From assembly GCA_965644295.1 (NCBI GenBank), contig CBFFRP010000046.1:62001-126000 (forward strand): a stretch of 64,000 bases of DNA, given 5' to 3'. The DNA comes from Paraphysomonas bandaiensis. Lineage: Eukaryota; Protista; Chrysophyceae. Position 1 is the first letter of the stretch; each line of letters begins with the position of its first letter. The position numbers were made by a program, and so were the translations under genes. Of this stretch, positions 1 through 64,000 are shown one piece after another. The notes under the pieces are model-generated. The model was given only the letters and a program-made list of their open reading frames with translations, was not told the DNA's origin and did no database searches.

Positions 1-3000
1 CATTAACCTCTCTTTGTCCTTCGCGATCATTTCGTTAACAACCTTCGTACTAGTGTTACCAGCTTCGTCGGTGACAAATACAAGGTTGTTAAGTGCATCG
101 TAGCAATCACCTAGGTATTTCATTATTTTAGGTGGGTTCGTACCGTTGGCAAGCATATCCAGCAATGCCACATTGGACACAAAATAAAAACGAGGGAAAA
201 TCTTCTTTTTCTGGTCTAGATATTCATTGAGGGATTTCTGACACTGGTCCAAACGACTCATAGTACTCATTAGGAGCTCCTGCCTTCCATCCGCAGAACA
301 CACATTTATTACATTTGGTTCTGTAACAGCTTCCTTCATGAGTTCTTTAAACTCGGAATCCAACCCTTCGAAACGCTTTGTGTCATCAGGTAGTTGGGAA
401 CGAATATCCGCTGATGCAAGGAAAATGCTCTCCAGTGCAGCCCATGATCTGGAGACGTTAACCCAAACCTTAAGAACATCTTCCACTGTTCCAAGTGTAC
501 TTTGCCATTGCAACACACGATCGCGGAAGAAGTCTACAAACTTGCCCATGCCTATCATGGTTTGCAGTTCCAGCTGATGAGTTTCTAGGCCTTCAATGAC
601 TTCTTCAGATGGACGAATGAGCATCATTTCACTATCGTTATGAGGAACGTAGTCCAAAACCATTGTACGCCAAAGGGTTTCAATATCTTTAAGCTTTCTT
701 TCAATTTTGAGCTCTTTGCTCGCTGTCTCGACGACTTCCTCAATGTCTTCGGCATATTTATGGATGCCGATTTTGACAATATCTTCGAATGTGAACTTTG
801 GGTCGTGAGGGTCAATATTTTTGACATTGCAAACTTTTGCCACCTGCTTCCAGTGACGGTCACGCATAGCAGCACTGTGCAGATCGTTCACCAAAGGAAG
901 CACTATACCCATGTTCTTAATAGTTTCCTCAATGGAGCGGTATACTGCCCATCCCTTCACGACAGGAGTTTCGTTAGCCATTTTACGGAGGGATTTGAGG
1001 AGAGACTTCGTAACATCCTCGAGATTATCGGTATTAATATCTGCCCACAACAAGGAATTCCAACTCTCAAATGTCGTGAGTACCAATGACTTCATGTCCC
1101 ACACATACTTCAGCAATCTCAGCTCAGTACGAGTGTCACCCGTCTCTGGGTACTTCGATACTTGCAACTCAAAGAGCTCTTCCAACTCGTTGAACTTCTT
1201 AGCCTCCTCCTCTTTCTTTACCAGTTCGTTAGCATGGAAATCCATCATTTTGTAAGCCTCAGAGGGAGAACCAGTGAAAGTGAAAGGAGCATCCTTCCTA
1301 AAGTTGTTGCGGAACTCGCGAATAGACAAGTAAAACTCTTCAAGAGACACCTTCAGTGACTCCACCTCTCTATTCTGCATAGGCAAGATCTCTTCTTTCT
1401 TCTTAAACGTCTTCTTTACAACAGCATCCCATGCCATAGGGGCATCATCCAGGTAGTCTTGTACAGGAATATCACCAATGTTGGGAATAGATGAAATCTC
1501 AACACCGTGAGCTTTCATTGTATTCAATGTATCCTGCAGAGGCTCGAACATTTCTTCTGTTATATCCATCGCCTTGCGCACATCTCGAATATCTTCCATG
1601 ACTGTCATCAAAGCACTCTTTCCAGCCGCACCCTCTTCGACTTCAATATCCAAGCCCTTATTAACCTGGGCCATAAATCCATCCAGAGTAGTAAGTTTTT
1701 CAACCAATGTCGTCTTCAAACAACTAATGAACATCTCAATCCATCTTGACGTCCACGTCATGAGTTGCGACTTAATAGGTTGAGTGTTGATGCGGAGCCA
1801 CCCAACATCCATCGGCGATTGTAACTTGTGAATACTATCGCGAATACCTTCATACTTTACAAGGGCGGCATCGAATTTCTTTAGATCCAACAAACTTTGC
1901 CCATTCTCAGTAACAATCTGGGCATCCTCTTTAAACTCAGCAAAGAAGACGGGTAACTCAGTACTCCAGAGGTAACTATGCCGATCGTACTCCGCCTTTA
2001 CCGCGAAGCAACGATCTTCGTTCTCTTGCAACGTTTCGTTTATACGCGCCAATAACATACAAACGTTGTGATCCATTTGCATTTCACGAAGGTACGTCCC
2101 TTCGTTATCCAGCCGCTTAAAAAGAGTTGCGACGTTGAAAAACGAGCCAAGCCAGCCATTGACTAGATCGCGAATTCCCTTACCATTGGCAGGTAACAAG
2201 TCAGGAATAAATTTAACTTCATCACGACGTCCCTCTTCGTGGCGGACACTAACAAGATCTAGTTTGACTTCGATAACTGGCATCTTATCCTCCTTCGCAA
2301 TCTGCTCCGCATCGAGCTGATCATATAGGTACTCCAACGAAGTATAGACAACACCCGCGAGACCATCAACAACAATATTATTTACAAAATCGACATACGC
2401 TCGCCAGTCATTGGAAGCATTAGATACCCGAAGAACCTTGTTTGTATCCTTAACCATGGTATGAATAGATTTCCCACCATCCTTAATCTCAGCGTATCGC
2501 TCCTTGACAAGATTCTTATGTTCTCGTTCAAATTCATCCTTAACCATGGGTTTGGGTTTGCGGCTAAGCAGAGGCTTCTTATAAGTCTCAAGCTGCTCTG
2601 TAATTAATCTCATGTTCTCCTTCATAGTACGGACAACCTCATTTACCATGGTTACCTGCTCCATGGAATCAACAATAAACTCATTTATGCCATTAGTTTT
2701 CCAGTTCATAACAGTAAGACCGCGCTCGATGACTGTGTCAAACTTAGTCAGGTACGGCTGAACCAATGGCTTCTCCACTGGAAGTAAGCAATTGAGAACG
2801 TCGTTATTCATATTCACAATGAGGTCTAGATTTCCAGTCCACCTCCTGAAAGTCTCAACCTGCTGGTATATCTCAAGTGCTGACTCCGGCACGTTTAGTC
2901 CGAGAAGAAGAAAGTACTTCACCTCTCGCAATAGACGAACGAGTGCTGGGTCAAAGTTAACAGAAAGAATTCTGGTTTCAGGATGACGTAAAAGAAGAGG

Positions 3001-5031
3001 GAGCTTAAGTTTAGACTGTGATGAGAACTCAACATCTCTACCCCATTCCTCGATCTTTTGGTTCTCATACTCCTGAAGAGATGCCATGATGGTAGCATAT
3101 ACCTTCGAGACTTCTTTTGCTTCTTCTCGTTCTAAAATCGAGCGCTCCAGCTGCTGCAACTTCGCCATAGGAATGTGAATTCGCTCGACTAGTCCACGGC
3201 ACCACGTCAACGCACCGGCAATAGGCGGCAGATTCCACGCAATAGGACAGTTATCTCTGTATTGCAAAAAGAGTTCTTGTACAGTCTTCAAGTCGTGGCC
3301 ATACGACTGCACCAAACTAACATACTTCTTCTCGAGCTCGTCTTGAATAATTGGGCGCTCTAGCAAACCCTCAAAGCTATCGAGCAGCTTAAACCGACCA
3401 TAGACTGTCGCGCAATCATCAAAAGCAAGGCTCACGACAGCTCCCAGTCGTCGTTCTAGTTCCTTGATAGTGCACCGGAACTCGTAAAAGTCGTCGTCAA
3501 ACTCCTTCGCTCCAACATCCATTATATCGTAAGGCACAGATTTAAATTTCGCAACAGCATACTGAAAATCTTCATAAATCTGCTTGATAGATGCAGTCAG
3601 AGTCTTTCCTTTAGTACCACCTACTTCGATTTTTGCAAGTTTACTGAACTGAACAATTGTCTGAGTTAGATCCAGGATATCGTGACACCTTTCGAGGAAT
3701 GAGTCCAAACGCATGAACAGTGCATTGTTTTGGATCTTCCATGGATTAGCAGGACATTCTGCATTTGCAGTTGCTTTGTAATCAAAATACGTCGATTTAA
3801 AAGTTCCACAGACGTGAAGAGTGGTCTTTAGCATCGTGACGGCTTGATTAGCCTCTTCATTCTCAATCATATTAAATATTTGGGATCCACTGACGTACTT
3901 AGTCGCTTGAGCGATCAGGCTATTGCATATCTCTCTCATAAGCACAACTAGGCGTGCCGGTGTATTGTAATGCTTAGAGTTCTTCCAAATGAGAAGAATG
4001 ATATGAAGCATAGGCTTAAATAATTCAACAGTTTTTGGAAAGTCGTCTTCGCCGTTTAGATTCTGAAACCAAACCTCAAGAGTGCGAAGGTACTTAGTGT
4101 TATCGTTAGCCTCCATGCGGGCCGTAAAAACCTCTTTGCAAAGTCTGGCAAATGTAGTACAGTATGTGCTTTTCGATTGGTCCAGGGCCCGCAGAACACG
4201 GCGAATACGAGGTCCTTGTAACTGTTCAAATATTGAATTCAAATTACCGGCCTTGTTCTTCCAGAACTCGATTTCGACGTCTGGTGTAGGGTGCATTCCT
4301 TGTTTCAGCTGCGACTCAGGATCCTGCTTCAGCACACTACGAATTTGCTTTGTCCATGTGATAATTGCTCCTTCCAACAAGGAGATGCGATTCTTTCCCG
4401 TACTGGGACCTCCGCTAAGATCGATAGGCGGCATGGGCAACCTAGTTTCGCCTTTAATCTGGCCGCATATAATGGTGGTACTTGATAAGAAGTTGTGAAA
4501 TCGGTCCATTATTTCACGAGTAGGAACCTCACCCCATTTTGCTTGGTTCTGGGGATTCGAGAGAACAGGCAAGAATATTTCGTTTGCTAGTAGTTCCAAA
4601 TGTTCAAAAGGACTAGGACCGCCAAGTTCAGTTGCAATTAACTGCATAACATATCGAATCAAACACTATCAGATGAATACATACATATGACTCACATCTG
4701 ACTGAATGTTGTCCATTTTAAGTGTACAAGTCCTTAATTTAACGAAGAGAAGAACTTTTCCTTTCGAGAGCTTTGATGGGATGACTTTATCCAACTTCAT
4801 AGTCTCCGGCACCACTAAACATCGACAGTCTTCCAGCTCACAGAATTGTGTAATCGTCTCTCTGAATAACATCATTATTAATCAATACAACAAACAAAGG
4901 GATCATGTCAAGCACCTTGTCTCCTCTGTCCCCAATAATTTGTCAAGCTTGGTCCCTGCAAGCTTAGGGAAAGCGGATGCTATTCTATCTTTAATATATT
5001 CAAATCTTTTATCTTCAGATGATTCTGCCAT
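1..5031 (-). CDS. ODA4: Axonemal outer-arm dynein heavy chain, beta-type (DNAH9/11/17-like), 5' part; runs off the window's left edge
   Basis: Start MAESSEDKRFEYIKDRI at 5031. Introns ~4862-4915 and ~4642-4695, then one long exon, missing from the ORF track because it has no stop in the window. It encodes PFEHLELLANEIFLPVLSNPQNQAKWGEVPTREIMDRFHNFLSSTTIICGQIKGETRLPMPP (DHC_N1) and, near the left edge, KIFPRFYFVSNVALLDMLANG (DHC_N2 linker). Confidence 0.92.
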
Positions 5032-5525
5032 GACGTGATACAACTTATTGTTCCTACCCCAATTAGTTGTTTTATAATGTGAGGTCACTCACGTGAATGG
5101 AAATGGCTGACTCTAACTTGGCTCTATACAATCTTCACACTGCTGGAAGTTTCAACACTGCAGCTGGGTGTGTGTGTATTCAGATCACAACAATCACTTT
5201 CAGTTGAAAAGAAACGGCCGTCGTCAGAATCTTAGAGAGTCACGAAAAACTGAAATTCTTGGCAGTTTGGAGCTGGGTTTGAAATCTCAACGAATTGTTT
5301 TTTTTTTCAATGATTTCGAGCACACACAGACTTTTAACACATCATCCAATCAACTATTATTATGATCTGTTCTATCAGTGAACTGATTGGTCACTTTGAA
5401 GTCGAAGTGAAGTGAAGTAAAGTGAAAGTCACTTCAAAGTATGCCAAAATCTATCTGTCAGTGACCGGAGCGAGAGTCCTCATATCTTACATACGCTACT
5501 GCTACAGAGGCCTGTATAGTTAATT

Positions 5526-8355
5526 ATGAGTCTGGACAGAGCTCGAGATATAGAAGAAAAACTACGATATTTGTAAGCCCTCCTGATATGATTATAATGA
5601 ATGACCTGTTTGTGAAGGGAGTCACGCAGAAGTGTTCTTGAGAAACGCATTCAATTAAGAGAATCGACTTTAGCGGAGTTCTCCTCTGCTCATGAAAAGA
5701 GTATTGAGAGAATGCGTCAGGTGGCTTTAAAGCAGAATGAAGCCGCAAGAGCTCGAAACAGAGAACTACTGAACAGCATATGCGCTGCAGAGGGATCGAT
5801 GGCAAATAGGAGCAAACGGGCTGTCTCATCGCGCTCTTCGTCTCAATTAGAGCACGCAAAGAAGTCTTATTTATCATTTACAGAGAAACTGCGACCCTAT
5901 TGGAGGGAGCAACAGACTATTCAGCAGATGGGCATACTCAAACAACTGCAACGGGAGAAGGAGTCTGCGGAAACGAGAAGAGAGGTATGTGATTGAGGTT
6001 ATATGAGTTGCGTGGTGATATTGTTGCAGCGTACTTTGAGAGATATGGAGCGAGAACACCAACTGAGGCAAGTTTTGTGTTTTCTTCTGTGACATTGGGT
6101 GACACGTGATTATGCAGGGTTGCAATGGAACAGGAACGGAGACAGTTGTTGCTTTCTTTATCGTTAGAGCAAAGAGATGCTCTGGAAGCAACTGCCCAGG
6201 CGGAGATACTGCGGGAGCAAGGCAGAGCTGTGGAGGAGGTGATTAGCGAGGAGTTCAATTCTTTTGGGGAGGAATACCAGCGACAAGTGTCTGGTGCAGC
6301 TGAGAGAGAGGCTACAGAAGCTAGACACACTATCGCCCCACTTTTTGCACCACCACCATCTCGCATTCTACCCCCAGTCACGCAGAGACTGGTAGATAAA
6401 ACACCTCCAAGGCTAACTGGTAACGCTCTACGAGCAACAGATAGTACCCGGTTAGAGGGAAGAGTTGAACATCCATCAACAACAGCGTATGAGGACAGTG
6501 AGCAACCGCTGGTATCAACAAAACCAGACCCACAAAGACCAGCAATTACCTCTCCACAGCCAGTGGGCAGCAAGGAGCATCCACCAGTACTAGCTAAATT
6601 GGCGGGAAGCCCCGAGCAACCACCTGCAGCAAGGCTAGTGGGTAATACTGAGCAACAACGAGAAAAGGTAGTCAGTTATTCATTAGACGAATCAAACGGT
6701 GCTGAGTCGTCCAACGCTGGAGCTTCTGGTAGCGTTGTGCCCGCAGTGTCACCAGCACGTGACCCCGTTATGCGCTCTGTTTCTGGTGATTCTGGTAGCA
6801 TTAAGTCACTTGATGCTCCGCGGTCAGACCTTTCTATTAACTCAGCTGGTGATGATAAACCTGAAAAGGTGGAGGAGAGCAAAAACCTGAGTGCTCCTGC
6901 TGCCGTCACTAATCAAGGCATGGCACCCAATCAAGATACACCAATACCAGCCACTCCCTCTTTAGTCACTCAGGCTTCATCTTCTGATGATATCCCACTG
7001 GACCGGAACATGCTTGTCGTTTCTGCAGACAGATTATCTGCCGAGCTCCCTCCGCGACCCCCCCGTAGGTCTCAGGAACAGGAAACAGGAAAGGATTTAT
7101 CGGTGACTGACGAATCTAAAAGCACAACAGATTTGCGTATAACTAGTACCATGGAAACTACTCAAGTAGCTGCTCTGCTACAAGCTGTATGTTCCTATCT
7201 GGAGAACATGGACGAGCCATTGGTTGTGAAAAAAGCGTATTTCACAGCCGCCAATGATGCAAACAGCGTACCCAGCAGTGAAGTTATGAATCTCATTAAC
7301 GACCATGGGAAGAATAAGGTGTTTTCGTCGTCTGCTGCGGCTGCAGCGATTCTTATACTGAAGGTGGCTGATGAAAAGGGGTCGTATATGCTTCCAAGGT
7401 ACTGTATGCCATGGAACACGATAGTGATGTAATAACATGTGCTAGTGATCTCTTGAACGGAGTAGTGTCTGTGGAAAAAGTGAACAAAAGTCATAAGAAG
7501 ATGGGAGGTCACCGCGCTGAAGTTTGGACAGCTCTGACAGATCACATGCGACGGATAATAGAGTCGAAGCGAATGTCGCAGGAGGAGATTTGCAAGTAGT
7601 ATTCGTGGTGTGACCTTACCGTATGTAACACTGTAATGTAGGATAGTTACGTCGTCTCTGGTCAATCACATAGATGCAGATGATAGGTCAAGGGTAGAGA
7701 GGAAGGTAGTTTATATATTTTGACGTACCGTCTAAATTGACCGTGCGTGAAGGTGCTAAAGCTGGTTCAATTGGCCGTTCTGCCACCTGAGAAGGAGGTC
7801 CACCGTTATCACTCATAAGTATATTTATTTTAATCATATGTATTAGAGTCATACCCCTCGTCCGCCGGTGCCCCCACCTCGTAAGTTTGGTATTTCATAC
7901 GACCCCTCCCCAACCCCTCCAGGTTCATGACACTTTATTTTATAAAATATGCCGGCTAATGTAATTTGACGAATAGATACACCCTCCATTAAGACATACA
8001 GTGAAGGGGGATTATCGGCACCGACCTCGCCTGCGGTGAATGTCGATCTGACCATACCATCTCCGGCAAGAGCACCAAATAGTTCTACAAAGGTAATATC
8101 ATCGAGGTTTATAAATAATTCCTCAATCTCTAAATAGAGCAAAACTGTTTCAACTCTCCCCATGTCCAGCCAAATTCTCAAATCTGCTGCCTTGGCTAAA
8201 TTCCAGGTTTGATGTTGAACAATGTAGTGATGAGCATTGATGTTGTTGTGCAGGTGGACGACGATGAAATTGAAGATGATGACGGGTTTGAAGCCCCTGC
8301 CATAGTCATGCGTGATCTCTCGGAACAACAAGACGATGATGAATTTGACTTTTAG
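5526..8355 (+). CDS. Coiled-coil + low-complexity protein, possibly Kizuna (centrosomal KIZ)-like; multi-exon
   Basis: Splicing 5526-5572 to 5618 gives MSLDRARDIEEKLRYLESRRSVLEKRI...NEAARARNRELL, in frame with ORF 5712. It continues through ORF 6125-7432 and ends QDDDEFDF* at 8355. Gene existence is well supported; the Kizuna resemblance is from memory only. Confidence 0.6.
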
Positions 8356-11300
8356 ATGTCCTGTGTTGACTGATAGCGTGATGTATGTATATATCTGCAG
8401 GTTTGATGGTAGTAGTATTTCGAGTTGTCTAGCATGTGTCGGTAGTAAATTAGTTGCATTTCGATAATAATACGTGCATGAATAGACACTTTCTTTTACC
8501 TTTATGCTAAAGCTGGGTCAATGGTTATATATGAAAATTTTATGCTTTTTCATTATTGAAGCTCTGTCCACTTTATTTCAGAGTGATCTATTCAACAGAG
8601 TTTCACTCGATTATACATGCAAGCACATAGAAAGTGTTCATTTAGCTTCCCCCAAAATACGACTGTTCAATTGTATTGAAAACTTGTTTTTGATATGACG
8701 TAATTCTCAAGAAGTGGTACTGTAGGTAACTAGGTAACTTTTGTTCTGCTTTTACTATTACCTTCTATCTACTTCGTAATACTTTAACAAATCAAACACC
8801 AAGACAAGCGAAATATCATTGAATTCACTAAGCTCGAATAAACCACGGGTTGGGCATTAAATTAACGCTATAATCTTGTCAAAATGTACTACATCCCGTA
8901 AATTTAGGTGACAGGAGTGACACAGCACCACATTGTGTGAGGAACAGAGTTTTTAGGTATTATACACTCGCCGTCCGTCTAGGACATGATACATTCGCAT
9001 CAACTTGAAACCAATACAAAGCACTACCAGGTATAACTATGTTTCTGTTACATTTTTCACATAAAAAATAACGTCATCTTGTTCTGAAGCTTCTTCCCTC
9101 CTTCGCCTCTTCACAGGAGCTGTTACATTAACGTTAAGCACGATAGTGACTGCAATGGCAACACAAACTTACATTCAACTAGATGAGACCATCCTTGAGC
9201 CTCCGCAAACTCCTTCTCCTTCAAGTTGAACTCCTTCTTCTGGTCCCGAAGCAGTGGTACTACATACTTACCCGTCTCTATTCCGACTACAGCACCATCC
9301 CGAAGGACAGTATTTGCCTGGGGGGTTTGAAGAAATTGCGCAGCTCTCGAGGAAACAAACATGCCATCAAATAGATTTGTAAACTTGGCCTTCTTGAGCA
9401 GCTCTGCAGGATTTGAGGAGAGCAGAGGGAATACTTTGACCCCCTGGAATGATTCTACAATACACTCAGCGATGGGAAGAATAAGGTGTTTTCGTCGTCT
9501 GCTGCGGCTGCAGCGATTCTTATACTGAAGGTGGCTGATGAAAAGGGGTCGTATATGCTTCCAAGGTACTGTATGCCATGGAACACGATAGTGATGTAAT
9601 AACATGTGCTAGTGATCTCTTGAACGGAGTAGTGTCTGTGGAAAAAGTGAACAAAAGTCATAAGAAGATGGGAGGTCACCGCGCTGAAGTTTGGACAGCT
9701 CTGACAGATCACATGCGACGGATAATAGAGTCGAAGCGAATGTCGCAGGAGGAGATTTGCAAGTAGTATTCGTGGTGTGACCTTACCGTATGTAACACTG
9801 TAATGTAGGATAGTTACGTCGTCTCTGGTCAATCACATAGATGCAGATGATAGGTCAAGGGTAGAGAGGAAGGTAGTTTATATATTTTGACGTACCGTCT
9901 AAATTGACCGTGCGTGAAGGTGCTAAAGCTGGTTCAATTGGCCGTTCTGCCACCTGAGAAGGAGGTCCACCGTTATCACTCATAAGTATATTTATTTTAA
10001 TCATATGTATTAGAGTCATACCCCTCGTCCGCCGGTGCCCCCACCTCGTAAGTTTGGTATTTCATACGACCCCTCCCCAACCCCTCCAGGTTCATGACAC
10101 TTTATTTTATAAAATATGCCGGCTAATGTAATTTGACGAATAGATACACCCTCCATTAAGACATACAGTGAAGGGGGATTATCGGCACCGACCTCGCCTG
10201 CGGTGAATGTCGATCTGACCATACCATCTCCGGCAAGAGCACCAAATAGTTCTACAAAGGTAATATCATCGAGGTTTATAAATAATTCCTCAATCTCTAA
10301 ATAGAGCAAAACTGTTTCAACTCTCCCCATGTCCAGCCAAATTCTCAAATCTGCTGCCTTGGCTAAATTCCAGGTTTGATGTTGAACAATGTAGTGATGA
10401 GCATTGATGTTGTTGTGCAGGTGGACGACGATGAAATTGAAGATGATGACGGGTTTGAAGCCCCTGCCATAGTCATGCGTGATCTCTCGGAACAACAAGA
10501 CGATGATGAATTTGACTTTTAGATGTCCTGTGTTGACTGATAGCGTGATGTATGTATATATCTGCAGGTTTGATGGTAGTAGTATTTCGAGTTGTCTAGC
10601 ATGTGTCGGTAGTAAATTAGTTGCATTTCGATAATAATACGTGCATGAATAGACACTTTCTTTTACCTTTATGCTAAAGCTGGGTCAATGGTTATATATG
10701 AAAATTTTATGCTTTTTCATTATTGAAGCTCTGTCCACTTTATTTCAGAGTGATCTATTCAACAGAGTTTCACTCGATTATACATGCAAGCACATAGAAA
10801 GTGTTCATTTAGCTTCCCCCAAAATACGACTGTTCAATTGTATTGAAAACTTGTTTTTGATATGACGTAATTCTCAAGAAGTGGTACTGTAGGTAACTAG
10901 GTAACTTTTGTTCTGCTTTTACTATTACCTTCTATCTACTTCGTAATACTTTAACAAATCAAACACCAAGACAAGCGAAATATCATTGAATTCACTAAGC
11001 TCGAATAAACCACGGGTTGGGCATTAAATTAACGCTATAATCTTGTCAAAATGTACTACATCCCGTAAATTTAGGTGACAGGAGTGACACAGCACCACAT
11101 TGTGTGAGGAACAGAGTTTTTAGGTATTATACACTCGCCGTCCGTCTAGGACATGATACATTCGCATCAACTTGAAACCAATACAAAGCACTACCAGGTA
11201 TAACTATGTTTCTGTTACATTTTTCACATAAAAAATAACGTCATCTTGTTCTGAAGCTTCTTCCCTCCTTCGCCTCTTCACAGGAGCTGTTACATTAACG

Positions 11301-11637
11301 TTAAGCACGATAGTGACTGCAATGGCAACACAAACTTACATTCAACTAGATGAGACCATCCTTGAGCCTCCGCAAACTCCTTCTCCTTCAAGTTGAACTC
11401 CTTCTTCTGGTCCCGAAGCAGTGGTACTACATACTTACCCGTCTCTATTCCGACTACAGCACCATCCCGAAGGACAGTATTTGCCTGGGGGGTTTGAAGA
11501 AATTGCGCAGCTCTCGAGGAAACAAACATGCCATCAAATAGATTTGTAAACTTGGCCTTCTTGAGCAGCTCTGCAGGATTTGAGGAGAGCAGAGGGAATA
11601 CTTTGACCCCCTGGAATGATTCTACAATACACTCAGC
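7305..11637. repeat. Tandem segmental duplication, 2 x 2166 bp (7305-9470 and 9472-11637)
   Basis: Identical ORFs recur with a 2167 offset (7411/9578, 7849/10016, 8504/10671, 9183/11350). The junction ...tacactcagc-g-atgggaaga... has one extra G at 9471. Confidence 0.95.
9037..9470 (-). pseudogene. Duplicated 3' fragment of DNAAF3, without promoter or 5' exons
   Basis: Same AECIVESFQGVKVFPLL...GWSHLVECKF sequence and last exon as 11204-11637, truncated at the duplication junction. Confidence 0.8.
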
Positions 11638-13004
11638 TCGTTTGAGCTCTGCCGCCAACATCCCCTCGTCATCATCATCTTCATCTTGTGCTACCATTGG
11701 CGCCGGCTTTTCGGCCGCATCGCTATCCTTGCACTCATCACCATCATCATCCAGGTCAAGAACCTCCTCAATAACAGGAAGTTTTTCCTCATCTTTCTTA
11801 TCAGTCTCACTGGGTGCTAAACTCTCACTCTTTCCCAATCCACTAAATATGTCATTTTTCCTGGTCATCAAGTATGGGCTGCCTGTTTCAACTTCCCACA
11901 ACATGCTAAACATATTGAACACCGCTACTTCCACAGTGTTGTGCCTGTGCTGTTCTGTACCAGTACCCTGCGCAGTTACTCTGTTAGCAAGTAGCATTGT
12001 ATTGTATATTCAGACCACATGCCTAGTCATTCCCATAATATTGAGCAACATACCTTGTTGAGAATCTCAAAGAGTCCCTCCGTATAGGTTGAAGCGGGAT
12101 CTGGTAAATTGGAGTCAGCATCAACCCCAAGACAAAAGTAGGGCGATGCAACTATATCTCCCCAAAAGCCTTTCACCTGTATCATCATCGCCTCAACTAG
12201 GCACTACACTTACAGCTTGGTTTTCCATACCTCTTTGTGATGCCCGGCGTCTTTTCCACGCTTCATGGTGCCTTCCACATAAGTCATCATAGTGCGATTA
12301 CCCTCGTCGTAGGTTTGATCGCCAAATTCAAATGCTACCCCCTTTTCCCGCCAATCTCGATACAAGGTTATGTGCACAATAGATGCTGCCGTTTCGCGAA
12401 GTGAGTATTGGAAATCCCAGTCGGCAAGTGCGCGTCGGGAGTCAAAACGTTCTGCGTAGAACCCGCGCATTCGATGGTCACGCAGAGTAGCCATATCACA
12501 TGGAACTTTCCTAGAATAATTTTTAAATATATTTTCAAGTTCATCTTTGTCCTTGTATCTCATGTGCTGAAAGTCCACTAAGTTTAGACTGGTGGAGTTA
12601 TTCGCGACAGAATTTATTAACTTGTGTCCCAATTGTTCTATATACCGAGCAGTTCTCTCCTGAACAAGAGCGTTACCGAATATTTCAAGGAAAACATTCG
12701 CTCTCTGTCGAATCGGAACCTCAAAATCCAAAAATGCTTCCAATAGCAGTAAGTCGCGTGCCAATACTTCACACGGCGACTCCAGTATATAGAAATTAAC
12801 AGATCGGTTTGAGTGACGTCTTCTTCTGGATATCGTATAGATGATATGCCTGATGTCTCCTGGATTAACCAGAAGGATGTTTACGGGATCACTGCCATCA
12901 ACTGATGCAGTACACGCCTTCTCTATAGCTTCCAGAACATCAAAAGTAGAGGACAGTCCCCACATAGCATGATGCCCAAGACCACGTATGATTACCTCTG
13001 ACAT
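11204..13004 (-). CDS. DNAAF3: Dynein axonemal assembly factor 3 (PF22)
   Basis: GLGHHAMWGLS, NILLVNPGDIRHII, EVLARDLLLL, FLEIFGN, RDHRMRGFYAERFDSR, WREKGVAFE and NRTM are DNAAF3 motifs. Last exon ends ...DDVIFYVKNVTET* at 11204. Confidence 0.9.
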
Positions 13005-13578
13005 TGGCTTTACTAGCTCAGCAATCTCTTAGAGAAATGAACTGGAAGATGGTATGTAACAGATGGAAGGTGTGCACAGTTCTGCTGTATCAGTGTATCA
13101 GTACATGCTGTGTATGAGCAGTATATAAGTACTTCTCATGTTTGTACTGCTGCAGTACGGTGTATGGAGGAGTACAAGTCACAGAGGTACATATCGAAAC
13201 GTTTCCTGATATGGGTCGGTAGTGCTGGAATACGGCTGTATACTACCATACTAATAAAGATCCTCTTGACTCTCTGGTATCGGCAGTCAGCATCTTATTT
13301 TTCGTATTTATATTGAAGCAAAATTTGTCTATATTACTGCAATACTACTACGGCTGTAATACAGATAATTGTTGCCTCAATATTAGAGGCACCTTTGAAC
13401 AAAAATAGACGAAGGATGCCGTATATGTACGTATGTATATATCCCTCGCACTGAACTATACTTAGCTCCAAGACACTATCTACACTGGAGCCAAGCCTTC
13501 CTTCACATAAGTGAAACATTCATTTGTCTAATCATAATAGCAGTACTCTTCCATCTCCTATCCATTATATTCTGTTCT

Positions 13579-14423
13579 ATGGCCACCTCATCGAGCGGAG
13601 TGTCTCCCGTCGTCAGTGTTTTATCCGATCAACAGACTTTAAAAGATGAGATCGCAAACATGTTAGTCCAAAAATCAAGAGACGCTATCTCATCACACGG
13701 GAAGTTCTCCGTTGCATTGTCTGGGGGATCCATGCCAAAGCTTCTCTCTGGTCTGGCCGATCGCAATGATGTTGATTGGGCGGCATGGCACGTGTATTTC
13801 GCTGATGAGAGATGTGTTCCCCTTGATGATGATGACAGTAACTTCAAAGCATGTAATAGCAGCTTTCTGAGCAAAGTTCCGATCCCAGAGAGTAATATAT
13901 TCGTGATCGATGGTTTCGAGAGTCCGGATGATGCTGCGTCAAACTATGAGACGAAACTGCGGAATCTATACCCTGATGCCTCATTGGATCTTGTTTTATT
14001 GGGACTTGGGCCAGATGGACACACTGCATCCCTATTTCCTGATCATGAATTGTTGCGTTATGATGGCGAGAGGGCAGTTGTACCAATATTTGACTCGCCT
14101 AAGCCACCGAGCCGCAGAATCACTCTGACCTTGGCAACTATAAACAAAAGCAAGGAGGTATATTTTTTCTGTAGCACAATCCGGTCTCAATGTGCGCTAG
14201 GTTATGTTCATCGCTACAGGTTCATCTAAAGCAGGAGTTCTGCGGAGAATAATTCAGGAGAATGACTTTGCACTTCCCGCGACACATGTCAGGTATCAAT
14301 AGTGTGTATATTCTTCCATGTCGTAAAGAATAAATGTACGTTAGGCCCGTTTCTGGTAAGCTTACATGGATTTTGGACCGTGAAGCTGCCGCAGAATTAA
14401 CAGCATCCAGCCAGGAACTGTAG
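13579..14423 (+). CDS. PGLS: 6-phosphogluconolactonase
   Basis: VALSGGS, FADERCVP, DSNF, DLVLLGLGPDGHTASLFP and DSPKPPSRRITLT motifs. Short 3' exons end ...WILDREAAAELTASSQEL*. Confidence 0.95.
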
Positions 14424-14888
14424 TGTGTAGTTTGCTCTGCTTGTCTACGAACTAGCCTTTACAATGTATGATCCTTAAAAATCAGTAATTCCATGTACCA
14501 TGTTGGAAGAATGGAATTACCAGAGTAGAGTATATTGCTCGAACTTACAATTATTAAGACTTACAATTATTCAAGAATACTTGATCTCGTGAATACTGAA
14601 CTGTTAAAGAAAACTTAATAGTTTCGGGTTACAGTTATCAGACTGCATTGAATGTTTCAGGAGCATAAGTAATCGTAGAATCTTCTCTGTCGTTTCGGCA
14701 GTCGAAATTGAAATACAATTATCGTTTGCTTAAAGTTGAAGGAGAGTAGTGTCTGCCGTTGCATTGCATTTTGCTTTTGATATATAAAACAATAATAGTT
14801 TAGGCTACAAGACGGTAGTATAAAACATAGAAGATGTGTTGGACATGCTTGTGTATCAATTGCTGAATTGCCAATTAAAATAATTGGC

Positions 14889-15338
14889 TATATATTGAAA
14901 GTCTTATTATTAGCAATAGGCGTTAAAAACCTGCACCAACAACATAGTAGCTAGATGAATGCTAGACAAACTAGTTAGACCTCTACCTGTAACTAATCAG
15001 TACACACTTTTTTTATTCTACTACTTAACGCTACGGAAGCTGCTTGTGCGTCGCCGCAAGCACCAAGGTTCGACCACTTCCCCTCTGAGTTCTTAAGGGG
15101 AACATCCCGGATGCTTGACTTCAGCAGGCAGCCCAATACCCCGGTTATACCCTTCAGGTGGGCCCATTCCCGGATTCCTGTTTATTCGTCAGGGCCCAAA
15201 GAGGTCTACACAACACTCAAAGTCGGACTCGAACCTTTTCGTGGTGTTCTGGGGGATATGTACCGGAGAGATTCTCTCTGGGAAACTAACGTGAGCCGCA
15301 AACATAGTCAACAGATATTCTTCTGCCCACGCTTAGCC
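14889..15338 (-). mobile_element. SINE-like non-autonomous retroelement copy with inverted 5' segment
   Basis: 14889-15216 is the reverse complement of the 3' part of the 24548-25070 copy. 15218-15338 is the 5' part in the opposite orientation, followed by (CCCTAA)2. Confidence 0.75.
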
Positions 15339-15362
15339 AAACCCTAACCCTAATCGAATAAT

Positions 15363-15792
15363 TTGCCTACGTGGTACAGTTTCAGATTCAATGGGAGTGA
15401 GTTCGATTTACATGTGTTTAGTGACTCAGACTGGGCTGGTGATAGGATGACTCGGCGGTCCAAAACAGGATACATCGTGTTTTATGTGCGGGCGCTTTGG
15501 CCTGGCAGTCCAAGCTTCAGACCACAGTTGCGACTTCGAGCATGGAATCTGAGTATATGGCGGAGTATGCGGCTATATGAAACAACTGGTGTGGCTTCGG
15601 GGGGTATTCAAGGAGCTCGGACTCTTAGTATCGAAGCCGACTCCATTCTTTATGGACAGCAAGAGTGCAAAGGATTTTTCTGAGAACCCAGTGTATCATA
15701 AGAGGTCGAAGCATGTTGACATCAAGAAGTATCACTTGGTAAGAGAGTATGCTAATGGAAAATTTCCTACAGCAATGATTCATGTTGGTTAA
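15363..15792 (+). pseudogene. Ty1/copia RNase H fragment, frameshifted
   Basis: FSDSDWAGDRMTRRSKTGY, WQSKLQTTVATSSMESEY, WLRGVFKELG, MDSKSA and NPVYHKRSKHVDIK, spread over several frames. Confidence 0.9.
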
Positions 15793-15982
15793 TCATAATT
15801 GTGTGACAGCATAAGGGTCAGTATGCACTTTAATCTCAGCACACAAGAGTAAAAACATGACAAAGATCATAGGCGAAGAACAAGCTGAGCACCTCCACAA
15901 CGATCGTCGAGATACATAGCATATAAGCTGATCGCAGATATTCAACGGCTTCAAAATATTCAAGAGTATAGAAGTGTAAATG

Positions 15983-16301
15983 ACCCTCAACAAATTCGGA
16001 CTCGCACCTTTTCGAGGTGTTCTGGTGAACAGCGCGGATGCTTGACTTCACCCCGGTTACACTTCAGGTGGGCCCTGTTCCAGATGCCCTTGAGGTGGGC
16101 CATTCCCGGATGCCTGTTTATTCGTCACGGCCCAAAGACGTCTACACAAGTGACACTTATTAGTGTTCCATGTACCACACAAGCATTCGGCTATGAGTGG
16201 GCAGACCAATATATGCTGTTTATGTTTGTGGCTCACGTTTGTTTCCCAGAGAGAATCTCTCCGGTACTTATCCCCAGAACATTCGAGTCCGACTTGAGGG
16301 T
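15983..16301. mobile_element. Rearranged copy of the SINE-like family
   Basis: Short plus-strand 5' end (accctcaacaaattcggactcgcacc) joined to a minus-strand middle-to-5' segment. ORF 16042-16314 nearly matches ORF 24552-24917. Confidence 0.75.
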
Positions 16302-16799
16302 GCTTGACTCTTGATTAATTGTTGGATATTAATATCCGATATTGGATACCTGTCACTAATTAATAGTTGCACAAGCCTGGTGCTGGGTACCTGACATTTA
16401 TGTGAATTCGGTGTTTTGCAGCACGCGGACGGATTATAACGTAGTACTATAACACCGAAGCTCTGGAATACTATATTCGGCTGTAGCGCGAAGCAAATGC
16501 TGTATTGAAACTATATCATTTTACTTCTTATATTTACTTATATATGTAATATGAACAGCAATATGGAACAATGATGAACATTTCCAATATCTCCACTTAC
16601 AAGAATGCATGAACTAGGAGGTTGCTTACATTGAACAAGCCGCATAAACATCAATTCGACGGCACCTTACACTTTCAACGAGCAAATCAACATTGGTGCT
16701 ACTAACACAGTCCACAGCATGATAGAGTGCCATCACATAATATTCGATCAGATAACACTAGGTTAAATCCAAATATTAGTTGTTGACAGTAGATACTAG

Positions 16800-18759
16800 C
16801 TACTTTGTATCTTCCATCGTCTGGTCGGGGGCAAGAGTAATAGAACGGCGGGTCGTTGAGTACACAAGTACAGTCTCGTAAAATGTTTTGAACTCATCGA
16901 AATCAATGCGACCATCTTTGCTGACGTCAATAGCAGAGAACAGTTCTTCTATAGAGCTAGTTGTGGTAGTGCCATCCAATCCGGTCACCAAGAGTGGAGT
17001 AGATTCATCTTGCAATAGGCATGCAACTGCTACCTTTAATTCCTCCAGATTTATATACCCAGTCTCATTGATATCAAAAATATCAAAATAGAGCCGAGCA
17101 GCCTCGTCTCCCTCTTTCTTCGCTGCAGCAGCTTCATCTTCTGGACGAAATGCAAGCATAGTAAGTAGGAAGTCCTTGAGATTTATAGTGCCAGTACTGC
17201 CTATGTCAAATATACCAAATACCTGCGGGGTTGCGAGCTCGGGCAGACCACACTGCAAAATAAGAGACTCAAAAGTGGCATAGTCGATGTCCCCGACTGA
17301 ACTGCTTCCATTCCCGCTATCTTGAACAGCATCGGTGGAAAAACTCCCCTTCTCATCCACACTGGAGGCAGAATCAGATGCTTCTGGAACTGGCACCACA
17401 GGTGTGGATGTGCCACTACTTCCTGCGGCGCTCTTGCGGGAGGATATACTCTGGATAACGGCGCTCTTGAGATTCTTCAGCTTATCCGCAAAACTTGAGG
17501 TACTTGCAGGTGGAAGAGGTGGGAGCCCAGTCCCCTCTGTGCCTTGAGCTTCGCGCACAACCACACTGCTGTCGTGACTATTGTCGCTGTCTTTTTGCTT
17601 GATAGCGTCCTGATCAGTCTGCTCTCTGAGCTGATGTTGCTGGTGTATGACTGGCAGAATGAGCTTGAGACTATCTCTGCGTATCTTGTTGCCCTCCTCG
17701 ATATTATTTTCCACGAAGAAAGTTTTCATCTTCTGGCGTATACCCAAGTGCTTGATGCGCTGCAAGTACTCGGAGCCGAGGTCCTTCTTGGGCGCTGTCT
17801 CTGTTGTTACCCAAGGATGCCGCAGAATTTCCTGGGCCGAGATGCGCTCATCGACATCCTTGACAAGTATTTTCGCCACCAAGTCCTTTGCGGAGTCAGA
17901 TATGCCTTCCCAACCCACCCCGATCATAGGAAAGTAAGTTCGCTCCGTTATTTGCTCTGGGTGTTTTGGATGGAACGGCGCGAATCCACTTAGCACTGAC
18001 AAGAGAACACCATGTTAAGTTAGAGACAAATAGTATGAGAAGACGTAGACAACTTACTGCAATAGAGACATACACCCGCCTGCCATATATCCGAGGCAGG
18101 AAGATACATTCTGTGGAGAAGAGACTCAGGTGCAACATATCCCACAGTACCTTGTATGCTGGAACTCTTATGGTAACTTTTGTTCGGAGGCAATCGCACC
18201 ATCATCCCAAAGTCGATAATCTTAACAGGTGAGTTGGGTTCTCTATTTACCAGCATAAGATTCTCCAACTTCAAATCTGACAGAAAAATATATCACTGCA
18301 GTCAGAATATGACACTGAGTCAGTACCTCTATGTAAAAAACGTCTCTGATGTAAACTGTCCAGCGCCACTACAATCCCCCTAAACACTAATGCAAGGTCC
18401 TTCTCAGATACTTTTCCGCTACATTCAATTTTATCAAATAGCTCTCCGCCCTCCAATAACTCCATGACAATAACGGGATAGCTGCGTCTGTATATCTTGC
18501 CGGAGACTATGCCGCGAGGGGAGTCCATGAAAGTGGCCTCCAGCTGCACGATACCCACAGCGCCTCTCAGAGAATCAAGCAGATCGATCTCTTCATAAAT
18601 ATCTCTCTCATTGGGTTCCCTATTCGTGTATCCGAAGAACTTTAGAGCGACTTTCTTTCCCCCTCTTGTCTTCCACTTGGCCGCATACACTTTACCCGCC
18701 CCTCCCTGCTGCAGGAAATTTGTGATGATGAAATCGTTTGGGTTAGCAACGTCAGTCAT
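16800..18759 (-). CDS. Calcium-dependent protein kinase-like (CAMK kinase domain + C-terminal EF hands)
   Basis: GGAGKV, VALK, HR|DLKLEN split by an intron, DFG, GTVGYVAPE and DIWQAG. EF loops DIGSTGTINLKD, DINETGYINLEE and DVSKDGRIDFDE. Confidence 0.9.
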
Positions 18760-19217
18760 ATATCAATATCAGTATAGAATTAGAGAGTCATGCAGTACTA
18801 AGAGATGCTGTGCTCTTGTCTGCATACTAATATCTATATGCATATATTTCCATATATATATACCACTATATGCGTGTGTGTACTCTGCTGCACAGCAGGA
18901 TACGCGAACAAGAAGGATGTATATGTACGTATGTATGCCTATGTACTCTGCTGCACTGGATTGTGTGGTATAGTGTACCTATATCGACTATACAACACAG
19001 AGGGTACACAAAACAGGAGATTTCTATAGGTATTTTTGCAGCATATACTGCATTTTCCATGTTTTCAATTTCGAAATCTTGAAAAGTCCACTGCATGTAC
19101 TTCGTCTAGAGAAGTAAGTGGAAGTAGAGAGGCAGCCATGTCTATACATACATATCTTCAGCACTATATATACGCATACAATCCGCCTCTGGCCATTGCT
19201 CATACTGCCAGGCGATC

Positions 19218-22200
19218 ATGGCTAGCATTGATAAGTTGCAGATACGAGGAATTCGATCATTCAGTCCTCATCGCGATGAAACGATAGAGTTTTATTCTCC
19301 TCTGACTATGATTGTGGGGGTGAGTGTGTGCTTATACACGCATATATATACAGAGAGACCCCACCATACACACATATGTATACCATGCGTCCTCTGTATA
19401 TGGCAGTATACCATCCTTCTATCCGTACGGAGACAGTGACTGACTGTGGCTGACTGTGACTGTGTGCAGGCTAATGGCTGTGGGAAGACAACTATCATCG
19501 AGTGTCTTAAGATGGCGTGTACGGGTATTCTGCCACCTTCTTGTAGCTCAGGACAGAGCTTTGTGAACGATCCTGGTATGACCGATAGCATGGAGGTCAA
19601 GGCGCATGTTAAACTGCGGTTCAACAATAAGGCAGGCAACCCCACTGTTGCCATTCGACTCTTTCAGTTGCTAAAGAAGAAATCCAAGCTAGAGTTTAAG
19701 CGTCTTGATGGGACGGTTCGCATGACGAATGATCGCGGCGAAAAGGTGTCTATCAGCTACAAGTGCTCTGACCTGGACAAGCAGATACCCGAGCTTCTTG
19801 GTGTAGCTGCCCCTATGATGGAGAATGTTGTATTTTGTCACCAGGAGGAGAGCACTTGGCCACTGCAGGAGGGTGCCACACTGAAGAAGAAATTTGATGA
19901 CATATTTGATTCAACGCGATATTCAAAGGCCCTGGAGTCTATTACCAAGACCAAAAAAGAGTTCGCTGCAAAGAGCAAGGTTTGATCATGCTCAACTGAC
20001 TTCACACATTAACAGCACCCCTGACGTAGTCATGATATGTTCATGTAGGAGTTGAAAGTGGAAGTAGCAGAGCTTGGCGCTCATTTGACGCACGCTAACA
20101 GCACCCGAGCGGAACTTGAGCGTCATGAAGAAGCTGCAGAAGAGTATAAGACGCTGATGGAGACACTGGCGGATAGAATTGACAGGGCAGATGACAAGGT
20201 GCAACTGATCATGCTCGTTAATCGTTTTGGGGTAATTTGACTTGCTGTAGCTGGCCGAATACAAGGAGGCAGCTCGGCGGGCGAGTGCTCTTCAGAATGA
20301 GCTGCAGTCCCTGCAGTGGCGTGTGGAAGAAGGCGAACGTAGAGTCGTTGAGCGACAGGCAGGGCTGGAAAAGGAATTTCATGAGTCCGACGACGAATTA
20401 CAGAGAATTCTACAAGGTTTTGATTCCGAAATGGGACAGCGTAGTAAAGAGTTAGAAGATCTCATCAGTAAGGTCAATAAAGTTAAGCAGGAAGCCACAA
20501 AGGCCAGGGACCGACTTTCCATTCTCAATACACGTAGGGGTGAAGCCTTCGCCCTGAAGCAACAGTATGACTCCACCCTGCTATTAGAGTCCCGCACCGT
20601 TGCGACAGTTGCTCAGAAATTGGATATCTCTCCTCCAGGTGTCTCGTCTACGGGTCGAGTAGACACTGCGTCTCTTTTACGAGGAATTGACGAACGACTG
20701 CGCTCATCTCGGGTAGCAGGGGAAGAAGCTGTGTCTAAGGCACAAAAATGTTTAAACACAGCAGCCGAGCGAAACAAGGAAGGGCGCATGAACCTTCAAC
20801 AGCTGGAACTAGAGCTTGCAGGTGATGAACGGGAGTTAGTACAGATCAATAAGGACAGGGTAAACATACGAGCAGAGCTGGCTAGTGAGGGTGGGATAAA
20901 CTCAAGCCAGTGGTCTGCAAAATCTGAGGCGGAGGTTGAGTTCAACCAGGCGAAGTCTCAATGGGATGAGTTCATGACCTCCTATTCGACCACAAGCACC
21001 AGGTTGCAAGAGGAAAAACGGCAGACTGAGATCGATATACGATCTCTACAAGAGGAAATTGCCGCAGATGGGAAGCTGCTTCAGGACATGAGCTTTCAAA
21101 GAAAAGAGAGTGAACGACTGACGGCGCAGATGGCTCAGGCAGAGAGTAGTGTTGATGGTTATATTCGAGAGGTTAACAGCATTGCAGACAAACACCGTTC
21201 TCTTCTGCAGCAATACATGTCTGTCGAACAGCTTGGGGCGTTGGTTACTCATGCTGGCCTGGCAGAAGGCGTGCGTGTGTTGGGAGGCAACTTGTCTCAA
21301 CAGCTAGACCAAGAGATACAGAATATGCGAGAAGCTCTGGAAGAAACACGCCGGAATGTTGCCAAGATGCAGGCTGTGAAAGACCAAGACAGTAGAAGAA
21401 TACGTGCTTTGGAAGCAGGTATGGACCGTCTACGATCTGCTGAGGATGGACTACTACAGTGCGTCGGGGAGCTGACGAAATTGGTAGCCGAGGCACCTGA
21501 GGGCTCCGACCAAACCAACGTAAATGGGATAGAAGATCTCAATCGCGTGGTGGCGGCGTTTAAGGACTGGGAAACATTCTGCGGGGAGACAATGATGGCA
21601 ACGGAATCCTCTCACATTTGGCGAAATAGACTGATCAAGAAGAGTAAACCGAGAGCAAAGCCAAGCACCCGTATCTGCCCATGTTGTGAAAAAGTGTGTA
21701 GTGTTTTGCGGTTTAATGCCATGGTGTGATGATGTTCTGCAGGGTATGACGGAGCAGGAGGCGGCTGCATTCGAAAATAATTTGGAAGTGATATTTTGGG
21801 GCAAAAAAGCCACGCCAGCTGACCTCGAACGGACGAAAATGATGTATGAAGAGGCGAAGGCGCTGTCTTCGAAGGCAGCAGCATTTATCAGTCAGGTCAG
21901 TGTGTCGTGCCCAGATGTATATGTGTGATAATGTGAGCCAGATAAGCGGCATGGGCGATGAGAGGGATGAAATTAAAGATATTCAGGAGCGTCTTGCTAA
22001 TGCTGATGACCAAATTAATGATCTGCGACAGCGGGAGGAAACATTAAATGCCGAATTGACGGTCAAGTCTCGACTGGCCACCGAGTTGCGTGAGTGTGTT
22101 TACGAGCTAACAAGTGTGCAAGGACAGTGGGTGGGAGCAGTGCAGCGTCTGGAAGACATTAAGGGAAAGCAGACGAGGTTACTCTCTTTAATGCAGCCGT

Positions 22201-24039
22201 CTGCTTTGACTGCTAGTGGTGGTGGGCCGCGCACTCTGAATGATATAGAGCAGGACCAGCGTCGACGAGAAGAGGAGAAAGACGCTTTACAGAAGAAAAA
22301 GGAGCGGCTCATGGAAGAAGACTCCCGGCTCACACGACAGTTACACACTCTGAAAAGTAACCTTGCTGATAAAGATAGGGCCCTTATGGAAGTGGTTAGC
22401 CGTGTGGCTCGTGTAACGGACTTGAAGGATCGACTAAAACTTCTTGATGATAAAGAAGGCGAAATAATGACGAGAAAGGGAACGAGAATCCGCAGCAAGG
22501 TCCAACTGGAACAGAGGGCCATGCAGTTGGAATCGGAGGATAAATCTGCTAGAGATACACTGATGCGGGTAGAGGCACAATCTCGTCATGAGTTGGAGGA
22601 AGTGCAGGCATTGCGTGCGGAGGTAATGAGAGTCAGTGAGCAGTGCTCGGAGAGTGGCAAGAGGTATGAGGACATGAACCTTGACGGTGTGGAGCGGGAG
22701 ATCGACGGTGTCAATCGCGAGCTTGAGAGTAAAGATAAAGCCCTTGCCGAGCTGGATCCGAGAATACGGGATCTCGAGCAGCAGCTGTCACAAAGAGAGC
22801 GGACAAAGAAGATAGTAGCGGACAATATATCTGTGCGTAGTGCCCGTCGTGAAGTGGAGGAGTTGAAGATTGAACTGGCTGAGGTTGAGCGGCGTGTAGA
22901 GTCCTGTGGTGGTGGGCGGCGTGTACATGACGTTGCGAGAGAGATCCAGCGTGTAGAACAGGAGAAACAGAAGCTGGAGAGGGAGCAGCATACTCACAAG
23001 GTTTATAGAGGCTTTTCCTGATATTATTTACAACAACTGTTTACTCTGTCAGGGTCGTATGGATGTGACGATAGAACAGATAAGTGAATTGAAGAAAAAA
23101 CTGAAGGGGCCCCTGTATAAGAATATCGATGACAGACACCGGTAGAGTATATGGACCAGTGTGTGCAGTTATGTGACTAGTTTTCTTTTCACCGTAGGGT
23201 GAAGAATATCGAATATGAAACCACTTTGCTGGCAGTGAGCGACTTGGACTGCTACCACCAAGCCCTTGACTCTGCCTTGCAGCGGTTTCATACTTTGCGC
23301 ATTGATGAGATAAACAAGGTTGTTTAAGAATTTTCCCACTTTCCCGAGCTGATAGGATATATGCGCTCGTGTTAAATGTAGATTATTAAAGAGCTCTGGC
23401 AGTTAATATACCGCGGGGGGGATATCGACATGATAGAGCTCGTTTCTGGTAGCGAGGACGGAGGGGGAAGAGCAAGCAAAAGCTATAACTACAGGGTAGT
23501 CATGCGCAAGGGAGATACTCCACTGGATATGCGTGGGCGTTGTTCGGCTGGTCAGAGAGTGCTGGCGAGTATTGTGATCCGGCTTGCACTGGCTGAGACC
23601 TTTTGCGTTAGCTGCGGCATGCTGGTTGGTTGTTAGCGATTTGTTTATATCCATTAATTGTGCTTGTAGGCCCTGGATGAACCCACAACGAATTTGGATG
23701 AGGCGCACAAGGCGGGGCTAGCCCACGCTCTTTCTCGAATTATCAGTAGCCGATGCCAGCAGCAGAATTTTCAGTTGATCATTATTACGCACGATGAGGT
23801 ATGTAAACTATGTGCACGGCGTAGTCTAGTTACAATGAAATAGGATTTTGTCCGCATGATGAACACGGAGCTGTCCTCTATGACGGATTTCAGTCTGCCC
23901 GAGCATTACTTTAGAATATCAAGACAGGAAGAGGGAAACTCTAGTAAATACTTCAGGTGAAAACGTACCTTAAATGCACTTCCAACTTCTGAATTTTGTT
24001 TACAGCCATATTGAGAAAATTCCATGGGATGATATGTAA
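19218..24039 (+). CDS. RAD50: DNA repair protein RAD50 (multi-exon)
   Basis: [15 protein letters not shown], Walker A G|[15 protein letters not shown]-loop FCHQEES, zinc hook CPCC, signature MRGRCSAGQ, Walker [11 protein letters not shown] and H-loop IITHD. Ends KIPWDDM*. Confidence 0.97.
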
Positions 24040-24547
24040 CTGGAATAACTCGAACATTGCGGTTTATTGCTGCAATTCACACTAAAAATATTTTTGCTAT
24101 TTTTGGCACACATCAGTCCTGCTGTACATTGCTGACAGAATGATATAGTCGCCCATTTAAATAGTTTTAAAACTGTCTAGTCGTATTCACTTTTATTACT
24201 TGATATTTCTTTAATCCTATGACTATACTCGGCTTATTCACGGCATGTTGTAATACGTACGTTTTGAAGCATATAGTAGGTCTGATCGATTCATAGCAAA
24301 GTGTGTTGAAATGAAAACTGTGCCTACAATGTCTTTTTTAGTCTTTTATTTGGAATAATAATTGAGAGATTGAGCAAACGGCAAATTATGCTTCGACCTA
24401 ACAAATGCAATACTGATTTCGTTGGTAATTTGGGGGGTATCAAGCAGCGTGCATAAAAAGTACTTGAATTACCGATTAAACTAATTAATTATTACATATT
24501 GAATTAGTTTTCAATGAAAGTAATATAGGTGTATGTATTATCCATCC

Positions 24548-25070
24548 ACCCTCAACAAAGTCGGACTTGCACCTTTTCGTGGTGTACTGGGGTCTGGGGG
24601 ATAAGTACCGGAGAGATTCTCTCTGGGAAACAAACGTGAGCCGTAAACATTAACAGCATATATTGGTCTGCCCACTCATAGCCGAATGCTTGTGTGGTAC
24701 ATGGGACACCAATAAAAGTGTCACTTGTGTAGACGTCTTTGGGCCGTGACGAATAAACAGGCATCCGGGAATGGGCCCACCTCAAGGGCATCTGGAACAG
24801 AACCCACCTGAAGTGTAGCCGGGGTATTGGGCTGCCTGCTGAAGTCAAGCATCCAGGATGTTCACCTTGAGAACTCAGAGCGGAAGTGGTCGAACCTTGG
24901 TGCTTGCGGCGACGCACAAGCAGCTTCCGTAGCGTTCAGTAGTAGAATAAAAAAAGTGTATACTGATTAGTTGCAGGTAGAGGTCTAACTAGTTTGTCTA
25001 GCATTCATCTAGCTACTATGTTGGTGCAGGTTTTTAACACCTATTGCTAATAATAAGACTTTCAATATAT
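24548..25070 (+). mobile_element. SINE-like non-autonomous retroelement, most complete copy (~520 bp)
   Basis: Begins accctcaacaaagtcggac and ends taataataagactttcaatatat. It is homologous to several other loci in the window, and its 3' hairpin and terminus resemble the 3' end of the LINE fragment at 33399-33560. Confidence 0.75.
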
Positions 25071-25194
25071 GCCTTATCGATAGAGCTGTATCCACCAAGT
25101 TACCAAAGTAACGTAAAACTCTCGCCCAGTTGATAGATAATTAGAAGTGCATACTATTGTGCTACAACAAAGTCGGACTATTGTGTACGTAATA

Positions 25195-25865
25195 ATATAT
25201 TAAAAGTCTTGTTATTTAGCAATAGGCGTTAAAAACGTGCACCAAAATAGTGGCTAGTTGAATGCTAGACATACTAGTTAGACCGCTACCCATAACTACT
25301 CAGCACAAATTCTATTATCCTACTATTTAACGCTACAGAAGCTGCTTGTGCGTCGCCGCAAGCACCAAGGTGCGACCTACGTATTAATATTAATTATCGA
25401 TTTCAGGTTAGCGGAGTCAATTATTTAGTGCTAAAAGGTCCACAAGATGCACTTTACACCTCAATACCGTCTGAGACTCGCACCTTTTTGTGCTATTCTG
25501 GGAGATTAGTACCGGAAGTATTTCTCCCGGAAACTAGAGTGAACCGCATATATATAGTCAGCAGATATTGTTCTGCTCACTCATAGCCTAATAAGTGTCA
25601 CTTGTGTAAGCGTGTTTGGACCGCCTGCTGAAGTCAAGCATCCGGTAATTGGCCCACCTCCAGGACATCCAACATCTGGGGTATTGGGCTGCCTGCTGCA
25701 GTCAAGCATTCGGGCTGTTCACCTTGAGGACTCAAAAGTCCTGAAGGCAACAGATATCATGTATATATGTATATCAACATTCTGCTTGCTCACAGTGTTT
25801 GCTTTGAGTGAGAGGGCAAAAGTGGTTGCACCTTGGTGCTTGCGGTGACTCACAAGCAGCTGTCG
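25195..25865. mobile_element. SINE-like family: inverted 3' tail (25195-25378) abutting a longer plus-strand subfamily copy (25380-25865)
   Basis: Tail motif tattaaaagtcttgttatttagcaataggcgttaaaaac in minus orientation. The plus copy has a 5' extension (atttcaggttagcggagtc...) and a ggactcaaaagtcctgaaggcaacagat insert, both shared with the 34.7-kb copy. Confidence 0.7.
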
Positions 25866-26124
25866 TTATATAGTAGGAAATAAGAGTTAAGCATTGACTG
25901 TTGAGATCTGAAGATTCTATATACTTGCAATTGAGTGCAGTATTATGTGAGATGCAAGGATCGAAAGATATATATGTAATTAGTACATTATATTATGTAG
26001 TATGAAACTGAAGTAGAAGTGGATGACTATACAGGATACGATCACTGAGTGGGTGGTTTGTACACTATAGTAGTAAATGAATGGTGTTGAACACATCGAA
26101 CACAACTTAGGTTCTTTATCATGT

Positions 26125-26192
26125 AATGTTTATAATTTCATCTTATCAGTTGAGAATAGAAAACCTTAGCAAATAATGTCAACTTCTGTTAT
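26125..26192 (+). repeat. 68-bp direct repeat, left copy flanking the copia body
   Basis: aatgtttataatttcatc...aacttctgttat is identical to 29844-29911. Confidence 0.95.
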
Positions 26193-29100
26193 GGTAGCGA
26201 ATGCTAGTTGTAGGGATGGGGAAGATGACAAGAAGCTACGGTTTGACAAGAACCAAGCAGACTATTCAGCGAGAAAAATCAAGATGCATCTAATGAAGAA
26301 AAACCGAAACCATCTTGGCTTGGAGGACCCGCCAGCCGGAGGAAGGAATTTAGAGTCATGGAGAGAGCGTAATGATACCTGTGTTAGTACTATTTGGGAG
26401 GCTTGCGAGCATGACCCTGATGTGTTGGAGGTAGCCAATCAATATTTGGAGGGGAAGGCAATTTTACCTGCTGATGATCCTGCTAAGGAGGTGTTATCCA
26501 GTGAGCTCCTTCAGACACTGGTTGATAGGTTCAGAGGCGAGATTGGGACGGTATTGGAGAAGACTACGGCAGAATACCATTCGTTCAAAATAAGGCCGGG
26601 GGAAAAGGTGTCTGTTGGGGTAGATCGACTGAACGGTATAATCCAGAAGCTCATAAAATTGGGACAACCGCAGACAGAGGCAAGTAAATTAGCAAAGATA
26701 AAAGCAGCGCTGCAGATAGAGGAATTACATGATTTATGGATGTCGGTAGCGATGATGCCTAAAGCAACAACTACATTTGATTCGGTGAAAGAGGCTTGTG
26801 AAGAGTATGACGAGGCTATGACGCAGCTGAAGAAACTAAAGGGAGACAAATCTGAAGAGATCAATTTTACGGCGTCGAAGGAGCCAGTGGTTTGTTCATT
26901 TTGTCGGAAGAAGGGACATGTAGCAGCGAATTGTTATGCTAAGGAACGACAAAGAAAAATGGATAAGTTCAAAAGAAAAGGGAAGACAAAGGAAAAGGCT
27001 TCGAAGAGTGTGCAGCAGCCAGGATCAAAGGATTATACTGGTTGTCATATCTGTGGAGATTTTAGTCATAAAGCCCGACAGTGCAAGTCGAAAAAACGGA
27101 AGAACATAAAAAACCCGGATAATGAGAATCCTCGAAAATCGAACAGGAAATTCGAGACAGAATGGAAGAAATACGTCAACGACGGAGAGTCGTCGGATGA
27201 TGAAGCGAATATGTTTGGAGAAGAGGTTTTGCTATCGGTGGATACGTCGGAAGAACCTCGTGTATATCTGGACAGTTGTGCAAGTAAAAGACTGTTTATA
27301 GTAAAGGATAAAATTGCACTGGAGTCATTTACTCCTGAGTTTGGGGCAATCCAACTAACTAGAAAGGGTTCTCAATTGGAGACACAGGGAACTGGTACAT
27401 TCGGGGAATGGAGAGACATCAGAGTTAGTGAAGAAGCGGTGAAGAACATTGTGTCAGGAGGGATGCTGAGATCAATGGGATACGGATTACAACTGCTTCG
27501 AAAGCCTAAAATCGTGGAATTGGACTCTGGAAACGAGGTGTTGACTGGAGAGTACGATGAGCATGGAGGGATGCCGTATGTGGACTTGATGGAGGTGTTA
27601 AATCTGCCAAATGTGTCTATGTGCAATCAGATGGAGGAGGTAAATTTGTCGGATAATACAGGACAAGATGCGTTGGATCGCTTACATGAGCGTACTGGAC
27701 ATGTCTCGAAATCGAAGTTATTAGAAGCTCACCGACACATGTTATTCAGAGGATCAGGACTACAACGACATCACCTTTCGAAGGCAAAGGAGAAGAGTTG
27801 CAAGAAACCCCTGTGTAAATGGTGTGCCAAGGCGAAGATAACCAGGCATTCGTTCAAATCACGGGACAACGAAGAGCTAAGCGCAGTCAGGTTCCTGGAA
27901 AGAGTAACAGCGGACATCTCCGTCTATCTCAATTGTGAATCCAGACAAGGGTATAAGTACGTGCTCCTATTTACGGACTTAGCAACAAAGATGATATGGG
28001 AATATGGACTGAGGACTCGAAGCGGAGAGGAGGTGTTCAAATGTCTACGACACTTGTGCGAGGTCCACTTAGTGAAGTACGAGGGGTGGAACCGTATAGT
28101 GGAGTATCATGCCGATGGAGGATCCGAACTTATTAGTCAGCAGATAAGAGAGTATCTGTTGCAGCGATATGGGACTCGGGTGTCACATACAACACGAGAC
28201 ACGCCAGAGCTCAACGCGGTGTCTGAGAGGAAATTCCGAACAATTGGGGAGATGACACTGACGATGTTGACGGCATCTGGACTTCCAAAGTCGTTCTGGT
28301 TTGATGCTTATCAAACTGCATGTTACATTGTGCGACGAATGCCAACTCGGACGTGGCAAGGATGGATGTCTCCATATGAGTGTGTCCCAGGGGGAGCGTT
28401 CCCAGCCTATCGTGGCTACGGAAATGGGGGTGCAAAGCATATGTGCTAACACCCAAGGCCGACAGGAGGAAGGACTGGGAGGACAAAGCAATGACAGGTT
28501 ATTTCATAGGGTATCCAGCTGATCGAAAAGGATACAAGGTGCTAGTGGGGGACACCGTAGTACACTCTGTACATGTATTATTTGATGAATCGGTACCTGA
28601 GAGGTCTCAGGATTATTATAGAGAGCTGGAGGAGGCTCAAGTGGCTATAGATCCCGAGGCTCGTCAACCGGGTGAGTTTGAGTATCTTATCGGAAAGCAC
28701 CATGAGGATGGTGGTCTGCTATACAAGACTAACAGAGTGGTGATAAGGAAGGGACTTATTGTAGGATACCGGTCGTTGGTTACTGGTAACCAGGTTCAAG
28801 TGGAGGATAAAACTCCTATTCATATTGCTGACATCAAGAAGATGACAGAGGATCTTGCGCAGAGGGTGGTTAGGGCCAGAGTTACTGACAACCGTGACGG
28901 CGGTATCAGCGGAGTGGTGCCACAGCAGTCGGAAAGTGGGCAGGTGCAGCCCCAGGCTGACTCAGCATTACCTTCGGGGGAAGGGACCCCTGCCGAGAAT
29001 CATCCGCACGGCAAACGCGCAAGAACTCCAAGGACGGTAACGAATGTGTCGGTGTTAGGACAAATCCATCATTTGAGTGATGAGAGTGATGTGAGTGACC

Positions 29101-29888
29101 TTTTACAGGAGGCAGACTCAGTGTGGATGTCAGCGGAAGAGTCGACAGTGCCTCAGACACATCGTGAGTCCTTGGAGAGTGCCGAGCACAGGGAGTGGAG
29201 ACGAGCTCGCCGTGTAGAGCGAGAGGGTTTGGCGAAGCGAGACACCATGGAGGTGACTCGTATACCGGACGGAGTCGTCCCACTGCACTCCAAGTACGTC
29301 TATGGAAAGAAGTACGATAAGGAGGGAGAGGTCCGCCGATATAAGGCTCGTCTTGTAGCAATCGGTTGTGGACAGCAGTCGAGTGGTTGGGCGAACCATT
29401 TCGCACCCGTTGTTAAGGGGGTAACAGTGCGACTGTTAATCGCCATAGCTTTCGTGATGAACATGGTAATTCATCAACTGGATGTGTCTAACGCATTTCT
29501 ATATGCAGATATAGAGGGGGATGTATATATGAAGGCAACTCCGGACTTTCAGCTGCCTGAGGGGTACTGCTTTAAGTTGAAGAAGTCGTTATACGGGCTT
29601 CGGAGTTCCCCGCGGTCGTGGTGGAAAACATTGGATAAATTCATACGATCTATGCATTTTAAACCATGTGTATTAGACCCGTGTTTGTATTATCAGTATA
29701 AGGGCGATGAATTGATATTATTAACGATATATGTGGATGATATCCTAGTGTTAGGTCGTGATGTCAACATAGTGAAGGATATTAAAGCTCAACTGTGTGC
29801 CCGGTTTGATATGAAGGATATGGGCGAGATGGAACATTTTCTGAATGTTTATAATTTCATCTTATCAGTTGAGAATAGAAAACCTTAG
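26176..29888 (+). mobile_element. Ty1/copia gag-pol, LTR-less, one frameshift, truncated within RT
   Basis: Two zinc knuckles (CSFCRKKGHVAANC, CHICGDFSHKARQC) and protease YLDSCAS. Integrase has HHCC plus D (TADIS), D (HADGG) and E (AVSER). RT has YKARLVA, QLDVSNAFL, KKSLYGL and YVDD. PR-IN-RT order defines copia. Frameshift at the G run 28390-28394; no RNase H. Confidence 0.95.
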
Positions 29889-29911
29889 CAAATAATGTCA
29901 ACTTCTGTTAT
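29844..29911 (+). repeat. 68-bp direct repeat, right copy
   Basis: Identical to 26125-26192. Confidence 0.95.
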
Positions 29912-30358
29912 TGACACATAAACGCCTATTTTGCTAATAATAGGACATTCACTACTACTATGCGGGAAAGGTTGCTATATGAATTACTTCATACACATCA
30001 GAAAAGGCATCAATTACTACTGAGTGTACATTATTCCCAAACGCAATGAGAAAATACTAAAATGCACATTTTCGGATCATAGTAGAAAGAGGAAACTATT
30101 TCGCAAAATGACCATGCCAGTATCAAATTATATTTAATATTATTTCCAGTGCATTAGCGCTATATATGAGCACAACCGGCTAGCTAATAACCGTCGTTAT
30201 AACCTACAACTAACTATAGATTACCCCAAACCAAATGCTAAAAGCTATATCGGTGCCACAATGGACATCAACATCAAGCAGGGCATAGAGAAATAGGACA
30301 TTGTTCGTTGTCAAAGCAACGTGGCTTCCATATAGGAGGCGGCGTCTCAATAGAGAGC

Positions 30359-31390
30359 TTAGAGTGAAGGAAAGGCCGAGGCATCATTGATGTCGACGCG
30401 AGATTCCTGACCACCCTTACGAGGTCCAGGAGCTCCCCGGCCTCTTCCGCCTCTGCCCTCCCCTCTTCCTCCACGACCACGGCCACCTCTGGCCTCGCGA
30501 CGATCATTGCGCTCTTGCTCAGAGGGACCACAAGAAAATCCGACGTCCAGAACCTGAGCATTCTTGGCTGCAAGCGCATATCAGTGACACTCAGAATAGC
30601 ATATCAATGTACTCACCGGAACGCTTGTCCTTCTTGTTGCGCTGAGAAGACTTGGCACCGCCCAAAGCAATGAAGGTGTCTTCTTCCTCCTCCTTGGTCC
30701 TCAAGCCAGAAAAGTCAGCCTCAACCTTGCGAACAGAGACCTCCCCAAAAATTTCGGCATTAGCACGGGAGCTGTTGCGAGTAGCGAGGTACTCATCGAG
30801 AGTGTATGTGGGCACCTCAGGCTCAGCCTCTACCTCAGGCTCGGCAACCCATCCGACAGCCTCGGCACCCTCCTCACCGGAGGCAGTAGCCTCGACATCA
30901 ATGTCCTCTTTCACAGCCTGCTCGGCCTCCTTGTTGGGGTTGCCCCAGTTGGCCTTTCCAGCACCGCCCTTTGCAACTTCCTTTCCACTAATGATAATGA
31001 GTTAGAGAAAACCTAATCCACTACAGCATTGCTCACCGTCCAGTGCCACTGCGTCTGTCAAACTCACGCTTTCTAGGAGGAGCATCTCCCTTCTCGTGTT
31101 TGCCGCCACGGCCAGATCGACCCCCTCTGTTGCCGCGCCCTCCTCCACGACCAGATCCGGGCTTCTCAGAAGCAGATGGGGCTGACTCCACTACAGGGGC
31201 GGGAGCGGCCTTTGATTTGGTCTGGTTTCCTTTATTTGCCCCTATAGATATGTATATATGAGCACACGCACACATATGTATATATATGCAGACACACACC
31301 ACTCTTAGTGTTAGTTGAGGTCTTGGAGGTAGACACCTTTGTGAATGTCTCATCCTCATCATCTGATTCAAGAACAGAAAAGAAATTCAT
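30359..31390 (-). CDS. SERBP1/HABP4/Stm1-family RGG RNA-binding protein
   Basis: Start MNFFSVLESDDE, RGG boxes, KREFDRRSGTGR, KGGAGKANWG, TLDEYL and C-terminal IDINDASAFPSL*-type motif. Confidence 0.88.
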
Positions 31391-31670
31391 GACTTACACC
31401 TTCTCTATACTGCGAATGATGCTGACTGCTCTTTTAATGCAATTAGAATCCGCACTGTGAAACAAACACAACGCAAGCAGTCTGATTTGGTGGACTACAG
31501 CAGCAGTGGTGAAGAAAAAACACAAAAACGGGAAGATATGAGTCACTGATATACTCACCCCACGATAAGAGGCATCTTGAAGAGGACCGAGAGAAGTTTC
31601 AGTTTATGCTTTTTATGTGAGATGCTGTATTCTCATCAGTATTTTCTGTATTTGGCAGACACGAACTACG

Positions 31671-31833
31671 TACCTACCTACCTACCTACCTACCTACATA
31701 CAGTACATACATACATACATACATACATACATACATACATACATACATACATACATACATACATACATACATACATACATACATACATACATACATACAT
31801 ACATACATACATACATACATACATACATACATA
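31671..31833 (+). repeat. (TACC)n + (TACA)n tetranucleotide microsatellite
   Basis: About 6 TACC units, then about 32 TACA units, between divergent genes. Confidence 0.97.
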
Positions 31834-31907
31834 CACAGCAAGGGTTAGAATCATGCAGTGTTTGATCTATTGAACAGATCATCATTACTTAGAATACTCT
31901 GGTAGCT

Positions 31908-33147
31908 ATGGCTGCTGAGCTGCCCACACCCGTCGTTGATCTGAAGAAGACCTCCAAGTATTTCTCTCTATGTCTGAGGGGTCTGCCGCATCACTATACG
32001 GGACTCGACACGAGCCGCTTGAGTGCAGTGAGTTACATGCATATGACACCATCCTCTTAACTGTATTCGTGTGTATACGTGTATATACAGGTGTATTTCG
32101 CTGTGCTGGGACTGGATATGATCGGAGAGAGAGCGCAGATACCCCTTCAAGATACTGTTCATCACATCTTGTCTCTGCAGCTGTCGTTTCATCCACAATG
32201 CAGGCGTGTTGGTTACTCGGGATTCTTAGGATCAGCTTATTTGGGAGAGATTGTTAATGAGAGTTGCTGTGTGGTTGATGGGGAGTGTCGCACGCATAGA
32301 GATGAGTCCGTTCAGGCGGGATTTCATTTCTTTCAGGTTTATGAGTTGTATCCCTCCAACTGCAATAACAGTGTAACGGTAGGGCCATATCGCGATGACG
32401 TATACTGCCATTGTAGCGCTGGTAGCTCTCGGAGATGATTTATCTGGCATAAATAAAGCGTCTATTATTGCGGGGCTGAAAGAGCTACAGGACCCCAGCG
32501 GTGCCTTCCGCAGCACATATTCTCCGTGTGAGTGCGATATGCGGTTCTTGTATTGTGCCTGCGCAATATCAGCAATATTGGGAGACTGGAGTGGTGTAAA
32601 TGTAGATAGAGCAGTGAACTATGTTAGGAGCTGTGTTACATATGAAGGAGGAGTGGGTCTCGTGCCCGGAGCGGAGGCGCATGGGGGTTCCACATACTGC
32701 GCTCTGGCCTCCTTGCAGTTGATGGGTCGACTGGACGCGCTGTCCTCAATGGAGAAAGACACAATGCTACGCTGGTGCTTGCGAAGGTGGGTCCTATATT
32801 GGTCATGTTTTTTCCGGTAACATTGGCTTTCTAGGCAAGACTCTGGATTTTCTGGGCGGACCAACAAGACCAATGACACCTGCTACTCCTTCTGGATTGG
32901 TGCTTCTATTCACATCCTTGGAGGATTTCCGCTGACGGATGTGTTATCAACCCGTGGGTTTGTTGCCGGGAAATGTCATAGTGTAGCCACTGGTGGGTTT
33001 GGAAAAACTCCTGCGGCACCTCCAGATATTCTCCATTCGTTTTACTCACTTGCATGGCTTTCCTTGGCCGAGGAGCCCGGTACCCACATGATAGATACTT
33101 CCATAGGATTACGTCAAGATAGGAGCCCTCCGTTGTATCAACCCTAA
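31908..33147 (+). CDS. PGGT1B: Geranylgeranyltransferase type I beta subunit
   Basis: LPHHYTGLDTSRLSA|VYFAVLGLDM, HIAMTYTA, ECDMRFLYCA, EAHGGSTYCA, GRTNKTNDTCYSFWIG and DILHSFYSLA. Confidence 0.92.
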
Positions 33148-33398
33148 TATATCTGTACAATTTACGTGCGTATTGTAATTGTAATTGGATTTAATACAGT
33201 ATTGATTTTGTGTGGGGTGGTTGCTCGTATCGTTTGTTGGAAAAGTGATATCTACTTTGCGAACTATATTTAGAGCCAATATGGGTGTAGTGCACTACGA
33301 TATATTTCTTCATAATATTTCTATTCATGTATTTATCGAGTCAGAGCCTGGCCATTACTTAAAGAAACGAAAAAATGGAGATTTAAGTCTTCCCTTCA

Positions 33399-34515
33399 TA
33401 TATGAAAGTCTGATTATTACATGAGTACCGGTTGCGTACAGAAACTAGTTTATGTCTATAGACTAGCTAATAACTAGATTTGCTATATACTACTAGTGGC
33501 GGGCAACAGTCTCGGGACAGCTTGTGCATCGCTGCGAGCACCATGGTGCAACCGTCCCTTGTAGTGAGGTTAGTCGGGGGGTCTACCTTTGGGCAATGTG
33601 TCTGGCGGGCCTGTGCCATGAATTATGTGGGGGGTGGGTGAGGCGAGATGTATATGAGAGTGCAAGTCGGTGGTGGAGATGGTGCTGGTTGTTGAGGTGG
33701 GGTTTCGGCCACAGGTAAGGAGGAGTTGTTTCCGGAGTGGTTGCGCTTGCCTCTGTCGGGTTTGAACTCTTGTGGAGGATAGAATTCTAGGGGTGGTTGT
33801 CACCTGAGTACTTTATTGAGCAACACTAAGTAAGGGTGTTTATAACAACTTAGTTGTAATAGAACACTAAGTAAGGGTGTTTATAACAACTTAGTTGTAA
33901 TAGAACCCTGTTCTCCAACACAGCAACTTGCTCCTCCAAAGAATTTATCATTCCATCTTTATCTAAAAGTCTCCCCTTAATTTATCTAAAAGGGGTGGAT
34001 GTCGCCTGGAGTAGCTGGAGTACCTTTGGTGTCGGGTGAGTATCCTGGGGCTGGCGTTGCTTTGCGTGTGTCGGGACCGGTGTCGCCGGTGCCGTGTCTA
34101 CGTTGTGGTGTCTGTGTCCCCTATTGCGAAGCATGCGGAGCCCTCCATCATACAGGGGAAGTAGGATAGAGGCGATGGATTTTTCTAGGGCGTGGAATTG
34201 ATGTTCGAGCAGTGAGCTGGATATGTGGCGTCCGAATGCGTCGGCCATTTGTGTGGCAGTAATGTGGCCGGTCCAGTAGCGCTCAACCTGGGGGGTGGTT
34301 GGGTTCCATGCGGCTTTGGCTAGTTTGGTTATGGCGGTGTAAAACCAGGGATGGGGGAGCGTGCGTGTGCGAAGTTTGTCAAGCTTATTGTGGTGTGCTT
34401 GGTGGACATCTTCACGTATGTGAATGATGTCAGGGTGAGTGCAGGTGAGAAGCATGTGCGCCATGTTGTCTGTGAGTCTTCCCTTCAGGGAATGCCGTTC
34501 CACTGAGTAATTCAT
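33399..34515 (-). mobile_element. Non-LTR retrotransposon (LINE) 3' fragment with 3' UTR, interrupted at ~33805-33985
   Basis: HMLLTCTHPDIIHIR...RYWTG resembles the C-terminal Zn-binding region of LINE ORF2. The downstream UTR has a GNRA hairpin and ends taataatcagactttcatatat, like the SINE-like family. Confidence 0.6.
33822..33903 (+). repeat. 41-bp tandem duplication
   Basis: aacactaagtaagggtgtttataacaacttagttgtaatag x2. Confidence 0.95.
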
Positions 34516-34734
34516 ATAGCACAGCTGTATGGTGAACTCTAAACTTTAAAATACACTCTACTTTTTGACGTGTACAATACTACATTAGGTGCTCGCTTTT
34601 GAGCTTTGTAAAGTGTAAAGTACAAATATACTTTATATATATTATAAAAAGATAAAAAGACATTCCTCTGTACGAGAATGTAAAATGCATCTCGTTAATT
34701 GTACCCATTATATCACAAAGGTCCGTACGTACGT

Positions 34735-35237
34735 ATGTATTAGTATTAATTTCATATCAATTTCAGGTTAACGGTGTCGATTATTTAGAACTGAACGATC
34801 CACATGATGCAAGTGACAAGTTAGTACCCCTCAACAAACTCGGACTCGCACCTTGTCGTGTGGTGATCTGGGGGATAAGTACCGGAGATATTTCTCCGGG
34901 AAACTAACACGAACCGCATAATATTATATAGTCATCAAATCTAGTTCTGCTTACTAATAGCCATATAATATATATGATTGTGTGGTACAAGGGACACTAA
35001 TAAGTGTAACTTGTGTAGACGTCTTTGTGCCTTGACGAATAAACAGTCAACGGAAATGGGCCCACCTCAAGGGCACCCAGCATGTTCACCATAAGGACTC
35101 AAAAGTCCTGAAGGCAACAGATGTCAGGTATATCAAAATTCTGTTTGCTCACTGTGTTTTCTTTGTGTGATAGGTGTTAGAGCGAAAGTGGTTGCACCGT
35201 GGTGCTTGCGGTGACACGCAAGCAGCTTTTGTGGCGC
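34735..35237 (+). mobile_element. SINE-like family copy (long subfamily, 3' tail missing)
   Basis: ccctcaacaaactcggactcgcacc...gtaccggagatatttctccggg...ggtgcttgcggtgacacgcaagcagc. Confidence 0.72.
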
Positions 35238-36558
35238 TTAAAGCACAAACTCCTGATGAAACAATTTTAACGTTATTTCTGAAAAGAGCTACTATTGGAA
35301 TTGATTATGATTTAATTCAAACGTAATGGAGAGCTATCTTCATTTAAAATACTTAGGATTAATAGAGATTTCAGGTTAGAAATAGATGGAGACCCACACA
35401 CCCACAAGTAGAAAATTTCAAGTAGATAAACGAAATGAACATATTGTAAAAAGAGATATTCCGATCATACCTCAAGATTGATAAATATTAAATTTAGGTT
35501 CACCATATTGCTTGAAATATTACTTCATATAGACTAATGTTCGTGTGTAGTGACGCCAATATATTATTCAATTTTTGTGTCCACTGCACAAGAATCTGTT
35601 TTACATCTAGTATTGGCATTCATGTGTAATATAGAGAACACCACGATAGTAGATGTCGTCTACTGAATGGTACATCCAGGTTCTATATATTAGCATAATC
35701 GACTACACAGTAACCCTAATCATTACATAGCTCTCGTATGAACTGATCACCTTATGACATTCTACTTTCTATATTGTAGAAACCAGATGTAATGACTACG
35801 GGTGATTGAGCCTCGCTATCATGACTAACATTGCTGGTCTTATCATCCCTGTCCATGTGCACAGGTGATGTGGGGTAGGATAGTCTTCTAACAACACTCT
35901 TCACTTAACTTCCTCTTCTTACTCTTTACTTCGCTACTTCTTAACTTTCAACTCAACTACGATATCAACTTTCACTATTATATCTAAAACTCCATATCCT
36001 TCTACCTATATCCCCATAGTTAATTCTAGAAGTGGTTTCCCAGCCATAAATAGCTAGTTTTCTACTTCCAGAAATAATCATATAGAAATCCCTTAACATC
36101 CTGCTATCTACTCCTATATCATCCTACAGAATACCTACGTATACCATCATAATACTGTACGGGTTACCATGAACGTCCGTTACATCCGTATGTACGGGTA
36201 GTTCCGGTACCCTCCAACCCTATATATCTGGCCTTAATACTCGTATCTTCTAATCTAATCATAACTACCATCTACATCTCATCTCATACTACAACCTACA
36301 TCACTTCATCTTATTCTTCAGCCATAACAACCTCCTAAATCACCCATACTTGACATACCCAATTTTGCTACACAGACAATATGGGCTTAGTAACTGATAC
36401 AATTCAGAACTGAAGTACTGCATTAAAAAAACACACACAAAAAGAAGCTTATTATTAGCATCTATTATTGTCACCACTACAATATTACATATTCGACATT
36501 TATATCACGGAATGAGTGTGATTCATACATAGCACATAGAAACACTGTACTAAATATA

Positions 36559-39500
36559 TCATCCAGATCTCTCATTGATGCTTACTCCATCTAAATCAAT
36601 CGCAGAAGCACAAGTAATACACACTTGTACGAAACAACCAGTCGATTCGTTTTCAACTGTTCTGAATTCTTTCCTATGGGAATCCTTCCTCTCGGTACTC
36701 AACGCTATCAGCTCATCGTACGAGAAATCAACAGCGGCTACTGTTTTGGGGTCTACTTCTCCTTCCCTGCCCTTCTGCAGAACAATCCTACACGAGCGTA
36801 TATCACCAGGAGATGTACTCTCACAGGCAATGATTTCTTTAGAACTCATTATTAAAGTACCATCCTCACATCTCTCAATGGGAATTTCGTGCTTTCCAGT
36901 ATCACAAGTGATGACGCACAATAGATCAGATACTGAGGAGACATCAACCGGGACCATACTGCCTACATTGTGAATACTTTGTATTTGCAACGACACCTGT
37001 TTGCGTTCTCCTTGAGGGGTGCTGCTACGGTTGTTGCTCGTATATGACATGTCATCAGACAGATGACTAAAGTTGTCCCCGCCACGAGATGCCACTGACG
37101 AGCGCATTCTTTTACTCGATGCCATTGACCTATTGTCACTGAACTTTGCCATAGGAGTAGAAAGCATTGGGCTGGCAAGGGCCTCCGGGGACCGCGAGCG
37201 CTCAGCAGACAGGGCATTATCACGATTTATATCTGCTTCGTCGTTATCATGTTTCAAGTGAAAAACAATTTTGTCCAGCGTCTCGCCAATACTGGACTGA
37301 AACTGATGGATCTTTGCCTGCAGATTTTTGTCTGCCGACTCGACGTCAGAGCTTAGATGACTACGAAGTTCATCCTCAGCAGAACTAGTAACTGCAAGCC
37401 GCATGGCTCTATTCATCGGAAACCATCCTATGTCATTGGAGTCTAAACTCCGCCTTACATACTGCTCCAGTCCATCATCATCGTCTTTGTCCTGTTCCCA
37501 TACGTAAATGATAAAATATAAATAGTTCCACATGTTGTGATCAAAACGGATGTGTGTTTTGAATCCGTTCGGAGTGTCTGCTGCTCGGTCGAAAATTTGT
37601 TTGTCAATACCACACATGAAACACTTCTCAGTCGTGTCGTGTAAACGTTCAATTTTCTTCGATCGAAGGTCACCAAAGGTATCAATAATGATACCGAAGA
37701 TGACGTTGAGAAGAACAATAAGCACAATCAAAAAGTAAATGACGTCGATAGCATATCTTGTGTCGAGGGTGTGCGTCATTAAATCACCAGTTCCGTTCTG
37801 CAGACGAACTCCGTACCCAACACAATACTTAAAGCACTTATACAGGTTTTCGCAGTCTTTCTTCGTCTCGCCATCCAGAAATTCGTCTCTAAAATTGAAG
37901 AACTAAAGTACAATTAGATAAACGCAGAGTAATACAGTTCACAATACTCACAATAAAGAAAGAGAAAATGTACGTGACAAAAATTCCCAGCAGTAGAGTC
38001 ATAGCCAGCTGCTTTCTAGGGTTGATGACGGCTAGTAATACGTCTCTAGTGGTGGAGTTTTTCACAATGATGTCAAGAAGTAAAAACGTCAGAAATATGT
38101 CACTGTAATTGATTGCCAGAAGACAAAAAATCATGTAAACAAAGTAATACATCGTTAGAGCGTCCACTGAGGTATAAACAACAGTCATTAGCTTGCTATA
38201 ACCAGCAGCTTCGTAATGCTGATACTTAACGGGAACTCTGACTACCAAGAAAAGAATCAGAGTGAAGGTTGCGAATACCAGCTGGAATGTGTTCAGTGCG
38301 TCCACAACGATGCGGATTTCCTCAGGCATGCGTGGACCATCACCTCCCTTAGCAGTATAGTAGCAGAGGAGTAGCAGGTTAATTATGCATGCCAGGAAAA
38401 ATGATATCCACGTCGCTCTATTTTGGTTAGCTCGACTGAATATACCACTAACGTGCCACTCCTTCAATACCTGTTGGTGCTTTATCTCGCGGTAAAGCTC
38501 ATGAGATCGAAATACAAAATCTTGGAGCTTACTTTCCAGGTTACTTCTGTCTACATCTTCAACGAGCGCATCCTTTGATGCCTTGGCTAAATCAAAGCAT
38601 ATCTTAGGAATATGAAAAAAACGTCTTTGTAACTCGCCACGCCACAATATCTCCACACAAGCCACCTCCGCACCGACAATATCCGTTGCATCCTTCACAA
38701 ACTGCAACTCATTCCTTAGACTAGGTTTGTAATCGCAAAGCATCTGCAGCAGCACCAGCGATTCTGTTCTCAAAACTGTGGTCGCCTCGGCCACTTCTTC
38801 AGAGTCTATCTCATCTTCTTCGGTGGAAGGAGCACACATGAGCTCAATGATGTCCAAGTGAATAACACTCAACACTCTCTCGTAAACAGTCTTTAATCCA
38901 CCTTGCCCTTCAAGCAATCCTTGTAAAATATCGATACCCGTCTTCTTCAGTTCCAACTCTTCCACAGGGACGCAGTCCCTAACCGGCTTCGTGCGCATTA
39001 GTCTGTTGATGGTCTCCACCAATTCCGTGTTCAGCACAAAGTGCTCTTGATTTTTCTGACACGGCCCTTGTATTACCTCTAATATAGTAGCTGAAACACG
39101 AGTTCCTGCATTAGTTGACGTCCTACACGGTATACGACTGACGCAATTCAGGTACGAAACAAAATCGTCAAGAAGGTTTACGGATGAGGCGTTATTCGGT
39201 TGCTCGCGCATAATATCCTGGTTCGGTTGGTAGTGTCCCTCGCACATCAGCTGCAAAAATCGAACTATTACAATATCTTCAGGAAGGTCGGGCTCTTCGT
39301 CTTCTTCTAAAACAATAACGTCATTCCATTTGTGCCAGTTGATCAAGTCCTGAATGGAAATACGCATTTGCCTGAAGAAGAGTTCAGAATCATTGTTGTC
39401 CAGGTAGTCGAACATAGTTTGCTGTACAGGCAGGTTCCCTCCCTCTAGAAAGAGCATTGCCACACACAGTTTTACAGACTCCAGCATTAGACCAGCATCA

Positions 39501-42500
39501 ATGCCGACACTGATTAAGTCAAGACAGAGAGTGGTAGCACCGCAACTGTTTAGAGCGTTGACAACAGGTGCGGCGGCGATATCTTCCTCCTCGCCACCGT
39601 CTTCGTCCCGCTCGTATATGCTCATTCCCCATCTGTTCTCGATCATAGTACGAAATGATCTAATGATCCACGTCGTCGTTTGAACACATCTACTATCCAA
39701 GCGCTTTACATTGTCCACAATTTCCAAGCGGTCTCGTACATGTGCCACTAACTTTTTAATGAAAGGCTCATAACGAACGTCACTAACTACAGATGTATTG
39801 TCCACAAACGGCAACTTCTCAATTTTTGCGATGAAGTGCTTATTTTCTTCTGAGGCAATTTCACGCACGTCGTCGCTATCAACTAGTGCAGCAAGGAATT
39901 CCGAATATTTTTTAGTTACTCTTACCTCGTTGTTGCTAGTTGAAACATCAAGGAGCTCCACACCACTTTCCTCTTCGTTCTCATCATCTCCCTTGTCGAC
40001 AAGAGGTGCGCTAAAATCCATAACCAGCGACTTTCCAGCGCTTTTACTCAGACTATCCATGGCAAACATTAAATATTTCTTATGCTCTTCTGAAAGGGAT
40101 GAGAAATTTGGTTCATAAATATTTTTAACACACGTGAATAGAGTTGAGATCAACTCATGAATTTCTGTCAAAGTCATCTGAACCATGTCACCCACTGGGA
40201 CAACAGTATCGTCAGTTTTGATTTTCGCGGGGTCGTAGCAGGTTTGAAAAAACCCAGATACAATCATCGCACACACCACGACATACTCGATCTCTTGTCT
40301 GCGCACGCCACTACCACCCCACCCGTGTTTTTCAATCTCCTGAAGACTGGGTACAGCATCCTCGAAGACTTTAACATAAGACTGTAGCAGACGCCACATC
40401 GCAGCCGACTGTCCCATTCCTGGAATGACAATCTCTACCTCTATCATTGCATTAAAGAGAAAAAGGCCGAGTCGGCATTTCGCCAGCAATATCGAACGCG
40501 GATCCAATATAGCATCTATTATATCCTTGGCATCAAATACGGATTGCACTTTGGCTTCCACTGTCGTGATATTAATTCTACCTACAGTGCATCCAGACAA
40601 CACTCTGAGGAACTCTAAGTGATACCCAAGTTCGTGTGGGAGGTCGTAAACAGAAATATCAGTTTTCTTATCTAAAAATGGCGCCATCATTTCCACCTTC
40701 TCTTGGTAGGATGGATGGTCGACAGGACAAAAGAAGACTACCATTTTTTGCAGACGGGCAGGAGCAATGAGCTGTTTAACAGTCTCGTACTGATTCTCTA
40801 GCACATTTTTTTCTCCAGCATGTGTGATTGAGGCTAGGAGTGACAAGTATTGAGGGTGTCTACCCTGGCGGCAAACTTTCTCCGTAAATTCTGCGATATA
40901 CGATCGTGGACAGGCCTTCATGAGAGCTTCATTGTTCTTGAATATAGCGTGTATTATTTTGTGGCTTCCTATATCCATGTCGAGAGTATTCAAGAAGAAT
41001 TCAAGGTGATCATAAGCTAGAGCCTGGTTTTCGGAATTCTCTATCACGAACCAATAAAGTAACTCGTTACACAGTGCAACAATATCGCGATTATTTTGAG
41101 CGGCTAAGGGTTTGGTTGCCTCATCAATTTCGTTCAAAAGACGCAAAACTTTGAAAGCAACGTCAAAAAAACCTAAATTGCGAAGTAAATTCTGAATGGA
41201 CGGGTCTGGCGCAAAATCCTCATCGAACTCGAGTACCTTCCTCTGAACTCGACATAAATCTGTCAGATCCCTGAGAATATCTTTAATAGCTTTGTCTGTC
41301 CTTCGATCCGCCTCTGTTTTCAACTCCCCCCACAACTCATTCGTTTCAGAAAACCTTTCTAAGTCTAAAAGAAAGTGGTCGATATTTCTGTACTGGCGTT
41401 CACGTTTAGACGACACTAGTAATTGAACTTTCTTTGCATTCTCGATCAGTACCATCGTAGACGAATGATGTGCCATGAGTACATCTAAGAGGACTTGAAC
41501 CAGGTCAGCATTTGTAAGCATCAAGTTGTCGATAAAAATATCATCAAATCCATCACACCCGAGGGATATTTCTCGACACTCAGCTACGACCTTTCTGAAT
41601 ATCTCTGTAGGAGATCTTGTGTCTGCGCCACTCTCCCACTGATGAAATCCCCGTAAGAGTATTGACAAATTCCTGTCTTCAACAATTCTTTGTACATAGG
41701 CTAAAATATTTACAGCTTCAACCATTGTTTCGAGCTCATGTTCAGGAGCATTCGCATATCGTTCTGGCAGCTGCCACTCGTCGTATTGCTTCACAGCCAT
41801 ATCCTTGAGTTTTTGAACCAAGCGTGCAGCACGGAACACTCGAACCAAACGCACAAGTCTGGCGACTCGAAGCGATTTCGTGTACTTAGCTCCACTTCCA
41901 AGTACTCCAGGGGCTGCAATGATAAACACATCGATAATGACGACAACAATATCAATAACATTCAGTATATTAAGGAAAAACGGAACAACAACTTGTTCCA
42001 CGGCCACATAGCAGTAAAACCGCAATAGTATTTCAGCACAGAAGACAGCGGTAACAAAGTACTCAAAATAAGTATAGGATGGTCCCGTTGCTCCGGTGAA
42101 AGTCTGTGAGACCAGTACAGACAGGGCAACGACAACGAGCAACACTACAAATATGACGACCGGTAGGGACTCCAAAAATGTAAGCATACGCCGTTGCCAA
42201 CTGTCTCCATCCGCCTCCGTGCCCATGCTTTCGAAGGAGCCATTTCCAGCAGAAATTTCAGTCATGACTTTCGACGGACCTCGCTGAATACGTGGTCGCT
42301 TCTTCGAACTGGAAGTCCCACTCCTGCTTTTGGGGCGTTGTGTCGATTCCTCTGTGCCTTCGTCAAGTCTTCTCCTATCCAAGGCAGCAATTAAAGGGCC
42401 AATAACATCCATAAGCTTTTCAGTAGTGCCATAGAAGTTAAACATGACCAGCTTGTGCATAAGCTGCATCATATGTACCGACAGACCATCCCAAGGATTT

Positions 42501-45323
42501 CCTCGCATGTGATGCACGTGCTCAGAGATTAACTGCTGCAGAAGTGCAAAATGGTTCTTGCGTGAGATATCCACATAAGGTAACTGCGGTATTGGATTTC
42601 TAGTAATCTCACTCCAAGTGCGCGTTAAACACGGGACACAGCTGATAACCTGTGGGTCTCTGTCCACATACAAGCGCATGACAAGTGTAACAGCCGCAGA
42701 TTTAAGGGTTTCGTTAACATTCATCTTAATCATTGTTACGAGTGACTCATACGTGAAAAGCTTTTCCAAACTTCGCATGGCGACGTAGTTCCGTCCTAAA
42801 CACATCGATGCTGCCAAAAACAGCTCCGACGCAAAATATTCTGCAACGGCAAGTTTATTCTCTTGCGTGGTTCCAGTGATCCGTTCACCAAATCTGTCTC
42901 CTGGACCGGCTACCCCATAAAGCTCCTGTATGTTTACAGATAGCTTACCGAATAGGCCCAGTGGACTAAAGTCAATTGAGTTGGTGGTCCATGACAGAGA
43001 TAACTGGGGTAGACCTTTGGAAACCAAGGACTGTCCCAGCATCGGTGACGCTGCCTCCTTACTAGCAGGGATATAAAGACCACGGTCCCACTCTACCCGA
43101 ACAGGCCGCGCAGTGTCAGAGTGCACCTGGATAACGATATCATTAAAGTCCTTGAAAACAACCTCCGACACGATTATTTGGTTTCCAACGACCCCACGCC
43201 CTTGACATGTGCAACACGCCCGGAGTAGGTCTAGGTACATGCGGTTCATCTTTGATGACCTCAATTTTTCTGTAAATATTTTGATCTCGCGGGATCCAAT
43301 TTTTTCCTCTTGGAGGTCCATGTTGCTACTCAGCATGTCCGTTACACACTTGGCAGCGAGCTGCTGTGCACCCACATGCGCCAATAGAATTGGCATCGCA
43401 TCGCCAACAAACATTTGGTTTCTTGGGTTGCGCACGATAGTATAAAATAGCATATTGAGGCTGAACCGAAGAATAGTTTGCCCCATAGTGATCACTGCTT
43501 TTTCCTCTTCAGACTTGAAAGCCTGGCTTTTTGCACCAACACCAGATACAGTGTTGTCAGTCCTCACAGATATCGGAATAAGTTTTTTAATTAGCTTCAT
43601 TAGTATGCCCAGAGTGCCTTGATCACACATCATATTCTGCCTGTTGGCAATGAGATTCTTCTGAGGAGGACCATGCAACAACGTGCTGGATGTTGATATG
43701 GAGTAGCCCTGTGCGAACAAGGTAGTTCTCTCTAATATTGACTCGAAGAAAACAATTTCGCCCCTATCCGCTCCTGGCCAGAGCGTTCCTGCAGAGTAGT
43801 CCGACACCGGAACCTTAGTTCTCTCATATATTTTATTTAGAAAGTTTCTGGCAGCGACCCCCACGTACACATCGAGTGGTTCGTCCACCGCTCCCCTAGA
43901 ACACTTTCCCTTCGATCCGGGTCTGTCCTGAGTTTCTTTGTATCTATTTATCAAGAGACTAACAGCTATATTTTTATCCTTCGTCCCGTAGTTAGGGAAA
44001 GTATCCGTCTCATCGTCGTAGTCTCCACGAGCGAGCCACATGCCGTTGACACTCATCTGGATGGCCTTCCCATCTGAGAGCAGGCTATTGTTGCCGTAGA
44101 GTTCCTGGACGCTGAATAGAGTTCCTGGTGCAGACGACGAAGTCGCAGTGCAAAGAGTAGGGCTCGCATCATCATCACCAGACTGATCCATCGCCAAATA
44201 ACGACCGGTATTAAGATTTCGAAATCGGATAAGATCATTTTTCCACTGTACTGTGCCCCCCACCTCAATGGTTTTTGACTCAATCACCCACAAGGAGTTC
44301 GTGTCCACATCGCCATGCACGCTTATTGGCCGAATAGCCACATCGGCAGCGTCTTCAGAAGAGGGCAATGTAGAATGCTCCTCGTCATCCTCACGAGAGG
44401 TACTTGAGTATACAGTGACATTAGAATGTGTCTCAGGGTCGTAAATGAACACTAGCTGTGAGCAGAGTAGCAGATTGGAGTCTGTCACCTCCTTCACGTT
44501 CTGAAAGAGTGACAGCTTCCACGATGAGCTCTCCAAAGAGCAGTTTACCTCGTGAAAGTATTCTGGGGGGGGATCCTTTTCCGAACAGTGAATGTATTCG
44601 TTGGGTCTTTCAGCTACCTTGAGAAGGACCTCAGTACCGCCCAGAATGCGGTCACCCTCGCGATCTATCTTGAATCGTGGAAGAAGCTGCAGCCAAGAAT
44701 ACGAGTTGCCCTCTGCTGTGAGAGATATGCGAATATTTTCCCTCTCGTCTCGTGCAAGTTGATCAGGAACTATAGTCACAAACTTTCCCGACTTAACATG
44801 TAGGAGCTGTGCACAGAATTGCATTTGTCAGGAAATAATACACTGAGTGTGGTGAACGTACTTGTATAATATCCCCGAAAAGAACTGTGGTTCCCATTTT
44901 CTGCCTCATATAGCTCTCATTTAACTTGTTTTCATTGTCACGACCGCGCTGAATACAAAGGTTATAGATCATTTAATACAGGTTACTTTTTTACCCGCAG
45001 GGCCTGAAGATATTTGACTGTGTTGCTATCTTCGATGGGAGTGTGCGATGAAATTTTATGAGTCTGTGTGAATGTTTCGAGTTCATTAGAAGCGGAATAT
45101 TGCCGCTGTAAGTGAATGCAAAACAGAGCATCTTCAAACGATGGTATTGTTTCGTTGACAACAACATCTTCCAACAGTATGCCCTCTGCACACAAATAGC
45201 TATTTATTTTAAGGTTCTTGATGGTGATCAAGTCTCCGATCTTCAGAGTATCTACAATCCATGTTAATTAATTACAAAAATCAAGCGGCTCTCACCATTC
45301 TCAATCGCATTTCCGAAGTCCAT
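36559..45323 (-). CDS. IP3 receptor/RyR-superfamily Ca2+-release channel with an inserted voltage-sensor domain and C2-like tail
   Basis: N-terminal beta-trefoil/MIR motifs (QLLHVKSGKF, RFRNLNTGRYL), RIH repeats, RIH-associated FLQLMCEGHY and EVIQGPC, six-TM channel with LNVIFGIIIDTFGDLR, zinc finger CFMCG...HIRFDHNMWNY. Intron 37903-37951 joins ORFs 37889-44824 and 36559-37779. Start MDFGNAIEN at 45323. Confidence 0.95.
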
Positions 45324-45824
45324 GATGGTCTCGTTGTCTTCAGAGTATGCGCGTAAACTCTTAACGATACAGCACACAAAGCAACCAGACACTAGCCCCG
45401 ATAGTCTCTGTCTATACTACGGTAACAGACATGGCTGTTACGAACAAATGGTGCTATATGGCTGTGGTTATCTGACTAACTATGCTATGAATAGATTCGT
45501 ATGATGAGCTGGGTGTATGTACGCATAGTATACTATGGAACAGTGTGGTACAGTGCTGTGCGTAGGAGTGTGTGTGTGTGTGTGTGTGGGTAGTCTGTAA
45601 CGCACTCCTGCCTGATTTTTGTCGTTTTACAATCCTCGCCATCGATTGTGCTGCTCCTGCCTTCGATACTACAATCGACTGGGATTAATAAATCAACCAA
45701 TGAGAGCTTCATACTGTAGATTACGTCAATGCAATTGGGCATCACTACAACAGTGCCAAGAGAACCACATACTCCGTATATCACTCTAGAACTAGAGCGT
45801 TGAACATATCCATACACAGGCATA

Positions 45825-46980
45825 GTGCTGAGTTTACCGTTGCTTGCACTTGGCAATAGTGTCCCCAAAATATTTGTACGCAACGTAAGTCTTAAACTGC
45901 TCCTTTCTCTGGCACAACTACTACTTGAACCAACAGACTTTTCTCTCTGGGGTTTACGCTCGCAAGATGCAGTTTTATGGCTTATTGAGACTCGCATTTT
46001 CAATTGGAGTGTGGATGGTTGGTGCATTTAGCATTCCAGTAGCTCTCGGATTTCTTTTCTTCAGAGTATATGTTTCATATTGTGTTAGACGTTAGCTGAA
46101 GTTCTCTGCGCAGATTTATACTCCGGTTTATATACTGGCGACCTACTACTCTTTTAGATTTTTGTTTCCTGCTCGGTTCTGGCCATGGTTTTTAGAGCTA
46201 ATGGATATGACCGCTGCACCATATTGCAAAACTCAAAGAGTAGTTTTTGAAGATGGTGCTACGTCTCCCGCTCCTGACTCGAAAACAATGGTTGCGTTAT
46301 CACCACATGGTATTCTCACAATAGGGTGGATGACTATGGTGAGTCAGTGACATTTTGAAATGAGGGACTGATATTTACTGTTACTGCAGATTACAAGTAA
46401 AGAGTTTCGTAATTCCGGTTTCAAATGGCTTGTTGCTGAGGTTCTTAATATGCTGCCCTTCCTTGCAGATATCAACACATGGTGTAACATTACTGGCTGT
46501 GGGAAGAAAGATATGATCACCTACATGTCTTCGGGGACAAATGTTGCTCTCATTCCCGGTGGGTTTGAAGAAGCGACAATATACAAGCGTGGTTGTCACC
46601 GTATCTTCATAAAGGAGAGGAAGGGCTTTGTTAAATATGCATTGCAATACGGCTACAAGATTATGCCCGCTTATGTGTTTGGTGAGGAAAATACCTATTG
46701 GCAAATGGACATGGGACCCTCCCCCAGCTTTGCACTCTGGCTGAACAAATACAAGATACCAACCACATTTTTTGTGGGCAAGTACTTTTTTATGCCGGAT
46801 AACGACGCCAATATTAATGTCGTGGTGGGCAAGCCTCTTGACCTTCCGAAACTAGAAAGCCCATCGGTGGCTGATGTAGACAAGTACCACTCTCTATACA
46901 TTGAGGCAGTACAAGGCATATTTGACAGAAACAAGGGCAAGTTCGGAATTAGCAAAGATGTTGCACTGGAGGTGTATTAG
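45825..46980 (+). CDS. Diacylglycerol acyltransferase type 2 (DGAT2/MOGAT family); 5' end uncertain
   Basis: ALSPHGIL (HPHG-like), LIPGGFEEA, RKGFVKYALQYG, PAYVFGE, VVGKPL and VDKYHSLY. Confidence 0.88.
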
Positions 46981-47597
46981 TAAGAACGTTATGTTAACAA
47001 TGCATTGTGAGTGATGCGGTTGAATTACCGTTAAATTCTGTTCTGTATCTTATGTGGATATGTGGAGTTTTTGTTTGATCTGCGCACTATGTGTGTACAT
47101 AGTGGAGTATAATCCTGCTATTCTTACACCGAGTTGCTTTATTTCAACGTAATAACAACAGTGACTCCACTACATTAACAGCATCAATGTATATTTCAGG
47201 TAGACTCAAAACTATTCACGTAAGGATATCATCATGTGCATGCCACTACGAGCACAGCAGTTACGCAGATGTAGTGAATATCTTGCCAAGGGCTTTACGC
47301 TAATTTGCTTTATGGTGCGTTGAGTGTTGACTGAATTAAAATTCTTCATATCAATTCTCTGTGTTCTTGATATGTTTCGTGTGCTCATAAAATATGGCGC
47401 TGATAGTTTAGCATTTAGCAGCTCTGCAGTGTCGAATATCGTATACTGCATAATTACTTTACAATCCTACACAATACATTCTTTTGAGCGAGTATTTCAC
47501 AATACAAAGTCTTCGTACCGACAGTATTTCGTCTAGTATGCCATTGTAGTGAGCCACAGAAGAATCGCAATGTAAAAACAATATACTACTCTTTTTT

Positions 47598-48497
47598 AGT
47601 GCAGGTTTTTAACTCCTATTGCTAAATAATAAGACTTTTAATATAATATACTACTCTTATGCAATGATTTCTACCAGGATTGTGTTGTCTGTAATCGAAT
47701 AATAAGCTTCATAAGAATATATATACAACTATTATCTAATTTGGTGTAGGTGCTACGTGTTTCATATTCCCTAGAATTAAAGGACACGAAAAACAAATAT
47801 AATGACGATATCAAGATTTGATTATGTTAAACAACTTTAGTATATGAACGCTAAACTCTCTCAATACGCAATTAGTAAAATAATAATCAGCATATATATT
47901 ATCATGCATTATCAGTTTTCTCTCTACTACCAATCAATATTATTCTATTATCAGATATCAGATAAACACGATCTTATTATACTGTCAAAGTATTTCAGTT
48001 ACTATAACATAATATATATCATATTATTAAATTTCACCATCGACTCGCACCTTTTCGCGGTGTTTTGGGGAATAAGTGATAAGTACCGGAGATATTTCTC
48101 CGGGAAACTAACGTGGGCCGCATATATAGTCAGCAGATATTGTTTATTATACTATCATATAGCGCTACAAACGCTGCTTGTACGTCACCGCAAGCGCTTT
48201 CGCTCTCTCTTCTTTAGGTGAACAGCCCAGATGCTTGACTTCAGCTGGCAGCCCAATATCCTAGATGTCCTTGAGATGGGCCCATTTCCGGATGCCGGTT
48301 TATTGGTGGGAAGAACAATATCTGCTGACTATGTATGTGTCTCACGTTAGTATTCCTGAGAAATATCACCGGTACTTACCCCCCAGAACACCGCAAAAAG
48401 GCGCGAGTCCAACTTTGTTGAGGGTGAAATTTAATAGTATGATGCTTTGGTGCAGATACTTAACGCCTATTGCTAATAATAAGACTTTCAATATATG
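47598..48497. mobile_element. Cluster of SINE-like fragments in mixed orientation
   Basis: 3' tails at 47598-47645 and 48448-48497, plus-strand 5' part at ~48018-48145, minus-strand segment at ~48160-48445. Confidence 0.7.
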
Positions 48498-49004
48498 AGA
48501 CAGAGTTGACAAACTGAAATATATTGACTGTACAAGATCGTGGCTATCTATGACACGATAATATTGATTGGTAATTGAGATGATATATAAATCTAGTGAC
48601 GACAGTAAATTATAAGAGATTATTGAGTGAGTTCTGAGTACGGTTAATTTATTGACTATTTAATATCTTTGACTACGTATTACTGTTTTCTGTTTTCACA
48701 TTGTATTTAACGTATTCTACAGTACTATCTTTGAGAAACATACGTATTCAAACATAATTACGTTTTATCATCCTAATGTCAAGCTCTGATATACTTGAAG
48801 CCGTCAATTCTACTATAACCGCTTTATATTTGGCTAGTAATTCCTACATGAAGTAGTGCGATCTTACTTTCGTTGACTGTCGGTCCAGCATGTCACAAAA
48901 TACTTACTAGCAAAAACTCGTACAAACTCAAGCAACATTCTAAAATGCTAACGATAGTTATTATAACACCAAAAATTAGGATGTTATCAAGCTACATTAT
49001 TCAG

Positions 49005-50206
49005 CTATGAGTTTTCTTCTTCAGCAAAGCCCGAAAAGTTAGGAACACCAGGGGCTCCAGATGATCCACCTTGGGCTCCGCCCTGCCCCATCATAGCAGC
49101 CAGAGCAGACATATCCGGCATGCCACCTCCACCTCCTCCACCCATCATGGACATCGCTTGTTGCATCATGGCAGGGTTTTGCATCATTTGTTGGGCCATC
49201 TGCATCATGGCAGGGTTTTTCATCATTTCAGCTATGCCACCTGAACCCCCCATCATAGAAGCCAAGGAGGACAAATCAGGCATGCCCCCAGCTCCAGGAG
49301 CAGGTGCCGCAGGCTGGCTCTTCCGCTTTTCTTGCTCCATCTTCTGCTTAGTCTGCTTAATGGAATCTTTGTGACTGGAATTGTCCGGTTCTAGCTCAGC
49401 AGCTCTTTCATACGCACGTAGTGCTAAATCGTACTGCCCAAGGAAATAACGCGACAGTCCCAATCGCGAGTGCGCCTTCACATACCCAGGGTTCAAAGCT
49501 ACGGATGTTTCACAGTCGTTCGCTGCCTCCTGGTACTTACTCAGGTGACAATATGCAGCGGCTCTATTTGAGTAAAAAATATGTGAGCTGGGACCATTGG
49601 AGCTAGCAGATATTGCCTCAGAGTATAGTGCAACAGCCTCGTCATATTTCTTCTTCATTAGGGCATCATTTCCTTCCGCTTTCTTCTCCTCGGCTAACTG
49701 CTCTTTCTGCGCTTGGGACATGCCGTCAGCTTTGCCTGACGACTGCACACTTCTTGTTTCCAGCTTGCTGAGGAACTTGGAGACTACCTTCGCGTGTCTC
49801 TGCTTGTATTCCATGCTTCCTACTTCGGCACCCTCAAAGTAGCCTCTCTTTTCAACTGTGCTTAAAAAGGCAGGAAATTTCGGATTTTCTGTTACTGAAC
49901 GTAGTCTAAAATAACGATCGATAAGTCACACCAACAACATGCAGGCTGCACACATCACCTCTCGTCATATACTTTAGCGCCCAGGCTCTCTACACCAGAA
50001 CTGAATATCTCAGGAAGCTCTGTGGGATAATAACTAAACGAGTCGAAGTCATCACTACTCTTCGAATCAACTCCAAACACTAAGCCGATTTGCTCACAGG
50101 CTTGATCGATGTTGCCTCCCAAGGACTCATTCTTTCTTTTGTGTGCCTGAAGAAATTGCAGGATTTGATACGCTAATCTCTTATCGTTCAAGTCAACTTC
50201 GCTCAT
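49005..50206 (-). CDS. SGTA: Small glutamine-rich TPR co-chaperone (SGT/Sgt2)
   Basis: N-terminal dimerisation motif KRLAYQILQFL, three TPRs (AEEKKAEGN, FYSNRAAAY, YVKAHSRLG) and an M/Q-rich STI1-like tail (NPAMMQMAQQMMQNP). Confidence 0.9.
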
Positions 50207-50614
50207 ATTTCGATTATAATTGACTCGATGTGTGTATATATATATATGTATGTATGTATGTATATCAATTGAGATCAAAGTCTCAGTGCTCTGAGCTCAG
50301 CAGTGTATGGACACAGCGGTATACTATACACAGCAGTATGCCGTGGGGTGGCCTACAGCAGTGTAGTACGACTACTATTAGTGTATTCTGCTGTAGGGGG
50401 TCGCTGAAATTTTGCTTGATTCTAGAATTCGGTATTTTGTGTTGTATACCGTTTGCGTTTTACAGCAGTAGTATTGTATTTTACATACAGTATGTACAGC
50501 TGCACCATTACAGGCACAGGTACATATACAGGCGCAGGTACAGGCGGAGGTACAGGCGCAGGCAGTACAGTGGCTGAGTCTTCCAAGTCATTGATCCGCG
50601 ATATCATTCCCTTC

Positions 50615-52604
50615 ATGCTACCTGTGCTTGCATCAGCAGTATGTCATTGCGATTAAGTGCAGCATATTTTGATGCTCGGTCGAGTAGAAGACTGCTCCGA
50701 ACCGTAAGACAATATGATTGCAGTGAGTGCCTAACGAGTGCCGCAGATAACCAGACAGAGCAGCGGATGCAGCGGAGATGCCATTCCAAGCATGGATGAT
50801 ATCATCAGTCTCTGTAAGCGACGGGGCTTCATATTCCCATCATCTGAAATATACAATTCGGTAGCTGGATTTTATGATTTCGGACATCTCGGCGTCGAGT
50901 TGAAGAATAACATCAAGAGCGTCTGGTGGAGGGATATGGTGCACCGTCGAGACGATGTTGTCGGTCTGGACTCAAGTATTATATCTTCTTCTTCGATATG
51001 GAAAGCTTCTGGACATGTTGACAGCTTTTCAGATCCATTAGTGGACTGCAAGGTAATTCATATAGTATGAATATGCATTATGGTAACACTTCTCCAGGAA
51101 TCGAAATTAAGATTTCGAGCAGACCATGTCGTATGGGGGGCAGTTGAAACTAAAGATGACGGTAGACATGTAGGATATATTTGCTTTGTGAGTGGAGGTA
51201 AGAGCAAAGAGGAATGTGCTGAAGAAGCGACGAAAGCTGCTCGACGACTGGCGAAGAAGCAGGGCATCGCAGGGCCACTGCGCACACCTGTATTGCACGA
51301 CTTAACAGCAGTACCACCAGATATACTCCCACTGTTGCCCTCTCCATCAACAGGAACTGTAGGAGTACTCACACCGCCGCGTGACTTTAATCTTATGTTC
51401 AGCACTAGTGTTGGGGCAGTGGCAGATGGACAGGACTCTTCCTATCTGAGACCCGAGACTGCCCAGGGTATTTTTACAAATTTTCTTAACATTCAAAGAG
51501 CCGCTCGCATGAAGGTATAATGTTTGAATTTACTAATTTTAATTTTATTCTCATTTTTCTACTAGGTACCATTCGGCGTTGCTCAAATCGGAAAAGCGTT
51601 TCGTAATGAAATAACACCTCGGAATTTCATTTTTCGTTCACGGCAAGTCACATGCAGACCAGCATATCTGATAAGCGGTTAATGTTATGTATATTACAGA
51701 GAGTTTGAGCAGATGGAAATTGAGTATTTTATTCCACCAGAGGAGGAGGCATGGAAAATGGTATGTACCCACCGCGTACTTAGTAGTGTAACCTGTCTCG
51801 CAGCACCATGAAGCTTGGTTGGAAGAATGCTGGCAGTGGATACTGCGTCTGGGGCTTAGACCATCTTTGCTTTCTCGTAGAGAGCATTCTACCCAAGGAC
51901 TTGCTCATTACTCAAAGGCATGCACAGATATTGAGTTCCGCTTTCCCTTCGGTGTACAGGTAGAGCGCTGAATTTTCTGGGAAGCTTAGGCTAACTGTAA
52001 CTGCAGGAGTTGATGGGGGTCTCTGCCAGAGGTAGCTTTGACTTGGATAGCCACAGTCAGCACAGCGGCAAATCTCTAGAATACACGCATACGGAAGCAT
52101 CAGATTCCGGTAATATTACACGGAAGTTTATTCCTCACACCATAGAGCCCTCTTTCGGGCTGGATAGGTGAGTCTAGCTTTCGTTTACCTGTAGCTCCTT
52201 ATTCTATTTTCAGATTGTTTCTTGCAACTCTTGTGTCTGCCTATCGCGAAGATTCGGTTGGAGGAGAAAAACGAGTTGTGTTATCTTTACATCCTGCTAT
52301 AGCCCCTATTAAGGTGTCTATAATGCCGTTGGTAAAAAATAACGCAGCTGTGGTCGACAAAGCACAAGAACTCTACAAACTACTTCGGCACAGAGGTACC
52401 TTTAATTGTGAGTGGGATTCGACAGGGGCTATAGGGAGGAGATATCGTCGTGCAGACGAGATTGGCACACCTTTTTGTGTCACTGTAGATTTCGATAGTC
52501 TGGAGGATAATTGTGTTACACTGCGCCATAGAGATTCAACACTTCAGGAGCGCATTCCTATAGACGAAGTTTACCATACTGTGTCTGAAATGATACAGTG
52601 GTGA
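50615..52604 (+). CDS. Glycyl-tRNA synthetase, homodimeric type, probably organellar; start uncertain
   Basis: [81 protein letters not shown] and [20 protein letters not shown]. The intron at 51643-51699 is GC-AG. Confidence 0.93.
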
Positions 52605-53351
52605 TAGAAGTACTATATGCCAAAAAGTAGCGAAGGGTTTAAAATTAATTTTTGTATTAGCAGGCGGGGTATTTTAAGTTTTTTCTGTATTGTTTAGGGT
52701 AGGGTTAGGGTTAGGTTAGAAATCATTCGTCTACCAGTTTCTGCTAGTTGGCTTTTGATAATCGCATATCCGTCAGTTCTCTCTCGTGATGTTAAACTTT
52801 TCTGTATAGCTCTTAATTCTTAATTGAGGGAGTGTTGAATTGCTAGTATGTTTCTACGCATTACGCATGAATCGTCGCCTCGCTCTGGAATGAAATGACA
52901 GTTGGAATGTTGGAGTTGCTATATTGGCAGGCAATGTAGTTTAGTGCTAAATAAATTGCAATAATTGGAATTGAGATATAGCAAATAAGCAAGTAATAAT
53001 TGCAATTATAATTGACTACAACCTGCGTCAAATAATTGACAATTAATTGGTACGCAGTCCTGCGATATAGTAAGCAATAAACAACACGAAACGATGCAAA
53101 TTTTAAATTGATTATTGAGTGAGCTCATAGTTCAGTTACTTACTTGTAACCATCATAAATGTCCAACACTGATAGTCAGAGGTTAACTTCAACAATATGT
53201 CGAAATTCAACAAAGGAAATGTACAATAACGTACTGTCTAAAATACTCTTTCTGGAATACTCTTTTAATTTTCGTCCTAGTTGTGGTCCATTATTAAATA
53301 TTCTCTCTACTCTCTATTCGTTCAATAGGTAATAATTAGAAATGAAATATA

Positions 53352-54541
53352 TTACAATATTTGCCTCAAATATTCTGTGCTATTACTTGTGTTAACCACT
53401 AATTTGGTCGGCTAATCATGATTATATCTCTGATATTAGATTTTCCATCGTCAAAAGTTTTAATAATTTTGTAACATAGAGTTCCGCTATGTTCAATGCG
53501 TTCCTGCAAATCTCTTACCCCCCCTCCAACGCCGAAGTAATACCTGATATATTATACAATATCAGTGAACATTTCTATACATCAAGGTCATACTAAGCAC
53601 TTATACCGTTTGCTAGCGATGTAGGCTACTCCATTGGGGCGGGATATATGGGCATCTAGGAATCTATAAACCTGAGCCATTCAACATAAGTCATGCAAAA
53701 GGAAAGTACATACACCATACCTTATCTACGGCTTCCAGAGAATATAAGGTTTCTGCGGAAAGGATGAGGTCGTATTCGACTGGTTGGTTGATTTTTCTAC
53801 TCAACATCAAATGTACGAATTATTACATCATGTGAATGCATACCAGCTACCTACCCAGTGACGAGGCTGTTAGAAAGGGCGGTCCAGTCACCGGCAAGAC
53901 AACTTACGTGTTGGACAGACTCTGGACAGTTTAACGCTACAGTGGGCCAAGTGTACTCACTTAGTACCTGCACCAATACGATTCGCATTAGAGTACATGG
54001 GTCACTAGGATCACCCTCGTACATAGTCGTTAAAGTCAGAGAACACAACCGGTCGAAATCCACATTTCAGCGCCGCTACTCCGGGTAGTCCATGACCTGC
54101 AGGTGTTCAGTGACGTCGCACTAATATCAAATGAAAATATTGCACCGCATCCTAACTCGAGCACACTCTTTTCAAATACACCAGGGCCATACATTTCAAA
54201 CACGCACTCCACTAAATCCAATGAGCATTCCCATATTCGCTTGCCTCCTTATACAGCGCTTAACATAATCAATGCGCATCTCAATACCACACACCTTCAT
54301 ATCTTCCCGGTATCAGATCGTATTCAGACGTCTCATCCTTATCGAATAGTTTCGCGATGACTTTATCACCAAAGCTCATAACTCTGTGCTCCACTGAGAG
54401 GTTGAGGAGCCCCGCACATGGATTCTCAATCTCTGCTACTGAATCCGCTGCACACTTTCCAAACTCAGAGACGCTTCCACTCTCATCATCTCCATTACCC
54501 TCCTCCTCCTCCCTTCCCATGAAACTAAACTTGAAATCCAT
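53352..54541 (-). CDS. METTL18: Histidine protein methyltransferase 1 (Hpm1)
   Basis: DLIPGRYEG|G..IWECSLDL, VLELGCG|HGLPG, SDFN, GDW, YDLILSAETLY and YFGVGGG. Confidence 0.9.
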
Positions 54542-54919
54542 ATAAATCACCCACAAAAGCTGCGGCTTTCTAGTTGATGACTGCAGCAGACTGATGAACT
54601 CATGCTCTGCTGTACTACGTCGTACCCCGTACACTCTGTACAGAGTACAGTACACATATAATACCGCTGCTCCCCTGCAGCACTTTGTAACTTTTTATCA
54701 ATTTTTTAGGTTTTAGACATGCCCAAAAAATCGTACCTCTGAATCCAAGATGTTCCTCTTGTGTGTGGATTTCGTCGAGTGTTCATGCACAGTGACGTCC
54801 AAACATTGCCAAGAAACGCACCAGTGTCCTTATATTAATTAAACACACACTGCCGTGCACTATCTCAAGAGAGACGCCGCAATTAATAACTGCACTCTCT
54901 CCCCTGCACGGTCAGACAT

Positions 54920-55873
54920 ATGTATGAGCTTAAGCGCATCCCCAATGCGCAGTACATGCCACCAGTTCAATTATCGGACGACCAACAACTGACCGTACCA
55001 GTGGGTGCTGGAGACACCATTAAATTCGGTGCCACCAGAGAGTGTGATGTGAAGGTGGGGAAGGGACTGCATGCTACTCTGACTGTGAACCAGAGCGGTG
55101 AAATGACGTTGACTTATTTCGGAGAACCGCCATACAGCTTGCGTATAGTAGGGAATCGTAGCTCGATTACCATGTCGAAGAATGACACCTATCAGCTACT
55201 GCCATTGGAAGGTTTGCATTTCTGTAGACACGCAGCGGTTAACAAATGCTACAAAGTATTTCCTATTGGCACAGTAACGGATAAGCCTAGCAATCCTACT
55301 ATCAGTGATATCCCTGTTCAAGAGGAACCGCTCCCTACAAACAACCGCCTGGCCGTGTTCTTCGACAGCCCGCAGGGAAGACAGGCGTCGATTGATCACC
55401 AAAATCACATCAGAAAGCTTCAGACGAACAATGCTAAAGCAAAACGCAAACGTGATGCCGCGGCCGCTGAACGTGAACGCATCATAGCTAATGGCGACCC
55501 TCTTGGGGACGTGTTTGATGTGGGATATCAACCGAGAGGGGGTCGGGAGCGTCAGTGCGAAAAGTGCCACCAGCGACTGGCAGAGGGGGCGTGTCGTGTC
55601 AGTGAGAAGAGACATACTTTTATTCGTCCTGGTGAGTGGGAGCACAAGACTGTGTTTTGGCACTCTACATGCTTGCGTCTAGAAGGGGCACCAGACGCTG
55701 CAGATGCTGGTGGCGGTGATGCCGAGGCTCCTGTAAATTTGGGCAGAGGGGGGAGGCGCCCAGGCAGAAGAGCATCGACTCTGGAGCATTTCATTCGAAG
55801 AAAGTTTCATGGTTTCGATGACTTGCGTGATGTGGATCAGGTGTATCTGAGGTCCCTGTTGGTAGCGCCATGA
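54920..55873 (+). CDS. Intronless 317-aa protein: FHA-like N-terminus + PARP-type zinc finger
   Basis: C-x2-C (CEKC), R, WHSTC and GFDDL..DQ match the zf-PARP pattern. The N-terminal beta-rich segment (TIKFG...HATLTV...TYQLLPLEGLHF) is FHA-like by eye. Confidence 0.65.
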   Translation: MYELKRIPNAQYMPPVQLSDDQQLTVPVGAGDTIKFGATRECDVKVGKGLHATLTVNQSGEMTLTYFGEPPYSLRIVGNRSSITMSKNDTYQLLPLEGLHFCRHAAVNKCYKVFPIGTVTDKPSNPTISDIPVQEEPLPTNNRLAVFFDSPQGRQASIDHQNHIRKLQTNNAKAKRKRDAAAAERERIIANGDPLGDVFDVGYQPRGGRERQCEKCHQRLAEGACRVSEKRHTFIRPGEWEHKTVFWHSTCLRLEGAPDAADAGGGDAEAPVNLGRGGRRPGRRASTLEHFIRRKFHGFDDLRDVDQVYLRSLLVAP

Positions 55874-56699
55874 CCACCCTCAGAACATTAGGAACGTTCA
55901 CACGAATTTTTGGACATAGCAGGCAATAATTACATTGTTATCGTGCTCGAACTATCATATTATATTTAAAAGCACAATCGACAATAAATTTTAAGTGAAT
56001 TAAAATATTTTTCCTGGAGCGTTATGACATGAATAACTGTGTTGTATGTATGTAAGCAGCCAAGAAGCAAGTAAGCAAGAAGCAAATAAGCATAAAGGTA
56101 GCTAGCTTTGTAGCTAATAAGTACCCTCCCAGAATATATAGCAAGATACCAATCAGTACGTAAGTTCATAACCATTAGCTAGTAGCGAGTGGCTGTAAGA
56201 AGCAACAGTGCTTTGATAGGCTGAGTGAGCTCGTGGCTGCGATGGTATACCCCTAAAGGGTTAGGGTTAGTATTGAACAAAAATAAAAAATGGTAAAAAC
56301 TCCGTGTAACTCAAACTAGCCACCTAGGTCGCTTGTGGCTTGGTAATTGTGATTTGGGATTTGGGCGTCTCTGATATTGTTGATCGCTTTCTGTTGTTTG
56401 TGGATGAGATGTCGAACCCAGCTCCCCCCATCAATGTAGTTGGCAATGTGAAGGAAATAGCTGCTCTTAGTGGTTTGTAAGAAGATCGGCTAACATTGTG
56501 GTAGTGGATATGTGATCAACAGTCACTAAATTTTGGGCAAAGTGTTCTCGAATATAGTGATATAAAATTGCGATTTGTGTTGTACGGCGATGATGAGTAG
56601 GATTGTAACATAATTGGACTGCACTCTTATTATCATGTAAACTAAATAGTGTGGTAAACTAAGGCTTTGTCAACTGAAAAATTATTACATTTCTAATAG

Positions 56700-57300
56700 T
56701 CGTCATTATCACCTTGCCAGACATCAACCTCATAGTTCCTCTTTACAACAAGATCATCAGCTTCTACATCAGCTAAATCTATATCCTTAGAACACACATC
56801 CTCCTCGCGATATCTAACCCCTTGCACTCGTAAACGATCAATCTTCTTTTGTAATCTCACTTTCGTACCATACTCACGAAACCTTCCAGCACATGTTGTC
56901 GCAACTCTTTCATTGTAGGCGTACCAGCATACTCTCTAGCCACATACTGCTTTACATCTCTCCATAGTTCCTCGATAGATTGCAACTCAGGAAGATACAA
57001 CATCATTAGTGGTGTACTATGGCCATATTCAGAACACAACTGTTGTACTCTTATCACATTACATACCTCGTGAGTGGCAAGTTTCTTCAACCAAGACCTA
57101 GCTATCGCCTGCAGCTGAACTAACATGCGACCTCGTGGAGCTGTACCTTGAAGGAAATCATTACCTCTGCCCGACCTGTCCAATCCGAGATACTGTGTTT
57201 CATGCGCTCAGGGTCTCTTGATCCGTAGCTGCTTGGAAGAAGTGTACTACCCTTGCTATTAATCCATTCTTACCATACCTGTACCTAACACCTATATCTA
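56700..57300 (-). pseudogene. Degenerate IS630-Tc1-mariner transposase remnant
   Basis: YLPELQSIEELWRDVKQYVAREY resembles the PELxPIExxWxxxK catalytic-E motif. The frame is broken; boundaries are approximate. Confidence 0.7.
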
Positions 57301-58107
57301 AGTAAACGCTAGCGCGATTGATGGTCGTTAAAATAGACATGCTTGCACATCCCGTTGTACCACGGCAGCAACAATTGAGGCATGAGGAATCCAATGGGTC
57401 AGCCTTTGGCTCAGATGGAGTGAGGATAGGGGAAGCATGGCAGTGGGGTCTGCTGGGGGTGTTGGAGGCAGTCTCGGAGGTAATTTCAGGGACTAAACCA
57501 CATAAACGATCGATACAATGCCCCTTCAGGAATATCTTGGCCTTATTCTTCGATCATGGGGGTCTACTATGCTTAGTTTGAGGTGTAGTGGTCTCATTCA
57601 GCACAGTGGTTCCATCAACCTCACAGTCACTTGAAGGGACCTCTTCCGCATAATAATTTATTTCTCGACATCTAGGAGCCCCTGAGAGTAACTGAAGGCA
57701 TAGTCAGGTAGCGGAGGGGCGATTGGTTTCAAGCTGAATATATTCTGCAGGTCCATGCAGGTGAAAGTTCGTGCTCTTCATTTTTGAGTGCACATATCCA
57801 GGATATCTACACAGCCAGCGTCACAAAAAGTCCAATATAACAAAATATTTAGCATTTCATGGGCTATTTTGTGTTAAAACCGCAGTATTTTGATTTCTAA
57901 AATGAAAAAGTTAATTTTCGCTAGTTCCCGCATCTACCACCGTATTGACACACAGATCCACTGCATGGTGCTGTAGATGAGATATACACTGCTGTACACT
58001 GCTGCGGATAGATGTATGCTGCGGATAGAATATCCAGCCATACAGTAATGCGGCACCAACAAGTCGAGGTAGCAGAGTACTATCATTAGCACTCTAACGT
58101 ATTTATA

Positions 58108-59487
58108 ATGTTGAATACTGAATCTTACACCCCACCGAAGTGGATGCATGATGCCATAGATACTGCGAAGCTACCGGCCAAAAAGGTGAAACTTGCGAAC
58201 CTCCCCACCCCCATCCACAAGTTCCGCTCTAACGGTACAGTATGAGGCCCTTCACATGATGTTTTTACTAACATGGCACATCCCCTGCATGTACTTATCA
58301 GAGTTGGAGAGTCTCGGGCTCGAAGTGCACATCAAACGAGACGATTTAACATCATGCGATTTGTCTGGAAATAAAGTCAGAAAACTCGAGTTTCTTCTGT
58401 CGGAAGCGATTGAAGAGTCTCACGACTGCGTCATAACTATAGGTACTGTGCCGTATAACTGTATAGGTTGATCGTTTTAACGCAATGCAGGTGGAGAGCA
58501 GTCGAACCATTGCAGAGCGACTGCAGTGGCCTGTCGCCAGCTAGGCATCGACCCCTACATTATAATTCGTACCGATAAAGCGCCAAGTGAATTAAGTCTT
58601 ACTGGTACAATATTCAGTGTGTTCGTCTTACCCTATTGTTGACACAGAGTACACAGGGAATTTGCTCCTGTCCAGGATGGTGGGGAGTCATGTCCGCACC
58701 GTTTCACCAGGTTTGATCAAGTGACGTTGACTATAATGCCGATCCAATATCTGTAATCTTGTGTAGACATATATTACAAAATTGGTAGTGACGAAGTAGT
58801 GCACCAGCTGGCGGAGTCACTGAAACTAGAAGGGAAAAATCCTTACTGCATTCCTGTGGGTGGCAGTAATGTGCAGGTGAATGGTTGATTCTGTAGTGTC
58901 GTTTCAAGGCCTTAATCGAATATTTATTTGAGCAGGGGACATTTGGATACCTCAATGCAATGGCTGAAATTGCTAGCCAGTGTGGCGGTGAAGTGGATTA
59001 TGATCACATTGTGTTCGCTTGTGGGTCTGGTGGTACGGCCGCAGGCATTGCTATTGGGAACCGATTGCTGGGTAGCCGCGCCCGTGTGCATGCCGTTTGT
59101 GTGTGCGACACTCCGGATGAGTTTTACGAAAGTATTGGCGACTTAGCTGTTGGCCTTGGAATTGATATATCCCCATCTGGCCCACTTGGATCACCCAGAG
59201 ATTGGTTGGACATATACCCGGGTGAGGGCCTTGGGTATGCCTTGACCACTGATGAAGAGTTAAATTTTCTCTGCTCCATTGCATCCGAGTCGGGACTCTT
59301 ATTTGATCAGGTGTATTCTGGTAAAGCACTGTATCATCTAATGTTAGTAGCGAAAGCCCGGTCAGATGTCTTTCAACCTGGTCACCGAGTGCTCTTCATT
59401 CACACAGGGGGAATATTGGGTCTATACAACTCTATTGAAAGGATCCGTCCTCAAGGATCCGTTCAAGCAATGAATCTTACGGATTAG
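58108..59487 (+). CDS. D-cysteine desulfhydrase (ACC deaminase/DCD PLP family)
   Basis: LPTPIHK, KRDDL..SGNKVRKLEFL, QSNHCRATA, IPVGGSN and ACGSGGTAAG. VYSGKA and HTGG have S and T where ACC deaminases have E and L, favouring DCD. Confidence 0.9.
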
Positions 59488-59658
59488 GGTTAGGGTTAGA
59501 GTTTCAGTATTTGGCATTTGAATGGTTAAATCCTAAATAACGGAACATTAGTCTGACTCAATAATCCATTTGAAATGATTGTAATCAACATTTCCAACTA
59601 TTCAATTAGGGTTAGGGTTAAGAAGATAGAGGTTTGGGAAGGAGCATCCTACTTATTA

Positions 59659-62155
59659 CAGTTCGTTCACCCATAACTAACTGCTCAAAAAACGGTCGAC
59701 AGTTACGTTTTTTTCAGTTACTGAGTTTGATAATATTTCAGGAAATCTCTCAATTTCACCACGACTGCACCCACACACCCTTCCAAACCGACTTGACACT
59801 GTCAATCAGGTCACAGGCTTCCATTTGCATGCTCTAGATATCTCATTCATACTCTATGTCCAATATTAGAATGATGCCAACACAGTGGTCCCAAAATTTT
59901 CGAGGTCCGGTGGCGTGCAAAATATATATTTTGCATTTCACCTCAAACGAACTCCATATTTTGTGGTAAGTATCGCAACATCACTGGTGACAATCTCACG
60001 TTGGGTATTTTTATTTAAGGGCCTGCTTGTTTCAAACATGGCGATTAACAAGAGATCAAAATCTGTCAGAAAATCATCCCGTGGAAAGAGGTCTGCAGTG
60101 GATACAATGCACGGTCAAAAGGGCAGGAAGAATAGAGAGAAAAGAGAGTTACGTGCAAGGCGACGTCCAGTAGGGATAGAGGAAGAATTAGTCCAAGAAG
60201 ACCCTGAGGTGGTGGAGGAAAAAGCAGAAGTTCAGTGTGACTTCAGAGACAGGGCTGTTGCCATTCGGGAGGAGCTATGTCGACCTCAGGGCCAATTGGC
60301 ATCATTCGATGATGTTGTTAATGTCTTACGCATCTATTCTAATGTTATTATGAAGAAGAGAGCAAGCAATCACACCGCAGCCATTAAATTTACTGCTGAC
60401 GCATTACAGATGGGCGACACGACTGTTAGACATATCATTCAGGAGTATGACACAAATGGTCAAGAAGTGTACTGTACCCCGTGCAGTATAGCACCAACTC
60501 GAGGTACAGGCAGCAAGGCCTATGTTTATGAGCACATGAAAATTCAGAAAGAGATGCTTATTTCATGTCATGACTACATTATGAATGAATTGCGGGATGG
60601 TGTAAGGCATACATATGCGGACCTGCATCGGTATCTCGAGAACCAATTTGACATCAAAGTGTCATACACCGCTTTACGAAAACGAATGTGTTTTGACTTT
60701 GATTATGTTAATGGTGTCATTCCGTATAACACTACTTCAGTAAAAATAACACTGCAAATCCGACGATTTATGCTGTTGTATAGTGGTACGTTATTGTTGA
60801 AGAAATTATGTTATTTTATATACAAAAACCGATGATGATGTATGTGCTGTGATACCGTAACGTTTATTACTTGTTATGGTGTGTATTAACATTAGCGTCT
60901 CTACAGATGCAATTAAAAAGGAAAAACAAGGGAGTGCCTGCATTGCATACATGGATGAGACATGGGTGTGGAGATATCATAGCAGGAAGACTGGCATAGG
61001 ACCCAAAGGAGTGACACGGCAAGGAACAAAGTCGTCTAAGGGAGATCGTTTGATAATTGTCGATGCAATTACTTCTGATGGTGCAATTCGTTGGCAATTA
61101 GAGAATGAAAAAGGTAAATTATGGTCAACGTTGTGGTCCTTCCTCTATACAAAATCAGGAGACTACCACACTGCCATGAATTTCGAGTCGTTTCAGAAAT
61201 GGATTAACTGTTGTTTTGTTCCAACATGGAAGAGAAAGTATCCTGGTACCCCTTGCATACTAGTATTGGACAATGCCCCCTACCATATGGGAGGCATGAT
61301 TAACCCACATCGTCTCAGCAAGAGTGAGTGTACGCTGCATTTGCGCAAGTGTCTGCCTAGGGGGTCCCGTATTACTGTCAACACGAATGGCACGCTGCTT
61401 CAGTTTGAAGTGCCTAGGCATGGAGGGTTTCCAAATTCTCCAGCAGGTCCATCTCTCAGGGAGCTTCAAGAGGCTGTTCACGACATTCTAGCTGATTACA
61501 AGCCTCGCGACTTGCTGACTTGGGTAGAATGTCGCTTTGCAGAGCTTGGTTGGGAGGTGATATTTACCCCACGTTACATGTGTAATTTCCAACCGATAGA
61601 ACTCTACTGGGCAAACATCAAAAATAGCATTGGACGAAGGTACTTTTCTGGTAGAGACATGAAGTGGATACAAGACTTCTTCAAAAAGCATTCTATAACC
61701 ATTGAGTGTGATTCTTTGGATAGACATGCGCATGATTGTATGAATATCTGGCTCAGACAGGATAATTTGTTGGGTGGTGTGTATGACAATGTAACTGTAC
61801 CTGACGATGACATTAGAGAGAATATACTAGCAAATAACCCTAAGTTTATGTCTGAAAAAGAAATGGAAGATATACAGAACCCATCTGAGGTGGCTGTACA
61901 CTTCACTATTCACAGGAATGGTGATATGGATTAGGGCCATATTTTGTAAGGGTAAAAATCACGAATTTTGAACTGTTCACTTTCACTTATCTTAACGGTA
62001 TAGTAAAACGGCTTGTAGGTAGAAGCTAAAACTTTGTCTCATATATCTTTGTGACATAAGCTTTCAGTGCATATGCTTACTTTTTAAAACTTATGTCTAG
62101 TTCTAGAAATATAGTTGCTGATATTAGGAGCAGTTAGTTATGAGTGAACGAACTG
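59659..62155 (+). mobile_element. Full-length IS630-Tc1-mariner DNA transposon (Sailor-like, DD109E), 2497 bp
   Basis: 28-bp TIRs cagttcgttcac(c/t)cataactaactgctc at 59659-59686 and 62128-62155 (1 mismatch), with TA on both flanks. Confidence 0.93.
60038..61934 (+). CDS. DDE transposase, two exons (60038-60785, 60907-61934)
   Basis: A GT-AG intron restores the frame (YS-D-AIKK). Catalytic YMDETW, VLDNAPYH and FQPIELYW; HTH-like N-terminal region. Confidence 0.9.
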
Positions 62156-62421
62156 TACTTATGTGCCGGTGTAGACGTGTACATATTCTCTACATCAAAG
62201 GTAAGCATCCTAGTGTGGGGTTCGACTGGAAGCTCAAGTAAAGTAGTTTGTAAATGAGTAGAGTCTCTCATAAAACAGCTCAATCGCTTCGTGCATGTGA
62301 GTAGATGAGTAGATAATACGAAAGTCAGGTGCCATTACATTGGAAATAATATAGGTCAACATTTAATAGGTGTTTTGTGAATTTTGGTATTCCTTGAAAA
62401 TAAGCTGGTTTGCATTTGGGA

Positions 62422-62558
62422 CAGGGCCTGGTAAGCATTAATGGTAATGGCATTAATGGGCCATTAATGGTAATGCCATTATAATTGCTGGGACTTTTTT
62501 AATTAATGCCATTATAATTGCGGGAAACTGGACTACCATTAATGGGCCATTAATGGTA
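62422..62558. repeat. Palindromic CCATTAATGG-type repeat cluster starting CAGGG; possible hAT/MITE terminus
   Basis: cagggcctgg followed by repeated cattaatgg and gccattataattgc units. No matching opposite end is seen in the window. Confidence 0.5.
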
Positions 62559-63791
62559 TAACCTGACTTGATCTCTGTAGCTCCGAAAAGGCGGCCCTAT
62601 TTCCCAAAGCTCTCTCAATGCAATCTTAGTGATCTCCCTCTGCTCCTCCAGATACATCAACCTCTCCTCTAGCATGTTGCTGGTCGTGAGGTAATCCAGC
62701 AATTCGGGTATCCTGTCCTTCTCCTGGCTCAAGAGCTGGAAATCCATGTCTCTTGGCCCCCTGGTTCGCGCATGATGAATTATTTCTAACCAGGATGCAT
62801 AGAACTCCCTCTGCTCTTCCGGCACTCCTTCCTTCACTCCAGCCATCTTGAGCTCCTCCATCAACCAGTCCAATGCACCTCTGTAGCTGCTTTCCGTCAT
62901 CCTCTCTCTCACATTCTCTATCTTTCTTCTCACCAGCCACTCACCCTGCCTTGCTTACCTCTCTTGAAATTCTGGTTCCACCGGCCTCGCTAGATGTATC
63001 AGCATACTCCTCTGGAGCATGTTCTTAGTCTCTTGGGATAGCTCCACTGGTCGTGAGGCAGCATGAATTTCCTCCTGCGTCCAACTCCAGTCTCTACTGC
63101 ATTCCTCCTCGTCAGCCCTTCTTCTCCCTCTGGCCCTACTTCCCGTACTCCACTCCTCCTGTGATGGTAACACCTCCCTTCGTCCTGCTCGGCCTCCTGC
63201 TCCCATTGCAGCCAACTCCACCATTACCGGTGTGCTCCTATACTCCCGTCCCGTACTCCTTCTGGCTGGTGTCTTCCGGTATTCGTCTCCCATTTATGGG
63301 GCCGCCACCTCGTAGTCCTTGCTCCCTCCCTCCTGTCCGGTGTCTACCCCCTTCCTCCTTGATCTTCCCCTCTCTGTGACATCTCCTGTACCAAAACACC
63401 CAGCATTCTGTGGCATACTTTGGCGCAGATCCTGCTTTCAACACTGCAAGGCAGCTCTTGAGAGTCTCTATCCGTGGATTCCCTCTCATCTCTATCACCG
63501 GCTGGTCTCTTGCCTTCCCCTTGCCGCACCCACACCCACGGTGGTATATCTGACGCCCTTTCCTTTGTCTCCTTCTGCTCTAATTCCCCTAGCCGCATCT
63601 TATCACTGAATAGCTTCCTGGTGGCCTACATATCTCCAGCCCCACCCCCTTCTCTCCTTACGGGCCTTCTCATCAATGGATTTCCATACATTTCTCCCGC
63701 TTGGATCGTTACCATGAAATTTTGCTCCCCCTGCTTCCCACTGACTGATCAGGTTCATTGGTTCGCTGAGGGAGCCCACGTTGTCCACCAC
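62550..63791 (-). pseudogene. Fragmented purine-rich coding remnant, probably TE-derived
   Basis: Several collinear minus-strand ORFs broken by stops and frameshifts, strong strand asymmetry, no introns evident. Bounded by (CCCTAA)2 at 63794-63809. No recognisable domain. Confidence 0.4.
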
Positions 63792-64000
63792 AATAACCCT
63801 AACCCTAACAGTTATAGCTATATAGTATGTTTGACTACGTATTTGGTCTTAACCACAGTCAGTAACCACACTTATAAGAAGTAATATATTTACGTCCAAA
63901 TCAATTAAATTTATTGTATTACTCTACTAAATAGTACTATCAGAGAGTGTGCTTGCATACACATACAAATCGTTTGCTAGAGTTTGACAATAACCAAAGT

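What the first reader, a model, noticed from the sequence alone, without database searches (positions are those of the whole stretch)
41804..42199. IP3-receptor-family channel with a complete extra voltage-sensor domain inserted in its cytosolic scaffold
Seen: in-frame within a single large exon are four helices. S1 is LPVVIFVVLLVVVALSVLV. S2 is FEYFVTAVFCAEILLRF, with the charge-transfer F and the E/R pair. S3 is LNVIDIVVVIIDVFII, with the conserved D. S4 is SLRVARLVRLVRVFRAARL, six Arg at every third position. No pore follows. The insert sits between KLVMFNFYG...LIAALD and ETMVEAVNILAYV, which match mammalian IP3R NLIYFGFY...LLAILD and DTKLKIIEILQFI, i.e. a variable cytosolic loop far upstream of the channel's own six-TM domain. 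Established: canonical IP3R/RyR are ligand-gated and have no such extra VSD; skeletal muscle obtains voltage control from a separate protein (CaV1.1 coupled to RyR1). Inference: this protein may hard-wire voltage sensing to Ca2+ release in one chain, with the VSD in the same or an apposed membrane. I know of no description of this architecture but cannot exclude one.
Basis: partly seen in the sequence, partly recalled or inferred. Interest (0 to 1): 0.95.

Follow-up and report, generated by a model that had tools for sequence, protein, structure and literature searches.

The report
Voltage sensor inside IP3-receptor-like channel
A single-celled, non-photosynthetic silica-forming protist encodes a giant calcium-release channel of the IP3-receptor family with a complete voltage sensor built into a cytosolic loop; I found no description of this design, which may let membrane voltage, not IP3, steer calcium release.

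Summary
A five-exon gene (36559-45323, about 2856 aa) encodes an IP3R/RyR-family channel. Its 6.9-kb exon 4 holds a four-helix segment (41804-42199) that passes Pfam Ion_trans for S1-S4 only (E 5e-12). The segment models as a voltage-sensor domain (VIA Z 13-14 to Nav/Cav sensors).

It replaces the loop at mouse IP3R1 residues about 897-968. It is not a chimera. Six paralogues in this genome carry it, as do at least 73 clusters (50% identity) in public data, always at this site. Across 107 members the S2 Phe, S2 and S3 acids and five or six S4 arginines are almost invariant.

The link from S4 to the next scaffold helix is fixed at 26-31 residues. The upstream tether varies from 35 to 102. Most IP3-coordinating residues that could be aligned are lost; the Ca2+-site glutamates are kept.

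Most likely this is a voltage-modulated, Ca2+-dependent release channel, but function is untested. No RNA reads could be obtained for this gene. Nine literature searches found no description.

The scan met this architecture before, on paralogues in this genome (s1-440725, s1-442359). The organism is probably a colourless siliceous chrysophyte, not a diatom.

The parts
36559..45323 (-). Whole coding region of the channel gene: five exons, four introns of 44-55 nt, CDS 8571 nt, about 2856 aa. Mature residue number = ORF residue number + 118.
   Evidence: Read from the sequence. All four junctions agree with uninterrupted ORFs of homologues P0006, P0014 and P0009.
45296..45323 (-). Exon 1, start ATG at 45323. 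A 44-nt GT..AG intron follows (45252-45295).
   Evidence: The N-terminus matches the first residues of P0006.
44995..45251 (-). Exon 2, N-terminal part of the suppressor / beta-trefoil-1 domain. A 46-nt intron follows (44949-44994).
   Evidence: Weak Ins145_P3_rec match to profile 6-77 (E 0.0023, below the cut-off).
44862..44948 (-). Exon 3 (29 codons). A 55-nt intron follows (44807-44861).
37952..44806 (-). Exon 4, 6855 nt. It holds the ligand-binding-like domains, the scaffold, the VSD insert, RIH_assoc and the channel's own S1'-S5'.
   Evidence: ORF. Pfam: Ins145_P3_rec 6-112, MIR 161-245, RIH 390-566, Ion_trans 891-1008, RIH_assoc 1853-1942.
42377..42454 (-). Scaffold helices just before the insert (ORF aa 791-816). 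They align to mouse IP3R1 around residues 876-897.
   Evidence: phmmer alignment to 5xa0/3jav.
42200..42376 (-). N-terminal tether (ORF aa 817-875): basic and Ser-rich, poorly conserved, variable in length.
   Evidence: Pairwise identity 0.26 against 0.47 for the whole protein. Length ranges 35-102 residues in 31 sequences.
41804..42199 (-). The reported segment: pre-S1 helix plus S1-S4 of the inserted voltage-sensor domain (ORF aa 876-1007).
   Evidence: AF2 model, pLDDT 78.9. Foldseek top 50 hits are all Nav/Kv/KCNQ channels. VIA Z 13-14.3, rmsd 2.1-2.8 A over about 120-125 residues.
42110..42166 (-). S1 (aa 887-905). Fully hydrophobic, with no Hv1-type Asp.
42017..42067 (-). S2 (aa 920-936), with E921, charge-transfer F928, E931 and R935.
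   Evidence: In 107 family members: Phe 104, Glu/Asp 107, Arg 100.
41918..41965 (-). S3 (aa 954-969), with N955, D958 and D965.
   Evidence: In 107 members: D958 in 107, D965 in 98.
41819..41875 (-). S4 (aa 984-1002), with six Arg at every third position (986-1001), preceded by K983.
   Evidence: Positions 1-6 are Arg/Lys in 99-105 of 107 members. S4 is the most conserved part of the insert.
41738..41818 (-). Post-S4 link (aa 1003-1029): a helical extension of S4, then a conserved W-x-x-P-x-R-Y turn.
   Evidence: The distance from the last S4 charge to the next scaffold helix is 26-31 residues in all 107 members, and 27-29 in 91. W, P, R and Y are invariant in the six paralogues. The AF2 helix runs through model position 142.
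41645..41737 (-). First scaffold helix after the insert (aa 1030-1060). It aligns to mouse/rat IP3R1 from residue 969.
   Evidence: Profile search against the PDB. E1030 and T1033 are invariant.
38999..39268 (-). RIH_assoc domain, with both Ca2+-activation glutamates retained (the C-E-G-H and E-x-I-Q-G-P-C motifs).
   Evidence: Pfam. Alignment to RyR1/RyR2 chains.
37952..38434 (-). The channel's own S1'-S5' helices (aa about 2131-2291). S4' is uncharged, as in IP3R.
   Evidence: Translation and conservation.
37903..37951 (-). Intron 4 (49 nt, GTGAGT..TTTAG, phase 0) inside S5. Many database entries end here, or read through it.
   Evidence: Homologue tails.
36559..37902 (-). Exon 5: end of S5, pore loop with the atypical filter (N-G-T-G-D), S6, the zinc-finger-like linker, and a tail of about 300 residues with no Pfam match.
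   Evidence: Ion_trans profile 171-239, E 7e-8.

Best explanation
The gene encodes a tetrameric Ca2+-release channel of the IP3R/RyR superfamily. A canonical four-helix voltage-sensor domain (VSD) was inserted once, long ago, into the scaffold loop that corresponds to IP3R1 residues about 897-968.

Shown here:
- The insert is in frame.
- It is conserved in six paralogues and in at least 73 sequence clusters, always at the same site.
- It has the VSD fold.
- It keeps the full sensing apparatus: five or six S4 arginines, the S2 Phe, and the S2 and S3 acids.

Inferred mechanism:
- Both ends of the VSD are cytosolic, and all helices of one chain enter the membrane co-translationally. The VSD therefore sits in the same membrane as the pore, with its outer face to the lumen or the outside.
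- A voltage change moves S4.
- S4 continues as a helix into the cytosol. A short, conserved link of fixed length (26-31 residues) joins it to the first scaffold helix after the insert.
- S4 motion therefore pulls on the helical scaffold that IP3 binding moves in canonical receptors. This biases opening or closing of the S6 gate.
- The upstream tether is a loose leash.
- Most IP3-coordinating residues that could be aligned are gone and the Ca2+-site glutamates remain. Voltage together with Ca2+, not IP3, is the likely control.

Whether voltage triggers release or acts as feedback on the store potential, and in which membrane the channel sits, remain open.
For: Architecture:
- Pfam finds Ins145_P3_rec, MIR, RIH, RIH_assoc and Ion_trans (profile 6-117 only) in one ORF.
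- A second Ion_trans match, to the pore loop and S6, lies in exon 5.

Fold:
- The AF2 model has pLDDT 78.9.
- The Foldseek top 50 hits are all voltage-gated channels.
- VIA gives Z 13-14.3 with rmsd 2.1-2.8 A over about 120-125 residues to Nav1.7 and Cav3.2 sensors.

Insertion site:
- It is mapped on solved IP3R1 chains on both sides.

Conservation:
- 30 IP3R-length homologues carry the insert.
- 73 of the best 150 representatives (50% identity) match the VSD plus the adjoining scaffold helix.
- 16 distant representatives all carry RIH and RIH_assoc, and 13 carry Ion_trans.
- Six paralogues in this genome have every key residue invariant.
- Across 107 members: S2 Phe 104, S2 acid 107, S3 Asp 107, S4 positions 1-5 Arg/Lys in 99-105, position 6 in 99.
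- S4 is more conserved than the protein average, 0.54 against 0.47.

Coupling:
- The post-S4 link is 26-31 residues. The N-terminal tether is 35-102.

Ligand sites:
- By alignment to IP3R2, R265, Y567 and R568 are replaced, K569 is Arg, and R269 is kept. The residue list is taken from PMC13503717.
- The family alignment shows no Y-R-K or R-T-T-G-R motif in any member.
- The RyR Ca2+-site glutamates are kept.

The insert stays in the mature message in relatives:
- Transcript-like contigs L012 and L013 carry complete intron-free ORFs that include the VSD.
Against: - No functional data exist for any member.
- I could not compute the distance from the IP3R scaffold loop to the membrane. About 17 residues lie between the end of the S4 helix and the scaffold helix, spanning at most 60-70 A. 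The loop may be too far from the membrane unless the scaffold sits differently in this family.
- The ER membrane potential is generally thought to be small, so the physiological stimulus is unclear.
- Equivalents of K508 and R511 could not be aligned to a solved structure by a tool. Their loss in this clade rests on the family alignment plus my recollection of the IP3R1 sequence.
- The taxonomy of the homologues could not be established.
Confidence: 0.55

Rival explanations
1. The four helices are a membrane anchor or targeting device that no longer senses voltage. They hold the cytosolic ring close to the membrane, or sort the channel to a particular compartment.
For: The long, variable N-terminal tether would suit a passive anchor. 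Many VSD-like bundles, including the S1-S4 of TRP channels and of IP3R itself, are structural (established knowledge).
Against: Structural VSD-like bundles lose their S4 charges. Here five or six arginines, the charge-transfer Phe and all counter-charges are kept in about 100 of 107 members despite overall identity down to 24-30%. The S4-to-scaffold link is also fixed in length.
Confidence: 0.17
2. The VSD itself conducts ions, like Hv1 or an omega pore. It would supply a counter-current that keeps the store potential from collapsing during Ca2+ release.
For: There is no pore domain next to it. Pore-less VSD proteins that conduct are known, such as Hv1 (established knowledge). A release channel needs a counter-ion flux.
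Against: S1 is fully hydrophobic and lacks the Hv1 selectivity Asp. The hydrophobic Phe plug and an unbroken arginine ladder are conserved. These features argue against a leak path.
Confidence: 0.06
3. The VSD sits in a different, apposed membrane (for example the plasma membrane) while the pore sits in the ER. The protein would then be a one-chain equivalent of the CaV1.1-RyR1 junction.
For: The N-terminal tether is long. The IP3R scaffold projects far from its own membrane (established knowledge), so the insertion loop may lie closer to an apposed membrane.
Against: Ten helices of one polypeptide are inserted co-translationally at one translocon, and no route is known by which part of a chain moves to another membrane (established knowledge). 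The C-terminal link is short.
Confidence: 0.05
4. Artefact: an assembly chimera, a retained intron, or a cassette that is normally spliced out.
For: No RNA reads for this gene could be obtained.
Against: The segment is in frame with no stops, inside a 6.9-kb exon. Six paralogues on different contigs and more than 70 independent clusters have it at the same site, with amino-acid-level conservation. Intron-free transcript-like contigs retain it. The real introns of this gene are 44-55 nt with GT..AG ends.
Confidence: 0.03

Closest known systems
Mammalian IP3 receptors (ITPR1-3; e.g. PDB 3JAV, 5XA0, 6DQJ, 12AI)
   Same: Same domain order: beta-trefoil/MIR, RIH, helical scaffold, RIH_assoc, six-helix pore domain and the zinc-finger-like linker after S6. 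The Ca2+-site glutamates are retained. The flanks of the insert align to IP3R1 residues about 876-897 and from 969 on.
   Different: Mammalian receptors have a soluble loop of about 70 residues where this protein has a tether plus a four-helix VSD. Most IP3-coordinating residues that could be aligned are replaced. The selectivity filter is atypical.
CaV1.1-RyR1 coupling in skeletal muscle (voltage-induced Ca2+ release)
   Same: A voltage sensor of the Nav/Cav/Kv type would control a release channel of the RyR/IP3R superfamily.
   Different: In muscle the sensor is a separate protein in another membrane, and acts through protein contacts. Here sensor and release channel form one chain, most likely in one membrane. 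Coupling here is inferred, not shown.
Voltage-sensing phosphatase (Ci-VSP / TPTE)
   Same: A pore-less VSD whose S4 continues through a short linker into a cytosolic effector. TPTE2 appears among the sequence hits.
   Different: In VSP the effector is an enzyme at the C-terminus. Here the VSD is an internal insert with both ends joined to a channel scaffold.
Sperm Na+/H+ exchanger SLC9C1 (sNHE)
   Same: A canonical VSD grafted onto a transport protein that is not a voltage-gated channel. S4 is linked to cytosolic regulatory domains (PMC10620091, listed).
   Different: There the effector is a secondary transporter and the VSD follows the transport domain. It is not an insert in a cytosolic solenoid.
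Hv1 proton channel
   Same: A VSD without an adjoining pore domain.
   Different: Hv1 has an S1 Asp selectivity filter and only three S4 Arg, and it conducts H+ itself. This VSD has a hydrophobic S1 and six Arg.

Membership tests
IP3R/RyR superfamily of Ca2+-release channels | RIH (RYDR_ITPR) and RIH_assoc domains | tested here: met
   PF01365 E 1.9e-30 and PF08454 E 1.4e-21, both above their cut-offs.
IP3R/RyR superfamily of Ca2+-release channels | N-terminal beta-trefoil / MIR ligand-binding-type domains | tested here: met
   PF08709 E 2.1e-15 and PF02815 E 6.8e-7. Aligns to IP3R1-3 residues about 121-321. Exon 2 supplies the first part.
IP3R/RyR superfamily of Ca2+-release channels | C-terminal six-helix pore domain with pore loop, S6 and the Cys/His linker | tested here: met
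   Translations. Ion_trans profile 171-239 in exon 5. Conserved in homologues.
IP3R/RyR superfamily of Ca2+-release channels | Ca2+-activation site glutamates in the RIH_assoc/ARM3 region | tested here: met
   Both Glu positions align to the RyR1/RyR2 motifs. That these are the Ca2+ ligands is established knowledge, recalled rather than tested.
IP3-gated receptor in the strict sense | Basic IP3-coordinating residues (R265, R269, K508, R511, Y567, R568, K569) | tested here: not met
   Alignment to IP3R2 gives R265 to Pro, Y567 to Asn, R568 to Pro, K569 to Arg, with R269 kept (residue list from PMC13503717). No family member has the Y-R-K or R-T-T-G-R motif. K508 and R511 could not be aligned to a structure by a tool. 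By the family alignment and recollection they are Asn and Cys here.
Voltage-sensor domain (S1-S4 of the voltage-gated ion channel superfamily) | Four-helix bundle with the VSD fold | tested here: met
   AF2 pLDDT 78.9. VIA Z 13-14.3 with rmsd 2.1-2.8 A to Nav/Cav sensors. Foldseek top 50 hits are all voltage-gated channels. Pfam Ion_trans profile 6-117.
Voltage-sensor domain (S1-S4 of the voltage-gated ion channel superfamily) | S4 with basic residues at every third position | tested here: met
   Six Arg at ORF aa 986-1001. Conserved in 99-105 of 107 members.
Voltage-sensor domain (S1-S4 of the voltage-gated ion channel superfamily) | Charge-transfer centre (S2 Phe, S2 acid, S3 Asp) and an outer acidic residue | tested here: met
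   F928, E931, D958 and E921. Phe in 104, acid in 107 and Asp in 107 of 107 members.
Voltage-sensor domain (S1-S4 of the voltage-gated ion channel superfamily) | Voltage-driven charge movement (gating current) | not testable with these tools
   Needs electrophysiology or voltage-clamp fluorometry.
Classical voltage-gated cation channel (Kv/Nav/Cav type) | S4-S5 linker and pore domain directly after S4 | tested here: not met
   The Ion_trans match stops at profile position 117. IP3R scaffold follows S4. The pore is about 1300 residues away.

The most novel reading that the evidence does not exclude
A whole, previously unrecognised family of one-chain voltage-gated Ca2+-release channels. In it a canonical voltage sensor, inserted in the cytosolic scaffold of an IP3R-type channel, has taken over from IP3 as the primary trigger. 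It gates a distant pore through the scaffold rather than through an S4-S5 linker. This would be a new electromechanical coupling route, and a natural single-protein counterpart of muscle excitation-contraction coupling.
Probability: 0.4. Interest if true: 0.95.

Novelty: new variant of a known kind. Interest (0 to 1): 0.88.

Why it matters
Every known channel of the RyR/IP3R superfamily is controlled by ligands or by a separate voltage-sensing protein. A release channel with its own canonical sensor would show a third way to couple voltage to Ca2+ release. Sensor and effector in one chain would make a compact system for studying how S4 motion travels through a large cytosolic scaffold.

It would also extend the short list of proteins in which a voltage sensor drives something other than an adjacent pore (VSP, Hv1, sNHE).

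For protist biology, it suggests that excitable flagellates link electrical signals to Ca2+ stores without IP3. The family is large (at least 73 clusters at 50% identity) yet appears only as 'hypothetical protein' or as truncated entries, so it has probably been overlooked in surveys of Ca2+ channels.

Tried and rejected
Expression and splicing of this gene remain untested.
- VSD against the channel's own transmembrane parts, three chains given exon by exon (complex prediction): no verdict, score 0.00. This is evidence neither for nor against.
- phmmer of ORF aa 360-480 against the PDB, to place K508/R511: no hit.
- Taxonomy of homologues: the listing of cluster members, the look-up of encoding contigs, the protein-atlas search (best score 0.78) and fold search atlas gave no usable organism names for the family.
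- Literature: nine full-text searches (one search failed on syntax) and six papers read gave no description of an IP3R/RyR-type protein with an internal VSD. Two papers that name both Pfam families concern the ordinary pore match.
- 'Diatom' reading of the genome: rejected. There are no light-harvesting Chloroa_b-bind genes and no PsbO in 62.6 Mb, although at least 7 silicon-transporter loci are present.
- Hv1-like reading: rejected, because there is no S1 Asp.
- A specific donor channel for the VSD: rejected. Sequence hits favour Kv1 and Cav domain III and four-domain channels. Structure hits favour Nav domains IV and III. No single source stands out.
- The spliced full-length protein was never joined or searched as one sequence. 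Exons were handled separately by reference, as required.
Full report
**1. Observation**

The stretch 41804-42199 gives only stops on the plus strand. It lies inside a 2311-codon ORF on the minus strand, 37889-44824.

Pfam finds five domains in that ORF:
- Ins145_P3_rec, residues 6-112
- MIR, 161-245
- RIH, 390-566
- Ion_trans, 891-1008
- RIH_assoc, 1853-1942

The Ion_trans match covers profile positions 6-117 of 241, which is S1-S4 and nothing more. Its E-value is 4.6e-10 in the ORF and 5.5e-12 for the segment alone. Both are above the curated cut-off.

**2. Gene model**

Reading the DNA shows four short GT..AG introns of 44, 46, 55 and 49 nt. The exons are:
- Exon 1: 45323-45296
- Exon 2: 45251-44995
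- Exon 3: 44948-44862
- Exon 4: 44806-37952, which contains the insert
- Exon 5: 37902-36559

The CDS is 8571 nt, about 2856 residues. Every junction is matched by uninterrupted sequence in homologues P0006, P0014 and P0009.

Exon 5 carries the end of S5, the pore loop, S6 and the Cys/His linker.

I handled the exons separately by reference.

**3. Where the insert sits**

phmmer aligns the helices before the insert to mouse/rat IP3R1 around residues 876-897. A 28-sequence profile of the region after the insert aligns its first helix to IP3R1 from residue 969 (E 3e-14).

The tether, VSD and link therefore replace the loop at about 897-968 of IP3R1. From memory, that loop lies in the helical/central linker domain between ARM1 and ARM2 and contains the SIII splice site. 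I did not verify this with a tool.

**4. It is a voltage-sensor domain by fold and by residues**

Fold:
- An AlphaFold2 model built on 31 sequences has mean pLDDT 78.9. It shows a pre-S1 helix, four long helices, and an S4 helix that continues about 9 residues beyond the last charge.
- The Foldseek top 50 PDB hits are all voltage-gated channels, though the E-values are only about 0.01.
- VIA-align gives Z 13-14.3, with rmsd 2.1-2.8 A over about 120-125 residues for most of the top rows, to sensors of Nav1.7, Cav3.2, KCNQ5, CatSper and others.

Residues:
- S4 has Arg at 986, 989, 992, 995, 998 and 1001, preceded by K983.
- S2 has E921 and F928-x-x-E931-x-x-x-R935.
- S3 has N955, D958 and D965.
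- As I recall them, these spacings are those of the Shaker charge-transfer centre.

**5. It is conserved, so it is not a chimera**

- A region-restricted search found 30 IP3R-length proteins (2245-2969 aa) with the insert. Identity in the region ranges from 57% down to 31%.
- An exhaustive profile search of 1.84 billion representatives gave 48 hits at E <= 1e-30.
- Of the best 150, 73 match the VSD together with the adjoining IP3R scaffold helix (36 of them are 2000 aa or longer). A further 32 are four-domain channels, and the rest are partial.
- Sixteen distant representatives, 24-44% identical over their full length, all carry RIH and RIH_assoc. Thirteen carry Ion_trans. The VSD is at the same site in all.
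- In this genome, at least 10 ORFs carry RIH_assoc. Six have an intact VSD insert: C46, C238, C152, C182, C288 and C324. All key residues are invariant among these six.
- Two further copies (C426, C409) have S1-S3, but S4 is broken or missing.

Conservation of the key positions across 107 family members:

| Position | Members that keep it (of 107) |
|---|---|
| S2 Phe | 104 |
| S2 acid (Glu/Asp) | 107 |
| S3 Asp (D958) | 107 |
| Second S3 Asp (D965) | 98 |
| S4 position 1 (Arg/Lys) | 105 |
| S4 position 2 | 104 |
| S4 position 3 | 100 |
| S4 position 4 | 101 |
| S4 position 5 | 99 |
| S4 position 6 | 99 |

S4 is more conserved than the protein as a whole: pairwise identity 0.54 against 0.47. 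The upstream tether scores 0.26.

**6. An asymmetry that points to coupling**

The number of residues between the last S4 charge and the next scaffold helix is 26-31 in all 107 members, and 27-29 in 91 of them. The tether before S1 ranges from 35 to 102 residues.

The link contains a W-x-x-P-x-R-Y motif that is invariant among the paralogues. This is the pattern expected if S4 motion is passed to the scaffold through the C-terminal link, with the N-terminal side acting as a leash. The reading is an inference.

**7. Ligand sites**

IP3 site:
- The coordinating residues are listed in PMC13503717.
- Against IP3R2, the alignment gives R265 to Pro, Y567 to Asn, R568 to Pro and K569 to Arg. R269 is kept.
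- No member of the 31-sequence family alignment has the Y-R-K or R-T-T-G-R motif. The 265-269 region is a variable acidic loop.
- The K508/R511 region could not be aligned to a structure by a tool. By the family alignment and my recollection of IP3R1, these positions are Asn and Cys in this clade. The Arg is kept in a deeper clade.

Ca2+ site:
- The two Ca2+-site glutamates of RyR/IP3R are present.

The family therefore looks Ca2+-sensitive but not IP3-gated.

**8. Topology and mechanism**

A VSD has both ends on the cytosolic side, so an insert in a cytosolic loop is topologically consistent. All ten helices of a chain are inserted co-translationally. The VSD should therefore share the pore's membrane, with its outer face towards the lumen or the outside. 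An apposed-membrane arrangement is unlikely.

My best reading (0.55) is voltage-dependent control of a Ca2+-dependent release channel through the S4-to-scaffold link.

Several things remain open:
- The sign of the effect (trigger or feedback) and the membrane in which the channel resides.
- Whether about 17 non-helical residues can span from the membrane to the scaffold loop, which I could not compute.

A complex prediction of the VSD with the channel's own helices gave no verdict.

**9. Is the insert retained in mRNA?**

There is indirect evidence. Two contigs from one public run, L012 (8540 nt) and L013 (7912 nt), hold complete ORFs of 2796 and 2610 residues. They leave only 23-99 nt outside the ORF. 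They have no introns at any of the positions where this gene has them, and they keep the VSD. They look like transcripts, but I could not confirm the library type.

**10. Organism**

- The assembly is 62.6 Mb.
- It has at least 7 silicon-transporter loci.
- It has no Chloroa_b-bind gene and no PsbO. It is therefore a non-photosynthetic silicifier.
- Ten-helix SITs occur in siliceous chrysophytes such as Paraphysomonas and in loricate choanoflagellates (PMC5100055).
Earlier 'diatom' notes do not fit.
- Published statements that diatoms lack IP3Rs (PMC11085791; bioRxiv 2024.02.19.579948) are therefore not contradicted.

**11. Novelty**

Nine full-text searches and six papers on IP3R evolution and on protist, oomycete, diatom and brown-algal Ca2+ channels gave no mention of an internal VSD.

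The scan reported the same architecture before, on paralogues in this genome (s1-440725, s1-442359). Those agents also found no description.

The nearest functional analogues are pore-less VSD proteins (VSP, Hv1, sNHE) and the two-protein CaV1.1-RyR1 system. I class the finding as a new variant of a known kind and rate its interest as high.

Noticed in passing
G000 whole genome: The genome has at least 7 silicon-transporter (SIT) loci but no light-harvesting Chloroa_b-bind genes and no PsbO. It is therefore a non-photosynthetic silicifier (a Paraphysomonas-like chrysophyte, or possibly a loricate choanoflagellate). It is not a diatom, as several earlier notes state.
   Followed up: partly
window 37903-37951 and homologue tails: A conserved phase-0 intron sits inside S5. 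Many database entries of this family (about 2340-2380 aa) stop a few codons into it, and one (P0005) reads through it in frame. Public protein sets therefore mostly hold pore-less truncations.
   Followed up: yes
window 37783-37812 (exon 5): The pore filter reads N-G-T-G-D instead of the G-G-(I/V)-G-D that a deeper clade of the same VSD-bearing family keeps. Ion selectivity may therefore differ within the family.
   Followed up: partly
G000:C426:43200-43900 and G000:C409:8650-9400 (L019, L020): Two further IP3R-like paralogues have S1-S3 of the insert, but S4 is interrupted by a stop (C426) or is missing from the ORF that carries S1-S3 (C409). They could be pseudogenes, copies with an intron there, or degenerate sensors.
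   Followed up: partly
window 36559-37450 (exon 5 tail): About 300 C-terminal residues after the linker have no Pfam match. They are Ser-rich and then apparently folded.
   Followed up: no
G000:C395:128689-129099 and C144:125455-125757: RIH_assoc-bearing ORFs (2886 aa and 468 aa) gave no VSD hit in the own-genome search. VSD-less relatives therefore coexist with the VSD-bearing paralogues.
   Followed up: no
G000:C426:48863-49183, C150:45199-45516, C565:57712-58035, C28:97088-97405: Weak VSD matches (E about 1e-4) lie in ORFs of 950-1034 aa. They are presumably ordinary voltage-gated channels of this organism.
   Followed up: no
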